DNA of 64,000 nt from assembly GCA_964036045.1 (NCBI GenBank), contig OZ038378.1:145266001-145330000 (forward strand), written 5' to 3'. The DNA is from Eutreptiella sp. 'Long Island Sound 2002'. Taxonomy: Eukaryota; Protista; Euglenida. Numbering within the stretch: position 1 is the stretch's first letter; every line of letters starts with the position of its first letter. Positions 1 to 64,000 of this stretch are shown piece after piece. Both the position numbers and the translations under genes were made by a program. A model generated the notes under the pieces. The model saw only the letters and a program-made list of their open reading frames with translations. It searched no databases and had not been told where the DNA came from.

Positions 1-1
1 C

Positions 2-1081
2 TGGCACCAGGCGCCTGGGCTGGTCTAGGCCCTCATTTCGGACCTGCTGGGGGATCTGGGGAGGGGGGGGGTGGTGGTGGTACAGTACCTAGATGATATC
101 CTCTTTGTCGGACATGACCCGGGGGAAGTGGCCGCGGTCACCGACAGCGCGGCCCACCTCCTCCGACGTGCGGGCTTCATCATTAGTGAGAAGTCCGTGT
201 TCACACCGCAGCGCTCCTTGCGGTGGATGGGCAAGGATGTAGATCTGCGTGGGCGCAGGGTGGCACCGGCGGCTTCGGCGGTGGCAACAGTGGTGGCGGC
301 ATGGGTAAGGCTGGCACTTAAGCCATACACCTATGTCGCCCTGAGGCGGCTACTAGGGAAGCTCGGGTGGTTGGGGAGGCCAGGGAATCTGGGGGGGTGC
401 TTTCTGGCGGGTGCCCGGTCCTGGCTGCGCTGGGGCCCACGCTGGGCCTGGCGCACACCACCGGCAGTGGTGCGCGGGCTCTGCGAGGCCATGGCCCAGT
501 GCTACAGGGGCTGGGAGCCAGACACCACGACCGCTGGTCCGGCAGTGCGCGTCTTTGTGGACGCCGCCAGGTATGCCCTGACCACAGGAGCTAACCCCTC
601 CTACTGCGTCGGCTCTTGGGGACCAGGGGGGGCAGATCTGGCGCTATGTCCAGCGTGGGTGACAACCCAGCAAGCGGCTGAGCTATGGGGGACGCTGGTG
701 GCGCTGGACGATGCGCACGCGCGGCGAGCGCGGCGCCTCGTACTCGTGGGGGACAACATGGGGGCGCTGGCCCAGCTGCTTTGGGGGAGGGCGGGGGCAG
801 GCAGGGTCCAGCAGCAGCGCATCCTACGAAGGATTGCGCACCGTCTCCGCTGGACGGGGCTGCAGGTGACCCTCTGCTGGGTGCAGTCCGAGCTCAACCC
901 AGCGGACTCCATCAGTAGAGCGTGGGACGGGAGGGGGGGCAGAGCAGCGGTGATCGAGGCGGCTGCCAAGGAGCGCCTGTGGGTCCATTCGCCACAGTGG
1001 GCAGCTTGGGGAGCAATTGCCGACCGCGACAAGGCGGTCTGCCCGTGCACAGTCCCCCTCCCTGCCTGGATGGGTGGGTGA
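2..1081 (+). mobile_element. RT/RNase H 3' part of a tyrosine-recombinase-class (DIRS/Ngaro/VIPER-like) retrotransposon; premature TAG at 26-28; 5' part outside window
   Basis: Frame reads WHQAPGLV*ALIS...VQYLDDILFVG (RT YLDD), then a DIRS-type RNase H: VFVDAA...QQAAELWG...LVGDNMGAL...WVQSELNPADSISR. Confidence 0.85.
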
Positions 1082-1097
1082 CAGTCAAAAATTTTTA

Positions 1098-1527
1098 CCC
1101 AAGGGGCCTGCAAATACTGTGGTTGACTGTGGTACAGGAGTCCTGGAGTGCAGTGCAGGAGGGTGCAGGGCAGTGCAGGGCGGTGCAGGGCAGGGCGTGC
1201 ACATGCCAAAACCGAAGTTTTCCATAAAAACTGAGGTTTTGGGAGGGGGGGGGTGCAGTGGCTGAGGCTAAGACTGAGGCAGACCCCCCCCCCCCTGTAC
1301 TGTACAGCTGATGTTATTTTGCTGAGTGTACCTCCTGGGGACTGCTCGCCCGGGAGGGGTGGACATTGCACTATGTGGCGCTATAAGCGCGGCCGTGGGC
1401 CATCATCGTGCCCCCAAGGGGCCTGCAAATACTGTGGTTGACTGTGGTACAGGAGTCCTGGAGTGCAGTGCAGGAGGGTGCAAGGCAGTGCAGGGCGGTG
1501 CAGGGCAGGGCGTGCACATGCCAAAAC
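1098..1527 (+). repeat. Pair of 115-bp direct repeats (1098-1212, 1413-1527) just after the RT/RH stop; probable split terminal repeats
   Basis: CCCAAGGGGCCTGCAAATACTGTGG...CACATGCCAAAAC occurs twice with one substitution, 200 bp apart. Confidence 0.85.
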
Positions 1528-2118
1528 ACTATGTGCCAAAGGCACCGAAGAAAATTTTTACAAGGCGCCAAAGAAAATTTTTACAAGGTGCCAAAGCTGA
1601 TTTACACTGTGATACTATGGTACAGATTTGTGGTGCCACCCCCCCCCCCCCCATGGGGGGAAGCGGCTGACAAAAGGGGGGAGATTTCAAGGGGGGCGGG
1701 GGGTATGCGCTGTTTCATCATCGCAAGGTGGAGCGCAAGGGGCGTTCCGTCAGCTGCTTGAGGAGCTGATGGCGAGTCAAAAGTCTATGATGACGGGCAG
1801 ATGAGATGATAAGCCCGGATGTACAAGCTTTTTTCGGCACCTTGCTCTAGTATTTCAAGTCTTGTGACCGCAGTAGCCAATCCATTTCATGGGTTGGTGG
1901 GTGATTGATAGGCCCTGTAATGATGCTTGTGTTTATTATTGTACAGCACGGGGGGGGCGACTCCGCGGGTCCTAGGACGCCAACTACCCCCCCCCCCCCC
2001 CCCCCCTAGGGGCCTTCGGCCAACAGTTAGTTGCCAAAGGTGTCGCCCTCAGGCGTCCATGGGCGCCTAAGGCGCCCGATGCTCCATGAACACCAAAGGT
2101 GCCCTAAGGAAAATTTTG

Positions 2119-2280
2119 TCCAATTTGCACCCCAACACTATCCTTAAACCCAACCTTGACTCTAACACCCACCCCCAACCCTCAGCCTACTCCTATCCCT
2201 ACACCTAACCCTAGCCCTAACTCTAGCCCTGGCTCTCACCCTAGGCTAGGGTCAGAGTGAGTGTTGGGGTGCAAAATGGA
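2119..2280. repeat. 21-bp inverted repeat enclosing degenerate CCCTAA-like hexamers
   Basis: TCCAATTTGCACCCCAACACT (2119-2139) vs AGTGTTGGGGTGCAAAATGGA (2260-2280), one mismatch; interior CCCTAA/CCCTAG/CTCTAA/CCTACA variants. Confidence 0.7.
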
Positions 2281-3451
2281 GAGCAATGATGTGGCAAAAG
2301 CAGCCATGAACGAAATTGGAGGGATCTTGTTCAGCCCAATCAACATGGCTGGCATGGCCAAACCAACTGGCTGCAAAGGTTAGGGTTAGGTTTATGGTGA
2401 TGCTATGGTTAGAGGGAGGGCAAGGGGAGGTAAGGGGAGCCTGTGCCCCCCCCCCCCCACCAACACCCCAAATCGCCCAACCTGGACCCCCCCCCCCAAC
2501 CGACCCTCCCAGAGCCCCCCCCCCCTCGCCCCTCCTAGACCCCCCCCCCCCCCCCCCCCAAGGGGCCTCCGGCCAACAGTTAGTTGGGGGGGTAGTTGGC
2601 GTCCAAAACCGAGGGGTCGCCCCCCCCGGGTTGTACAGTAGGCGACAGTGGTTGGTGGCCAACACACTGCATTGGGCGGTGGCCAGTGCGCCAGTGGCGA
2701 CAGTTGGTCAATGTGGGTTGGCGACAGTCAACAGCCATCACCAAAGTGCAGCAGTAATGCATGGCAAACGGACGACAGCTGATAGCGGTTGGCTTTACCT
2801 GCATGCGTTTTACCGGGAGCTCACTGCGGCCCGTTCACGGCCCGTGTCCATTGGATCATGATTCTCAAAGTGCCATGAAGCACGTGTCACATGCCATTCA
2901 ACATCTCCAATCGGATTGGCGGGCAATATGTTTGTGCTCATGATGAGCGATCAGCCGAGCCTTCCTCCACTGCATCCACTTGAAGCATACTATTGTTGTC
3001 CAATTTATATGCCACCTGGTGCGTCGCATTTCCCTTTGTTGCTGCACAAACGTAGGGGACACTGCACGGCACCACACCGCACCGCACCACACCCCGCCCC
3101 ACCGTATGCCCTCCAAGTCAAATGGTAGTCCTTCCGGCCCGCTCTCCCTCATACATATCCACTTGCACACCCTGAAAGACCGAGCACTACACTTTGGAAG
3201 GCCATCTCAGGGGCAACATGGCAATGGGGGGTAGGCGATCAAGGCAAAACAAGCAAAAGGAAACGTGCCGCCGACACTGGGCGTCGCAGAGCAAAGTTTC
3301 ATATGTACTGAGAATACACATGACAGCCAAGTGGTGCAAGAACCACCGAAAAAACACACATTTTGAAAGGGATGATGGATTTCCCTGTCCATGGCCGAGG
3401 GTGAGTAGCAAAACTGCGTCAGAGCCTTCAGGCGTTTGAGTTGGGCTTACC

Positions 3452-3507
3452 ATGCATGGCATGGCATGGCATGGCATGGCACATGGCATGGCATCACATG
3501 GCATGCA
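3452..3507. repeat. (CATGG)n microsatellite
   Basis: catggcatggcatggcatggcatggc... seen directly. Confidence 0.9.
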
Positions 3508-3834
3508 AACATGAAACTTGAAATACCCCGTGCAATCCGTTCATGTGGTAGACTCCAAGAAGAATTGGCGTAAACCCTGACGTGTGGCGGTGTAACCCTG
3601 AAGTTGGAGCTTCATATACTGTGGATGAGCGGGCCCCTCCAACCAACACCACTCGCTCCATGTGCACTGGCTGCGCGTCCCCCGCCCGCCTCCCTCCTTC
3701 CAATGTAACAGCTGATGTGGTGTCTCCAGGTCGCTCTGCACTTCCCACGTAAGTGGTGGTGGTGAGCGATAGCCGGCGCAAAGTCGCCCCCCTCCCACCC
3801 CTACCTGAACCTCCGACTGACCTGTGGCCGATTG

Positions 3835-4058
3835 GGTGCCAGCCTTTGAGCAAGGTCATAGTAGACAGTAACTGGCCCTCCCCTGTGGTAGCATTGCAGA
3901 CCAGTGGTCTTGGTCGACAAAATACGGCAACACAAGTGATTGAGCGGTCTGACACTGTGCATACGGCGAGCGGTGCACTTTGGATCATCGAACTGCCGAA
4001 CATTGCTGCATATGCATACCAGGACGTGTATGTGCAGAGCGCTTCTTGACCTGCGTGC
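3835..4058. repeat. Dispersed repeat; related copy at ~7135-7350 and a more diverged piece at ~51590-51660
   Basis: Shared GCCTTTGAGCA...GGTCGACAAAA...CTGCCGAACATTGCTGCATATGCATACCAGGA...TTGACCTGCGTG. Confidence 0.7.
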
Positions 4059-4126
4059 GGCCACCCCTACTTCCTCCTTTCGTATCCCCGCCTACCCCCC
4101 CCCCCCAACCTTGACCATGGGTGGAG

Positions 4127-4176
4127 GAGTGTCTACTTTCTGAGTGTCTACCTTCTGAGTGTCTGTTTTTTTTTCG
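4127..4176 (+). other. Genomic euglenid spliced-leader exon, tandem partial copies ending in a near-complete SL
   Basis: GAGTGTCT / ACTTTCTGAGTGTCT / ACCTTCTGAGTGTCTGTTTTTTTTTCG vs the Euglena SL ACTTTCTGAGTGTCTATTTTTTTTCG; 4135-4150 matches SL nt 1-16 exactly. Confidence 0.9.
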
Positions 4177-4202
4177 ATCTGGGCTTGATTGTTTGTCAGA
4201 CA

Positions 4203-5348
4203 ATGCCCTCGGATCATGACGCTTGCAGCTGCGCCCCCGAGCAGAGCCAGCAGAAGGAGAAAGGTTGTCAGGCTGCAAAGACAAAGCCCAAGACCAATTC
4301 ACCAAAATCGAATCCCACAGTGAAGAAGAAGGTCAAGAGCAAGAAAAAGGATGAGATCAGCGCAGACGCAATATTGGCAAAAATTGCAGAGCTGGAGGCA
4401 GGGAAAGGGGAGGCCAGTGTAGTGCCGGAAAAGAGCGCACCACTTCAGACTACCGCATCACCCAAGATGGGTTTGCATATCCCGTCTGACCTCAGAGAGA
4501 AGTATCTGAACCAGGTTGCCCTAACGGCTCGTGAGAGGCGGGAGATTGCGCTGCACCAAAGCAAAATTGACCAGTTGGTGAAGGAGAAAGACGGAATTTT
4601 GAGCCAAATTTCAAAAGTGGAGGAGAAGAAGCAGAAGTTGGATACCCTGTGCAAGCAGCTGCAGGCCCGCAACAAGGAGATCTTGGAGAGCGTGCGGGAA
4701 AGGGGGGAGGATGAGCAGGGACTGCGCAAAGAGCTGAGTGAGAAATTCAGCAGCACAATCACTGATATCACTGCAAAAATGGAGATGCAGCAGACGGAGC
4801 GGCTCAAGATGGCGGAAGAGAACGATCAGTTGCGGGTGAAGATTGAGGAGATGAAGGACGTGATATTATCACGGGAAGACACATTCAAGGCACTGCATGA
4901 GAAGAAGGAGGCAGAAGTTCAAAAATTGCAGCAGAAGCTCAAGGATGTGGAAGTAAAGGCTGTGGAAGAGGAAAGCAAGTTCGAGGAATGGAAAAATGAG
5001 ATTGCGGGGCAGAGCGTTGTCGTGGATTCGCTGCGTGACCAATTGCAGAATTACAGTGGCAAGTTCGAGGCCTTCCAGTCCACCCTCTCCAAGTCGAATC
5101 CTGTGTTCCAGTCTTACAAACTGGAAATGGACATGATTACCAAGCGCATCCGTTTGTTGGATCATGAGAACCAACAGCTCCGTCTGAAGACTCTCAAGAC
5201 TGACCACAGCATCCTGGATTTGTTTGAGGAGCGCAACAAAGACATGAGCAAATTATCCAAATTGGAGGAGCAGAATGCCACATTACAGCAATTGGCCAAA
5301 GACCTGAATGCCCAAAGAGCAGAGCTGAAACTCAAGGCCCAGAAGTAA
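4203..5348 (+). CDS. Taxilin-family coiled-coil protein, 381 aa, intronless (probable retrogene)
   Basis: KLDTLCKQLQARNK, RKELSEKFSSTITDI and YSGKFEAFQSTLSKSNPVFQSYKLEMDMITKRIRLLDHEN match the taxilin pattern; ATG 4203, TAA 5346-5348. Confidence 0.85.
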   Translation: MPSDHDACSCAPEQSQQKEKGCQAAKTKPKTNSPKSNPTVKKKVKSKKKDEISADAILAKIAELEAGKGEASVVPEKSAPLQTTASPKMGLHIPSDLREKYLNQVALTARERREIALHQSKIDQLVKEKDGILSQISKVEEKKQKLDTLCKQLQARNKEILESVRERGEDEQGLRKELSEKFSSTITDITAKMEMQQTERLKMAEENDQLRVKIEEMKDVILSREDTFKALHEKKEAEVQKLQQKLKDVEVKAVEEESKFEEWKNEIAGQSVVVDSLRDQLQNYSGKFEAFQSTLSKSNPVFQSYKLEMDMITKRIRLLDHENQQLRLKTLKTDHSILDLFEERNKDMSKLSKLEEQNATLQQLAKDLNAQRAELKLKAQK

Positions 5349-8300
5349 TCGGGCAGCTACTGCTGTGCGTGGTGGATGCCCAGATGGAGGCTCAAGCTGC
5401 CATCATTGACTGATGTCTGGACAGCTTCGGATGCCGTGGTGGGGTCTGAAGGCAGGCGCCGTCAAGGCTCTGGTGGTGCCGGCACAAATTGCATCCATGT
5501 TCCCACATGACATTGAGTTGCAGGCCAAGCGGCCCTGGGGTGGCTTCAGCAGTGAGCACAAGGGCACCGGGGCATTTGGGGTGCTGTGGACGCAAGCCGA
5601 CGTGTGCGGTTGTGTCTGTCCTGCCGTGCTGCTGGGGCCCCAACGGCGTCTGTCACGATTGCCACTGGACCCTGAGCAGCTTGGACAGCTCCACCGAAGG
5701 CAGGGGTTACACACACGTACCCCCCCCCCCCCTCCCCCTTGCGCAAGCACGGCCTTGTCGAAGCACAGGGTGGGCGTTTGAACCGCTGTTTTTTAGGAAT
5801 TTTTGAGACCACTGTTTTTGGGGTCCCGGATGTAAGATTGGGTTTAAAACCATTCTACCGCACGTTGCCACCTGATGCTATTTGTTTTGAGGTGATTCTT
5901 AGCCATTCCTGATATTCTCCTTCCACAACCTGTCACCATCTGCATCTTCTGGAAATGGGCGGTCATCTGCGATTGCCGTCATGTGTGTCCCACGCGAGCA
6001 CGGCCTTGTCTGAGCACGGGGGTGCCTTGCGGAGACAATGCACTGGGATTTCCTGCCTGTGGGATACCAGGGGTGACGGCCATCGCCGGATTATGGCTAA
6101 GCACGGGGGTGGGCGTTGAACCGCTCTTTTGCCTGTTTTTTTTTTGAGACCGCGGCCGTGCTTGCGCCAGGGGGGGGGGGCGGGGTACGGTGTGTGGTGC
6201 GCCACAGATGTTCGGGGGACTAAATGCACCGCTGTCTTGCATTCGTGGGCCCGTTAAATCCCGAATGATAGACCGTGCGATGGATGTAGGCCTGTCAAAA
6301 ATGTAGAATCAGTGACATGCTCCGGGGTATTTGTGTGACCGTAGGGGCGGTTTGGTGAGGCCTTTGGGGCTGAAATTGATGCTGGTTGTTCAATAGTGTC
6401 GGCAGAACGAACGAGCACATAAGTGACCCACAGAGCTAACCGCAAAAACGCCTCGCTGTACAATACATAGTGGAGCACCCCAACCAAGAAGGGGACACGT
6501 GCATTGAATGAACTTTGCAGTACTGCTGGACTAATGGCTGGAATTGTCTATGGCGGGGACATTCAGTCTATCGGAACCGACCATTGATCCCCTGAAATTG
6601 ATGCAGGCCGGGCCTGCATTCTGCGCCTGAACATTGTAAACCGAGGGTATCCCTAATCTGAATTTGGAAGCATGGAATTGATCTGCAGTGTGGCCCAGCC
6701 CCGGACCCCACACATTTGAGAATAAACTGACACGCATTCCAAGACAATGAGGTACAAACAAATGTCTGAAACGAGCAAATGCCAACGTGCACCAATGGAA
6801 AGGGAAGTGTGTCTCGAGAACAGCGGGTGACTGGTCACACCCTGTCAGTACACAGACGACGACTCTAAGACATCCGGTTCAAGTTTCTGTTTTGGATCCT
6901 GCGCAGCACTGTCCAACAGTTTAAGAGCCCCCCCTCCTCCCTTCCTGGTGCGTACCAAAGCCCCCCCACTTTGTACCAAAAAACCGCCCATTTTGTCGCA
7001 AAATGTACCAACCCCCCCCACCCCAGCTAAAAGGTACCGGAAAACCCTCAAAATTGCCCCCCCCCCCCCCGACTCTCTTCCCTCCACAGCTCACGGTTAA
7101 CCAAAATAACCAAAAGACCTGTGGTTGATTGCGTGCCAGCCTTTGAGCAGGGTCTTGTGGAAAACTGAAGCTGCCCCAGTAGTAACATGCAGACTACCCT
7201 GGGTGGTCGACAAAACACGGCAGCCATTGTGCAACATGTGGTCCATGATGTGTACTTAACGGTCAGCGATGAAGAACACTATGGATTGAGCTGCCGAACA
7301 TTGCTGCATATGCATACCAGGATGTGCGTATGTGGAGCGCTTGTTGACCTGCGTGTGCCCCCCGGGGAGGTTTGGCACAACTTTGGGGGTTGTACGGATT
7401 TTCGTTTGGTACATTTTGGGGATTTATGGATACATTTTGGGGGGTTTTTTGGTACATTTTTGGGGTTTTATGGTGCAATAGGGGGGTTTTTATGGTACAA
7501 TTCAGGGGGTTTCAAGTACACATCTGGGGGGTTTCAGTACACTTCATCTGGTTTCTGTCGGCCGTTTTCTGGGAGTTTTTTTACTATCCTCCGGGAGTGA
7601 GTGGGGTGTGGGACCCCAGGCAGGGTGTTAGGTGCATCCTGAGAACCGCCAACCGCCCCCCCCCCCCCCAATTGTATGCCCAGGTCTGCTTGTAGTGTGT
7701 CTTGGTGGCTTGGTCGGGCCAATTTCAGGCATGGAGGTAGGAGAGGTGATGGAAGGTCATAGAACTACATGTGATTGTACACTCAGTGTTTTACTTCCCA
7801 TTGCTCTTTGTATGCGTGTTGCAGGGGAACGTGGGTGATCAGAGGTTGGTGCCGGGGGTGAATTGCCGGTTGGTTTGGGGATGTCTGGCAGGGTCCAAGA
7901 CCATATTGCCACTTGTTAATTTTTCAGGGGGTACCCGTCGGTGAATCGGGAAGGAATCTCTGTTACCGCCCATGTCATGCCATGACATGCAGATGGCATG
8001 GGCAGGAATTATGTCAGGCTGGCTGGTAGTACAATCGTGGAGCCTAGGCGCCGGCAAATGTTTCATCTGTGGGGTCAGCTAGCAATTGGACAGCTCTGAA
8101 CCCTGCACCCCAAATCTCAGCAGTCTTGCTGTGCCTTATGCTGTTATATGCAGCCTATAGTGGTTTGTGCCTGGCGCGCACTGAGAAGCGTATAGCCATG
8201 GCAGTGTCCCATTGGATGGTCACGTGGACCAAAGCACGGATGTCAGTGATACGAGGAGGAAGCGCGCCAAGCAGATGGCACCCCCGGCCCCCCACTGGGC

Positions 8301-9509
8301 GGGGGGTGATATGGAGGCTGATGCGCTGTAGGGCTCTCTACTAGAGGGATACCATGCGGGCGCAACATGAGTGGTGTGTTGCCACGACAAACGGCCATGG
8401 GTCGTGTGTTGTCACGAGTGAAACATGGGCGTGTGTGTTGTCACAGCCCTGACAGTTTTTCTATGACAATGCTGGGTGTGGACACTTGGATCGCCTGAGC
8501 CTCAAAATGCGGGCCCTACGGTTGCGCAAGGACATCGAAGAGCCGGAGGAACATGACAGGCGGCTCATCATGGAGGTCGCACAGTGGTGTGACCATCAGT
8601 TGATCTAGTGTGCAATGGTGGAGTGCACAGGGTCGTAGCTGGCCTTCACGGTGGTGAACCGATGGGGCGAGCCAGAAGGGATGCATAAACAAGAGATATG
8701 CTCCTTGCTGGTACCCGCGGGGACACTCTCAACCTCCGACACGCTGCTGCTTTGTGGCATGCTCGCTCGCACCGAGGACCCCACATATGGATGCCACCTG
8801 CTACGCCACACACACGCACATCTTGTGTGAGGTGTTGCTAGCACATGTGACCTGAGAGCACTGCGAATGATTGAATAGATACTTCTTCCCTGAAAGACAC
8901 ACACATCACATCCACATTGAGCAATTGCCCGTCAGGCGTGGCCCATCGTCTGCACTGTGTGAAGGAATGACACATGTTATGCCAGCATGCTGTGTGGACC
9001 TCTCGTCCGCTCCGTTAGTGCACCTGTGCGGTGCATAAACGGACTTTCTGCTTTCCGGGGTTCTCCCGGGTACACTCAATGACACCTTGAGTGCGAGGAA
9101 TAAAAAAAAAAGAGATGTTCTCCTTGCTAGTACACCTGATACACCTGTTGTGGAGGACCAAGATGGAGGTCCAAGAAAATACAACTGTACACTGGCACCC
9201 GAAAAGCACCACGGCGCACCTGTACGAGTGGGAGGTGAGGGTCCATGTGGATGTGCGTGAGGGGGCTAGGGATGTGGTAATGGGAGCCACATGGGACAGG
9301 CGAGCGCATGTCTTGTGGGTCACGGGAACACCGCAAGTGCTACCCCGTGTGAAGAGAATGTTCTTTGGCGACAATGGGGCTGTGGGGGATGTCATGAGGG
9401 TGGTGTGTCGATATGTGCTGAGTGCACTCCACCTAGAGCTAGTCGGGTCCCGGGAGGGCGGAGGCATGTGAACATGATGTGACAGTAGGGATAACAACAT
9501 GTAGCATCA

Positions 9510-9580
9510 TCCGTAGCAGAGTGGTATTCCTCAGGGCATGTGTGGGACGTGCTTGGTGGTTCAAATCCTGTGATTGAGGG
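9510..9580 (+). repeat. tRNA-derived (SINE-like) head, degenerate
   Basis: A-box-like TAGCAGAGTGG and B-box GGTTCAAATCC at tRNA-like spacing; no cloverleaf. Confidence 0.4.
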
Positions 9581-9982
9581 GGGTTGGGAAGCACCAAACA
9601 ACCCGCATAACCGGTTTCCCATACACAGACGCCATGAGCGCCGCACGGACCTTGCGTGCATAACCGGGTTCCAGGGGGACAGACCTGACCCAAACCAACC
9701 TAAGAGAATTGATAGCCCGTGGGCGAACTCAAGGCAACATTCAGAACTAGTTTGGCAGTGTTGCAGTGCGGCAGAATATTCACGAGTTCTGACCGGTCGC
9801 CTGTGACACGGGGGAAGTTCGGTAGCTGAGTATCCGTTGCTTCATGGCCCCATCCTTGACCATGGGTGGGGGAGAGCTAACCCAGACAACCCAGGAAACA
9901 TTCAATAGCCACCTCATGTGATGGGGTGGTCTAGCGCCCATGTGCAATCCCCTACCTCCAGTTAGGTCCAGTTATGCCACCG

Positions 9983-10189
9983 TTACTCCTTTTTTATGAG
10001 CCGGGGGCAATAATAGGTGAGGTGGTCCGCATTTCGAAATATGGCATTGTGCCACAACGGAAGGTCTCCGAGAGGAACATCATGTAATGCTCCGTCTAAC
10101 ATGTAGCGGCGGGCTTGTGAGAAGGCTTTTAGTGATTGCGCATCCTTTTTGATCCACGTTTGCAACCAATACCAGCTCTCCTTACACAA
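9983..10189 (-). mobile_element. LINE ORF2 C-terminal fragment (decayed)
   Basis: DLPLWHNAIFRN resembles the post-RT region of L1/Tx1-type ORF2. Confidence 0.4.
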
Positions 10190-10389
10190 CTAGGTCCAAC
10201 CCGGCACGCGGTCTACAGTTCATTGCTTCCACGATTTAGTTAGTCCCAGGAAGTAGATTGGTCCCTCACCTCAGTCTGGGTGGGGTCCTGGGGCAAATCA
10301 CTATTCCTCAAGAAAATGGCCCCTCTACCCTCCTTGTCTCCTCCTTGTCTCAAAGACTTTGTTTATAGGGCCCTCTAGGCTAAATTAAA

Positions 10390-11145
10390 AGTTGGTGATC
10401 GACTGCAAGATTGGACGCACCATCCCTGGGGCATGATCTGTGCACAATGAGAACCCATCAAGCATTCCCTCTATCGTTGTAGTTGTCACCATCTAACTGT
10501 GACGTCTTGGATTTCACCATGGGACCATGCTACCACAAACAACACTCTTACAAAGCACAATTCCTTCCCACCCACTTGTCTTCATCTGCCCCCCCAAGGG
10601 CTTTTGATGTGGTCAGGTCGAGTAGCACGTTGGTGAGTGCATTACTCAACGAAGTCCACTGGGATCCCCCTTATCATGACTATTTTCTGAGCACCTGGTC
10701 CAAAAGTGTTACAGTGCTATGTGCTATCAGTTGGCAGCCACTAGCAGGATGGGTCCAAACTTTCCATCAGTTTTTATCATGCCTTATGTACATTACAACG
10801 GACAGGTTCTCTACCGCGGGTTTAAATCTCTGTCCAACCATTTTCAGATTGCATTAGGACAAGAAACGCCAAAAAGCGGCGCGCAAAGAGGAACTAGCGC
10901 AACAAGCTCTAGTAGCTATTGCCGAACTTAAGTCACTGGGGTGGACTATTGTTTACACCGATGGATTGGTGGGCAGCAGGCTACGGGTGTGAGTCGTTGG
11001 GGGAATGGAAGGAATTCGGACATCTACCCGTGGACGCACCGCAGACGAGCAGTAGAGTTGAAGTCACTGCCATTGTCGGAACCCTCGAGCGCATGAATTG
11101 GCAAACCCGCCAAGTAGCCATAGCCACTGACTCTCAATATGCCCC
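10390..11145 (+). mobile_element. Decayed L1-like ORF2 end: zf-RVT-like finger followed by RNase H
   Basis: VGDRL...ICAQ*EPIKHSLYRC (~10390-10480); IVYTDG (10948-10965), frameshift, WAAGYG...PQTSSRVEVTAI...VAIATDSQYA (to 11143). Confidence 0.65.
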
Positions 11146-14100
11146 CCTCCCCCCCCGTGTCGAACCGCCTTACGCAGTGACCTAAGGCAACATTCGGGAC
11201 CGGTCTGGTTTGTGCTGCAATGCAGCAAGGCAAAAACAATGAACTGGTGGTTTAGTGGTGGCTATGACCATATGCCTGTGACACGGGGGTGTATGCGAGC
11301 TCAGTATCCATTGCTCATGGCCCCGTGTCAAACGAACACTTCCGTTTGGACCGTTTTTTTTGGGGGGGAGGGGCTAATGAATTAGGCACCGGGCTCGGGA
11401 ACGCAGTTTCAGACAAAAGGTTTGGGGGAATCAGGGGGTGTTGTGATGTATCTTGCAGTAATGGTGGGCAAATTTGTAAAGCAGTTTACTAGGGAATGGT
11501 GTCCCTCAACTACAGGACTTCTATTGCCCACCATGACTAATTCTTTGCTTGCACCTGGCCGGGTTGCTATACAAGCGGTACCACACTCGTGGGTTGTCCG
11601 TCCCAAAGGTGCCCAAGCCGGATTGGGCTGCCACTCCTGCCCGTGCCATGAACAAAAGGGGCCCCAAGCCCGGAGAGCATGTTCAACTTTTCCCATGAAG
11701 GGGTTCTCCTCTCAAAAGTGCTAATGGTGCATTGAATGGGCCGGGTATCTTGTGCCTAGGGATGTGTTACTGCCGTTTCACAATATTGTTGCGCGCACCG
11801 AATGGTGTGTCCAACGAACACTCCTGTTCGGACCGTATTTTTTAAGGACAAAATTTTTCGTTGGACACGAGGGCAGGGGGGGGGGGGGATGACCGGGGTA
11901 ATGGGGGCAGCCTGGAGATGGCAATCCAATGGATGGATAAACAAGCAAGGCCCGGTTTCTGACGTGGACCTCTGGGTGCGGCTGTTGCACAGGGTAGATT
12001 GGTAGATGACTCTTTGTTAACTCTACGTTGGGTCAAAGTGCCAAGTCATACTTAGTTACCATTCAGGGCAAATGTGTGGCTGATAAGTTGGTGGAACGGG
12101 GGCGCATGGGCTCGCCAATTTATCATACCCTGTCAGTGCCTGATCGGCCAGTCATTTCATCAAAGCTGCCGTGCACTCCCACGCCACGCAGAGCACCAAC
12201 GGTCCCCAAGTCAGTTGAGATCCAAGATTTGGATACCCCGCCAGGGCACACGCCCACACTCATGCCTCGACCCATCCCCCTTTCCCTCGCCTCGTCTACT
12301 AGAAGATGAACCGTCCCACGGAGCGCGGTGTTGTTGTTCCCATTGATGTTCCCATTGATGTTCCCATTGATGTTCCCGTTGATGTTCTATTGACGACCTT
12401 TGAAGACATCCTACTGCAATCCTTGTGGCGCTTGTGGTGGTACAAGTGGAGCGCCACCTCGCCCTGGGGTATACGAGAGCCAAGGAGGAAACACGCCGGA
12501 TCTTCATAGAATCCGCACGCAGTCTCCAAGAATCCGCATGGCTGGTACAGCGACACGCGCTGCACCACCATGCACATCGAAGGATCCTCCATCGACAACT
12601 GCGTGCGTCCTTGCAAGATAAGGAAAACTTGGCATACTCTGCATGGATGCGTACACGACTACAGAGTTGGAAGTCGGTACAAAGTGCGGAATGCCGCTGT
12701 GCGCTGGATAGGGCATACGTCTCGGCGTCATACTAGCCGGCGAGGCGGCCGTGTTCCACCCGTTCCAACTCCCTGACGTGCTGTATAGACAGGCGGAAGC
12801 GGGCGGCGGACACTTGGTGGACCAATCGTTACGGGTTAAAAAAAAGTTCATGGAATCAATCTTCAATGCCTTTTTCGTTGGCAATGATTGTCCGCCTTAA
12901 GGCCCACACTGGGCTGCGGCGTTATGTTCAAGGTATCCAAGCTATATGCACACTAGTTTGTTGAGTGGCTGCTTGTGCTGGGTAGGGCCAGGCAAGGGAA
13001 GTAGGCTAGCCAGGACACAGGGGGCAAAAGGGACAAAGATGTGTAAGGGAGAATGCCCGCGGGCTGCTACCCTGCGAAGATGTTGATTGGGGTGCTGCAG
13101 GGGAAGAGAAGGCGTTTGGAAGCACGGGGCTACGCCGTGCTCACTCTGTGTTGGTGTTCGTCTTTCTGCACCGGAGGCTTGGTGTTTGGGTGGGGGCGAA
13201 GTGGCAAGCTAGCGCTGGCAGCCAGGGGAGGGGGGGGGGTTGTCTGACCGCAGGTAGCCAGGGTTGGAGAACGTTGAGGATATCTTGTGTGCCGTATCTT
13301 GAAAAGGGACTAGATGCAAAGCAACACATATTTACAATGTATTGCACAAGGAAACTTGTCATAGGTGAGAAGACGAGGGCCAAACAGAGTCGTGGCGACC
13401 CCAGGTCGTTCTGCAGGTATACTCAAGGTAGGAATATAAGTTGCTCCTTCTTTGTCAACCTTGACCCCTGTCCTTGACAGGGGAAGAAGCTATGGTATGT
13501 TCTGAGGGTGTACTTAGATCCCGAGATTGACCCGTACTGTTGCAGAACTATTGCAGAACTATTGCAGCTTCGTCAAAAATAATATTTACAATGTATTGCA
13601 CAAGAGAAAGTTCTTCTACATGTACGCACAACAGTGTTCCTTCTTATATTATAGGCCTATCACCTTCGTTAGGATTAAGGAGGCAACATGTGCTCCCTAG
13701 GTATATTGTATCTCTGTCCTCTTTATCTTTTTGTACAACCATAAAGGTGCGCACTTAGGCTTAGGCCCATCAAGTTTTGGGGGGGGATGCATAAGTGAAA
13801 CAAGTGTGAAACTCACCAAACGTAAGAAGGTGGAATTGAAAATGCATGTGAAAAATCAGATATGGGGGTGAATACCCAAAGAGGGTGACCCGGAGCTGTG
13901 GTAGTGTCTCTAGACGCCTACCAGGTATATGTGTGCCTGGGTATAGATCCACGTCCATGCATGCACACATGCTAAGCGGAGTGATCGGAGGACACCAGGC
14001 CCTACTCCAAAACCTACCACTGTATATCCATGTGCTCACCTTGTGCTCCATGTGCTCCACCATACCATCTCTGTAAGCCCCCAACCTCTTTAAGGCCCCT

Positions 14101-14782
14101 TTAATACCTGCTGTATCAGGGTCCACAAGGTGGCAAGGCAAAATCACCTCGAAGAGGGTTGTTAGATCAAGCGCAGGTGCGTACGCCATACACCCCCCTT
14201 TTTGGGGGTCATTCGCGTATGATACCCCAAGGTATGGTACCGGATGTCCAACCCCTTGTAAAATCATCATTTTAGGAGAGAAAATGATCCCCCAATGAAT
14301 TTTTTGTTTTTGACCCCTTTAGCCCCCCGTACGTGTGTATTCTGGGTGCTGTGTGTGGATTTGGACCCAGGTCCGGGGCAACTTTTTTCTTGTACATGGA
14401 TCCCCTAACCCATGGCGGGGGTTCCGGGTCCGAACTCCAGGTACCCCCGGCCACCCCCCCCTATGGGCCCTTGCTAGTGAGGACTTCGCCGTTTTCACGC
14501 TGGATATGGCTGTTTAGTGACACCTGCAAGATTTCCAAAATTCGCCTTTTTCCGAAACCCTTCTGTCGCCCCTGGGATGGGTTTGGGTGATCATTTGGTG
14601 ACAATACGGGTACTTGAGCACCCATGGGGACCCATGTAGTGGCCACCAAGCCCATCTAGCCCGGGCCATGGGCCCCCCAAAAGCTTCAAATTTGCTGTTT
14701 GTAGGTGGTTCCATGGCCTTTTGGTGTGTACACAAACTGCAGTTTTCCACCCTCTGCGGGGCAAAAATGGAAAATTTTGCAA

Positions 14783-15975
14783 TGTATGGTAATCAGGGCT
14801 CTACCGGTGCTGACAGGGGACGGGCTCACTGGTGCGGAGACTTTCCTCGACGCAGGCATGCACTTGACACCGTCTTTGACCCCCGCAAAACAGTGGCGGC
14901 CGGTTACGGGGCAACCTACGTGGCGGCCAGCAATCTGCCGCAGACGGCCCAATCACTGATCAGGGGAACTGTTAGGGGAATCCTAGCGCAACGACAGGTC
15001 ACCGTCAAAGTGGCAGTGACGTGGGCCGCCCACGTGGACACCTGTGCCAGGGTGCTCGCCGTGTCCGCCCAACGCACACGGTTCTGGTTCCACCATAGTG
15101 TCCGCGTGACGCTCTACGCGGTGCACCGTGCGCGTCAGCGTATCCTGTTGGGCACACTGTCAAGCCTGCGCCGCCTAGCCACACGGGCCCTGCGGCACAT
15201 GGACGTTTTGGAGCTGGCACTGCGCTCTGCGCTCGCCCACACAGCCACAGTTGCCCGGGCCAACATTAGTCACCAACAGCTGTCCTACTAGAAGTTCCGC
15301 ACATGGGCTGCTATGGTGACCCATAAACTGGGGGACAGAGACAAGTGGCTGACCGCGGCCATGTGCGATGCCTTGCAACTCGCCCGCAGCAGCCAATAAA
15401 GGTCCATGCGAAAATGGCGGCAAGAGTCACTGGACGAGGTGCGGACCTGTATGAGCAGGTGGCTGATGGAACACCAAGCGTGGCTACAGGAAATTGCAGG
15501 GTGGTGGTACCTTGTTCGGGACAAGAAAAAGAGGCCTGCAAGTGCGGTCGACCTGTCGCCGGGTCGGCGTTTCAAGAGGTGTAGGGCGCACCACTCCGAC
15601 ACCCCGTACTACATCCAACTTACTGGGGACCTTGATCCGACAGACCCGTGGGAGATCCAGCTGACTGGATCTCCCAGGACCCACCGCACGTGACCTGTGG
15701 TCCGAAAACCAGCACACTGAGAACACCACACCTGACACAATGAACTGGGCTGACACTGCCCGTGGCAGAGCACATCTGCACACCACTGTCTGCCGACTTG
15801 TGGGATAACTTGTCCCCACAGGCGTCCTTGATGGAGGTGCATAACCTGCACGAAGCCTGTGGTTATAGTTACTGCGGCTAGACTGATGCTAGGCAACCTG
15901 CCTATGAGTGCCTCTCCTTTGTTCATAGCGAGACTTTGAACTTCGAACTTATGTGGCGCCGGAAGTAAAAAAAAA
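14783..15975 (+). mobile_element. 1.19-kb retro-insertion with 14-bp TSD and A9 tail, carrying an interrupted ~300-codon ORF of unknown function (duplicate 31099-32291)
   Basis: GGAAAATTTTGCAA at 14769-14782 and 15976-15989; A-run 15967-15975; removing the insert restores the neighbouring ~180-bp repeat unit. Confidence 0.85.
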
Positions 15976-15989
15976 GGAAAATTTTGCAA

Positions 15990-16350
15990 ATCATTTTTTT
16001 GATATTATGACCATCCAAAATGATCAAAAATCCTATGTAAAGCATGTTCTAGCCCCCTTTTATGTGTTTTTCACCCTATTTGGGTGTGGGGGGGGGGGGC
16101 TCCCATGGGGTCTAGGGCACAACCTGCTGATGCAGTTTTCCCACCTCAGCAGCTCAAAAATGGAAAGTTTCGAAACTGATTTTTTTGATGCTTTGACCAT
16201 CCAAAATGATCAAATATCCTATGTAAAGCATGTTTTAGCCCCTCTATGTGTTTTTCACACTATTTGGGCGTGGGGGGGGGGGGGGGGCTCCCAAGGGGTC
16301 TAGGGCACAACCTACTGATGCAGTTTTCCCCCCTCAGCAGCTCAAGAATG
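15990..16350. repeat. ~180-bp tandem repeat units (GACCATCCAAAATGATCAAA.ATCCTATGTAAAGCATGTT...)
   Basis: Two to three imperfect consecutive copies seen directly. Confidence 0.85.
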
Positions 16351-16451
16351 GTTGTCCCTCTCCCCTCTTCGAGGTGCCTTGCCGAAGGCAATAGAATTTA
16401 GGTACTCGTACGCCAAATAACCAAATCGTTGCACTTGACACACACCATGCT

Positions 16452-16862
16452 TGCACTGGGGTGGCGGGTTTTCAATTGGGGGGAGGAGGGGTCAATAGAG
16501 CCCCCAAAAACTGTGGGGAGGGTTTGGGAAAAGGTCTCAATTGACAGGACCATTAATTAGTAATTGTGAAGTCTGGCACCGAAGGCGCGGACAATTTTTT
16601 TGACCATTGAAAATGGTCAATTGTTTCCCCCGCCAAATACATGGCAAATGATGACTTTTCTGAACCCCCTCGATGCGCTGATTCCAAAAATCCATTTCGA
16701 TTTTTCTGCCGAATTTCGGGGCTGGGCCACCTCTGGGGGGGGGGGGTCAGTCTCAGTAGGATTTTTGGGGGGCGCGTCAATTGAGCCCTTTTGGGGGGGG
16801 GTCTAGCGAGGGGGCTCTATTGACCCCCTCCCCCCCCCAGTTGAGCCCACCCACCCCTGCAC
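16452..16862. mobile_element. MITE-like element with long imperfect TIRs
   Basis: GGGGTCAATAGAGCCCCC vs GGGGGCTCTATTGACCCC, extending imperfectly to TGCA.TGGGGTGG / CCACCCCTGCA; no TSD found. Confidence 0.6.
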
Positions 16863-17252
16863 TGAGGCTTGGGGTTGTTTCCACAATGCTCTGCCATGGC
16901 ACTCCAGGTCACAGGGGAAGGTGGGGAAAGAGGAGCAGTGTTGCACGAACATGACCCCCTTCTCGCAAACGTCTCCCATTCAGTGCCCCTTTCCGCATCA
17001 TCGTCACGTGACGTTTTGCCACATCTGCATGTCGTTGACGGCCGGAGGTGTTGGTGTGATCTGTGACCAGTTCTGAGGTTGCCCGGCAAACCAAGCCTGA
17101 CTCACGCGTTTGTCTGTTGGCAGGGGTGGCGCATGCCATTGTGTTGCCTTTGCACGTGTTCCCAGTAGACAAGCACATTACACACGGTTTTGCAGTCGCC
17201 CCCCCTTCTCTGGACCAAGGGATCTCACACAATGTTTTGTTTTTCCCGGAAG

Positions 17253-20200
17253 ACCCCCGAGCAGAAGCAGAAGGCCGTCGTGCTCCAGAAACTGAACAAG
17301 ATCGGGGGAGTACATGCGGTTCAGCAGCTGCTCGAGGAGTACAAGACGCTGACCGGGACCAACGCTGCGGCCTCAACCGCACCTCCAACCGCCGCCCAAG
17401 CTCTGGTGGCCCAACTGACAGCAACGGCCCCTCCCGCCGATTGCGGTGCCCCCTCCCAGAGCAATGTGGATTTCACTGGGTGCAGCCACTCGGCGTCTGG
17501 CACCTGCACCCCAAAGTGTGTGCCAGGCTTTGTGGGCAACCCGACGGCCACGTGTGCCAGCAACGGGAAGTGGCTGTACGGGGGCGCGTGTGATGCCATG
17601 AGCACCGTAGCGCCGACTGCTGCCCCGGATTGCGGGGAGCCAAAGCAAGACAACGTTGATTTCAGCAAATGCACCGATCACACGAGCACCGGGACATGCA
17701 ACCCTGAGGTGTGCCAGCTCTGGATGCAGTGGCATATGGGACATTGCCGGCTGGAGTCGTGGAGGATGTGAAGGAGGGGGTCGAGCAAGTAGTGCACGAC
17801 ACATTTGTCATGAAAACGGACCTTGTGCGGAAGCCATGGTGCCCGCCAAAGTGTTGGGGGGGGAGGTGCCTGCACCGCGCGCGCACCGAGCAAAACTTGT
17901 TGTTTTCATGGTTTAATGTGCGGGGATGTGATTTGAAATTGTAATGTTTTGAGTTGTGTATATGTGGCTTGCTTGTGTGTTTCTGTGAGGGCAGTATTCG
18001 GGCGGCACGTAGCCTTTGTAAACTGCATGCCCAGCAGTCTGCAATTTTTCTTGTCGCCCTATCCGTAAAGACCCGAAGTTGGACAAGGGCATGGTCAGTA
18101 GCCCCTTAGAAAGTCGCCACAGTACATTTAGGGGTTTAATGTCGCGGTGCACAATGTCCATAACTGTGGAGGTGTCGGAGTGCACTGCCAACTAGCCTCG
18201 GAATCATTTTTTTCCTCTGAATGTCTTGACGGGCAGGGGATGCATACGTTCCACCGAGTAAAATCAGGGAAAGTGGCCAAAAAGCCTTGAACCGTCCGCG
18301 CACTGTGCGTGCACCGTGCACCAACGTCCCCCTGCTGTGCAGTTTGTGTGGTGAGCTTCAAGGGCAAGTGGTCAAAACGCACGCTGCCCCGACCTCGAGG
18401 CCAGGCGTGTGTGTGGCGTGTGTGTGACGGGTGATGCCTGATGCTTTGTGCTGGTCCGTCGCTGGAGTGCTGCGGTTGCCACAAATGCCCAGGCCCTGAG
18501 GGTACGTTTGCCCGGCGCGCCCGGCATCCAAATGAATGTTCCGGCCATCTATCACAATGCTTTACCCCAAACATCACTCCCTCCTGTAGCCCAGGAACCC
18601 TAAGCACAAGCACATTGTATGACTGTTGGCATGACTGTTGCCATTTTTTCGCCCAACAAATGGGACGGTCACACGCACCCGACCCTTGTAGGCCCCGTCA
18701 TGGCCACCCACCTCAAAATCAAAGAATCCCCTTCTTGTGCGTGACGGACCACTCAAGTGGCCACACTGAAGAGTGGGAGTCCTTATCCCCAACTCGAGGG
18801 GCCACACCAAAGCGTGGGAAAACTTTGCCCGGCGTGCCCGGCTAACATACTCTTCCTGGTCTGGACCTGGAGATCGGTCTGCCTTGATTCTTTTGTTGAA
18901 TGTTGGGCCAGACCTGAGGGTCCAGACATTGCCCCATGAGGCCTGGTGCTCGACCGAGTACATGTGAGAATTTCAAACATCGCTGGCCATCAGCCCACCA
19001 CCCGGGTCTTCTATCTCCCAAGGCCGCGTGTCCCTTGCTGCCCTCGAGTGCTGCCCTTGAGTGCCTTGACTTTGTCCCACAAGTTGCTCGTTTGTCTTCC
19101 CTGGTACCCCCCCCCTTCCATTTGTATAAGCCACGCCCCTGTCCAAGCTACAGTAGGCGTAGGGACCGTAATAATTTTGTGCGTAATTTAATTACGTACG
19201 AAATGTAGTGCGGCCACATAAGACGTGGGTTTGTCGTCACATTTGCCAATTTCAGCGCAGGTGGCCCCCTGGTGCACCAGGACTTTTTTCTTTTTAGTCT
19301 GATGCATCCCATAGGTCCTGAATTGCCAAGTTCAGCACATGTGGCGTGCGCACGTGTGCCGGCAGTTGTATGTGTTGTGCGCAAGCCACGCCCTTGTCCA
19401 AGCTACAGTGGGCGCAGGGACCATAATAATTGTGTACATTGGTGTACCTTATACAAAGGGGGGGGGGGTACATTGGTGTACCTTATACAAAGGGGGGGGG
19501 GTACATTGGTGTACCTTATACAAAGGGGGGGGGGGGGGTACTCTATGGCACCCCGCATCCAATTCCCTATTCCCCTTCCCTCACGGTGCGCCAGTCCCCT
19601 TCCCCTTCCCACACACACTCCGCCAGTGCGCCAGCGGCTTCAAAGGCAGCCCCACCGCCGACTGCAAGGCCAACGGCCAGTGGGAGTACAAGGGCTCGTG
19701 CGCCAAGATCGATTGCGGGGCCCCAGGCCAAGCGCATGTGGACTACACCGGCTGCAGCACCGGGGCCGGCAAGTGCCAGGGCAAGTGCGAGGCCGGCTAC
19801 ACCGGCACCCCCGCCGCGACGTGCGGCGCGGCCGGCTGGGCCTACACCGGGGCCTGCCAGCCCAACCTGTGCGCCCCCAGCCAAGTCCCGCACTCGGACT
19901 TCTCCGCGGAGGGGTCCCTCCACGGCACCACGGGGAAGAGCTTTACCGTGACCTGCAACCAGGTGCCCGTTTGTTGATTGTCGGGAATGGTGGTCTCCGG
20001 GTGGGGGTTCTCACTGGACGCAAACGAAGCATGTGTCTATGTTCCAACAACGAAAAGCTCTTCTATTGCCGTACTCTACGACTATTTCCATGCTCTGATT
20101 GAAGATCCGCCGCAAAAACTTTGAGGCAACGTAGGCCCCCTCGCACTCCCAACCCCGCGAAGGGAAAAGTGTCCATGGAACTGTATTGATGCGTTCAAGC

Positions 20201-23200
20201 TCCAAAGACAAGACCCGGCGTGTTGATGAACAGATGAACAAGCAATGAATGGAATGGCGCATCGTCTCATTTGTTCAGGCGGACGGAAGGGATTGTCTGC
20301 AATGGAGAGTGTTGCGTGCATGCAAATGTGGTTTGCAGTGTCATTCCTTTTACCGGTGCCGGCCATGTCATTGCCGTCGCATCCAGGGCTACCACGGCAG
20401 CGGCGTGGCCGTCTGCCAGGCCGACGGCACCTTCAGCACCCCGAAGTGCGAGGCCACGGAGTGCGAGCCCTCGCAGGTCCCCAACTCCGACAAGGAGGCG
20501 GCGGGCTCCATCAAGGGCAAGGCCGGGGAGAAGGTGTACGTCACCTGCAAGCCCCAGTTCGCGGGCCGCGGGTGGACGGTGTGCCAGCCAAACGGGAAGT
20601 TCAGCCCCGTGATGTGCTCGGAGGTGCCCCACTACAGCCCCGTTGGGTGCTACAAGGACTCCACCGACCGCACGATGGAGCTGTACAGCAAGAACATGGT
20701 GTTCCAGTCCGTGGACGAGTGCGCCGCGGTGGCCTACGGCGCCGGGTACCGTAACTTCGCCCTGCAGGCCCCTGGGCAGTGCTTCGTCAGCAACAGCCAG
20801 GTACCCCCTCCCCAGGGATGATTAGAAGGGAAGGGGGCCTTAGAGGCGGCCCCAGAGGCGGTTAGACGGGCGGTTGGAGGAGGTTGTCAAAGCGGTTGGG
20901 GGCGGTTACTGTCAGTTACAAATGCCATTGAGGCTGGCACTTGGCGTCAGCGGGACAGTGGCTGGGCGTGGGCTGGGCGCCCTGGAGGGGGGGGGGGGTA
21001 CCTGCCCCCCTTCCAACACATCCCTGCCCCTCGCCCCCTTGTCTAAGCTACGGCCTGTAGTGGAGCTGTGTTGGCGCCTTTGGCGCCGTTTGCTAATCAA
21101 GAGGACTCTCTGACAGCCTAAAGGCCAGCCGACCGGTCCCGTGCCGGAACAGCGCAATGAACACTGAGGCTCGTGACGGCGCTCCGCCGAATGACCGGGC
21201 GATATGTGGGCGATCTGTGGCGGCGCCTCTGGTGCCGTATTCATGACACCGAACTGTGTGAGATCCCGGAGTGAGTCCGGAGGGTGACGCCCATCGTCGG
21301 TCCATGGCCAAGCTACGGCCTCGTCCAAGCCACAGCGGGCGTAGGGACCGTATTCATTCCGTACCCAATTGAATTCCGTACAAAATGTAGTGCAACCGCA
21401 TAAGACATGGCTTTGGTGACAAATCTGCCGATTACCTGGGGTCATGGACACGTTTGTTGTGGGTGTTTGCCCACTTGAACCCACGGAGCTCTGAGTTTGG
21501 GGATATTTGTGCATTATCTTCCCCTTTTCTTGGCGGTGGCGTGTGTGTCGGTAGTCGTATGTGTCGCGTGCAAGCCAAGGCCTTGTCCAAGCTCCAGTAG
21601 GCCAATTCTGATGTAGTATCCCGCTGTGAAGCGTTGGGGAGCCCCTAGATGGCATGGGTTATGTAGCCACGAGTCCCACATTTGGGCCCTTTGTGATTTG
21701 CTCCCCCACCCTGAAGCGTTGGGCACTCCCCACACGCCAGGTGTTATGTAGCCACGAGGCTCACAACGTGGCCTAGGGACCGTATTGATTTGGGACTGTT
21801 GCGTCGCTTGGACAAAGGGGGGGGGGTATATGTGGAGGCGGGGCCGCCCCGGTCCCCTCCGGAGGTACGGGCACTCGGTCTCCGCCCGGTGCAGGACGGC
21901 GGTGCTCGCCACGCGTTTGGCTCCGCTGCACAAATGAGCTAAGGGTTCACTCAGAGACCGGGCGGTTTCGCCGGATTTGAGTGCCTCGGTCCACGCGGCG
22001 CAAATCAGAGGCCGGGCGCGTGCCTCGTTTGCGCCAACCCCCCCCCCCCCCCTTCCCCCTGCACCTCGTCAATCCCCCCCCCCTTCCCCCTGCACCTCGT
22101 CAATCCCCCCCCCTTCCCCCTGCACCTCGTCAATCCCCCCCCCTTCCCCCTGCACCTCGTCAATCCCCCCCCCTTCCCCCTGCACCTCGTCAATCCCCCC
22201 CCCCCCCCCGCGCCTCGTCAGAGCCAAACCCCCCAAAATGTGCAGACCCCCCCCCCCGCCCGTCACCTCAGCTCCGGGCAGTCGTCTGTGGTCCGAGTCC
22301 CCTTTGCACAGCAGCCACAGCCCCCGGGCGATCAAAGTCATGAGGGGGGGCTCAAGGCACTGCGGCGCATTCGAAAATGCTCCGGAACTGAAGGTCTTCT
22401 TCGGAAAGAGGCCCGTCTGTAAATGCGGTTTGGAACACCCTCGTTTGATTGCAGGCCCCGGTCCCTCGTAGGCCCGGTGGCGGGGGCTTCTGTCAGGGGC
22501 CTACGGCAGGGCTGTCCTTAGGAAGCCCGATTTCTTTTGTATTAAGGACGGCCCCCAGGGACCGCCAACCACCAACTGCCAACCGCCGACTGCCAACCGC
22601 CGACTGCCAACCGCCAACCGCCAACCGCCAACCGCCGACTGCCATCCGCCAACCGCCAACCGCCAACCGCCGACTGCCATCCGCCAACCGCCGACCGCCA
22701 ACCGCCAACCGCCGACTGCCAACCGCCAACCGCCGACCGCCGAAGTTGAGAAGCAGAGAGCGTCCCCGTGAACGTTCGTGTCTGTGGCCGTTACAAAAGG
22801 TCTCCCCCCCGCCCCCCCCCCCCCCTGAAGCACAGCCCCGGCCTATGCCCAGGGGCGGCCCCGATGGCATCGGGCCGAGCCCCGCGGCCGCGCCCCTCGT
22901 GCCCCAGGAGTACCTCCGGGACGGGGAGTCCCCGAAGTGCGGCGACAACAAGGACGACCGCGGGCAGAACATGGGCGGGGCCTGGGCCAGCGCGGTGTAC
23001 ACCTTCGGGATGCCGGGCTACCAGGACGCCTCCGCGGACGCTCACCTCGGCTACTACGCCGACGACAACAAGTACCCCACGATCCAAGAGGCCTCCGACG
23101 CGTGCACGGCCCTGGGCGCGCGGTGCGCGGGCGTCGTGCAGGAGGCCGACGTGTTCACCGTCCGCGCCGGCACGACGCCCGCGCCCTCCGCCACGGGGCA

Positions 23201-23435
23201 GACGTCGTGGCTGAAGGGGTGCGGCGACGGGTACTGCGAGACGCGGGCCAACGCGGTGCTGCCGGGCTTCGCGGGGGGGGACCACACGGCGTACCCCACG
23301 AAGGCGGCGGCGGAGGAGGCCTGCAACAAGGCCGGCACTTTGTGCGGGGGGGTGACGCGGGAGAAGCGCGTCTACACCTGCCGCCAGGCGGAGCTCCCCA
23401 AGCGCGAGGGCGAGATCACGTTTCTGAAGAAGTGA
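17253..23435 (+). CDS. Multi-exon extracellular-type protein: Sushi/CCP-like Cys repeats + WSC + two PAN/apple-like repeats, copy 1; 5' end not located
   Basis: Exons 17253-17708, 19627-19962, 20387-20800, 22908-23435 join in frame via GT...AG phase-0 introns (TCNPE|CASGF, TCNQ|GYHG, VSNSQ|EYLR); WSC motif GCYKD...R...C...FALQ..QCF...C...GGAWASAVY; TGA 23433-23435; 577 aa visible. Confidence 0.88.
17940..18330 (-). pseudogene. Protein kinase catalytic-domain fragment, antisense in intron (duplicate ~34265-34655)
   Basis: LVGSALRHLHS, +1 frameshift near 18162, MDIVHRDIKPLNVL...SNFG (degenerate DFG)...GYVPPEY. Confidence 0.75.
19434..19538. repeat. Minisatellite GTACATTGGTGTACCTTATACAAA(G)n, 3 copies (7 copies at 35760-35993)
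   Basis: Counted directly in both duplication units. Confidence 0.95.
20813..21026. mobile_element. hAT-type MITE (duplicate 37267-37481)
   Basis: CAGGGATG...CATCCCTG termini; 8-bp flanks CCCCTCCC / CCCCTCGC (7/8). Confidence 0.8.
22058..22200. repeat. ~30-bp C-rich minisatellite CCTTCCCCCTGCACCTCGTCAAT(C)n x4 (duplicate ~38505-38660)
   Basis: Seen directly. Confidence 0.95.
22562..22742. repeat. (CCGCCAA)n-type heptamer array inside a dispersed repeat; also ~39015-39195 and ~49635-49808
   Basis: All copies are preceded by TTAAGGAC.GCCCC.AGGGACC.CCAACC. Confidence 0.9.
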
Positions 23436-25061
23436 TGCCGGTGACGAGCGAGCGGCCGGAAGCGGCGCCGGCCCTGTGGACCCGCGGGCGGGGCCGTTGG
23501 CCCCGGCCGGGCCTTTAAGAAGATTGGGGGGGGGGTACAGGACGCGGTGCGCGCGCGGCGCGTGCGTTCGGGCGACGGCGCAGACACACGCGCCCGTTCG
23601 GCAGCGAAGGGCATGCGTTCCCAAAGCCGTAAGGGGGATTGCCATGGCACACACACTGCACTGTGCCCCCCTTGCAGTTGCACCCGCGTCTCCTTCGTGG
23701 CGTCCTGCAGGCACACACCCGCTCAAATGGTGATACAGTGCCTGCCACCGTCATCTCCGCCTCCGCGTGTGGGCAGTAGGTGAGCGTCGAGTAGCCAAGG
23801 AGCCAAGGAATGGCCCTTTCCCCATATTTTGTCCCAACACGGCACGCGGTGCGCGCGCGCTGCACGCGGGGTGCGCGCGCGCTGCAAGTCATCCCCCTGA
23901 GATCTTGGGAGTATACTATTAGACCTGCGAGGGCGGCGGAGTCCCGGCCATCGTCCGAGTCTCCGTCTCCGGCTCGTGGCCTAACCGCCGCCTGGCCGGG
24001 CGGGTGCGGGGGGCAGATTCGGAGGGGACGGGGCATTGAGTGGGCTGTCCGTGGGGGTGGCAGTGGGGGTGCTGCGGGCGCTGTATGATATATCCGCGTG
24101 GCGTCCCTTTTGTCGGCGCCCGCGTCTTTATAATGGGCCCGCCCCCCGCCGGGCCCCCGTCTTCGTTGTTATAAATCTCGGTTCCAGTGCCCATGTGTAT
24201 GGCCGCAGCCCCCCACCCCCACCCACCCACCCCCGCCCCCTTCCCCCCCTCCGACTGCCCCGTCTGCTACATCGAGGCCTGGGCCCACCCGACGCATCGC
24301 TATGACATCACCGGCCGGTCCCGCCGCCGTCCCATGTGACGCGCGCGCGCGCGATGCGATCCCCCCGGGCCCTGCGCCGCGCACCCAGCACCGCACCCCC
24401 CCCCCCCCCCCCGCGCCGGGAGGGCGTGCAGGTGCCGACCCCCCCCGTAGACGCAGCGCGTGTCCCCGACGCGGGCCTGTGCCGCCCGTTCGACGGTTTC
24501 TCCTTCTGCGTGTCACGCACACGCGCTGCACACGCGGCCGGGCCGCACGAGGGCCCGGCGGTTTGACTGCGATGTTGTCCGGTGCTTTCGCTGCGGGTGC
24601 TTCGCGTGGGAGACCGGGGGTGGTCCGGTGATGTGGCGCATGAGGGGGGGGGCGCACGGGCGTGGGCGATGCAGTGGTCCGGTGGCTGAGGCAGGGCCCA
24701 CGGGGGGCGGGGCCTTGCGGCCCAGGGGACGCCGATCAGCCCCTTTCTGCCCCCGCCTTCCGTCTGCCGGGAAGCGTCGGGCGCAGCGCGGGGCCTCAAA
24801 ACACGGCGGCGGCGATTTCCAAGAGTGAAACCGGGCGGACGGAATGCGAGCCAGGCCCCTCCTCCCCTGTCCTCCCGGTGTCCGTCTCTGGGGGCGCGTG
24901 GCTTTGCGGCGGGGGGCTCAGAGTTTTGCTGCGGAACGCAGCATCTCCGGGGGGGGGGGGGCGGGGGCTGACACCGCCCCCCCCCCCCCGGAACCGGATG
25001 TCATACAGTACAGGGGCGGGGGAGGGGGATTTTCGTGGCACTTTAATTTCGCGTGGCAAAT

Positions 25062-25700
25062 CACCTCGAAGAGAGGTTGTTAGATCAAGCGCAGGCGCGG
25101 GCGTCATATACCCCCCTTTTTTGGGGTCATTCGCGTAGCATACCCCAAGGCATGATATTGGATGTCCAACCCCTTGTAAAATCATTATTTTGCCCAATAA
25201 GACCATCCCCCAATGGATTTTTTGATTCTGAGGCCTCTATCCCCTAAAACTGGATATCACTTTTTGGGGGGGGGGGGGGGGGGTGGGGGGGGGGGTGTTG
25301 GGGGGGGGGTCAAAAGTTTTTGCTGAAAAGGCTCCAAGCAGTGGGGAAGCATATCGTTAACACACCACTGCTGGTCGAATGGTACCGCACCAGTCCGCAG
25401 GAATCCCCGCCGGCGGTTCGAATCCTGGTCGGCCCACTCTTGGCGGCGGCGGCGGCGGCGGCATATTCACCGGCCCGGGGTTTGAACCGCCGACCCAAAA
25501 GTCCGGAGCCCGTCGCATTACCATTCGGCCACTGTTCAACCAGGACAAAAGAGTCCCCACTGCTTGGGACCGTGTCTGCCACTGACAAAAACCCAAACTG
25601 TGTCTTTCTGTCTGACTGACTGCTGGCCTGGCTCAGGGACTGCTTGGCTGACTGTCAACCTCTCTTCGAGGTGCACTGCCGAAGGCAATAGAATTTTCGC
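25062..25700 (+). mobile_element. Second member of the Helitron2/Helentron-like family (duplicate 41511-42147)
   Basis: Perfect 18-bp IR CACCTCGAAGAGAGGTTG (25062-25079) / CAACCTCTCTTCGAGGTG (25656-25673), hairpin TGCC-GAA-GGCA (25677-25687), ATAGAATTTT. Confidence 0.65.
25372..25531. repeat. Two convergent tRNA-derived heads separated by (GGC)n
   Basis: Plus: A box TGGTCGAATGG 25372-25382, B box GGTTCGAATCC 25415-25425. Minus: A box at 25521-25531, B box at 25479-25488. Confidence 0.65.
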
Positions 25701-26594
25701 GTTTCAAATTGACCGTGGAATTTCCCACGCGAAATTCCGGGTTCTCCGCAAATTTCTCGCACACCAGCGGTACGCACTGTGGACTCTGGCGGGGGGGTGA
25801 TACCCTCAACCGGGGGGCCCGCGGAATTTCCCACAGCGAACTTTACCACCGCGAATTTGACTTGGCGCGAAATTTGCCCCCCTCCCGAAGGGGGAAGCAA
25901 TGAACTTTGACAACAGGAAATGTTGATTTGGGCTGTTTTTGGTACACAAACTTTGGGACTTTTGGTTCCAGACCCCCCCCCCCCCCCCTCATGGAGAAGG
26001 GAGGAACACGAATGTACCTCCTGGGGCCAGATAGGGTCTACCTGGTGCAGGTAGTGGCAGACCCTCGGAGTAGTCAAACAGGACAAGTCATCCGGGGGCT
26101 CCGTTGACACAACCAAAACACGTTGGGGCCCACAGAGGGTCAGAATGAGCAGTGCCGAGGGGCCAATAGGCGCCGCCAAAGGCAAACAATCAGATACCGA
26201 GGCCTTGTGCCAGACTTGGGGGGGGGGGGGGCTTTCAGATTTAATAACGTCGCAGGCGTTGCAGAGGGGTCATGTGGGTCATGTGCTGTAGGGCAGTCTT
26301 GGCCGATCAGTGCGCCGGGGGTCCTGAGGGAGCACTGGGCCAGGGCACCGGTCCCCACGATTTGGAGGGTCTGAGCGAACTTCCTCCGATGGGCCTGACC
26401 TTGGGCCCGGGGTTCAGGCAGGTCCAGGGGTACAGTGGACGGGGGGCGGGCAAACCCTCGACACCCCCCAACTGTGAGGCGTGGGTGTGAATTCCAGTTC
26501 CCGGTCACACTCCACGGGGGCGAGAGCAACACCGGCCCGGCATACGTGGGAATTGCCGCATGCCCCCCGCCGGTGGGGCCTGTACTCTGTGGAG

Positions 26595-26746
26595 CAGGGA
26601 TGCATTAGAAGTGAAGGGACCTCACAGGCGGCCGCAGAAGCAGTCGGACAGGCGGTTGGAGGAGGTTGCCAAAGCGGTTGGGGTAATTACTGTCGGTTAC
26701 AAATGCCATGGAAGCCGGGTACCTCCCCACTTCCAGTGCATCTCTG
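26595..26746. mobile_element. hAT-type MITE, shorter member of the same family (duplicate 43045-43196)
   Basis: CAGGGATGCATTAGAAG...CTTCCAGTGCATCTCTG; perfect 8-bp TSD CTGTGGAG (26587-26594, 26747-26754). Confidence 0.9.
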
Positions 26747-28472
26747 CTGTGGAGTCACTGACACAAACCCCCCGCTCCCACACAGAGGGCGGCGAGTCCG
26801 AGGGGTGGGATGGGGGGTTGAAGCGCTGAACACGCCTTCTTCTGTCCAACGGAAGTGTCCCCTCAAAAGGTTTTGATCGGGGACCTTCGGCACCCGAACC
26901 GGAAACCCACGTTTGGGGGGGGCTGGCGGGGGGGGTGGACGCGTCAATCCGGGCCCCGATACACGCGCAAGGTTCTCTTCGGTGGGGCCTCCCCAAAGAA
27001 TGGCAGGGGCACCCAGGCCCGATGGGCAGGTACTCTTGCAGGCCCATGGGAGTGCAGCCACCAGAACTGCACCCACGGACAGTTTAGTCGGCTCCATCAC
27101 AAAACAGGCCACGCCCACCAACAGGTGAGGAATGTCCACCGAAAGTCGGGGTGCAGCTGCAAATGGTTGGCAATTCCTGTCGGGCGTGAGGGCGCAGCTG
27201 CAAGCAATCTGGGACATCGCCCTTCCTGAATGATCCCCGATGACCCTCGGCAGCATTGGACGTGGCGTGTGTCCTCGTTTGGTGGCACCGCGAGTGCGTA
27301 CCCGCCTGTGGGGATCAGGCCCACCTCGTGCGGTCCCCGGTCCTGCGGTGGGAATGGTGGGGGGGCATGGGGTCTTCTGTCAAAATTCTGGTTTCCGCGC
27401 TCACACCGGGCCTAAAGTGCCAAAGTATGACAGGAAATACCTTTTCTGTCTGAGAACCTGATCTCAGCACCAAAATCTGACCAAAAATGCGATTTCTGTC
27501 GAAACGTGACCCATGTCCTGAGACATAGCCCTCTGGCTCTGCAATGGTCACAACCCCCAGAAATGGACAAAAGAATCCAATTTCTGCCAAAAAATGGGCC
27601 CAAAGTATCCAAAATCGTGCCATCGGGGGAGGGGGACCCAGTTGACGCGAAAAAGGCCACCAGAAGCAGGTTGACCCGACCTGAATCCATCCGGCGGTAT
27701 CTGTGCGAAGCATCAAAGTAGTGTGACCTGACACTGGCCGACGGTAGGAAGATATGTACCGGCACTAATTTTTTGCATGGATCCAGCGACGACTTTTGAC
27801 CTGAGCCCCATGGCACCATCTGCGATTCCCCGTTGGTGGATGATCGAGCATGCCCCAAAGCGAGGCACATGAAGAAGATGCTGAAAGAACGTCCAGGCAT
27901 CCTGTGCACAAAGGCAGGGGCTGTCACGGGGTCCCGGTGTCCGGCCAGCCAATGCAATCGATTTCAGCTCTGAGTCAGATCTATGTACCTTTTTTTTTTG
28001 CAATCCAGGACAGTGACTGTTAAGTCCTTGGTCCATGAGATACATCAAGGCAGTATGTGCCAAACTGGCAGGAACAGACACGGTAGATGGACATGGGCAG
28101 ATGCCTATTGCCCCCATTTGCCCTGGGGACTTCGGGGAAACCAACAATAAATAGCATCATTTGGGGTATCCTTGTGGATCCGTGAGCACGGAAAATCCCC
28201 TACCCCTGCCATCGTGGGTGCGTGTGGATGGGGAGACGGGGGCACGAGCTCAACACACACAACGATCCGTACTGATGGCTGACGGGCACAACCAGGGGTG
28301 GGGCACATGGAATCAGGGATTCTGGTATTTCCGTGGCAGGAAAATCACGGAAAATCACGGAAATCGGCCAACGTTGAAAATCACGGAAATCACGGAAAAT
28401 CACGGAAAATCACGGAAACGGAAATTGAAGTTCCTATTGTTTGCTATTGTTGTTCCTGGCCGCCACGGAAAA

Positions 28473-31400
28473 TCATCAAAGCTGCGGTGCACTCCCACGC
28501 CACGCAGAGCACCAACGGTCCCCAAATCAGTTGAGATCCAAGATTTGGATACCCCGCCAGGGCACACGCCCACACTCATGCCTCGACCCATCCCCCTTTC
28601 CCTCGCCTCGTCTACTAGAAGATGAACCGTCCCACGGAGCGCGGTGTTGTTGTTCCCATTGATGTTCCCATTGATGTTCCCATTGATGTTCCCGTTGATG
28701 TTCTATTGACGACCTTTGAAGACATCCTACTGCAATCCTTGTGGCGCTTGTGGTGGTACAAGTGGAGCGCCACCTCGCCCTGGGGTATACGAGAGCCAAG
28801 GAGGAAACACGCCGGATCTTCATAGAATCCGCACGCAGTCTCCAAGAATCCGCATGGCTGGTACAGCGACACGCGCTGCACCACCATGCACATCGAAGGA
28901 TCCTCCATCGACAACTGCGTGCGTCCTTGCAAGATAAGGAAAACTTGGCATACTCTGCATGGATGCGTACGCGACTACAGAGTTGGAAGTCGGTACAAAG
29001 TGCGGAATGCCGCTGTGCGCTGGATAGGGCATACGTCTCGGCGTCATACTAGCCGGCGAGGCGGCCGTGTTCCACCCGTTCCAACTCCCTGACGTGCTGT
29101 ATAGACAGGCGGAAGCGGGCGGCGGACACTTGGTGGACCAATCGTTACGGGTTAAAAAAAAGTTCATGGAATCAATCTTCAATGCCTTTTTCGTTGGCAA
29201 TGATTGTCCGCCTTAAGGCCCACACTGGGCTGCGGCGTTATGTTCAAGGTATCCAAGCTATATGCACACTAGTTTGTTGAGTGGCTGCTTGTGCTGGGTA
29301 GGGCCAGGCAAGGGAAGTAGGCTAGCCAGGACACAGGGGGCAAAAGGGACAAAGATGTGTAAGGGAGAATGCCCGCGGGCTGCTACCCTGCGAAGATGTT
29401 GATTGGGGTGCTGCAGGGGAAGAGAAGGCGTTTGGAAGCACGGGGCTACGCCGTGCTCACTCTGTGTTGGTGTTCGTCTTTCTGCACTGGAGGCTTGGTG
29501 TTTGGGTGGGGGCGAAGTGGCAAGCTAGCGCTGGCAGCCAGGGGAGGGGGGGGGGTTGTCTGACCGCAGGTAGCCAGGGTTGGAGAACGTTGAGGATATC
29601 TTGTGTGCCGTATCTTGAAAAGGGACTAGATGCAAAGCAACACATATTTACAATGTATTGCACAAGGAAACTTGTCATAGGTGAGAAGACGAGGGCCAAA
29701 CAGAGTCGTGGCGACCCCAGGTCGTTCTGCAGGTATACTCAAGGTAGGAATATAAGTTGCTCCTTCTTTGTCAACCTTGACCCCTGTCCTTGACAGGGGA
29801 AGAAGCTATGGTATGTTCTGAGGGTGTACTTAGATCCCGAGATTGACCCGTACTGTTGCAGAACTATTGCAGAACTATTGCAGCTTCGTCAAAAATAATA
29901 TTTACAATGTATTGCACAAGAGAAAGTTCTTCTACATGTACGCACAACAGTGTTCCTTCTTATATTATAGGCCTATCACCTTCGTTAGGATTAAGGAGGC
30001 AACATGTGCTCCCTAGGTATATTGTATCTCTGTCCTCTTTATCTTTTTGTACAACCATAAAGGTGCGCACTTAGGCTTAGGCCCATCAAGTTTTGGGGGG
30101 GGATGCATAAGTGAAACAAGTGTGAAACTCACCAAACGTAAGAAGGTGGAATTGAAAATGCATGTGAAAAATCAGATATGGGGGTGAATACCCAAAGAGG
30201 GTGACCCGGAGCTGTGGTAGTGTCTCTAGACGCCTACCAGGTATATGTGTGCCTGGGTATAGATCCACGTCCATGCATGCACACATGCTAAGCGGAGTGA
30301 TCGGAGGACACCAGGCCCTACTCCAAAACCTACCACTGTATATCCATGTGCTCACCTTGTGCTCCATGTGCTCCACCATACCATCTCTGTAAGCCCCCAA
30401 CCTCTTTAAGGCCCCTTTAATACCTGCTGTATCAGGGTCCACAAGGTGGCAAGGCAAAATCACCTCGAAGAGGGTTGTTAGATCAAGCGCAGGTGCGTAC
30501 GCCATACACCCCCCTTTTTGGGGGTCATTCGCGTATGATACCCCAAGGTATGGTACCGGATGTCCAACCCCTTGTAAAATCATCATTTTAGGAGAGAAAA
30601 TGATCCCCCAATGAATTTTTTGTTTTTGACCCCTTTAGCCCCCCGTACGTGTGTATTCTGGGTGCTGTGTGTGGATTTGGACCCAGGTCCGGGGCAACTT
30701 TTTTCTTGTACATGGATCCCCTAACCCATGGCGGGGGTTCCGGGTCCGAACTCCAGGTACCCCCGGCCACCCCCCCCTATGGGCCCTTGCTAGTGAGGAC
30801 TTCGCCGTTTTCACGCTGGATATGGCTGTTTAGTGACACCTGCAAGATTTCCAAAATTCGCCTTTTTCCGAAACCCTTCTGTCGCCCCTGGGATGGGTTT
30901 GGGTGATCATTTGGTGACAATACGGGTACTTGAGCACCCATGGGGACCCATGTAGTGGCCACCAAGCCCATCTAGCCCGGGCCATGGGCCCCCCAAAAGC
31001 TTCAAATTTGCTGTTTGTAGGTGGTTCCATGGCCTTTTGGTGTGTACACAAACTGCAGTTTTCCACCCTCTGCGGGGCAAAAATGGAAAATTTTGCAATG
31101 TATGGTAATCAGGGCTCTACCGGTGCTGACAGGGGACGGGCTCACTGGTGCGGAGACTTTCCTCGACGCAGGCATGCACTTGACACCGTCTTTGACCCCC
31201 GCAAAACAGTGGCGGCCGGTTACGGGGCAACCTACGTGGCGGCCAGCAATCTGCCGCAGACGGCCCAATCACTGATCAGGGGAACTGTTAGGGGAATCCT
31301 AGCGCAACGACAGGTCACCGTCAAAGTGGCAGTGACGTGGGCCGCCCACGTGGACACCTGTGCCAGGGTGCTCGCCGTGTCCGCCCAACGCACACGGTTC

Positions 31401-34400
31401 TGGTTCCACCATAGTGTCCGCGTGACGCTCTACGCGGTGCACCGTGCGCGTCAGCGTATCCTGTTGGGCACACTGTCAAGCCTGCGCCGCCTAGCCACAC
31501 GGGCCCTGCGGCACATGGACGTTTTGGAGCTGGCACTGCGCTCTGCGCTCGCCCACACAGCCACAGTTGCCCGGGCCAACATTAGTCACCAACAGCTGTC
31601 CTACCAGAAGTTCCGCACATGGGCTGCTATGGTGACCCATAAACTGGGGGACAGAGACAAGTGGCTGACCGCGGCCATGTGCGATGCCTTGCAACTCGCC
31701 CGCAGCAGCCAATAAAGGTCCATGCGAAAATGGCGGCAAGAGTCACTGGACGAGGTGCGGACCTGTATGAGCAGGTGGCTGATGGAACACCAAGCGTGGC
31801 TACAGGAAATTGCAGGGTGGTGGTACCTTGTTCGGGACAAGAAAAAGAGGCCTGCAAGTGCGGTCGACCTGTCGCCGGGTCGGCGTTTCAAGAGGTGTAG
31901 GGCGCACCACTCCGACACCCCGTACTACATCCAACTTACTGGGGACCTTGATCCGACAGACCCGTGGGAGATCCAGCTGACTGGATCTCCCAGGACCCAC
32001 CGCACGTGACCTGTGGTCCGAAAACCAGCACACTGAGAACACCACACCTGACACAATGAACTGGGCTGACACTGCCCGTGGCAGAGCACATCTGCACACC
32101 ACTGTCTGCCGACTTGTGGGATAACTTGTCCCCACAGGCGTCCTTGATGGAGGTGCATAACCTGCACGAAGCCTGTGGTTATAGTTACTGCGGCTAGACT
32201 GATGCTAGGCAACCTGCCTATGAGTGCCTCTCCTTTGTTCATAGCGAGACTTTGAACTTCGAACTTATGTGGCGCCGGAAGTAAAAAAAAAGGAAAATTT
32301 TGCAAATCATTTTTTTGATATTATGACCATCCAAAATGATCAAAAATCCTATGTAAAGCATGTTCTAGCCCCCTTTTATGTGTTTTTCACCCTATTTGGG
32401 TGTGGGGGGGGGGGGGGGGGGGCTCCCATGGGGTCTAGGGCACAACCTGCTGATGCAGTTTTCCCACCTCAGCAGCTCAAAAATGGAAAGTTTCGAAACT
32501 GATTTTTTTGATGCTTTGACCATCCAAAATGATCAAATATCCTATGTAAAGCATGTTTTAGCCCCTCTATGTGTTTTTCACACTATTTGGGCGTGGGGGG
32601 GGGGGGGGCTCCCAAGGGGTCTAGGGCACAACCTACTGATGCAGTTTTCCCCCCTCAGCAGCTCAAGAATGGTTGTCCCTCTCCCCTCTTCGAGGTGCCT
32701 TGCCGAAGGCAATAGAATTTAGGTACTCGTACGCCAAATAACCAAATCGTTGCACTTGACACACACCATGCTTGCACTGGGGTGGCGGGTTTTCAATTGG
32801 GGGGAGGAGGGGTCAATAGAGCCCCCAAAAACTGTGGGGAGGGTTTGGGAAAAGGTCTCAATTGACAGGACCATTAATTAGTAATTGTGAAGTCTGGCAC
32901 CGAAGGCGCGGACAATTTTTTTGACCATTGAAAATGGTCAATTGTTTCCCCCGCCAAATACATGGCAAATGATGACTTTTCTGAACCCCCTCGATGCGCT
33001 GATTCCAAAAATCCATTTCGATTTTTCTGCCGAATTTCGGGGCTGGGCCACCTCTGGGGGGGGGGGGGGGGTCAGTCTCAGTAGGATTTTTGGGGGGCGC
33101 GTCAATTGAGCCCTTTTGGGGGGGGGTCTAGCCAGGGGGCTCTATTGACCCCCTCCCCCCCCCAGTTGAGCCCACCCACCCCTGCACTGAGGCTTGGGGT
33201 TGTTTCCACAATGCTCTGCCATGGCACTCCAGGTCACAGGGGAAGGTGGGGAAAGAGGAGCAGTGTTGCACGAACATGACCCCCTTCTCGCAAACGTCTC
33301 CCATTCAGTGCCCCTTTCCGCATCATCGTCACGTGACGTTTTGCCACATCTGCATGTCGTTGACGGCCGGAGGTGTTGGTGTGATCTGTGACCAGTTCTG
33401 AGGTTGCCCGGCAAACCAAGCCTGACTCACGCGTTTGTCTGTTGGCAGGGGTGGCGCATGCCATTGTGTTGCCTTTGCACGTGTTCCCAGTAGACAAGCA
33501 CATTACACACGGTTTTGCAGTCGCCCCCCCTTCTCTGGACCAAGGGATCTCACACAATGTTTTGTTTTTCCCGGAAGACCCCCGAGCAGAAGCAGAAGGC
33601 CGTCGTGCTCCAGAAACTGAACAAGATCGGGGGAGTACATGCGGTTCAGCAGCTGCTCGAGGAGTACAAGACGCTGACCGGGACCAACGCTGCGGCCTCA
33701 ACCGCACCTCCAACCGCCGCCCAAGCTCTGGTGGCCCAACTGACAGCAACGGCCCCTCCCGCCGATTGCGGTGCCCCCTCCCAGAGCAATGTGGATTTCA
33801 CTGGGTGCAGCCACTCGGCGTCTGGCACCTGCACCCCAAAGTGTGTGCCAGGCTTTGTGGGCAACCCGACGGCCACGTGTGCCAGCAACGGGAAGTGGCT
33901 GTACGGGGGCGCGTGTGATGCCATGAGCACCGTAGCGCCGACTGCTGCCCCGGATTGCGGGGAGCCAAAGCAAGACAACGTTGATTTCAGCAAATGCACC
34001 GATCACACGAGCACCGGGACATGCAACCCTGAGGTGTGCCAGCTCTGGATGCAGTGGCATATGGGACATTGCCGGCTGGAGTCGTGGAGGATGTGAAGGA
34101 GGGGGTCGAGCAAGTAGTGCACGACACATTTGTCATGAAAACGGACCTTGTGCGGAAGCCATGGTGCCCGCCAAAGTGTTGGGGGGGGAGGTGCCTGCAC
34201 CGCGCGCGCACCGAGCAAAACTTGTTGTTTTCATGGTTTAATGTGCGGGGATGTGATTTGAAATTGTAATGTTTTGAGTTGTGTATATGTGGCTTGCTTG
34301 TGTGTTTCTGTGAGGGCAGTATTCGGGCGGCACGTAGCCTTTGTAAACTGCATGCCCAGCAGTCTGCAATTTTTCTTGTCGCCCTATCCGTAAAGACCCG

Positions 34401-37400
34401 AAGTTGGACAAGGGCATGGTCAGTAGCCCCTTAGAAAGTCGCCACAGTACATTTAGGGGTTTAATGTCGCGGTGCACAATGTCCATAACTGTGGAGGTGT
34501 CGGAGTGCACTGCCAACTAGCCTCGGAATCATTTTTTTCCTCTGAATGTCTTGACGGGCAGGGGATGCATACGTTCCACCGAGTAAAATCAGGGAAAGTG
34601 GCCAAAAAGCCTTGAACCGTCCGCGCACTGTGCGTGCACCGTGCACCAACGTCCCCCTGCTGTGCAGTTTGTGTGGTGAGCTTCAAGGGCAAGTGGTCAA
34701 AACGCACGCTGCCCCGACCTCGAGGCCAGGCGTGTGTGTGGCGTGTGTGTGACGGGTGATGCCTGATGCTTTGTGCTGGTCCGTCGCTGGAGTGCTGCGG
34801 TTGCCACAAATGCCCAGGCCCTGAGGGTACGTTTGCCCGGCGCGCCCGGCATCCAAATGAATGTTCCGGCCATCTATCACAATGCTTTACCCCAAACATC
34901 ACTCCCTCCTGTAGCCCAGGAACCCTAAGCACAAGCACATTGTATGACTGTTGGCATGACTGTTGCCATTTTTTCGCCCAACAAATGGGACGGTCACACG
35001 CACCCGACCCTTGTAGGCCCCGTCATGGCCACCCACCTCAAAATCAAAGAATCCCCTTCTTGTGCGTGACGGACCACTCAAGTGGCCACACTGAAGAGTG
35101 GGAGTCCTTATCCCCAACTCGAGGGGCCACACCAAAGCGTGGGAAAACTTTGCCCGGCGTGCCCGGCTAACATACTCTTCCTGGTCTGGACCTGGAGATC
35201 GGTCTGCCTTGATTCTTTTGTTGAATGTTGGGCCAGACCTGAGGGTCCAGACATTGCCCCATGAGGCCTGGTGCTCGACCGAGTACATGTGAGAATTTCA
35301 AACATCGCTGGCCATCAGCCCACCACCCGGGTCTTCTATCTCCCAAGGCCGCGTGTCCCTTGCTGCCCTCGAGTGCTGCCCTTGAGTGCCTTGACTTTGT
35401 CCCACAAGTTGCTCGTTTGTCTTCCCTGGTACCCCCCCCCTTCCATTTGTATAAGCCACGCCCCTGTCCAAGCTACAGTAGGCGTAGGGACCGTAATAAT
35501 TTTGTGCGTAATTTAATTACGTACGAAATGTAGTGCGGCCACATAAGACGTGGGTTTGTCGTCACATTTGCCAATTTCAGCGCAGGTGGCCCCCTGGTGC
35601 ACCAGGACTTTTTTCTTTTTAGTCTGATGCATCCCATAGGTCCTGAATTGCCAAGTTCAGCACATGTGGCGTGCGCACGTGTGCCGGCAGTTGTATGTGT
35701 TGTGCGCAAGCCACGCCCTTGTCCAAGCTACAGTGGGCGCAGGGACCATAATAATTGTGTACATTGGTGTACCTTATACAAAGGGGGGGGGGGTACATTG
35801 GTGTACCTTATACAAATGGGGGGGGGGTACATTGGTGTACCTTATACAAAGGGGGGGGGGGTACATTGGTGTACTTTATACAAATGGGGGGGGGTACATT
35901 GGTGTACCTTATACAAAGGGGGGGGGTACATTGGTGTACCTTATACAAAGGGGGGGGGGTACATTGGTGTACCTTATACAAAGGGGGGGGGGTACTCTAC
36001 GGCACCCCGCATCCAATTCCCTATTCCCCTTCCCTCACGGTGCGCCAGTCCCCTTCCCCTTCCCACACACACTCCGCCAGTGCGCCAGCGGCTTCAAAGG
36101 CAGCCCCACCGCCGACTGCAAGGCCAACGGCCAGTGGGAGTACAAGGGCTCGTGCGCCAAGATCGACTGCGGGGCCCCAGGCCAAGCGCATGTGGACTAC
36201 ACCGGCTGCGGCACCGGGCCCGGCAAGTGCCAGGGCAAGTGCGAGGCCGGCTACACCGGCACCCCCGCCGCGACGTGCGGCGCGGCCGGCTGGGCCTACA
36301 CCGGGGCCTGCCAGCCCAACCTGTGCGCCCCCAGCCAAGTCCCGCACTCGGACTTCTCCGCGGAGGGGTCCCTCCACGGCACCACGGGGAAGAGCTTTAC
36401 CGTGACCTGCAACCAGGTGCCCGTTTGTTGATTGTCGGGAATGGTGGTCTCCGGGTGGGGGTTCTCACTGGACGCAAACGAAGCATGTGTCTATGTTCCA
36501 ACAACGAAAAGCTCTTCTATTGCCGTACTCTACGACTATTTCCATGCTCTGATTGAAGATCCGCCGCAAAAACTTTGAGGCAACGTAGGCCCCCTCGCAC
36601 TCCCAACCCCGCGAAGGGAAAAGTGTCCATGGAACTGTATTGATGCGTTCAAGCTCCAAAGACAAGACCCGGCGTGTTGATGAACAGATGAACAAGCAAT
36701 GAATGGAATGGTGCATCGTCTCATTTGTTCAGGCGGACGGAAGGGATTGTCTGCAATGGAGAGTGTTGCGTGCATGCAAATGTGGTTTGCAGTGTCATTC
36801 CTTTTACCGGTGCCGGCCATGTCATTGCCGTCGCATCCAGGGCTACCACGGCAGCGGCGTGGCCGTCTGCCAGGCCGACGGCACCTTCAGCACCCCGAAG
36901 TGCGAGGCCACGGAGTGCGAGCCCTCGCAGGTCCCCAACTCCGACAAGGAGGCGGCGGGCTCCATCAAGGGCAAGGCCGGGGAGAAGGTGTACGTCACCT
37001 GCAAGCCCCAGTTCGCGGGCCGCGGGTGGACGGTGTGCCAGCCAAACGGGAAGTTCAGCCCCGTGATGTGCTCGGAGGTGCCCCACTACAGCCCCGTTGG
37101 GTGCTACAAGGACTCCACCGACCGCACGATGGAGCTGTACAGCAAGAACATGGTGTTCCAGTCCGTGGACGAGTGCGCCGCGGTGGCCTACGGCGCCGGG
37201 TACCGTAACTTCGCCCTGCAGGCCCCTGGGCAGTGCTTCGTCAGCAACAGCCAGGTACCCCCTCCCCAGGGATGATTAGAAGGGAAGGGGGCCTTAGAGG
37301 CGGCCCCAGAGGCGGTTAGACGGGCGGTTGGAGGAGGTTGTCAAAGCGGTTGGGGGCGGTTACTGTCAGTTACAAATGCCATTGAGGCTGGCACTTGGCG

Positions 37401-40400
37401 TCAGCGGGACAGTGGCTGGGCGTGGGCTGGGCGCCCTGGAGGGGGGGGGGGGGTACCTGCCCCCCTTCCAACACATCCCTGCCCCTCGCCCCCTTGTCTA
37501 AGCTACGGCCTGTAGTGGAGCTGTGTTGGCGCCTTTGGCGCCGTTTGCTAATCAAGAGGACTCTCTGACAGCCTAAAGGCCAGCCGACCGGTCCCGTGCC
37601 GGAACAGCGCAATGAACACTGAGGCTCGTGACGGCGCTCCGCCGAATGACCGGGCGATATGTGGGCGATCTGTGGCGGCGCCTCTGGTGCCGTATTCATG
37701 ACACCGAACTGTGTGAGATCCCGGAGTGAGTCCGGAGGGTGACGCCCATCGTCGGTCCATGGCCAAGCTACGGCCTCGTCCAAGCCACAGCGGGCGTAGG
37801 GACCGTATTCATTCCGTACCCAATTGAATTCCGTACAAAATGTAGTGCAACCGCATAAGACATGGCTTTGGTGACAAATCTGCCGATTACCTGGGGTCAT
37901 GGACACGTTTGTTGTGGGTGTTTGCCCACTTGAACCCACGGAGCTCTGAGTTTGGGGATATTTGTGCATTATCTTCCCCTTTTCTTGGCGGTGGCGTGTG
38001 TGTCGGTAGTCGTATGTGTCGCGTGCAAGCCAAGGCCTTGTCCAAGCTCCAGTAGGCCAATTCTGATGTAGTATCCCGCTGTGAAGCGTTGGGGAGCCCC
38101 TAGATGGCATGGGTTATGTAGCCACGAGTCCCACATTTGGGCCCTTTGTGATTTGCTCCCCCACCCTGAAGCGTTGGGCACTCCCCACACGCCAGGTGTT
38201 ATGTAGCCACGAGGCTCACAACGTGGCCTAGGGACCGTATTGATTTGGGACTGTTGCGTCGCTTGGACAAAGGGGGGGGGGTATATGTGGAGGCGGGGCC
38301 GCCCCGGTCCCCTCCGGAGGTACGGGCACTCGGTCTCCGCCCGGTGCAGGACGGCGGTGCTCGCCACGCGTTTGGCTCCGCTGCACAAATGAGCTAAGGG
38401 TTCACTCAGAGACCGGGCGGTTTCGCCGGATTTGAGTGCCTCGGTCCACGCGGCGCAAATCAGAGGCCGGGCGCGTGCCTCGTTTGCGCCAACCCCCCCC
38501 CCCCCTTCCCCCTGCACCTCGTCAATCCCCCCCCCCTTCCCCCTGCACCTCGTCAATCCCCCCCCCTTCCCCCTGCACCTCGTCAATCCCCCCCCCTTCC
38601 CCCTGCACCTCGTCAATCCCCCCCCCTTCCCCCTGCACCTCGTCAATCCCCCCCCCCCCCCCCGCGCCTCGTCAGAGCCAAACCCCCCAAAATGTGCAGA
38701 CCCCCCCCCCCGCCCGTCACCTCAGCTCCGGGCAGTCGTCTGTGGTCCGAGTCCCCTTTGCACAGCAGCCACAGCCCCCGGGCGATCAAAGTCATGAGGG
38801 GGGGCTCAAGGCACTGCGGCGCATTCGAAAATGCTCCGGAACTGAAGGTCTTCTTCGGAAAGAGGCCCGTCTGTAAATGCGGTTTGGAACACCCTCGTTT
38901 GATTGCAGGCCCCGGTCCCTCGTAGGCCCGGTGGCGGGGGCTTCTGTCAGGGGCCTACGGCAGGGCTGTCCTTAGGAAGCCCGATTTCTTTTGTATTAAG
39001 GACGGCCCCCAGGGACCGCCAACCACCAACTGCCAACCGCCGACTGCCAACCGCCGACTGCCAACCGCCAACCGCCAACCGCCAACCGCCGACTGCCATC
39101 CGCCAACCGCCAACCGCCAACCGCCGACTGCCATCCGCCAACCGCCGACCGCCAACCGCCAACCGCCGACTGCCAACCGCCAACCGCCGACCGCCGAAGT
39201 TGAGAAGCAGAGAGCGTCCCCGTGAACGTTCGTGTCTGTGGCCGTTACAAAAGGTCTCCCCCCCGCCCCCCCCCCCCCCCTGAAGCACAGCCCCGGCCTA
39301 TGCCCAGGGGCGGCCCCGATGGCATCGGGCCGAGCCCCGCGGCCGCGCCCCTCGTGCCCCAGGAGTACCTCCGGGACGGGGAGTCCCCGAAGTGCGGCGA
39401 CAACAAGGACGACCGCGGGCAGAACATGGGCGGGGCCTGGGCCAGCGCGGTGTACACCTTCGGGATGCCGGGCTACCAGGACGCCTCCGCGGACGCTCAC
39501 CTCGGCTACTACGCCGACGACAACAAGTACCCCACGATCCAAGAGGCCTCCGACGCGTGCACGGCCCTGGGCGCGCGGTGCGCGGGCGTCGTGCAGGAGG
39601 CCGACGTGTTCACCGTCCGCGCCGGCACGACGCCCGCGCCCTCCGCCACGGGGCAGACGTCGTGGCTGAAGGGGTGCGGCGACGGGTACTGCGAGACGCG
39701 GGCCAACGCGGTGCTGCCGGGCTTCGCGGGGGGGGACCACACGGCGTACCCCACGAAGGCGGCGGCGGAGGAGGCCTGCGACAAGGCCGGCACTTTGTGC
39801 GGGGGGGTGACGCGGGAGAAGCGCGTCTACACCTGCCGCCAGGCGGAGCTCCCCAAGCGCGAGGGCGAGATCACGTTTCTGAAGAAGTGATGCCGGTGAC
39901 GAGCGAGCGGCCGGAAGCGGCGCCGGCCCTGTGGACCCGCGGGCGGGGCCGTTGGCCCCGGCCGGGCCTTTAAGAAGATTGGGGGGGGGGTACAGGACGC
40001 GGTGCGCGCGCGGCGCGTGCGTTCGGGCGACGGCGCAGACACACGCGCCCGTTCGGCAGCGAAGGGCATGCGTTCCCAAAGCCGTAAGGGGGATTGCCAT
40101 GGCACACACACTGCACTGTGCCCCCCTTGCAGTTGCACCCGCGTCTCCTTCGTGGCGTCCTGCAGGCACACACCCGCTCAAATGGTGATACAGTGCCTGC
40201 CACCGTCATCTCCGCCTCCGCGTGTGGGCAGTAGGTGAGCGTCGAGTAGCCAAGGAGCCAAGGAATGGCCCTTTCCCCATATTTTGTCCCAACACGGCAC
40301 GCGGTGCGCGCGCGCTGCACGCGGGGTGCGCGCGCGCTGCAAGTCATCCCCCTGAGATCTTGGGAGTATACTATTAGACCTGCGAGGGCGGCGGAGTCCC

Positions 40401-43400
40401 GGCCATCGTCCGAGTCTCTGTCTCTGGCTCGTGGCCTAACCGCCGCCTGGCCGGGCGGGTGCGGGGGGCAGATTCGGAGGGGACGGGGCATTGAGTGGGC
40501 TGTCCGTGGGGGTGGCAGTGGGGGTGCTGCGGGCGCTGTATGATATATCCGCGTGGCGTCCCTTTTGTCGGCGCCCGCGTCTTTATAATGGGCCCGCCCC
40601 CCGCCGGGCCCCCGTCTTCGTTGTTATAAATCTCGGTTCCAGTGCCCATGTGTATGGCCGCAGCCCCCCACCCCCACCCACCCACCCCCGCCCCCTTCCC
40701 CCCCTCCGACTGCCCCGTCTGCTACATCGAGGCCTGGGCCCACCCGACGCATCGCTATGACATCACCGGCCGGTCCCGCCGCCGTCCCATGTGACGCGCG
40801 CGCGCGCGATGCGATCCCCCCGGGCCCTGCGCCGCGCACCCAGCACCGCACCCCCCCCCCCCCCCCGCGCCGGGAGGGCGTGCAGGTGCCGACCCCCCCC
40901 GTAGACGCAGCGCGTGTCCCCGACGCGGGCCTGTGCCGCCCGTTCGACGGTTTCTCCTTCTGCGTGTCACGCACACGCGCTGCACACGCGGCCGGGCCGC
41001 ACGAGGGCCCGGCGGTTTGACTGCGATGTTGTCCGGTGCTTTCGCTGCGGGTGCTTCGCGTGGGAGACCGGGGGTGGTCCGGTGATGTGGCGCATGAGGG
41101 GGGGGGCGCACGGGCGTGGGCGATGCAGTGGTCCGGTGGCTGAGGCAGGGCCCACGGGGGGCGGGGCCTTGCGGCCCAGGGGACGCCGATCAGCCCCTTT
41201 CTGCCCCCGCCTTCCGTCTGCCGGGAAGCGTCGGGCGCAGCGCGGGGCCTCAAAACACGGCGGCGGCGATTTCCAAGAGTGAAACCGGGCGGACGGAATG
41301 CGAGCCAGGCCCCTCCTCCCCTGTCCTCCCGGTGTCCGTCTCTGGGGGCGCGTGGCTTTGCGGCGGGGGGCTCAGAGTTTTGCTGCGGAACGCAGCATCT
41401 CCGGGGGGGGGGGGCGGGGGCTGACACCCCCCCCCCCCGGAACCGGATGTCATACAGTACAGGGGCGGGGGAGGGGGATTTTCGTGGCACTTTAATTTCG
41501 CGTGGCAAATCACCTCGAAGAGAGGTTGTTAGATCAAGCGCAGGCGCGGGCGTCATATACCCCCCTTTTTTGGGGTCATTCGCGTAGCATACCCCAAGGC
41601 ATGATATTGGATGTCCAACCCCTTGTAAAATCATTATTTTGCCCAATAAGACCATCCCCCAATGGATTTTTTGATTCTGAGGCCTCTATCCCCTAAAACT
41701 GGATATCACTTTTTGGGGGGGGGGGGGGGGGGTGGGGGGGGGGGGTGTTGGGGGGGGGGTCAAAAGTTTTTGCTGAAAAGGCTCCAAGCAGTGGGGAAGC
41801 ATATCGTTAACACACCACTGCTGGTCGAATGGTACCGCACCAGTCCGCAGGAATCCCCGCCGGCGGTTCGAATCCTGGTCGGCCCACTCTTGGCGGCGGC
41901 GGCGGCGGCGGCATATTCACCGGCCCGGGGTTTGAACCGCCGACCCAAAAGTCCGGAGCCCGTTGCATTACCATTCGGCCACTGTTCAACCAGGACAAAA
42001 GAGTCCCCACTGCTTGGGACCGTGTCTGCCACTGACAAAAACCCAAACTGTGTCTTTCTGTCTGACTGACTGCTGGCCTGGCTCAGGGACTGCTTGGCTG
42101 ACTGTCAACCTCTCTTCGAGGTGCACTGCCGAAGGCAATAGAATTTTCGCGTTTCAAATTGACCGTGGAATTTCCCACGCGAAATTCCGGGTTCTCCGCA
42201 AATTTCTCGCACACCAGCGGTACGCACTGTGGACTCTGGCGGGGGGGTGATACCCTCAACCGGGGGGCCCGCGGAATTTCCCACAGCGAACTTTACCACC
42301 GCGAATTTGACTTGGCGCGAAATTTGCCCCCCTCCCGAAGGGGGAAGCAATGAACTTTGACAACAGGAAATGTTGATTTGGGCTGTTTTTGGTACACAAA
42401 CTTTGGGACTTTTGGTTCCAGACCCCCCCCCCCCCCCCTCATGGAGAAGGGAGGAACACGAATGTACCTCCTGGGGCCAGATAGGGTCTACCTGGTGCAG
42501 GTAGTGGCAGACCCTCGGAGTAGTCAAACAGGACAAGTCATCCGGGGGCTCCGTTGACACAACCAAAACACGTTGGGGCCCACAGAGGGTCAGAATGAGC
42601 AGTGCCGAGGGGCCAATAGGCGCCGCCAAAGGCAAACAATCAGATACCGAGGCCTTGTGCCAGACTTGGGGGGGGGGGGGGCTTTCAGATTTAATAACGT
42701 CGCAGGCGTTGCAGAGGGGTCATGTGGGTCATGTGCTGTAGGGCAGTCTTGGCCGATCAGTGCGCCGGGGGTCCTGAGGGAGCACTGGGCCAGGGCACCG
42801 GTCCCCACGATTTGGAGGGTCTGAGCGAACTTCCTCCGATGGGCCTGACCTTGGGCCCGGGGTTCAGGCAGGTCCAGGGGTACAGTGGACGGGGGGCGGG
42901 CAAACCCTCGACACCCCCCAACTGTGAGGCGTGGGTGTGAATTCCAGTTCCCGGTCACACTCCACGGGGGCGAGAGCAACACCGGCCCGGCATACGTGGG
43001 AATTGCCGCATGCCCCCCGCCGGTGGGGCCTGTACTCTGTGGAGCAGGGATGCATTAGAAGTGAAGGGACCTCACAGGCGGCCGCAGAAGCAGTCGGACA
43101 GGCGGTTGGAGGAGGTTGCCAAAGCGGTTGGGGTAATTACTGTCGGTTACAAATGCCATGGAAGCCGGGTACCTCCCCACTTCCAGTGCATCTCTGCTGT
43201 GGAGTCACTGACACAAACCCCCCGCTCCCACACAGAGGGCGGCGAGTCCGAGGGGTGGGATGGGGGGTTGAAGCGCTGAACACGCCTTCTTCTGTCCAAC
43301 GGAAGTGTCCCCTCAAAAGGTTTTGATCGGGGACCTTCGGCACCCGAACCGGAAACCCACGTTTGGGGGGGGCTGGCGGGGGGGGTGGACGCGTCAATCC

Positions 43401-44924
43401 GGGCCCCGATACACGCGCAAGGTTCTCTTCGGTGGGGCCTCCCCAAAGAATGGCAGGGGCACCCAGGCCCGATGGGCAGGTACTCTTGCAGGCCCATGGG
43501 AGTGCAGCCACCAAAACTGCACCCACGGACAGTTTAGTCGGCTCCATCACAAAACAGGCCACGCCCACCAACAGGTGAGGAATGTCCACCGAAAGTCGGG
43601 GTGCAGCTGCAAATGGTTGGGCAATTCCTGTCGGGCGTGAGGGCGCAGCTGCAAGCAATCTGGGACATCGCCCTTCCTGAATGATCCCCGATGACCCTCG
43701 GCAGCATTGGACGTGGCGTGTGTCCTCGTTTGGTGGCACCGCGAGTGCGTACCCGCCTGTGGGGATCAGGCCCACCTCGTGCGGTCCCCGGTCCTGCGGT
43801 GGGAATGGTGGGGGGGCATGGGGTCTTCTGTCAAAATTCTGGTTTCCGCGCTCACACCGGGCCTAAAGTGCCAAAGTATGACAGGAAATACCTTTTCTGT
43901 CTGAGAACCTGATCTCAGCACCAAAATCTGACCAAAAATGCGATTTCTGTCGAAACGTGACCCATGTCCTGAGACATAGCCCTCTGGCTCTGCAATGGTC
44001 ACAACCCCCAGAAATGGACAAAAGAATCCAATTTCTGCCAAAAAATGGGCCCAAAGTATCCAAAATCGTGCCATCGGGGGAGGGGGACCCAGATGACGCG
44101 AAAAAGGCCACCAGAAGCAGGTTGACCCGACCTGAATCCATCCGGCGGTATCTGTGCGAAGCATCAAAGTGGTGTGACCTGACACTGGCCGACGGTAGGA
44201 AGATATGTACCGGCACTAATTTTTTGCATGGATCCAGCGACGACTTTTGACCTGAGCCCCATGGCACCATCTGCGATTCCCCGTTGGTGGATGATCGAGC
44301 ATGCCCCAAAGCGAGGCACATGAAGAAGATGCTGAAAGAACGTCCAGGCATCCTGTGCACAAAGGCAGGGGCTGTCACGGGGTCCCGGTGTCCGGCCAAT
44401 GCAATCGATTTCAGCTCTGAGTCAGATCTATGTACCTTTTTTTTTTGCAATCCAGGACAGTGACTGTTAAGTCCTTGGTCCATGAGATACATCAAGGCAG
44501 TATGTGCCAAACTGGCAGGAACAGACACGGTAGATGGACATGGGCAGATGCCTATTGCCCCCATTTGCCCTGGGGACTTCGGGGAAACCAACAATAAATA
44601 GCATCATTTGGGGTATCCTTGTGGATCCGTGAGCACGGAAAATCCCCTACCCCTGCCATCGTGGGTGCGTGTGGATGGGGAGACGGGGGCACGAGCTCAA
44701 CACACACAACGATCCGTACTGATGGCTGACGGGCACAACCAGGGGTGGGGCACATGGAATTTCAGGGATTCTGGTATTTCCGTGGCAGGAAAATCACGGA
44801 AAATCACGGAAATCGGCCAACGTTGAAAATCACGGAAATCACGGAAAATCACGGAAAATCACGGAAACGGAAATTGAAGTTCCTATTGTTTGCTATTGTT
44901 GTTCCTGGCCGCCACGGAAAATCA
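28473..44924 (+). repeat. Tandem segmental duplication, unit 2 (~16.45 kb)
   Basis: Same ORFs and repeats in the same order; differs by scattered SNPs, homopolymer lengths and a minisatellite expansion. Confidence 0.97.
33578..39890 (+). CDS. Copy 2 of the Sushi/WSC/PAN gene
   Basis: Exons 33578-34033, 36081-36416, 36841-37254, 39363-39890; same splice sites and open frames; at least 3 amino-acid changes (S>G, A>P, N>D) and one synonymous change. Confidence 0.88.
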
Positions 44925-45364
44925 CGGAAAATCACGGAAACGGAAATGAAAGTTTGTGTTGTTTGCTATTGTTGTTCCTGGTTGCTAAGTGTTAGAGTGC
45001 GGTCATTTAGTCTGGCTGGACTGGTTGATGTTAAAAATAGGCAGCCTATGGGCAAGGACCTGCGTGAGGCCTGCGTCACCATGTTTTGCAATGGTGATGT
45101 TCAAGAACAGTTCGCAAAATGGCAGTAGACCGCCCCCAAATGTCTTGTGCTTTGTTTCGTCTCTTGTGGGTGTCCAGGTGAGGCAAAGCGGATGCATAAG
45201 GAACATTTTTGTACCACGGAAACACCACAGAAAATCACGGAAATATCATGGAAATACCATGGAAAATCACGGAAAATCACGGAAAATAACGGAAAATCAC
45301 GGAAAATCACGGAAAATCACGGAAGGGGTTTTTCAGGCCAATCACGGAAATAGTAGAATCCCTG
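44763..45364. mobile_element. MITE with internal (CACGGAAAAT)n arrays; truncated copy at 28314-28475
   Basis: TIRs CAGGGATTCTGGTATTTCCGTG / CACGGAAATAGTAGAATCCCTG; ATGGAAT(C) flanks both sides. Confidence 0.8.
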
Positions 45365-46869
45365 ATGGAATCCCGCATCGGCTGGCAGGGCCAACCCCGC
45401 AAAGATGGGGTACCGTAACAGCCCTTATCTTCGGGGCACTCATCAAATTGCGGAAAGATGATTCAAAGTCCTCTGGAAGGCAGTGACACGGCTGCTCTGA
45501 CTCTCTGGGCACAATGCAATGAGGCACTAGCACGTCCCGAGCATGCGGACACCATCCATCGCACACACACGGATGGTAGGGTGGTCTCCGCATGCCCCTG
45601 CAGGGGCCTACATGGGTGGCAGGCGGGCTAGGGTCTGATAAAGGGGCGGATGGAGGGCGGCGAGGCAGGACGGCAAAAACAGTCAAACGACCCCCGCAAC
45701 AACCAGCACAACCCCATACGCCAACTACGCCGCTAACGCGCGCACGGCACATCCTGCGACATCCAGCACAGCCCTGGCAAACCAACCACCGGGCTTTGCA
45801 GACGCGGAAACACACCGGCAGGAGCACCGGCCGCAGCGGCCGACAGAACGCAGCGACCCGACGCAACATGCGAAGGGAAGAACGGGTGACTGTCCCGGGC
45901 CCCGTAAAGAAACAACAACCCGACGGAATGTCACACGGGGCTGGCAAGGCCCCGGAGCGCCGTTCCCTAGGCTGGCCAGGGCTCAAGGTGAGACTAATCT
46001 GACTGGATCAACCCACACCACCGCATGGAGCCCTCAGGCATACCCACTTGTGTGCTGGGGTATGGCTTTGCCTTGGGGGCGATGGCCCAACCAACGGGTG
46101 TGAGACATGGGGAAACCCTGTGAGTGTGCCTGCGTTTGATCAGCCACAATCTTAATTACAGGATGACAGGATTACAGAACTACATGCAGCAGACCACCTT
46201 TTCCTTCCATTTTGCACCAACACTGTCGTATGTGTATGTACGTCAGGAATTTTCTGACAGAACCAGGGGGTGCCGAGGAGGGTGGAGGGTGACCCTCCGC
46301 CTTACCTTGTTCGGATTGAAGCACTAGCTTGGTTGGTGGCGACATCCTTGCTGGGCATGATGGATCACGTACCTGCCTTGATAGGGACACGGTGCAGGAC
46401 TCATGGGCCATGTGTGTTGGCGCACAAGCACAGGTGGGCACCGAGTATCCTACCTGGACCAAGGTGGTGGGCGGTGCTGCAGCACCACCGAGCACCCAAA
46501 AACATTTTGGTGCTTCAAGCACCGACACCAAAACCAAAGGGGGGGAGGCGGTCATGCGATAGAGAGACACGGAACGTTTCTGGGCCTATTTGTGCTAATT
46601 TGTACCATTTTTGCACCTGCAGCACCCTTCAGATGACCGAAGAGGTCGGATCGCAAGGTCTGTGGAGTGAACAGGTGCACCAAGTTGTTGAACGAAGGGG
46701 GGGGGGGGTGGCAATAAAATAAAGTATCATTATCAAAGATAAACAAAATTTGGTTTTGGGCTGAGGGAAGGAGGAGGGCACCTTCGTGCTGTCACAGACA
46801 AAGTTTCATTTGTGTCGTGCACCACCCTCCCTCAGATCCCATGCCGGGACCCACAAGGAAAAAGCAAAT

Positions 46870-47230
46870 CACCTCAAAGAGGGTTGTTAGATCAAGCTCA
46901 GGTGCGGGTGCCGAATACCCCCCCCTTTGGGGGGTTATCCGCGCAGCATACCTCAAGGTGCGGTATCGGATGTCTAACCCCTTGTACAATCATCTTTCCG
47001 GGAGACAAAACGATTCCCCAATGAATTTTTTGATTTTGAGCTTGTAATTTGGTACCCCTTTTTAGGGAGGTTGGGGGGGGTGTCAAAAGTTTTGTGAGTA
47101 GAAGGATTGGAGCCCTGGTGTGCGAAATGGAATCCGGTTCCAGGACGACCAGCGGTGGATTGCCAGCCCGGGATTTGATCCAACGAATCGACGTGCCGAG
47201 CACTGAGCCGCTCAGCCACAGTGAGGGGAT
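46870..47230 (+). mobile_element. 5' part of a third Helitron2/Helentron-like family member with an internal minus-strand tRNA-derived head
   Basis: CACCTCAAAGAGGGTTGTTAGATCAAGC + shared core; A box at 47208-47218 and B box at 47171-47181 (minus); 3' end not found. Confidence 0.55.
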
Positions 47231-48004
47231 TCCTGCTGGTTGCGGGGGGGGGGGGGGGCGAAGGCATTTTTCTGTCGAAATGTCAGGACCATACGCCAAA
47301 TTTTGGGGCTAAAACATCGCTCTTTTGACCGAAGTCGGTTGTCTGTTGTGTTTCAGCATATTTCGGCAATTTTTTCGACAGCAGTTGGACCTTCTGCTCC
47401 CTCAAAACATTTGACCATTTCATGACGTGGCCTGCGCTGCTGTTAGCCTGGCATGCTTTCTTGTTTGAGAGGTTCCATTGCTCTGGTCCGGCTTTTCGCA
47501 TTGATACTTTCCCTGAAGCGACTCTGTGGGGGGTCCATGTCAGCAAATGTTATCAAATGTATCAAATGTATCAAATGTACATATGGTACCACCCACCAAC
47601 CCCCCTAAAACGACCCTTCATTTGTTTTGGGGTGGTGATAGTCTTATTACGGCCCCATCTTGGATGGGTGCGGAGCCCTGCCCCAATGTTTCGGGATCTG
47701 TCATACATAGACAACCTTTGCAGCTCATTTTCTTTTACCTTGGGTCCTGCTTCAGCCGGCGCATCGAACACATCACAGGGGTGGTCGAAATGATACTCAA
47801 AATAGTTGTCTAGTCTTCCCAGTTGTTGTTTCTGTTTTCACCGGATGCCATGAAGTCATCGATTCCGAGGCCGGGGGGGGGGGGGGGGGTTGTGGTGAGT
47901 GACATGCTGCACCCTCTTCCGGGATGCGTCTGGGCCAATGGTGGGTTACCTCCATTGGGGGTTACCTTCCACCCAAACAGGCCAACCAAAGCAGAGTGCA
48001 GGGG

Positions 48005-49201
48005 ATGCGGGTGTGTGCCGCCTTCCTTTTGTGGGCAGTGATGACATGGGCGTCCACGTGCATTCGAGTGCTTGCGGTCTGCACTGTGGCCACGCACTGG
48101 GGCTCACATGCCGGACCCCAAGAGCCACGTGCCGAGCAACGGGCGCTGATATTCTGGCACATTGCAGTGATCAATGGCACAGAACCCAAATTGCAAGAGG
48201 TCCTTGACCGTCAGCTGGCGGCATTGGAGGGGTCCGGGCTGCTGCCGCGCTGCTTCGTGTCGATCGGCCTCGTCGGGGACCCGTCGGCGAAGACCCCGAC
48301 GCTCAACCGCATTCTCGAGCGGCCCAACGTCCGAGTGGTCGCGCGCGCGTCGCCGCCGGCGTACGAGTGCGTGACCACCCGCCCGCTCTGGCGGCTCGCG
48401 GTCCAGGAGGTCGAGAAGTGCCGCGCGCGCCGGAAGTGCGCCGAGGACAAGCTCCCGCCGGTGCTGTACATGCACAGCCGCGGCATCACGCGGAGCGCGC
48501 AGGAGTACGCCCCGTCGTCGGACTGGACGCGGATGATGGAGTACATGCTGATCGAGCACTGGCGGACGAGCGTGGCCCTGATCGCGCGGCACAAGGTGCG
48601 GACGACGGGCTGCGAGCTCTGGATCCACCCCCTCGCCCCGGCGTGGCACTACTCCGGGAACTTCTGGTGGGCCAGCCTGCCGCACATCGCGCTCCTCCCC
48701 GACCCCGAGCTGCTGACGAACTGGTCCCGGCGGCTGGACGAGAAGCTGGTGCGGTTCGACTGCGGGGAGAGCTGGGTGCTGCGGGACATGGGGGCGCGGC
48801 CGCAGCACGTGGTGCTGCACTACACGGGGTGGCACCCCGGGGAGCGCGGCCGCATCAACTCGTACGAGGACATGTACCCGCGGCGGATGTACGACTGCCC
48901 CCGGCGCACGAGCTCCGAGGAGTTCCCCGTCATCCCCTCGGTCGTCCCCTGCGCCCCGATCGAGCAGTGCACCGGCGCCGGGTGCGGCGACGAGATCGTG
49001 ATGCGGCGGACGGGGGGGGTCAGCATGGCGGAGTTTCTGCACGTCAAGAATCTGACGGGCTTCCCCTGGATTGTTGAGATACCCTCGTCGGAGGCCCCGC
49101 TGGGCTTTGTGCACACAACAACGGGGTGGCCCGCGCCAATGAAACTCAGCATGTTCTTGACCATTGCCCTCACCGTTTTTCTCTGGTGCAGAAAGAGATA
49201 A
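48005..49201 (+). CDS. Intronless 398-aa membrane/secreted protein with a YxHxxG...W..MMEY...HYSGNFWW domain (putative glycosyltransferase-like)
   Basis: Open frame with strongly GC3-biased core; hydrophobic N-terminus (MRVCAAFLLWAVMTWA) and C-terminal anchor (MFLTIALTVFLWCRKR); motifs VLYMHSRG, DWTRMMEY, HYSGNFWWA, GESWV. Confidence 0.8.
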   Translation: MRVCAAFLLWAVMTWASTCIRVLAVCTVATHWGSHAGPQEPRAEQRALIFWHIAVINGTEPKLQEVLDRQLAALEGSGLLPRCFVSIGLVGDPSAKTPTLNRILERPNVRVVARASPPAYECVTTRPLWRLAVQEVEKCRARRKCAEDKLPPVLYMHSRGITRSAQEYAPSSDWTRMMEYMLIEHWRTSVALIARHKVRTTGCELWIHPLAPAWHYSGNFWWASLPHIALLPDPELLTNWSRRLDEKLVRFDCGESWVLRDMGARPQHVVLHYTGWHPGERGRINSYEDMYPRRMYDCPRRTSSEEFPVIPSVVPCAPIEQCTGAGCGDEIVMRRTGGVSMAEFLHVKNLTGFPWIVEIPSSEAPLGFVHTTTGWPAPMKLSMFLTIALTVFLWCRKR

Positions 49202-50379
49202 CCCTGAGCCAGGTGGGGGGGGGCTGTGCCTTCCTGGATGTTTGGTGTGTGCCATCTTTGTATGTAGCAGTCCAGGGGGGGCCTGACACTACAACAGTAT
49301 GCAGAAATACCCCGCCCCCCAAACACCCCGACAGACATGCAGAATACTCTACCCCCTCCACCCCCCGGGTGCCCAATAACCGCCGCCGGCGGTCCCAGAA
49401 ATCCCGGACACCGAGATACCCACGCCCACGCCGGGGCGCAACCACCAGCGGATCCGGTCCCCAAACTCAGGCAAAATTCAGAGACCCAACGAATCGGCAG
49501 AACAAATCTGCGAGGTCGGCCAAATTCGGCCGCCGAGTTGGGGGTAGGGGGTATCCCTCGCCCAGGGCGGTCCTTTGGGACCGAGAGTTTTTTTTTTTGT
49601 TAAGGACCGCCCTTAAGGACCGCCCCAAGGGACCACCAACCGCCAACCACCAAACGCCACCAACCGCCAACCGCCAACCGCCAACCACTGCTAACTGCCA
49701 TCAACCACCAATCCCCAACCACCAACTGCCACCAACCACCATCAACCGCCACCAACCGCCAGCAACCGCCAGTCGCCAATCGCCAACCGCCAACCGCCAA
49801 CCGCCAACACATGGTGTGCCCATGGGCATTTTTGGGAAACCTGGGTACAGGAACACTTCTTCTTTTTTTTTCTTCTTCCTTAAGGACTGCCCTGCCCTCG
49901 CCCGTAACATGTCCGGTGGCGGGGATGAAAAGGACTGGGAGTGCACTTCTGGCAAATTGGACGGGCGCGTAGGGGGCGATTGGTGCTGAGATTTGTTGGG
50001 GCGTCTGGGATTCTGGGACACCTGATTTGGAGGTGTCACTCTAAGATGTGCATCTTTTACTTTGGGACACCAGATAATGCCTTTTCTTTCTATGTCGGTT
50101 CTTCAGATTGGCACCATGAAGTCTTTTAACTGCCCACAAAAACTGCCCACATACAAAACATGCCTGATTGAGGCTGCCTAGCCCTGGGTACCATAAGGTA
50201 GTGGAAACACCTAGGCCCCACATATGAGCATGTACACATGTACGAACAAAGCAGAACTTCGGACCGTTGGCCGCACATGTGAATGAAGTGGGCGGGAAAC
50301 CGCCATGCGCAAAAAAAGCTGCCCACAAAAAGGCGTGTCTCTGGTCCCCTGGGATTCATTATCCCCCACTGATCAAATC

Positions 50380-50930
50380 TCTCTGCGGGACAAGTACCCT
50401 GATGCTGGTCAGGGGGCAGTTTGCGACTTGTGTGTTCGCTCTGCACGCCCCAGTGCGTTCTTCAGCCGCCGTTCTTCAAGCACCTCATCATCAGCCCCCC
50501 CATCAGTGGACTCTGGGCTGCAGGTGCTTTCGGCTCCTCTAGTTGTGTCTGGTGCAGCCATGTCTTTGGCCACAGAGTCAATGGATTCTGGGGTTGTGGA
50601 GCCTTCAGCGTCTGTTGCAGAGTCTTCTACTGCTGCCACAGGGTCTGCCATAGGGTCTGCTGCACACGCACCCAGCACATCACAATCAGATGGTCAGAAG
50701 GTGCGCGCAAAACGTTCGCGTCCAGACACTTTGAAGAAGGCCAAACAGCCCTGTGTGCTGAAAGGAGTTATAATTGCACAGAGGTTGAAAAGTACGGTAA
50801 GTATGGTCTGTATGACAACAGTGGTAGGCTGTACTGCAAGCCATGTGGAAAAAAGATGGATGCGACACGGGGGGACTCGCTGACGAAGCACGTTACCTCA
50901 GGCATTCATGACGTTGTGTGCGCCAAACAT
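50380..50930 (+). pseudogene. Decayed hAT/CGGBP1-like BED zinc-finger fragment
   Basis: IAQR, frameshift, VEKYGKYGLYDNSGRLYCKPCGKKMDATRGDSLTKHVTSGIH (C-x2-C...H-x4-H). Confidence 0.6.
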
Positions 50931-53900
50931 ATTCAGTCTTTAATTTTTGGTTCTAGCGCTGATTGTACTACGTGGTAACTGATTGTTGGTGCTGTGCGGG
51001 GCGCGGCACAAACCGCCCCGCCTGCATCCGATGACCGGACGAATGCTGCGTGTTTCCAGCCCCATGCTGGTGCATCACAGATTCATAATTTACTGATTGA
51101 ATTGTAATGTCTAGTCGATCCGATAAATTCCATATATCCAAAGGTCACATATTTGGTACATTGTTCTCCTGCCTGACACGCGTCTTTGGTTGCAGATCAG
51201 AATATTGAAGACCAGCAATGTTTCAATGGGATTCCTGTATGCTTGCCAGGGTTGGTGGCAGCAACCAAACCGGCTAACACCTAACCCCTCAAACCTCGGG
51301 CCCTCCATGCCCCTTGGGACCAACGAGCGTAGGGAGTGTGGCCAAGAGAGGCCAGCGACAGCAAGCACGCCCAAAGTATATGCAACCCAAACATGGAACA
51401 CAGAATAAACACCACACCTCATGCAGAGTGTGACCAGGAGTTAAAGCCCGGAACCCATGAGCCCACAGCCCTGACCCCAGTAGGGATTGGACCTATGGGA
51501 TTGGACCTACAATGCAAACACTGAGCATTGACGTCAAAAGGCTCAAAAGCAATGTAGAAGACCGGATTAGAGAACCCACACTTGGATGTCCACAGAGCTG
51601 CTGCACATTGCTGCACATGCATCCCAGAACCTGCATGAATGGTGCGCTTTGCGGCCTGCTTGCGGTCCCACCCACTGACCCCAAGGCCTTGACTAATCGC
51701 CCCCCCACTGTCGCCGCGCATCCAATGAAACTAATCAGGCCAAAGGCAACTCTCTCCAACCACCTCAGCAGGGCAGCGGTGGTAGTCCCCCCTCCCCTGC
51801 AGATGTTTTCCTCAGGCCAACCCCACCAAAATCGGCTTTGGTTGGAAGATTTTGCATACGACTATGGAATAGGTATTCAAAGGGTGCAGGATCTGACAAC
51901 TTTGTTCCCGTGCCCTAACAGACCCTGACACCACTGAACCTGAAACATTCCACAATTGTCCTACATCGCACCATCCACATGGCATTGATCTAGCTTGAAC
52001 TTCCATGTCGTTGAAATGGTGCAGAGCTATGATGCCCACAACCCTCAGACTAGTACACGCCTCGATAGAGCAGTGGAAATGATGTCCACAGAAGTGAAGA
52101 CCAGCCCATTGCTCTGCACACCACTTGCTAATACCAACCACTCTTGGGCTACAAACCCTGGTTTCGCAGAAACCACAGTTTGGCACCACTGCCTTGCCTG
52201 CTCTCCCAGTGTTCAGGGCCAGAGTCAGTGATATTTTACGCAGAGCTGTGATTGCATGTGGCAGGGCAAGGGCGAGCATCACAGCCAAACCAGACGGGCA
52301 CCAATTAGCAAGAACATCCTGTACCCCAGAACTGGGACCATATCCCTGCGTTGGTGCACCAATTTTGCTGGTTGTTGGGTGCATTCGCATGGGTGTAGAC
52401 ATCTAGAACTGGTCATCCCAATCAGTGAATCTGCTCTTGATGTGTGCTTATGTAGAAGATAAACTGTGTAGTGACGGGCCGATCGAAGCGGTCCACTGTG
52501 CCGTGGATTTGTCAATATGGTGTCCATTTATTGCACGAATTCAGGACGGTGCAATGGAGGTGGGGGGTTGGAAGTCTCTCAGGGGCACCCATTCTGTGCG
52601 GCCACGGAGGGTTTTGGTTTTTGCCAAATTTTTCAAGTTTCCCCTCAGTTTGTGGAACTGAGGACACTTCTCCCTATTTTAAGGGTGGGCAACTCAACAA
52701 AATATGTTTTATGTTTTGTCGCGTATTTGGATGGGTACCCATAAAGCCCCTCCCCTCTGCTCTCAGCCCTTTCCCCGAACCCATTACCCAGAATTCTGCA
52801 AACAAACAAAAGTCAATTAAACATAGGGGGTCATTTACAGTGGCACTTGGAAAAAAGCAATTTTTACTTTTTCGTTCTGTTTTTGGGCAGCTGCTGATGG
52901 GGCATGTGACGAAACACAGTGACACATGTGGGGACACCTTCTCACCTGAGAGGCATTGGGTGGCTGTGACAATGCATTCCCAGGTCACAAGCGGAAGCGG
53001 CTTTCTGAGGCAACTGGGTGCTTGAATGGTACGATATTCTTTTCTCTTCGTTTGTGTGTGTGGTGTCCATGGCTCTGAGAGTTTCGTTCTTCGCTTGTTT
53101 GGGGCATGCCGGGTGCTTTGCTTGTTGCGTGTGAGGCGTCCCTGGCTCTTGGGCAGTTGTTCGCCGTGCATGTGTGATATGCTGCAAGTGCAATTTTAGT
53201 GCAGAGCGTAGATGTTGTGCTCGTTTGTTCTTGATTGCTCTTTCTCTTGAGGTTTGAAAATGAAAAATCATCTAACACCACAGGCACCAAAAGGATCAAT
53301 GCAAGATCACGGTGTGAAAGGTTGCAGTCCAAACAAGGTTGGGATAGTACAAAAGTATGTACAAAGGTGATTGTGCTTTGGTTCTGATAGCATGCTCATT
53401 ACGATGGTGTGTTTGTTGATAGAAAAACACAAGAAAACCGCTTTAGTGTCACGGCATGTACCGAGAGACGTAAACCTTTTGTTTTGGCTCCATACTTTGA
53501 TGAGGTGGCATGGGGTATGGCATGACACCTCATGCCGCTTAACAAGCATTTTATGGGGTGCTAGTTAGTCAGTAGTGCACCTCAGTCCACTCAAAAGGCA
53601 TGGGGTAACCTTTTGTCTCATCATCTCACGGTTCATTATGCCTAAGCACGATTGTCCATAGGCCGTATATACGTGTGGCGCAAAATGAGTACGGATTTCT
53701 AAGTGCCCCGAAAACAAGAGAACTGCCAGCATACATAAAACAATCTCAATCACTTATCGCACCCTTTGATCCCACACCAAGTAAAGATCGCTACCCCACA
53801 CAAAAAATGTAATTATTCAGGCAAACCAAGTAGCAATCCAAGGACGTTTCAAAAAGATGTCTCTTATCTCTGAGTGTGCTGCCAATTCGCATAATAGGAT

Positions 53901-56543
53901 TTCTAAGAATAGATGGATAAAATATTGCATGTGACCTAACCACTATGTCAGCAGTGGCTCGGGATTAATAAACATGATATAGAACACAAAGCTCAAGTAC
54001 AATGAAGATGGAACATGGATAAAGGATTTATTGAAGGCATACCTACATATGATAAGCGATATCGGGACTTTTTGCACTTCGGGGTTAAAGTTGTGTATTT
54101 AAAAAGGTGCAAAAATATAGAAGATTGTGTTTTCGGACTAGAAAAAAATCTAAGGATGTGGAGCAGGGCCCATGCACTGCAGCAGCGAATAGGATGAAGG
54201 TGAAGGATTCAAGTTTTGAAAAAAAAAAGAAGTCTGCTTACAATAGATGTATCGGAAAAAGAATGGACGCAGAAGGATAGAAAAGGAGCCACATTGCATG
54301 AGTTTTGTAGTCCACAGATAAGAGTAGCCATCTAAAATTGAACAAAGGAATCACATTGAATGCACTTCATACATGGTAACATCCAATGTACATTTTTCCA
54401 AACCTCAACATATCTAACCTGATCTGTACGGATAGAGCACCTGTTATGGCACCATCATGGTCCTTTTTTTGGTTTTTTGGAAACTAAGATGCGGGCTTTG
54501 GCGGTCATACACGACGTCGTCTTTAACTTGATCGTGATTCCCGTTGCACAGACAATATAGGATGCAAGCGTAATTAGCTCACGCTAGTTACGGACATTCG
54601 TTGAATTCGAGTATTGCATAAGTTTGGACACGTGCACAAAAATGCAAATGAAGGATAGCTTTTGCCTCTACAGTGAATTAGAAACACTGTACTTTAATGG
54701 TCATGAGCATCCTTGATTTTTTTTGTACGTGATCCCATTCCAAAAAAGTTCTGGGGTCGGGTCCCACCCCACAATACTATACATGGAAAAGGTGAAAATA
54801 CAACGAAGAAGGTTGGGTTAGTCGTGCATCATGCATAGCGCTAGGGATGTAGGGACACTTGAGTCTACCCTTCGCCGGCTTTGGCTTTGTTTTTTGGGGG
54901 TATCAGAAGCAGATGCGGTAGTGGCCGAGCCCTACTGGTCGGTAGTGGTGGGTTAGGAGCTGTAAATAAATGCTATAAATAATCACAAGAAATCGCTGCT
55001 TCATTTGTGTTTTTCTTACAGCTTTTTGGTTGTGCACTTTTATTTCTGGCCGTCACCTTTTCAGCCTCAATGCATATTCTTTTCTGACGAGCTTGCCTTT
55101 GCGAACTTTGCCTCAGCTCTCAGTTCTTGATAGGGTGGTTAGGATCGGTTTTGGTAGCATTTTTTTCTTGGTGGTTGTGGTTAGTTTTGTTGTGGTCTTG
55201 GTTTTCTTTTTCTTGATTGTAACATTGAAAGTTTGGTTCCTCTTTTGTGCTTTTTTTTAAGTATCAGCCCTTAAAGTAGTGATTTGTTGCAGCTTTGCCC
55301 ATCAAATCTATTGTCAAAAATGGGTAGAATCTAAGAAGCATTATCTCAATCAAATAGAAGGTGCCCTACGGTGCAAAGAAAACATTGTACCCAACATCCT
55401 TGATGAAATGAAGTGTTATCTATGCTGTTCATTTGATTTTCTATGTTTTTGGCAGTTCCAACACGACGGTATGAGATCAAAAATTCTTGTACTATTGTTC
55501 ATCAAAACTCCTATTACTCCAGTGGACTATGGTGTGGGAACTAAGGGTTGTCTTTTTGAGAGATCCCAAGTTCAAACCCCACTCATCTAACTAAGTTAGA
55601 ACAACCCCATATGATGCATGTGACATGGTTGTGACCACATGTACCACAGCCTATGCTACCTCTTAAATTCCCGCTTTGCATCTCGTTCCTCTATTTGAAT
55701 AGTCTCTGTATTCTCTGGTTGCACTTGCTTTGGTGTTTGCTCCTGCTCCATTTTAGGTACTCAAAGATTTCAGTGGAAAATAAAACCAGACCAAGACTCC
55801 AAGACGAGCAGAACTGGGATCAATAAAATAATAAAGAACTTGATGGGGCTGTACAATGAACAGACAAACAATGGGTGATGTTGGGCCTTGTGTTTGCTCG
55901 TATGCATGCATGTATGCATCAGGACCACTCAGGACTTCAGTCTGCACTCTGCAACAGTGAACAGTGACTTCAGATCAGGGCAAAAATGGTATATCTCAGA
56001 AATCAGGCTTCTTGCAAAGATAGTCAAACAGACGAAACAAAAATGGTTTCCCAATGATAAAAAAACATAGAAAATCGCTTGAAATGTCTTCCAGGAATTT
56101 TCCGTAGCTCAGGAAACTGCAGAACTGAGTAGGAACTTCCCTCATGACCTCAGAACTCAGTAGGAATTCCCATAGTGGAAGCGGCGCACTCACGGGGCAA
56201 AAATGGTCAAAAAATGCAATAGTCGTATGACCACTATATAGATGCGGAATTTTATGCTGAGTCTGAAAATCATATTGTATTTCTGTGAAAGCACCATATG
56301 TTGGAGAATAATGCAGATTACTGAACAGCTCAGTCTCAATGAGACTAGCCAAAAAAATAGATAAAGCAAAGGCCAACACCCATGTTGTGCTATATTACAA
56401 ATAGTGTTCAAAGAAGAAACAATGGAATAACAAACAATAACTCATGGCATATAATACAATAGATAAACCCTCTTTTGAAATAAAGTTAAGCCATTAAGTG
56501 TCTTTCACCTATATTGGAAGTGATCAAGCTCCATGGACAACAT

Positions 56544-56991
56544 TTCCCCTAATGTCCCAACCAAACTCTAATAAAGAATAATACCATTGCTCCATATGAA
56601 ACCAATTTTGAGAAATTGTTGCTCATTCATGGACTTTTAACACTACCTCACGTGCCGGATCTGCCGGATTCTCATCATAGACTAAACTATCTTTTCAAAT
56701 GTCAATCATCTTGGTAAGCCAACCTTTGTTCATATCTATGTTTATTGTCACAATCCTTCGTGCATTGATCATATTTCATTGTGGTATCCCACTTAGCTTT
56801 TTAAGACGTCACAATTTTTTCGTGTGCTATTAAGTTGTGGTAATATCATACATCTCAGAATAAGTATAAAATTTGTCTACCCGATGGTGTTCCCCCAATG
56901 TCCCAACCGAACTCTAATAAAGAATAATACCATTGCTCCATATGGAACCAACATTTTGAGAAATTGTCGCTCATTCATGGACTTTTAACAC
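56544..56991 (+). repeat. ~100-bp direct repeat pair (56544-56643, 56890-56991) at the edge of an AT-rich island
   Basis: TTCCCC.AATGTCCCAACC.AACTCTAATAAAGAATAATACCATTGCTCCATATG...GGACTTTTAACAC twice. Confidence 0.9.
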
Positions 56992-58233
56992 CCCTTCCAG
57001 CCTGAATACACGCTGTGTGTGAAGGCGTCGTCCAAGAATGACTCCCATGTTCCACGTCACCAACAGATCTCACCTCAATCCGGCGTCAATGGGGTCCAAT
57101 CTTACTAAAAATTGGGAGTAGAACCAACCATAAATGACCAAATGTAGACCAAGATGAGTCCTTCAAACGGTCTCAGGATACTCCAGTGTCGTCCTCGTAC
57201 GCTCTCGTAGTCGTGAACGATGTTCCTGGTCGCAGTAGTAAGAAATCCAACTCTGATCCAGACGCTTGACCCAATACATGTCACCAAATCCAATCAATCT
57301 GGGCAGATGAACACAGTAATTGAGCCATAAAATCAGTGAAGTAGGCACCCTAGATATCAGGCCAGTACCTCAGCTGTCAGGTGGTCGTAGGTGTTGCTGG
57401 GGGCCTGCACTTGCCGCCATGAAACTCCAGCATATGAACTTGAGCTCCAGATCCCACATCATAAATGTACCAGGATGCCCCAATCCAGCCACATGAATCA
57501 GCATGTCATAACACAAATGCCAGGGCATGAGGACTCAGCTCCTCGCTGCACATGTACAACGGCGCGTCCAGACTTCTAACGCGTTGCTTTACGTGTTCGC
57601 CTCAACATTTAGACCACTGGTTCAAGTCAGGTAGGTGCCCTGGGAATAACTCCCTCCAAAACCCCAAAACTCAACTTGTAGTTACTTAAACTTGGCTTCA
57701 AGTTGACCATAGGTGCTGCGAAGTAAAACCAGGACCAAGTGATATTCAAAGTACTTTCCAACCATGAACTAACCAAAAGATTTTGGGAACCTCAAGAACC
57801 CCAGGTTCCTTGATACTAGGCTCCCACCAACTCAACTCCCTCCAGAATTTGTCGTAACTCCAGAACTTGCTGTTATGCCAGTCATATCCGCCTTTTAAAA
57901 CTGTTGAATATTTGACCTTGAAACTTCTTCCAACTCCTTTCTTTCTGGTTCCCAAAATTGTGCTGCTGACCTTGCTGGCGGCGCGAGTGGCTCACAGCGC
58001 AGAAGGCCGGCAGTCCCTCCGAAATTGCCACGAGGAATAATGGAGACCAAATAAGGTCTGAGCTTTTCCATGCCTTAAACTGTACTTTTCTGGATATATC
58101 CTGAACTTCAATGATTGTTCTGCAGTATGAAGTGAAGTTCTGCAGGTTTTCACCTTGGTCCGCCAGTGGAAGCATAAGAAGCATGAAAACAGACTTCAAG
58201 GTACTCTTTCCTCCTCAGTATCTTGGTAATCAC

Positions 58234-61200
58234 TCAAGGTAACCAGTCTTCTGCCATACCACCAACTGTAGGCTCTTCTGTACGTCGCCGTTTGCCTCCG
58301 TGCTGCTGTGAGCCCTTCTTGGTGCTGACCTCTCCTGGTTCCTTGTTGTCCGTGGCAGTCTCTTCCTTGGGTTCCTCCGCGCTGGACTTCTTCTTCAGTG
58401 TGCTGCTGATCCGCCGAGCCTGCCTTAGCGCTGTGTCAAAGCAAGGTGCGTGTGCCAGATAGTAATCCACAAAAACATGATTCAGCTTTCCATCATCATG
58501 CACGAATGCACGTACTGGTTCCCAAGTGCTCTCGCTCGTGCCATAGCCTTCCCACTTCGTTAAAAAGCGCCAGCCTTGTCTACATTGTCCTCTCAGGATC
58601 TGTTCGACGTGATAAGCTCCAGTTCTCTCCATCTCAGTCTGATTGTAGAATGGCGTATCCTGGTCATTTGCCACGATGTCCTGTTCATCAGCCAACGCTG
58701 CTCGCTTGTCGTCATTCAGCATGTCTGTCTCTTCTTCTTTGATCGTGTTTTCGCCATAGGCATCCACCAGCTCAAATGGGAAGCGCTTCACGAACTCAAA
58801 GGCAACAGGTACTTCGCCGCCCAAAGTAGGACTGCAACGCGCCGTAATACGGCCGCTGCTGACTCCAGTAACAAGGTAGGGACCATACAACATAACATCC
58901 TTCGTGGCACCCTTAGGTACCTCCAATTGCTTGAACCTCTTTCTCCTTCTATTGGCGCGTTCAAACCGACTCGCTCGTCCTTTCCTCAAGTGGGCTTGAA
59001 CAACTTGGGCAATCTTGTTTTGTTCTTTGACCCAGTCCTGCACTTGAACGTTGCCTTCGTGTAGAAAGGGTAGGTCCAAACGTAGAGTAGGCCTTCCATG
59101 GAAAACGTCTCCTCGTGAATAGCCAGATTTTCCTCTCTGCTTGTGGTTCATACATATGACCACCTGGTCGTTCAACTGGACCCAATTGCTGGGTTTAATA
59201 CTCTGCCTCAGAATACGGAGCTCTTCCTGGTACTCATCATTCATACGCTCGCATAGTCCGTTTGATTGTGGGCGGTAAGGTTGTGAGAACAATACTTCCA
59301 CGCCCGTTGCAGCAAATACGTTGCAATACCAGCCATAGTCTCCCTTGAAGCGAATATCCTTGTCACTGTGGATGCGAACAGGTGGGCCATAGAAACGAAT
59401 CCAATGGTGTTTGATGAGCTTCAGAACGCCTTCTCCATTAATAGTCTTCTTGCATGGTACAACTTGGCAGAAAGCACTCAGAGCGTCCACAATCATCAAG
59501 GCATAGTCGTAGTTATGACACTTGGGTCTGTCAATGAAGTCCACATACAACAGTGCATTGACCATGTGTGGCAGTGGCAGGACGCCAAGTAGGCCTCGGT
59601 CGCTGGGTTGGTTCCGCTTGCTCGTGACAAACTCCTTGCATGTCCTGTGCATGTCCTCAATTTTCTGTGTCAACTCTGTGTCAGGTACGCGAGTGTGGAA
59701 CATCTTCTCGAAAGCCCAGAGCCAGGAATCCGGTCCAGGATGAACGACAACATCGTGGGTCCACTGTAGGGCTGCGCCCAGCGCCTTCTTGGGTATGCAT
59801 GTTTGCACTTCCTTCCTTATAATACCACTTGAGGATAGCCACCACAGCTCCTTGTCCACCAGTGCATAGGATCCACCCCCTAGGGCTTTCAAACTATCTC
59901 CATACTCCTCCACATAGTTAGACTTCCGCAGAGAACTGAGTACTTCAGCTTTGCTCATCATGAGATCCAAATGGACATCCATTTTCTGAAAAGCTTCTTG
60001 AGAAAGAGCTTCAGAGCTTGCAGAAATTTTCTCATCGAAATTTTCACGTGAGAGGCAATCACATAGCTCATTTTTCAGACCCGGTACCCTGTAGATGTTG
60101 AGCTTCAGCTGAGCGAGAAACGTCCACCAACGTCTGAGCTTTCGGTTTTCAGGAGGGGCCCCCTTGAGAAACGTCTCCGTGGACTCCGGATCACATAACC
60201 ACACCGTGGAATTGCTGCCAAACAGTCGGCTTTGTCCGGAGATAAGCAGAATTCCAGAGAGTAATTCACGTTCATACGTGCTGTAGTTAGCTCTAGTTGA
60301 GGACCATTTCCAATTCCAGTGGCCAATGGGTACGAGATGGAATTCCTGCGAATCGTAGTTGTGCTTGAGTGAGCCGTCACGATTGACTCTGACTGTCCTC
60401 AGTTCATCCGCTATTCTCCTTGCAGCTGCTCCTGGAATTCGTTGCCACTGCAGAAGTGTGCCTCCGCCTCCCACAAGAGAAGCATCAGTGATGACCACGA
60501 ACTCGCCGTCAGGCGCAGGTGTGCCCAACAGCCTCAGTGAACTCAGCTTTTCCTTGATCTCCTGAAACTGAGCTTCATGCTCTGGTGTCCACTTCCAAGG
60601 TACAGTCTTCTTGGTCAAGTCCGTGAGAAGGTGGCTACTGTACGTGAAAAGTGGGGATGTGCCTCCTGTAAAAATTACAGGATCCCAGGGAAACTTCTGA
60701 TGTCCTTGACGCCACGGGTCTTGTCATCACGGATAGAAGCCTTCAAAATTGGGGCGACCTTTTCCTTCACAGGTCGCCACCATCTCCATCCAACTTGGAA
60801 ACCCAAATGTTCAATTTCCTCCTGCATGAATTCAGATTTTTCCAACTTCACGCGGGTATTGCATTCTTTACAAGTGCGTAAAAACTCCTCCACCAAACGT
60901 AAATGGTCATCAGCGTCATCGGTCCCCAATAGCACATCATCTATATAGACCTCAATGACTGCTCCCTTCTTCAGTAGTGCCTGCACCGTAGGTTTGAGCT
61001 TCATAAGGGCCACGACCTGGTTCATGAGCTCCTGGAAAGTTGCCGGGGCATTCGTCAACCCAAACGGCATAACTTTCCATTTGAACACTTGATCATTAGG
61101 AGCAATAAATGCTGATAGACCCTGCGCTCGTTTTGTTAACTCCACTTGCCAGAAACCACTGCGCTTATCCAATTTGGATTTGAAACGGCAATGAGCTGCT

Positions 61201-64000
61201 CTTTCCAGCGCCTGTTCCAAACACGGTAGACTCCCTGAATGTTTTTTCGTGAGTTTGTTCAACTTCCCGTAATGGACAACCAGTCTTTTTGCGTTGCTCC
61301 CTGATTTGTCTACCAAGAAGCATGGAGAGCAGTGTTTTGGATACTCTGCTTGCTCATATTTTTCCGGGAGGTCGGCTGCAATGCATTCAGTGATTTGACG
61401 CATTATCTCCTCACTGTCTGCCTTGCTAGCTGGAAATGGCTTTGAACGCACGGTGGTATTCTTGTGCCCATCCAGCAATTCCAAATCCATGGTAACCAAC
61501 TTCTCACATGAACCATGTGCCATCAACGGTCCAAAAGCAACCTTCCTTCGACGTAAGACTTCTTGAATTTCGGAAGGCAAAATTTTGATCTTCTCCTCGA
61601 AATCGTCTGCGGCTGCCAAATTTGATTTCCGATACTCATCCCTGGATACTGAGTAACACTCACTGAGTAGGGCCGAGACATCCAGATAAACGTCATTGCC
61701 ATCCACGATAAAGCGGTCGTCATCCAGATATTGGTAGAACAAATCTGTTTCATCTCCGTCAACACTCCTGCCCGTGAACTTGTTGTAATGGCTCTTCGAT
61801 CTGTCCTTGAGCTCTAGCATTTGTTGTTCCTCAGATATCTGGAAGATTGGGAGTTCAAAGAGCGTAAGTGGTCCTTCGAGACCGGCCATCCGCGTGGGTT
61901 GGCAATTCTTGCCTTGTCCTCCTCGACTTGCATGGTCACGCCATACTCATGCATAGCATGTAGGGCCAGACACGACATGGTCAAATTTTGTACACCTCCT
62001 AGAACTGAATCTTTGAGATCGACTTCGTTCAGTAAATCCTTGATTCGGTCCGAATAATCTTCGTGAATGCTTGGGAATGGGTCGTACTTCAGAGGCTGAG
62101 CGATATTGAGATCCGCCAGATAGCCGTCTTCACTGACTTCATCCCATTGCACTTCTGCAGGTTCTTCACTGACCTCTTCCCACTGAATGTCCACCTTGTC
62201 AACTTCAGCATCTCAAACGCCAGCATCCTGTTCTGCATCTGATTCCGTTGGAGGGTGAATTTCGGGGACTGCAGCCTCGTCCTTCGGTGTTGTTGCAGGT
62301 GTATCGTGCCCGTATCGCTTCAGTAAATCAGACCGGGTTAAACCATGGTTCACTCGATGGAGAAACTTGACCACTTGGGGATTCAGTTCATCCAACGAAA
62401 TATCACAATCATTGCCATCGATGAGGGATGCAATGCTTCCCCAGCGTGGCACTGGTAATGGGCTGGTCGCCCCATTTGGGAGATAGAGGGGTACATCTGG
62501 GATAGGTACACGAACCTTCGTCATGCGGTCCAAAAACGGTCGCCATGCGGCAGCTTCCCCGGTTTGGCCCCATTCAAGACAAATAACCACGACTTGCGCT
62601 CGGTCGAGCACGGCCTTGGTGACCATCTTCTCGAGGTGTGACCATGGTGGGTTGGCCCAGCATCACTGAAACCCTTGCCAATGTAGGCATAACATGAATT
62701 GAGGGGGGTGCAATACAACCGTTCGGTATGATTTTTGGGGTTGGCGTACAAGTCCACGGTGGGTCTCAAGTCTCAAGTCGATGAGGACTTGCTCCCTCAG
62801 TGAAAGTAACAAACTGTAGGCTTCTCTCCGGGAAATTCTCAAAGATGATTGAGCAGGTGGCAATCTGTTTCCTCCTTCCTTCCGACAGGACTTCTCAGAT
62901 AACGATACCAAGCATAATTCATCAGTCTCTGGATTCTTGACAATGAGCCTCGATGGAGTAAAAATCAAAGCAGAATTGTCTTGGCGTTTTGACGGATGAA
63001 ATTCATGCCCAGGCATACCTGAAAAGCTGAAGTCTCCATAACGATACAAACATGCGGAAGATTGAAATTGCCCATGCACACATCCACGGATTTCTCTCCT
63101 TCACTGTACGTGTAGTGCCCATCTCTCACCTTGACTGCACAGTAACCCCTGCGATTCCGATCTGACACCAATGATGAAGCCACAATGGAATCGGTTGCAC
63201 CAGTATCCAAAACAGCGTCACATATCCCCTCCTCCACAACCACAGGTAGTCACAACGTGAGGCCGTCCTTGACAGCGGCTTGAAGCAGGTCCACGATTGT
63301 CTCAACCTCTGAAAATGCCAGATCTCTCTTCCTGTTCTTGGCTTGACTCTCAGAGTTCTCCTGCATCGGTTTGGTCTCTGCTGAGGGGGCGCCAGCACCA
63401 GCACTTGCTGCTGAGGGGCCAGATGCATCTTTCTTTCTTGGGCCAGCTTTTGGTCCTTTTTGCGTCTTCCACCGTTTTTTGGGCTGCCTCCTCACTGAGA
63501 CCGGATTGGATCAGGAAGGTCTTGAGTCGATCCTCTTTCTGTTTTCTTTGGATCTGAAAGCAATGATCACTATAATGGTTCGTTTTGCCACAGTGTTTAC
63601 ACTGTATGCGGGCCTTGAATTCGGCGATCAACGCGTTGGGGTCCAACTGTCCTTTGCCTCCTCTGCCTCCTGGGCCTTTTCCTCTTCCCCGACCTTTTCC
63701 TTTATCAGAGCCTTTTCCTCCTTTGTCACCCTTGCCTTCTCTCTCAGAGACTCTTAGCTCTGCAATCATTGAGTGCCATTGGGAGAGGAGTTCGGAGATG
63801 TCCGCCTTGGGAGCTGAACTTCCAGACGATGGTCCTCCAGAGAAAGAGGTGCCCTTTTCCTTATCTTTCTGCCTTTCCTGGTATCGACTCGAAGCAGTGC
63901 GCCCGGATGCAGAACCACGAGAAGCGGCAAGATGTTTAAAGCCGACAGAAAGTTGTGCGCGCTCCTTCATGACATCCTTCAATGAACCATAAGAGTGCAT
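58234..64000 (-). mobile_element. Decayed Ty3/Gypsy (chromovirus-like) LTR retrotransposon: gag-PR-MTase-RT-RH-INT-chromodomain; 5' end outside window
   Basis: Zinc knuckle CKHCGKTNHYSDHC (63560-63601); AVLDTGA (~63199-63216); KLDKRSGFWQV, MPFGLTNAPATFQ, YIDD; RH TDAS...YERELL; INT D..D..E (YVDF, HSDK, NGLCERMN); chromodomain YHVEQIL...FLTKWEGYGTSESTWEP; several frameshifts and stops. Confidence 0.95.
62415..62790 (-). pseudogene. Dam-like DNA amino-methyltransferase (N6-adenine type) domain within Gypsy pol, disrupted
   Basis: Reconstructed LRPTVDLYANPKNH...YCTPLNSCYAY, frameshift, (N)WQGFQ*CWANPPWSHLEKMVTKAVLDRAQVVVICLEWG...W...PRWGSIASLIDG; WANPPW at 62642-62659. Confidence 0.8.

Follow-up and report, generated by a model that had tools for sequence, protein, structure and literature searches.

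Within a 64,000-nucleotide stretch of a Eutreptiella sp. contig (OZ038378.1; the whole stretch is hereafter the window), the remains of a retrotransposon carry an extra domain between an aspartic protease (PR) and a reverse transcriptase (RT), raising the questions of what this domain is, whether it belongs to the element, and what it might do for an element that keeps it. An original prediction, made from the sequence letters alone, had placed a Dam-like DNA methyltransferase at this position in a Ty3/Gypsy element. In the explanation favored here, to which an overall probability of roughly 60% is assigned, positions 55654-64000 of the minus strand are a copy, truncated at its 5' end and with broken frames, of a chromovirus-like Ty3/Gypsy LTR retrotransposon that is very abundant in a Euglena-like genome and has a methyltransferase-fold domain between PR and RT in its pol. 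The domain is assigned to the 'DAM' family of eukaryotic retrotransposons, of which DIRS elements gave the first examples and which has kin in the small phage Dam enzymes (PF05869) and, at a greater distance, in PCIF1. The results below show what the domain is, how it folds, that it lies in frame in the element and occurs in every copy examined, that it is under purifying selection, and that the whole domain order descends from a common ancestor; a mechanism is proposed further on.

Architecture of the element

On the minus strand, gag lies ahead of PR, which is followed by the methyltransferase-fold domain, an acidic linker, RT, RNase H (RH), integrase (INT) and a chromodomain (Table 1). Pfam identified PR, RVT_1, RNase H, rve and Chromo, all in Gypsy order with the integrase after RT, thereby confirming both predicted flanks of the domain, a DTG protease and a YIDD RT; the domain itself was found between them in the frames that had been described. 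The assignment to Ty3/Gypsy also holds, given an rve integrase and a chromodomain where a Pfam search of the element found no tyrosine recombinase. The Chromo match, at 21.9 bits, is slightly under the curated cut-off of 25.1, and the chromodomain motif, Y.VE.I...W..LTKWEGY...TWEP, aligns with the chromodomain of an environmental contig (L041) that is considered below.

Table 1. Features of the retrotransposon copy, in window coordinates.
Feature	Position	Strand	Details
3' LTR	55654..56990	-	Starts TGTTAAAAG, ends GGTAGCA; 1337 nt here, ~1.0 kb in other copies
Polypurine-rich tract GGCTGGAAGGGG	56991..57002	-	Read from the sequence, directly upstream of the 3' LTR; putative PPT
794-aa ORF: RNase H, integrase (rve), C-terminal chromodomain	58234..60618	-	Pfam RT_RNaseH_2 4e-14, rve 6e-6, Chromo 1.6e-4
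Reverse transcriptase ORF	60675..61889	-	YIDD at 60947-60936; Pfam RVT_1 4.7e-28
Acidic low-complexity linker between methyltransferase-like domain and RT	61890..62344	-	From translations
Dam/DIRS-type N6-adenine methyltransferase-fold domain	62345..62836	-	Split over three frames; 167 aa in intact copies
TGA stop codon, in frame, within the domain	62663..62665	-	Four codons ahead of NPPW
1-nt length difference (frameshift) from intact copies	62682..62683	-	Alignment to intact copy L004
Aspartic protease, retropepsin-type	62965..63243	-	DTGA at 63207-63196; Pfam gag-asp_proteas 6.5e-5, RVP_2, RVP
Partial gag with CCHC zinc knuckle	63350..64000	-	Knuckle CKHCGKTNHYSDHC at 63601-63560; continues past window edge

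The termini are those of a Ty3/Gypsy LTR element, with TG..CA ends, an adjacent purine tract, and a candidate primer binding site (PBS). The 3' LTR of the window copy is unusually long because its first ~100 nt occur twice (56890-56991 and 56544-56643). Homology to other copies ends 362 nt past the edge of the window, at the junction with a second element, and it is because of this cut, at the equivalent of position 64362, that the copy has no 5' LTR of its own. The loss of its 5' part to another element likewise accounts for the failure of a self-BLAST of positions 50001-73000 to find an LTR pair, and the LTR was delimited from other copies and not from a pair in the window copy. In three of these (L031, L032 and L033), the LTR block recurs ~1100 nt ahead of the junction on the gag side, which is the behavior of a 5' LTR. 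From the pol stop to the LTR end there is no ORF of at least 130 aa and no DNMT; on these grounds, identity with the 'EpiLTRs' discussed below was rejected.

Lesions in the window copy

A three-frame translation of positions 62200-62965 (minus strand) yields PTVDLYANPKNHTERLYCTPLNSCYAY in one frame and, after the TGA, CWANPPWSHLEKMVTKAVLDRAQVVVICLEWGQ in another, with a motif I-like VDLYA at 62757-62743 and motif IV, NPPW, at 62653-62642. In addition to the frameshift and stop codon listed in Table 1, alignment to L004 reveals gaps of 2 nt near 62775 and of 1 nt near 62972, the latter between PR and the domain. The one frameshift and the one TGA of the original prediction are among these differences, and the 2-nt gap had gone unmentioned. 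A profile built from 32 diverse relatives (A3) matches three pieces of the window in three frames, namely 62216-62662 (E 9e-35, profile positions 67-169), 62524-62772 (E 1e-9, positions 28-61), and 62666-63100 (E 0.9, positions 2-26). These three pieces give the extent of the whole domain, which is located where it had been predicted and is slightly wider than the 62415-62790 claimed. Judged by this profile, the resemblance is far beyond chance. Pfam found no relevant match for the extra domain on the broken pieces of the window, the signal requiring an intact natural copy, and the window copy itself is unable to make the protein.

Read contigs from independent sequencing runs stop at 62772/62777 and 62971/62972, and depth falls over 62665-62715; they end at indel sites that are private to the window copy. 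It should be noted that these read contigs are unitigs of 39-255 nt with very high depth, which demonstrate the abundance of the family as opposed to base-level lesions or expression.

Copies, selection and relatives

A first look at the 2.28 Gb genome returned 23,217 candidate members of the family, and all 151 that were scored did so at E below 1e-52. The domain is present in all 36 unique copies examined (36/36) and, where a copy is intact, shares the reading frame of PR; it is therefore not a one-off nested DIRS fragment. Its core is open in 13 of the 36 copies, among which NPPW is the majority motif. Copy L004 carries a 599-aa open frame that spans PR, the domain and the linker, with the intact domain at L004:1312-1812. 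Copies with open frames of 1,700 aa are located at C8:59.95 Mb and C4:168.6 Mb. Among family copies, the domain has a pairwise dN/dS of 0.37, PR one of 0.30 and the linker one of 0.42, compared to ~1.1 for a frame+1 control, and between subfamilies the domain has a pN of 0.25 and a pS of 0.80. The domain has evolved under purifying selection within the family.

A search for protein homologues returned matches solely from the same genome assembly, and a search of sequencing runs found no RNA run holding the window stretch. The euglenid lineage named in the original prediction is supported by the spliced leader, which marks the genome as Euglena-like: the Euglena spliced-leader 24-mer has 3309 exact matches in the genome versus 0 for its reversed control. 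At E≤1e-3, 525 relatives of the domain were recovered among 1.84 billion representatives; a protease signal was detected in nine of the ten longest, upstream of the domain in eight of the ten. The environmental contig L041 encodes gag / PR-DAM / RT-RH-INT-chromo and is colinear with the window element at 36-49% identity. Its RT is 49% identical to that of the window, and the 794-aa window ORF is 38% identical to its pol over 766 aa, chromodomain included. The existence of an environmental contig with the same colinear pol marks the element as an established lineage and not a nested DIRS fragment, and sequence conservation across it shows that the order PR-DAM-RT-RH-INT-chromo was inherited as a block from an ancestor shared with the environmental element.

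Identity of the domain

The Pfam Dam profile (PF05869) scores this family at E 0.0016-0.0026 (17.9-18.5 bits), below its curated cut-off of 28.1. It matches 27 of the 32 aligned relatives, with a best value of 1.3e-9, and scores other families in the same genome at 42-45 bits. One relative has a weak Pfam PCIF1_WW match, and a Pfam search of the open frame that joins PR and DAM detected no WW domain. Searches of PDB sequences by phmmer and by profile gave no meaningful match. Among the 32 relatives of A3, which go down to 25% identity, at least 90% keep N64-P65 in motif IV and F32-A33 in motif I. The strand and loop VDL(Y/F)A(S/N) is conserved; the usual glycine-rich SAM loop is absent. Motif IV is altered to NPRF or KPRL in relatives within A3 and to NAPF in the L053-type family, another abundant family of the genome.

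An AlphaFold2 (AF2) model based on the alignment of 32 diverse sequences has a pLDDT of 93.8 and a pTM of 0.89 and adopts a class I (Rossmann-like) methyltransferase fold; with a shallow input of nine same-genome copies, pLDDT was 43.6. The checks proposed in the original prediction, namely for a Rossmann methyltransferase fold, a profile match, other family copies with the domain, and constraint measured as dN/dS, have accordingly come out in its favor: the model and structure matches supply the fold, intact copies and relatives carry Dam profile signal, and the copy survey and the dN/dS of 0.37 are as given above. In the ESM Atlas, the model matches DIRS-like RT-RNaseH-Dam clusters at TM 0.74-0.77 and a phage PF05869 cluster at 0.70/0.78. 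The top matches in BFVD are phage N6-adenine methyltransferases (E 6e-8, TMq 0.63-0.69), with PCIF1-like proteins at 0.56-0.59. In the PDB, the best match is PCIF1 (Foldseek E 3.6e-5; VIA Z 10.0, rmsd 3.2 Å over 136 aa), all others having Z ≤8.5; those that follow are N6-adenine RNA and DNA methyltransferases, mostly RNA enzymes such as METTL5, KsgA/DIMT1 and Erm. The first place of PCIF1 would be explained by there being no PF05869 structure among the PDB matches. Taken together, the modeled structures place DIRS Dam domains nearest, followed by phage PF05869 Dam and then PCIF1.

Possible activities of the domain

A mechanism in which a packaged DAM domain marks the element's own replication intermediates is given slightly less than an even chance. 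Being part of the Gag-Pol polyprotein, the domain would enter the package along with RT and, with SAM as methyl donor, would modify N6 of adenines in the replication intermediates, either RNA:DNA hybrid or cDNA; new insertions would then carry or attract a 6mA mark, which in such protists accompanies permissive chromatin. If the domain is active, such elements would write 6mA on themselves, a parasite choosing its own chromatin state. This self-marking model is that of a May 2026 preprint (Fernandez-Moreno et al., bioRxiv 10.64898/2026.05.21.726589), whose text reports a higher share of 6mA-methylated insertions for DAM-LTRs of E. gracilis. The same text reports that DIRS and DAM-LTR domains expressed in dam-deficient E. 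coli did not raise 6mA and that the LTR elements of E. gracilis are expressed at low levels or not detectably.

The negative E. coli assay would also suit a catalytically dead methyltransferase fold that is kept for another role, such as binding of element RNA or cDNA, or mimicry of PCIF1 that docks the polyprotein on the transcription machinery. This has been proposed for DIRS1, the methyltransferase domains of which were judged likely inactive (Iyer, Zhang and Aravind; Iyer et al., 2016; PMC4738411), and it is here considered a rather doubtful but serious reading of the window family. Purifying selection would suit a binding role equally well, motif I is without its glycine-rich loop, and the altered versions of motif IV (NAPF, NPRF and KPRL) are found in relatives that still keep long open frames, which is odd for an indispensable catalytic centre. 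Against this, N-x-P-aromatic variants are active in Erm/KsgA-type adenine methyltransferases. The conservation of motifs I and IV in relatives as distant as 25% identity also speaks for catalysis, as does the 6mA enrichment on DAM-LTR copies reported in the preprint's text. An active adenosine-N6 methyltransferase that acts on the element's own RNA (PCIF1-like, at a cap-adjacent or internal A) or on an RNA:DNA hybrid, and not on duplex DNA, is regarded as unlikely; a non-duplex substrate would explain why assays of E. coli genome methylation were negative with the catalytic motif still under selection, and, if true, would make the domain a retrotransposon-encoded writer that acts before integration.

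The narrower proposal of an RNA methyltransferase like PCIF1/CAPAM, by which DNA is spared and the element's genomic RNA is methylated, at the adenosine next to the cap or at an internal one, draws on the top rank of PCIF1 in the PDB with two independent aligners, on the RNA adenine methyltransferases that dominate the next-best matches, on the weak PCIF1_WW match of one relative, and on a published classification that assigns the domain of DIRS1 to the clade of PCIF1 (Iyer et al., 2016; PMC4738411). It is nonetheless judged improbable: where phage PF05869 models are available they fit better, as seen in the BFVD and Atlas scores above, and the element has neither the WW domain nor the helical cap-binding domain of PCIF1. 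As for a motif that lies outside the Gypsy element altogether, be it an isolated nested fragment of a DIRS element, a chimera of the assembly or a chance match, the break of the window copy into three frames and the caution over nested insertions and chimeras in Euglena voiced in the preprint's text are what would recommend it. The single open frame shared with PR in many copies and the E of 9e-35 on a window piece make it extremely improbable, and a nested DIRS fragment and a chance motif were rejected given the domain's presence in 36/36 copies, colinearity with PR and RT in the unrelated contig L041, and an rve integrase in place of a tyrosine recombinase.

Comparison with known systems

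Capture of a DNA-methylation enzyme by LTR or DIRS elements has a precedent in retrotransposons with cytosine-5 methyltransferases (de Mendoza et al., 2018; PMC5890265); unlike the window family, those elements encode a C5-cytosine DNMT and reside in dinoflagellates and charophytes. Small phage N6-adenine methyltransferases (PF05869) resemble the domain in their compact size (130-250 aa), class I fold and NPP-aromatic motif IV, and phage Dam matches in BFVD (E 6e-8) superpose with an rmsd of 2.3-4 Å over ~150 columns; the window family differs in its 14-18% identity to them, its sub-cut-off Pfam score, and the location of the domain inside a retroelement polyprotein. PCIF1/CAPAM, an mRNA cap-specific adenosine-N6 methyltransferase (PDB 6irv-6is0), has an NPPF motif and aligns with the domain at 16% identity; unlike PCIF1, the domain has no WW domain, no helical cap-binding domain, and none of the PCIF1 insertions, the alignment spanning PCIF1 residues 236-653. 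Since Iyer et al. (2016; PMC4738411) grouped the DIRS1 domain with PCIF1 and the text of the 2026 preprint favors an origin from Dam, the structural ranking obtained here bears on this dispute.

DIRS1/PAT-type elements resemble the window family in the DLFA..N motif, the NPPF/W motif and the fold of their RT-RNaseH-Dam clusters. In DIRS elements, which use a tyrosine recombinase and have repeats that are split or inverted, the domain comes after RT-RNase H, whereas in the window element it follows PR, ahead of RT, and the element has ordinary LTRs, a chromodomain and an integrase of the DDE type.

The closest known system is the DAM-LTR group (Fernandez-Moreno et al.), described in the preprint's text as Ty3/Gypsy-like, with RVT_1, rve, a chromodomain in a subset, a Dam-family domain with an Asn-Pro-Pro-aromatic motif, very high copy numbers, and Euglena gracilis as host. 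The window element likewise combines a DAM domain, RVT_1 and a retroviral-type integrase in one element without a tyrosine recombinase; it differs from the preprint's 'EpiLTRs' in having no DNMT, and its domain lies between PR and RT, a position on which the preprint's text is silent for Euglena. DAM-LTR elements, including chromodomain-bearing ones of Euglena gracilis, are therefore already known, and the novelty suggested in the original prediction does not stand: with both the self-marking idea and Euglena DAM-LTRs present in the preprint's text, the window is a confirming example and not a discovery. The screen described there used hmmsearch at E≤1e-5, and the window family scores ~18 bits (E ~2e-3) against PF05869, below that threshold; the family may have been caught just in part, and the census of Euglena DAM-LTRs may thus be an underestimate. 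Besides this point and the structural ranking, what is added here is a direct demonstration that purifying selection acts on the domain in this family, and the inheritance of PR-DAM-RT-RH-INT-chromo as a block, which is colinear in an environmental element at 36-49% identity and has the protease upstream of the domain in eight of the ten longest relatives.

Organization of the element in the window

The minus strand of the window, read by ORF listing and three-frame translation, carries a retroelement whose features are collected in the table. Pfam matched PR, RVT_1, RT_RNaseH and rve in this element, with Chromo slightly below cut-off, and the domain order is that of Ty3/Gypsy chromoviruses. 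The peptide that the original prediction had assembled across broken frames is present, with PTVDLYANPKNH...YC...CYAY in one frame and, past a TGA, CWANPPWSHLEKMV...VVVICLEWGQ in another, and its placement between a DTG protease and a YIDD RT is backed by the Pfam matches to the flanking PR and RVT_1.

Features of the window element, its lesions and the adjoining element (L038, the sequence directly beyond the window end)
Feature	Position	Strand	Basis or remark
Part of gag	63350-64000	-	CCHC knuckle 63601-63560
Aspartic protease (PR)	62965-63243	-	DTGA 63207-63196; Pfam
Dam-like domain	62345-62836	-	profile of 32 diverse relatives
Acidic linker	between Dam-like domain and RT	-	translation
Reverse transcriptase ORF	60675-61889	-	YIDD 60947-60936; Pfam RVT_1
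RNase H-integrase-chromodomain ORF, 794 aa	58234-60618	-	Pfam RT_RNaseH, rve, Chromo
3' LTR	55654-56990		restarts internally with its first ~100 nt
1-nt gap	between 62683 and 62682	-	vs L004
TGA	62665-62663	-	vs L004
2-nt gap	near 62775	-	vs L004
1-nt gap	near 62972	-	vs L004
Adjoining element, PR	L038:3333-3917	+
Adjoining element, Dam-like domain	runs into RT frame	+	VELFAS...ANPPFS; one internal stop
Adjoining element, RT-RNaseH-integrase frame, 1409 aa	L038:3921-8147	+

The four lesions were called against L004, a copy in the same genome with an open frame. The 32-relative profile matched three window pieces in three frames (E 9e-35 for profile positions 67-169, 1e-9 for 28-61, and 0.9 for 2-26), and the extent of the full domain follows from this coverage. 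In four independent public runs, short contigs end at 62772/62777 and 62971/62972 and are thinner over 62665-62715; these breaks, in data consisting of unitigs only, are compatible with lesions private to the window copy.

Homology to six other copies ends abruptly at the equivalent of 64362, 362 nt beyond the window end, with a different element further on. In three copies (L031, L032, and L033) the family extends about 1,100 nt further and then reaches a block of about 1.0 kb that also lies downstream of pol in the window (55654-56642). This block starts with TGTTAAAAG and ends with GGTAGCA, and in the window it is directly preceded by GGCTGGAAGGGG; position, terminal sequences and preceding sequence therefore indicate an LTR bounded by TG..CA, next to a polypurine tract. 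The opening ~100 nt of the window 3' LTR are doubled (56544-56643 and 56890-56991, 348 nt apart, 94% identical), either because part of the LTR was duplicated in tandem or because a small insertion brought in an LTR start. No ORF of at least 130 aa was found from the pol stop to the LTR end, and the window element thus has no DNMT module.

Where the window element is truncated at its 5' side, it is adjoined by a second, different family of LTR retrotransposons with a Dam domain (DAM-LTRs), lying in opposite orientation (L038:362-9000, equivalent to 64362-73000). An inverted copy of this block, with 97% identity, is located about 200 kb off (C1:145519531-145528183).

Identity of the domain

The intact domain matched Pfam Dam (PF05869) weakly (E 0.0016-0.0026, about 18 bits; cut-off 28.1). 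Among 1.84 billion representative proteins, 525 relatives were recovered by profile search at E<=1e-3; a protease signal was detected in 9 of the 10 longest and was upstream of the domain in 8. Pfam Dam was matched by 27 of 32 full-length relatives (25-65% identity; best 1.3e-9), in whose alignment Y8, F32-A33 (VDLFAS), W55, N64-P65 (NPPF/W), K76, P89, and W91, among others, are conserved. An Asn-first motif IV indicates adenine over cytosine-N4. Four aligned relatives (P0133, from an 845-kb ENA contig, P0144, P0148, and P0158) have lost the Asn-Pro-Pro triplet (NPRF, KPRL) and retain the rest of the domain, a subgroup relevant to the question of whether the domain must always be catalytic.

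AlphaFold2 gave a pLDDT of 93.8 and pTM of 0.89 with the 32-sequence alignment, and a pLDDT of 43.6 with a shallow one. In the ESM Atlas, the model matched eukaryotic RT-RNaseH-Dam (DIRS-like) clusters (TM 0.74-0.77, rmsd about 2 Å over about 140 aa) and a phage PF05869 cluster (TM 0.70/0.78); in BFVD, phage N6-adenine methyltransferases (E 6e-8, TMq 0.63-0.69) and giant-virus PCIF1-like proteins (TMq 0.56-0.59). Matches in the PDB were to PCIF1/CAPAM (Foldseek E 3.6e-5; VIA Z 10.0, rmsd 3.2 Å over 136 aa) and to METTL5, KsgA/DIMT1, Erm, M.TaqI, M.BseCI, T4 Dam, and EcoDam (Z 6.6-7.7), with no PF05869 enzyme among them. The predicted fold is that of class I adenine-N6 methyltransferases, as the original prediction of a Dam-like methyltransferase would have it. 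We regard the domain as securely identified; what had been observed in the sequence is confirmed and its reading supported.

Family copies, selection and lineage

Searched with the C-terminal piece, the genome from which the window comes (2.28 Gb) returned 23,217 first-look candidates, of which 151 were scored (all E <1e-52, 79-92% identity), many sitting in open frames of 400-1,000 aa. The domain is present in 36 of 36 unique copies, with an uninterrupted 167-codon core in 13, and is thus no peculiarity of the window copy; in L004 it is in frame with PR in a single 599-aa frame (PR, domain, linker). NPPW is the majority form of motif IV among the 36; most of the other forms, which include HPPW, NPQW, SPPW, and DPPW, occur once each, the pattern that decay after insertion would produce. 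Pairwise Nei-Gojobori dN/dS among indel-free copies, compared as natural sequences rather than with a consensus, was 0.37 for the domain, 0.30 for PR and 0.42-0.45 for linkers, versus about 1.1 for a frame-shifted control. Between two subfamilies, pN was 0.25 and pS 0.80 (saturated). The low dN/dS and a pN far below saturated pS therefore indicate that selection kept the domain while the family multiplied.

The environmental metagenome contig L041 (7.9 kb) has genes for gag, for a PR-DAM protein and for an RT-RH-INT-chromo protein. They are colinear with those of the window element (36% identity in PR-DAM, 49% in RT, 38% in RH-INT-chromo), and the PR-DAM-RT-RH-INT-chromo arrangement is that of an established lineage. 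Further families of the same genome also have the domain upstream of RT. These include an abundant one (L053:1-3192 on the minus strand, L054, L059, L061, and L062) that matches Pfam Dam above cut-off (42-45 bits), has NAPF rather than NPPF/W at motif IV, and in some copies lies within open frames as long as 1,774 aa. The adjoining DAM-LTR at the window end is another of them.

Host and environment

The 24-nt Euglena spliced-leader sequence matched the genome exactly at 3,309 dispersed places on both strands and its reversed control at 0, in keeping with the euglenid attribution. The spacing between copies is in places down to about 40 nt (C1:62485367 and C1:62485409). Estuary metagenome runs (X6, X10, and X11) contain near-identical pieces of the family (up to 0.29 of sampled words against window 58234-64000; contigs up to 255 nt, at least 97% identity), and the host or a close relative was therefore probably present in those samples.

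Function and relation to described elements

The proposal that the domain is an active self-marking enzyme is assigned a probability of about 0.45. A preprint posted on bioRxiv in May 2026 (10.64898/2026.05.21.726589) shows a higher share of 6mA-methylated insertions for DAM-LTRs and proposes RNA:DNA intermediates as the methylation substrate; in that study, expression in dam-deficient E. coli gave no rise in 6mA. A non-catalytic fold, which is rather unlikely, has a precedent in the DIRS1 domain, which Iyer, Zhang and Aravind (PMC4738411) put in the PCIF1 clade and deemed probably inactive. That the enzyme is instead directed at RNA is improbable; PCIF1/CAPAM is among the structural matches.

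Elements of this kind had already been described: the preprint records Dam domains in LTR retrotransposons other than DIRS, including a Euglena gracilis group with chromodomains in some members, from a screen at E<=1e-5, and infers that the domain was captured from DIRS elements repeatedly. The window element is of modest interest because of this prior description. The preprint's text mentions neither the protease, nor PCIF1, nor where exactly the domain lies in Euglena; what the present analysis adds to the described DAM-LTRs is the conserved PR-DAM junction, the evidence of selection and a structural ranking relevant to the origin of the domain.
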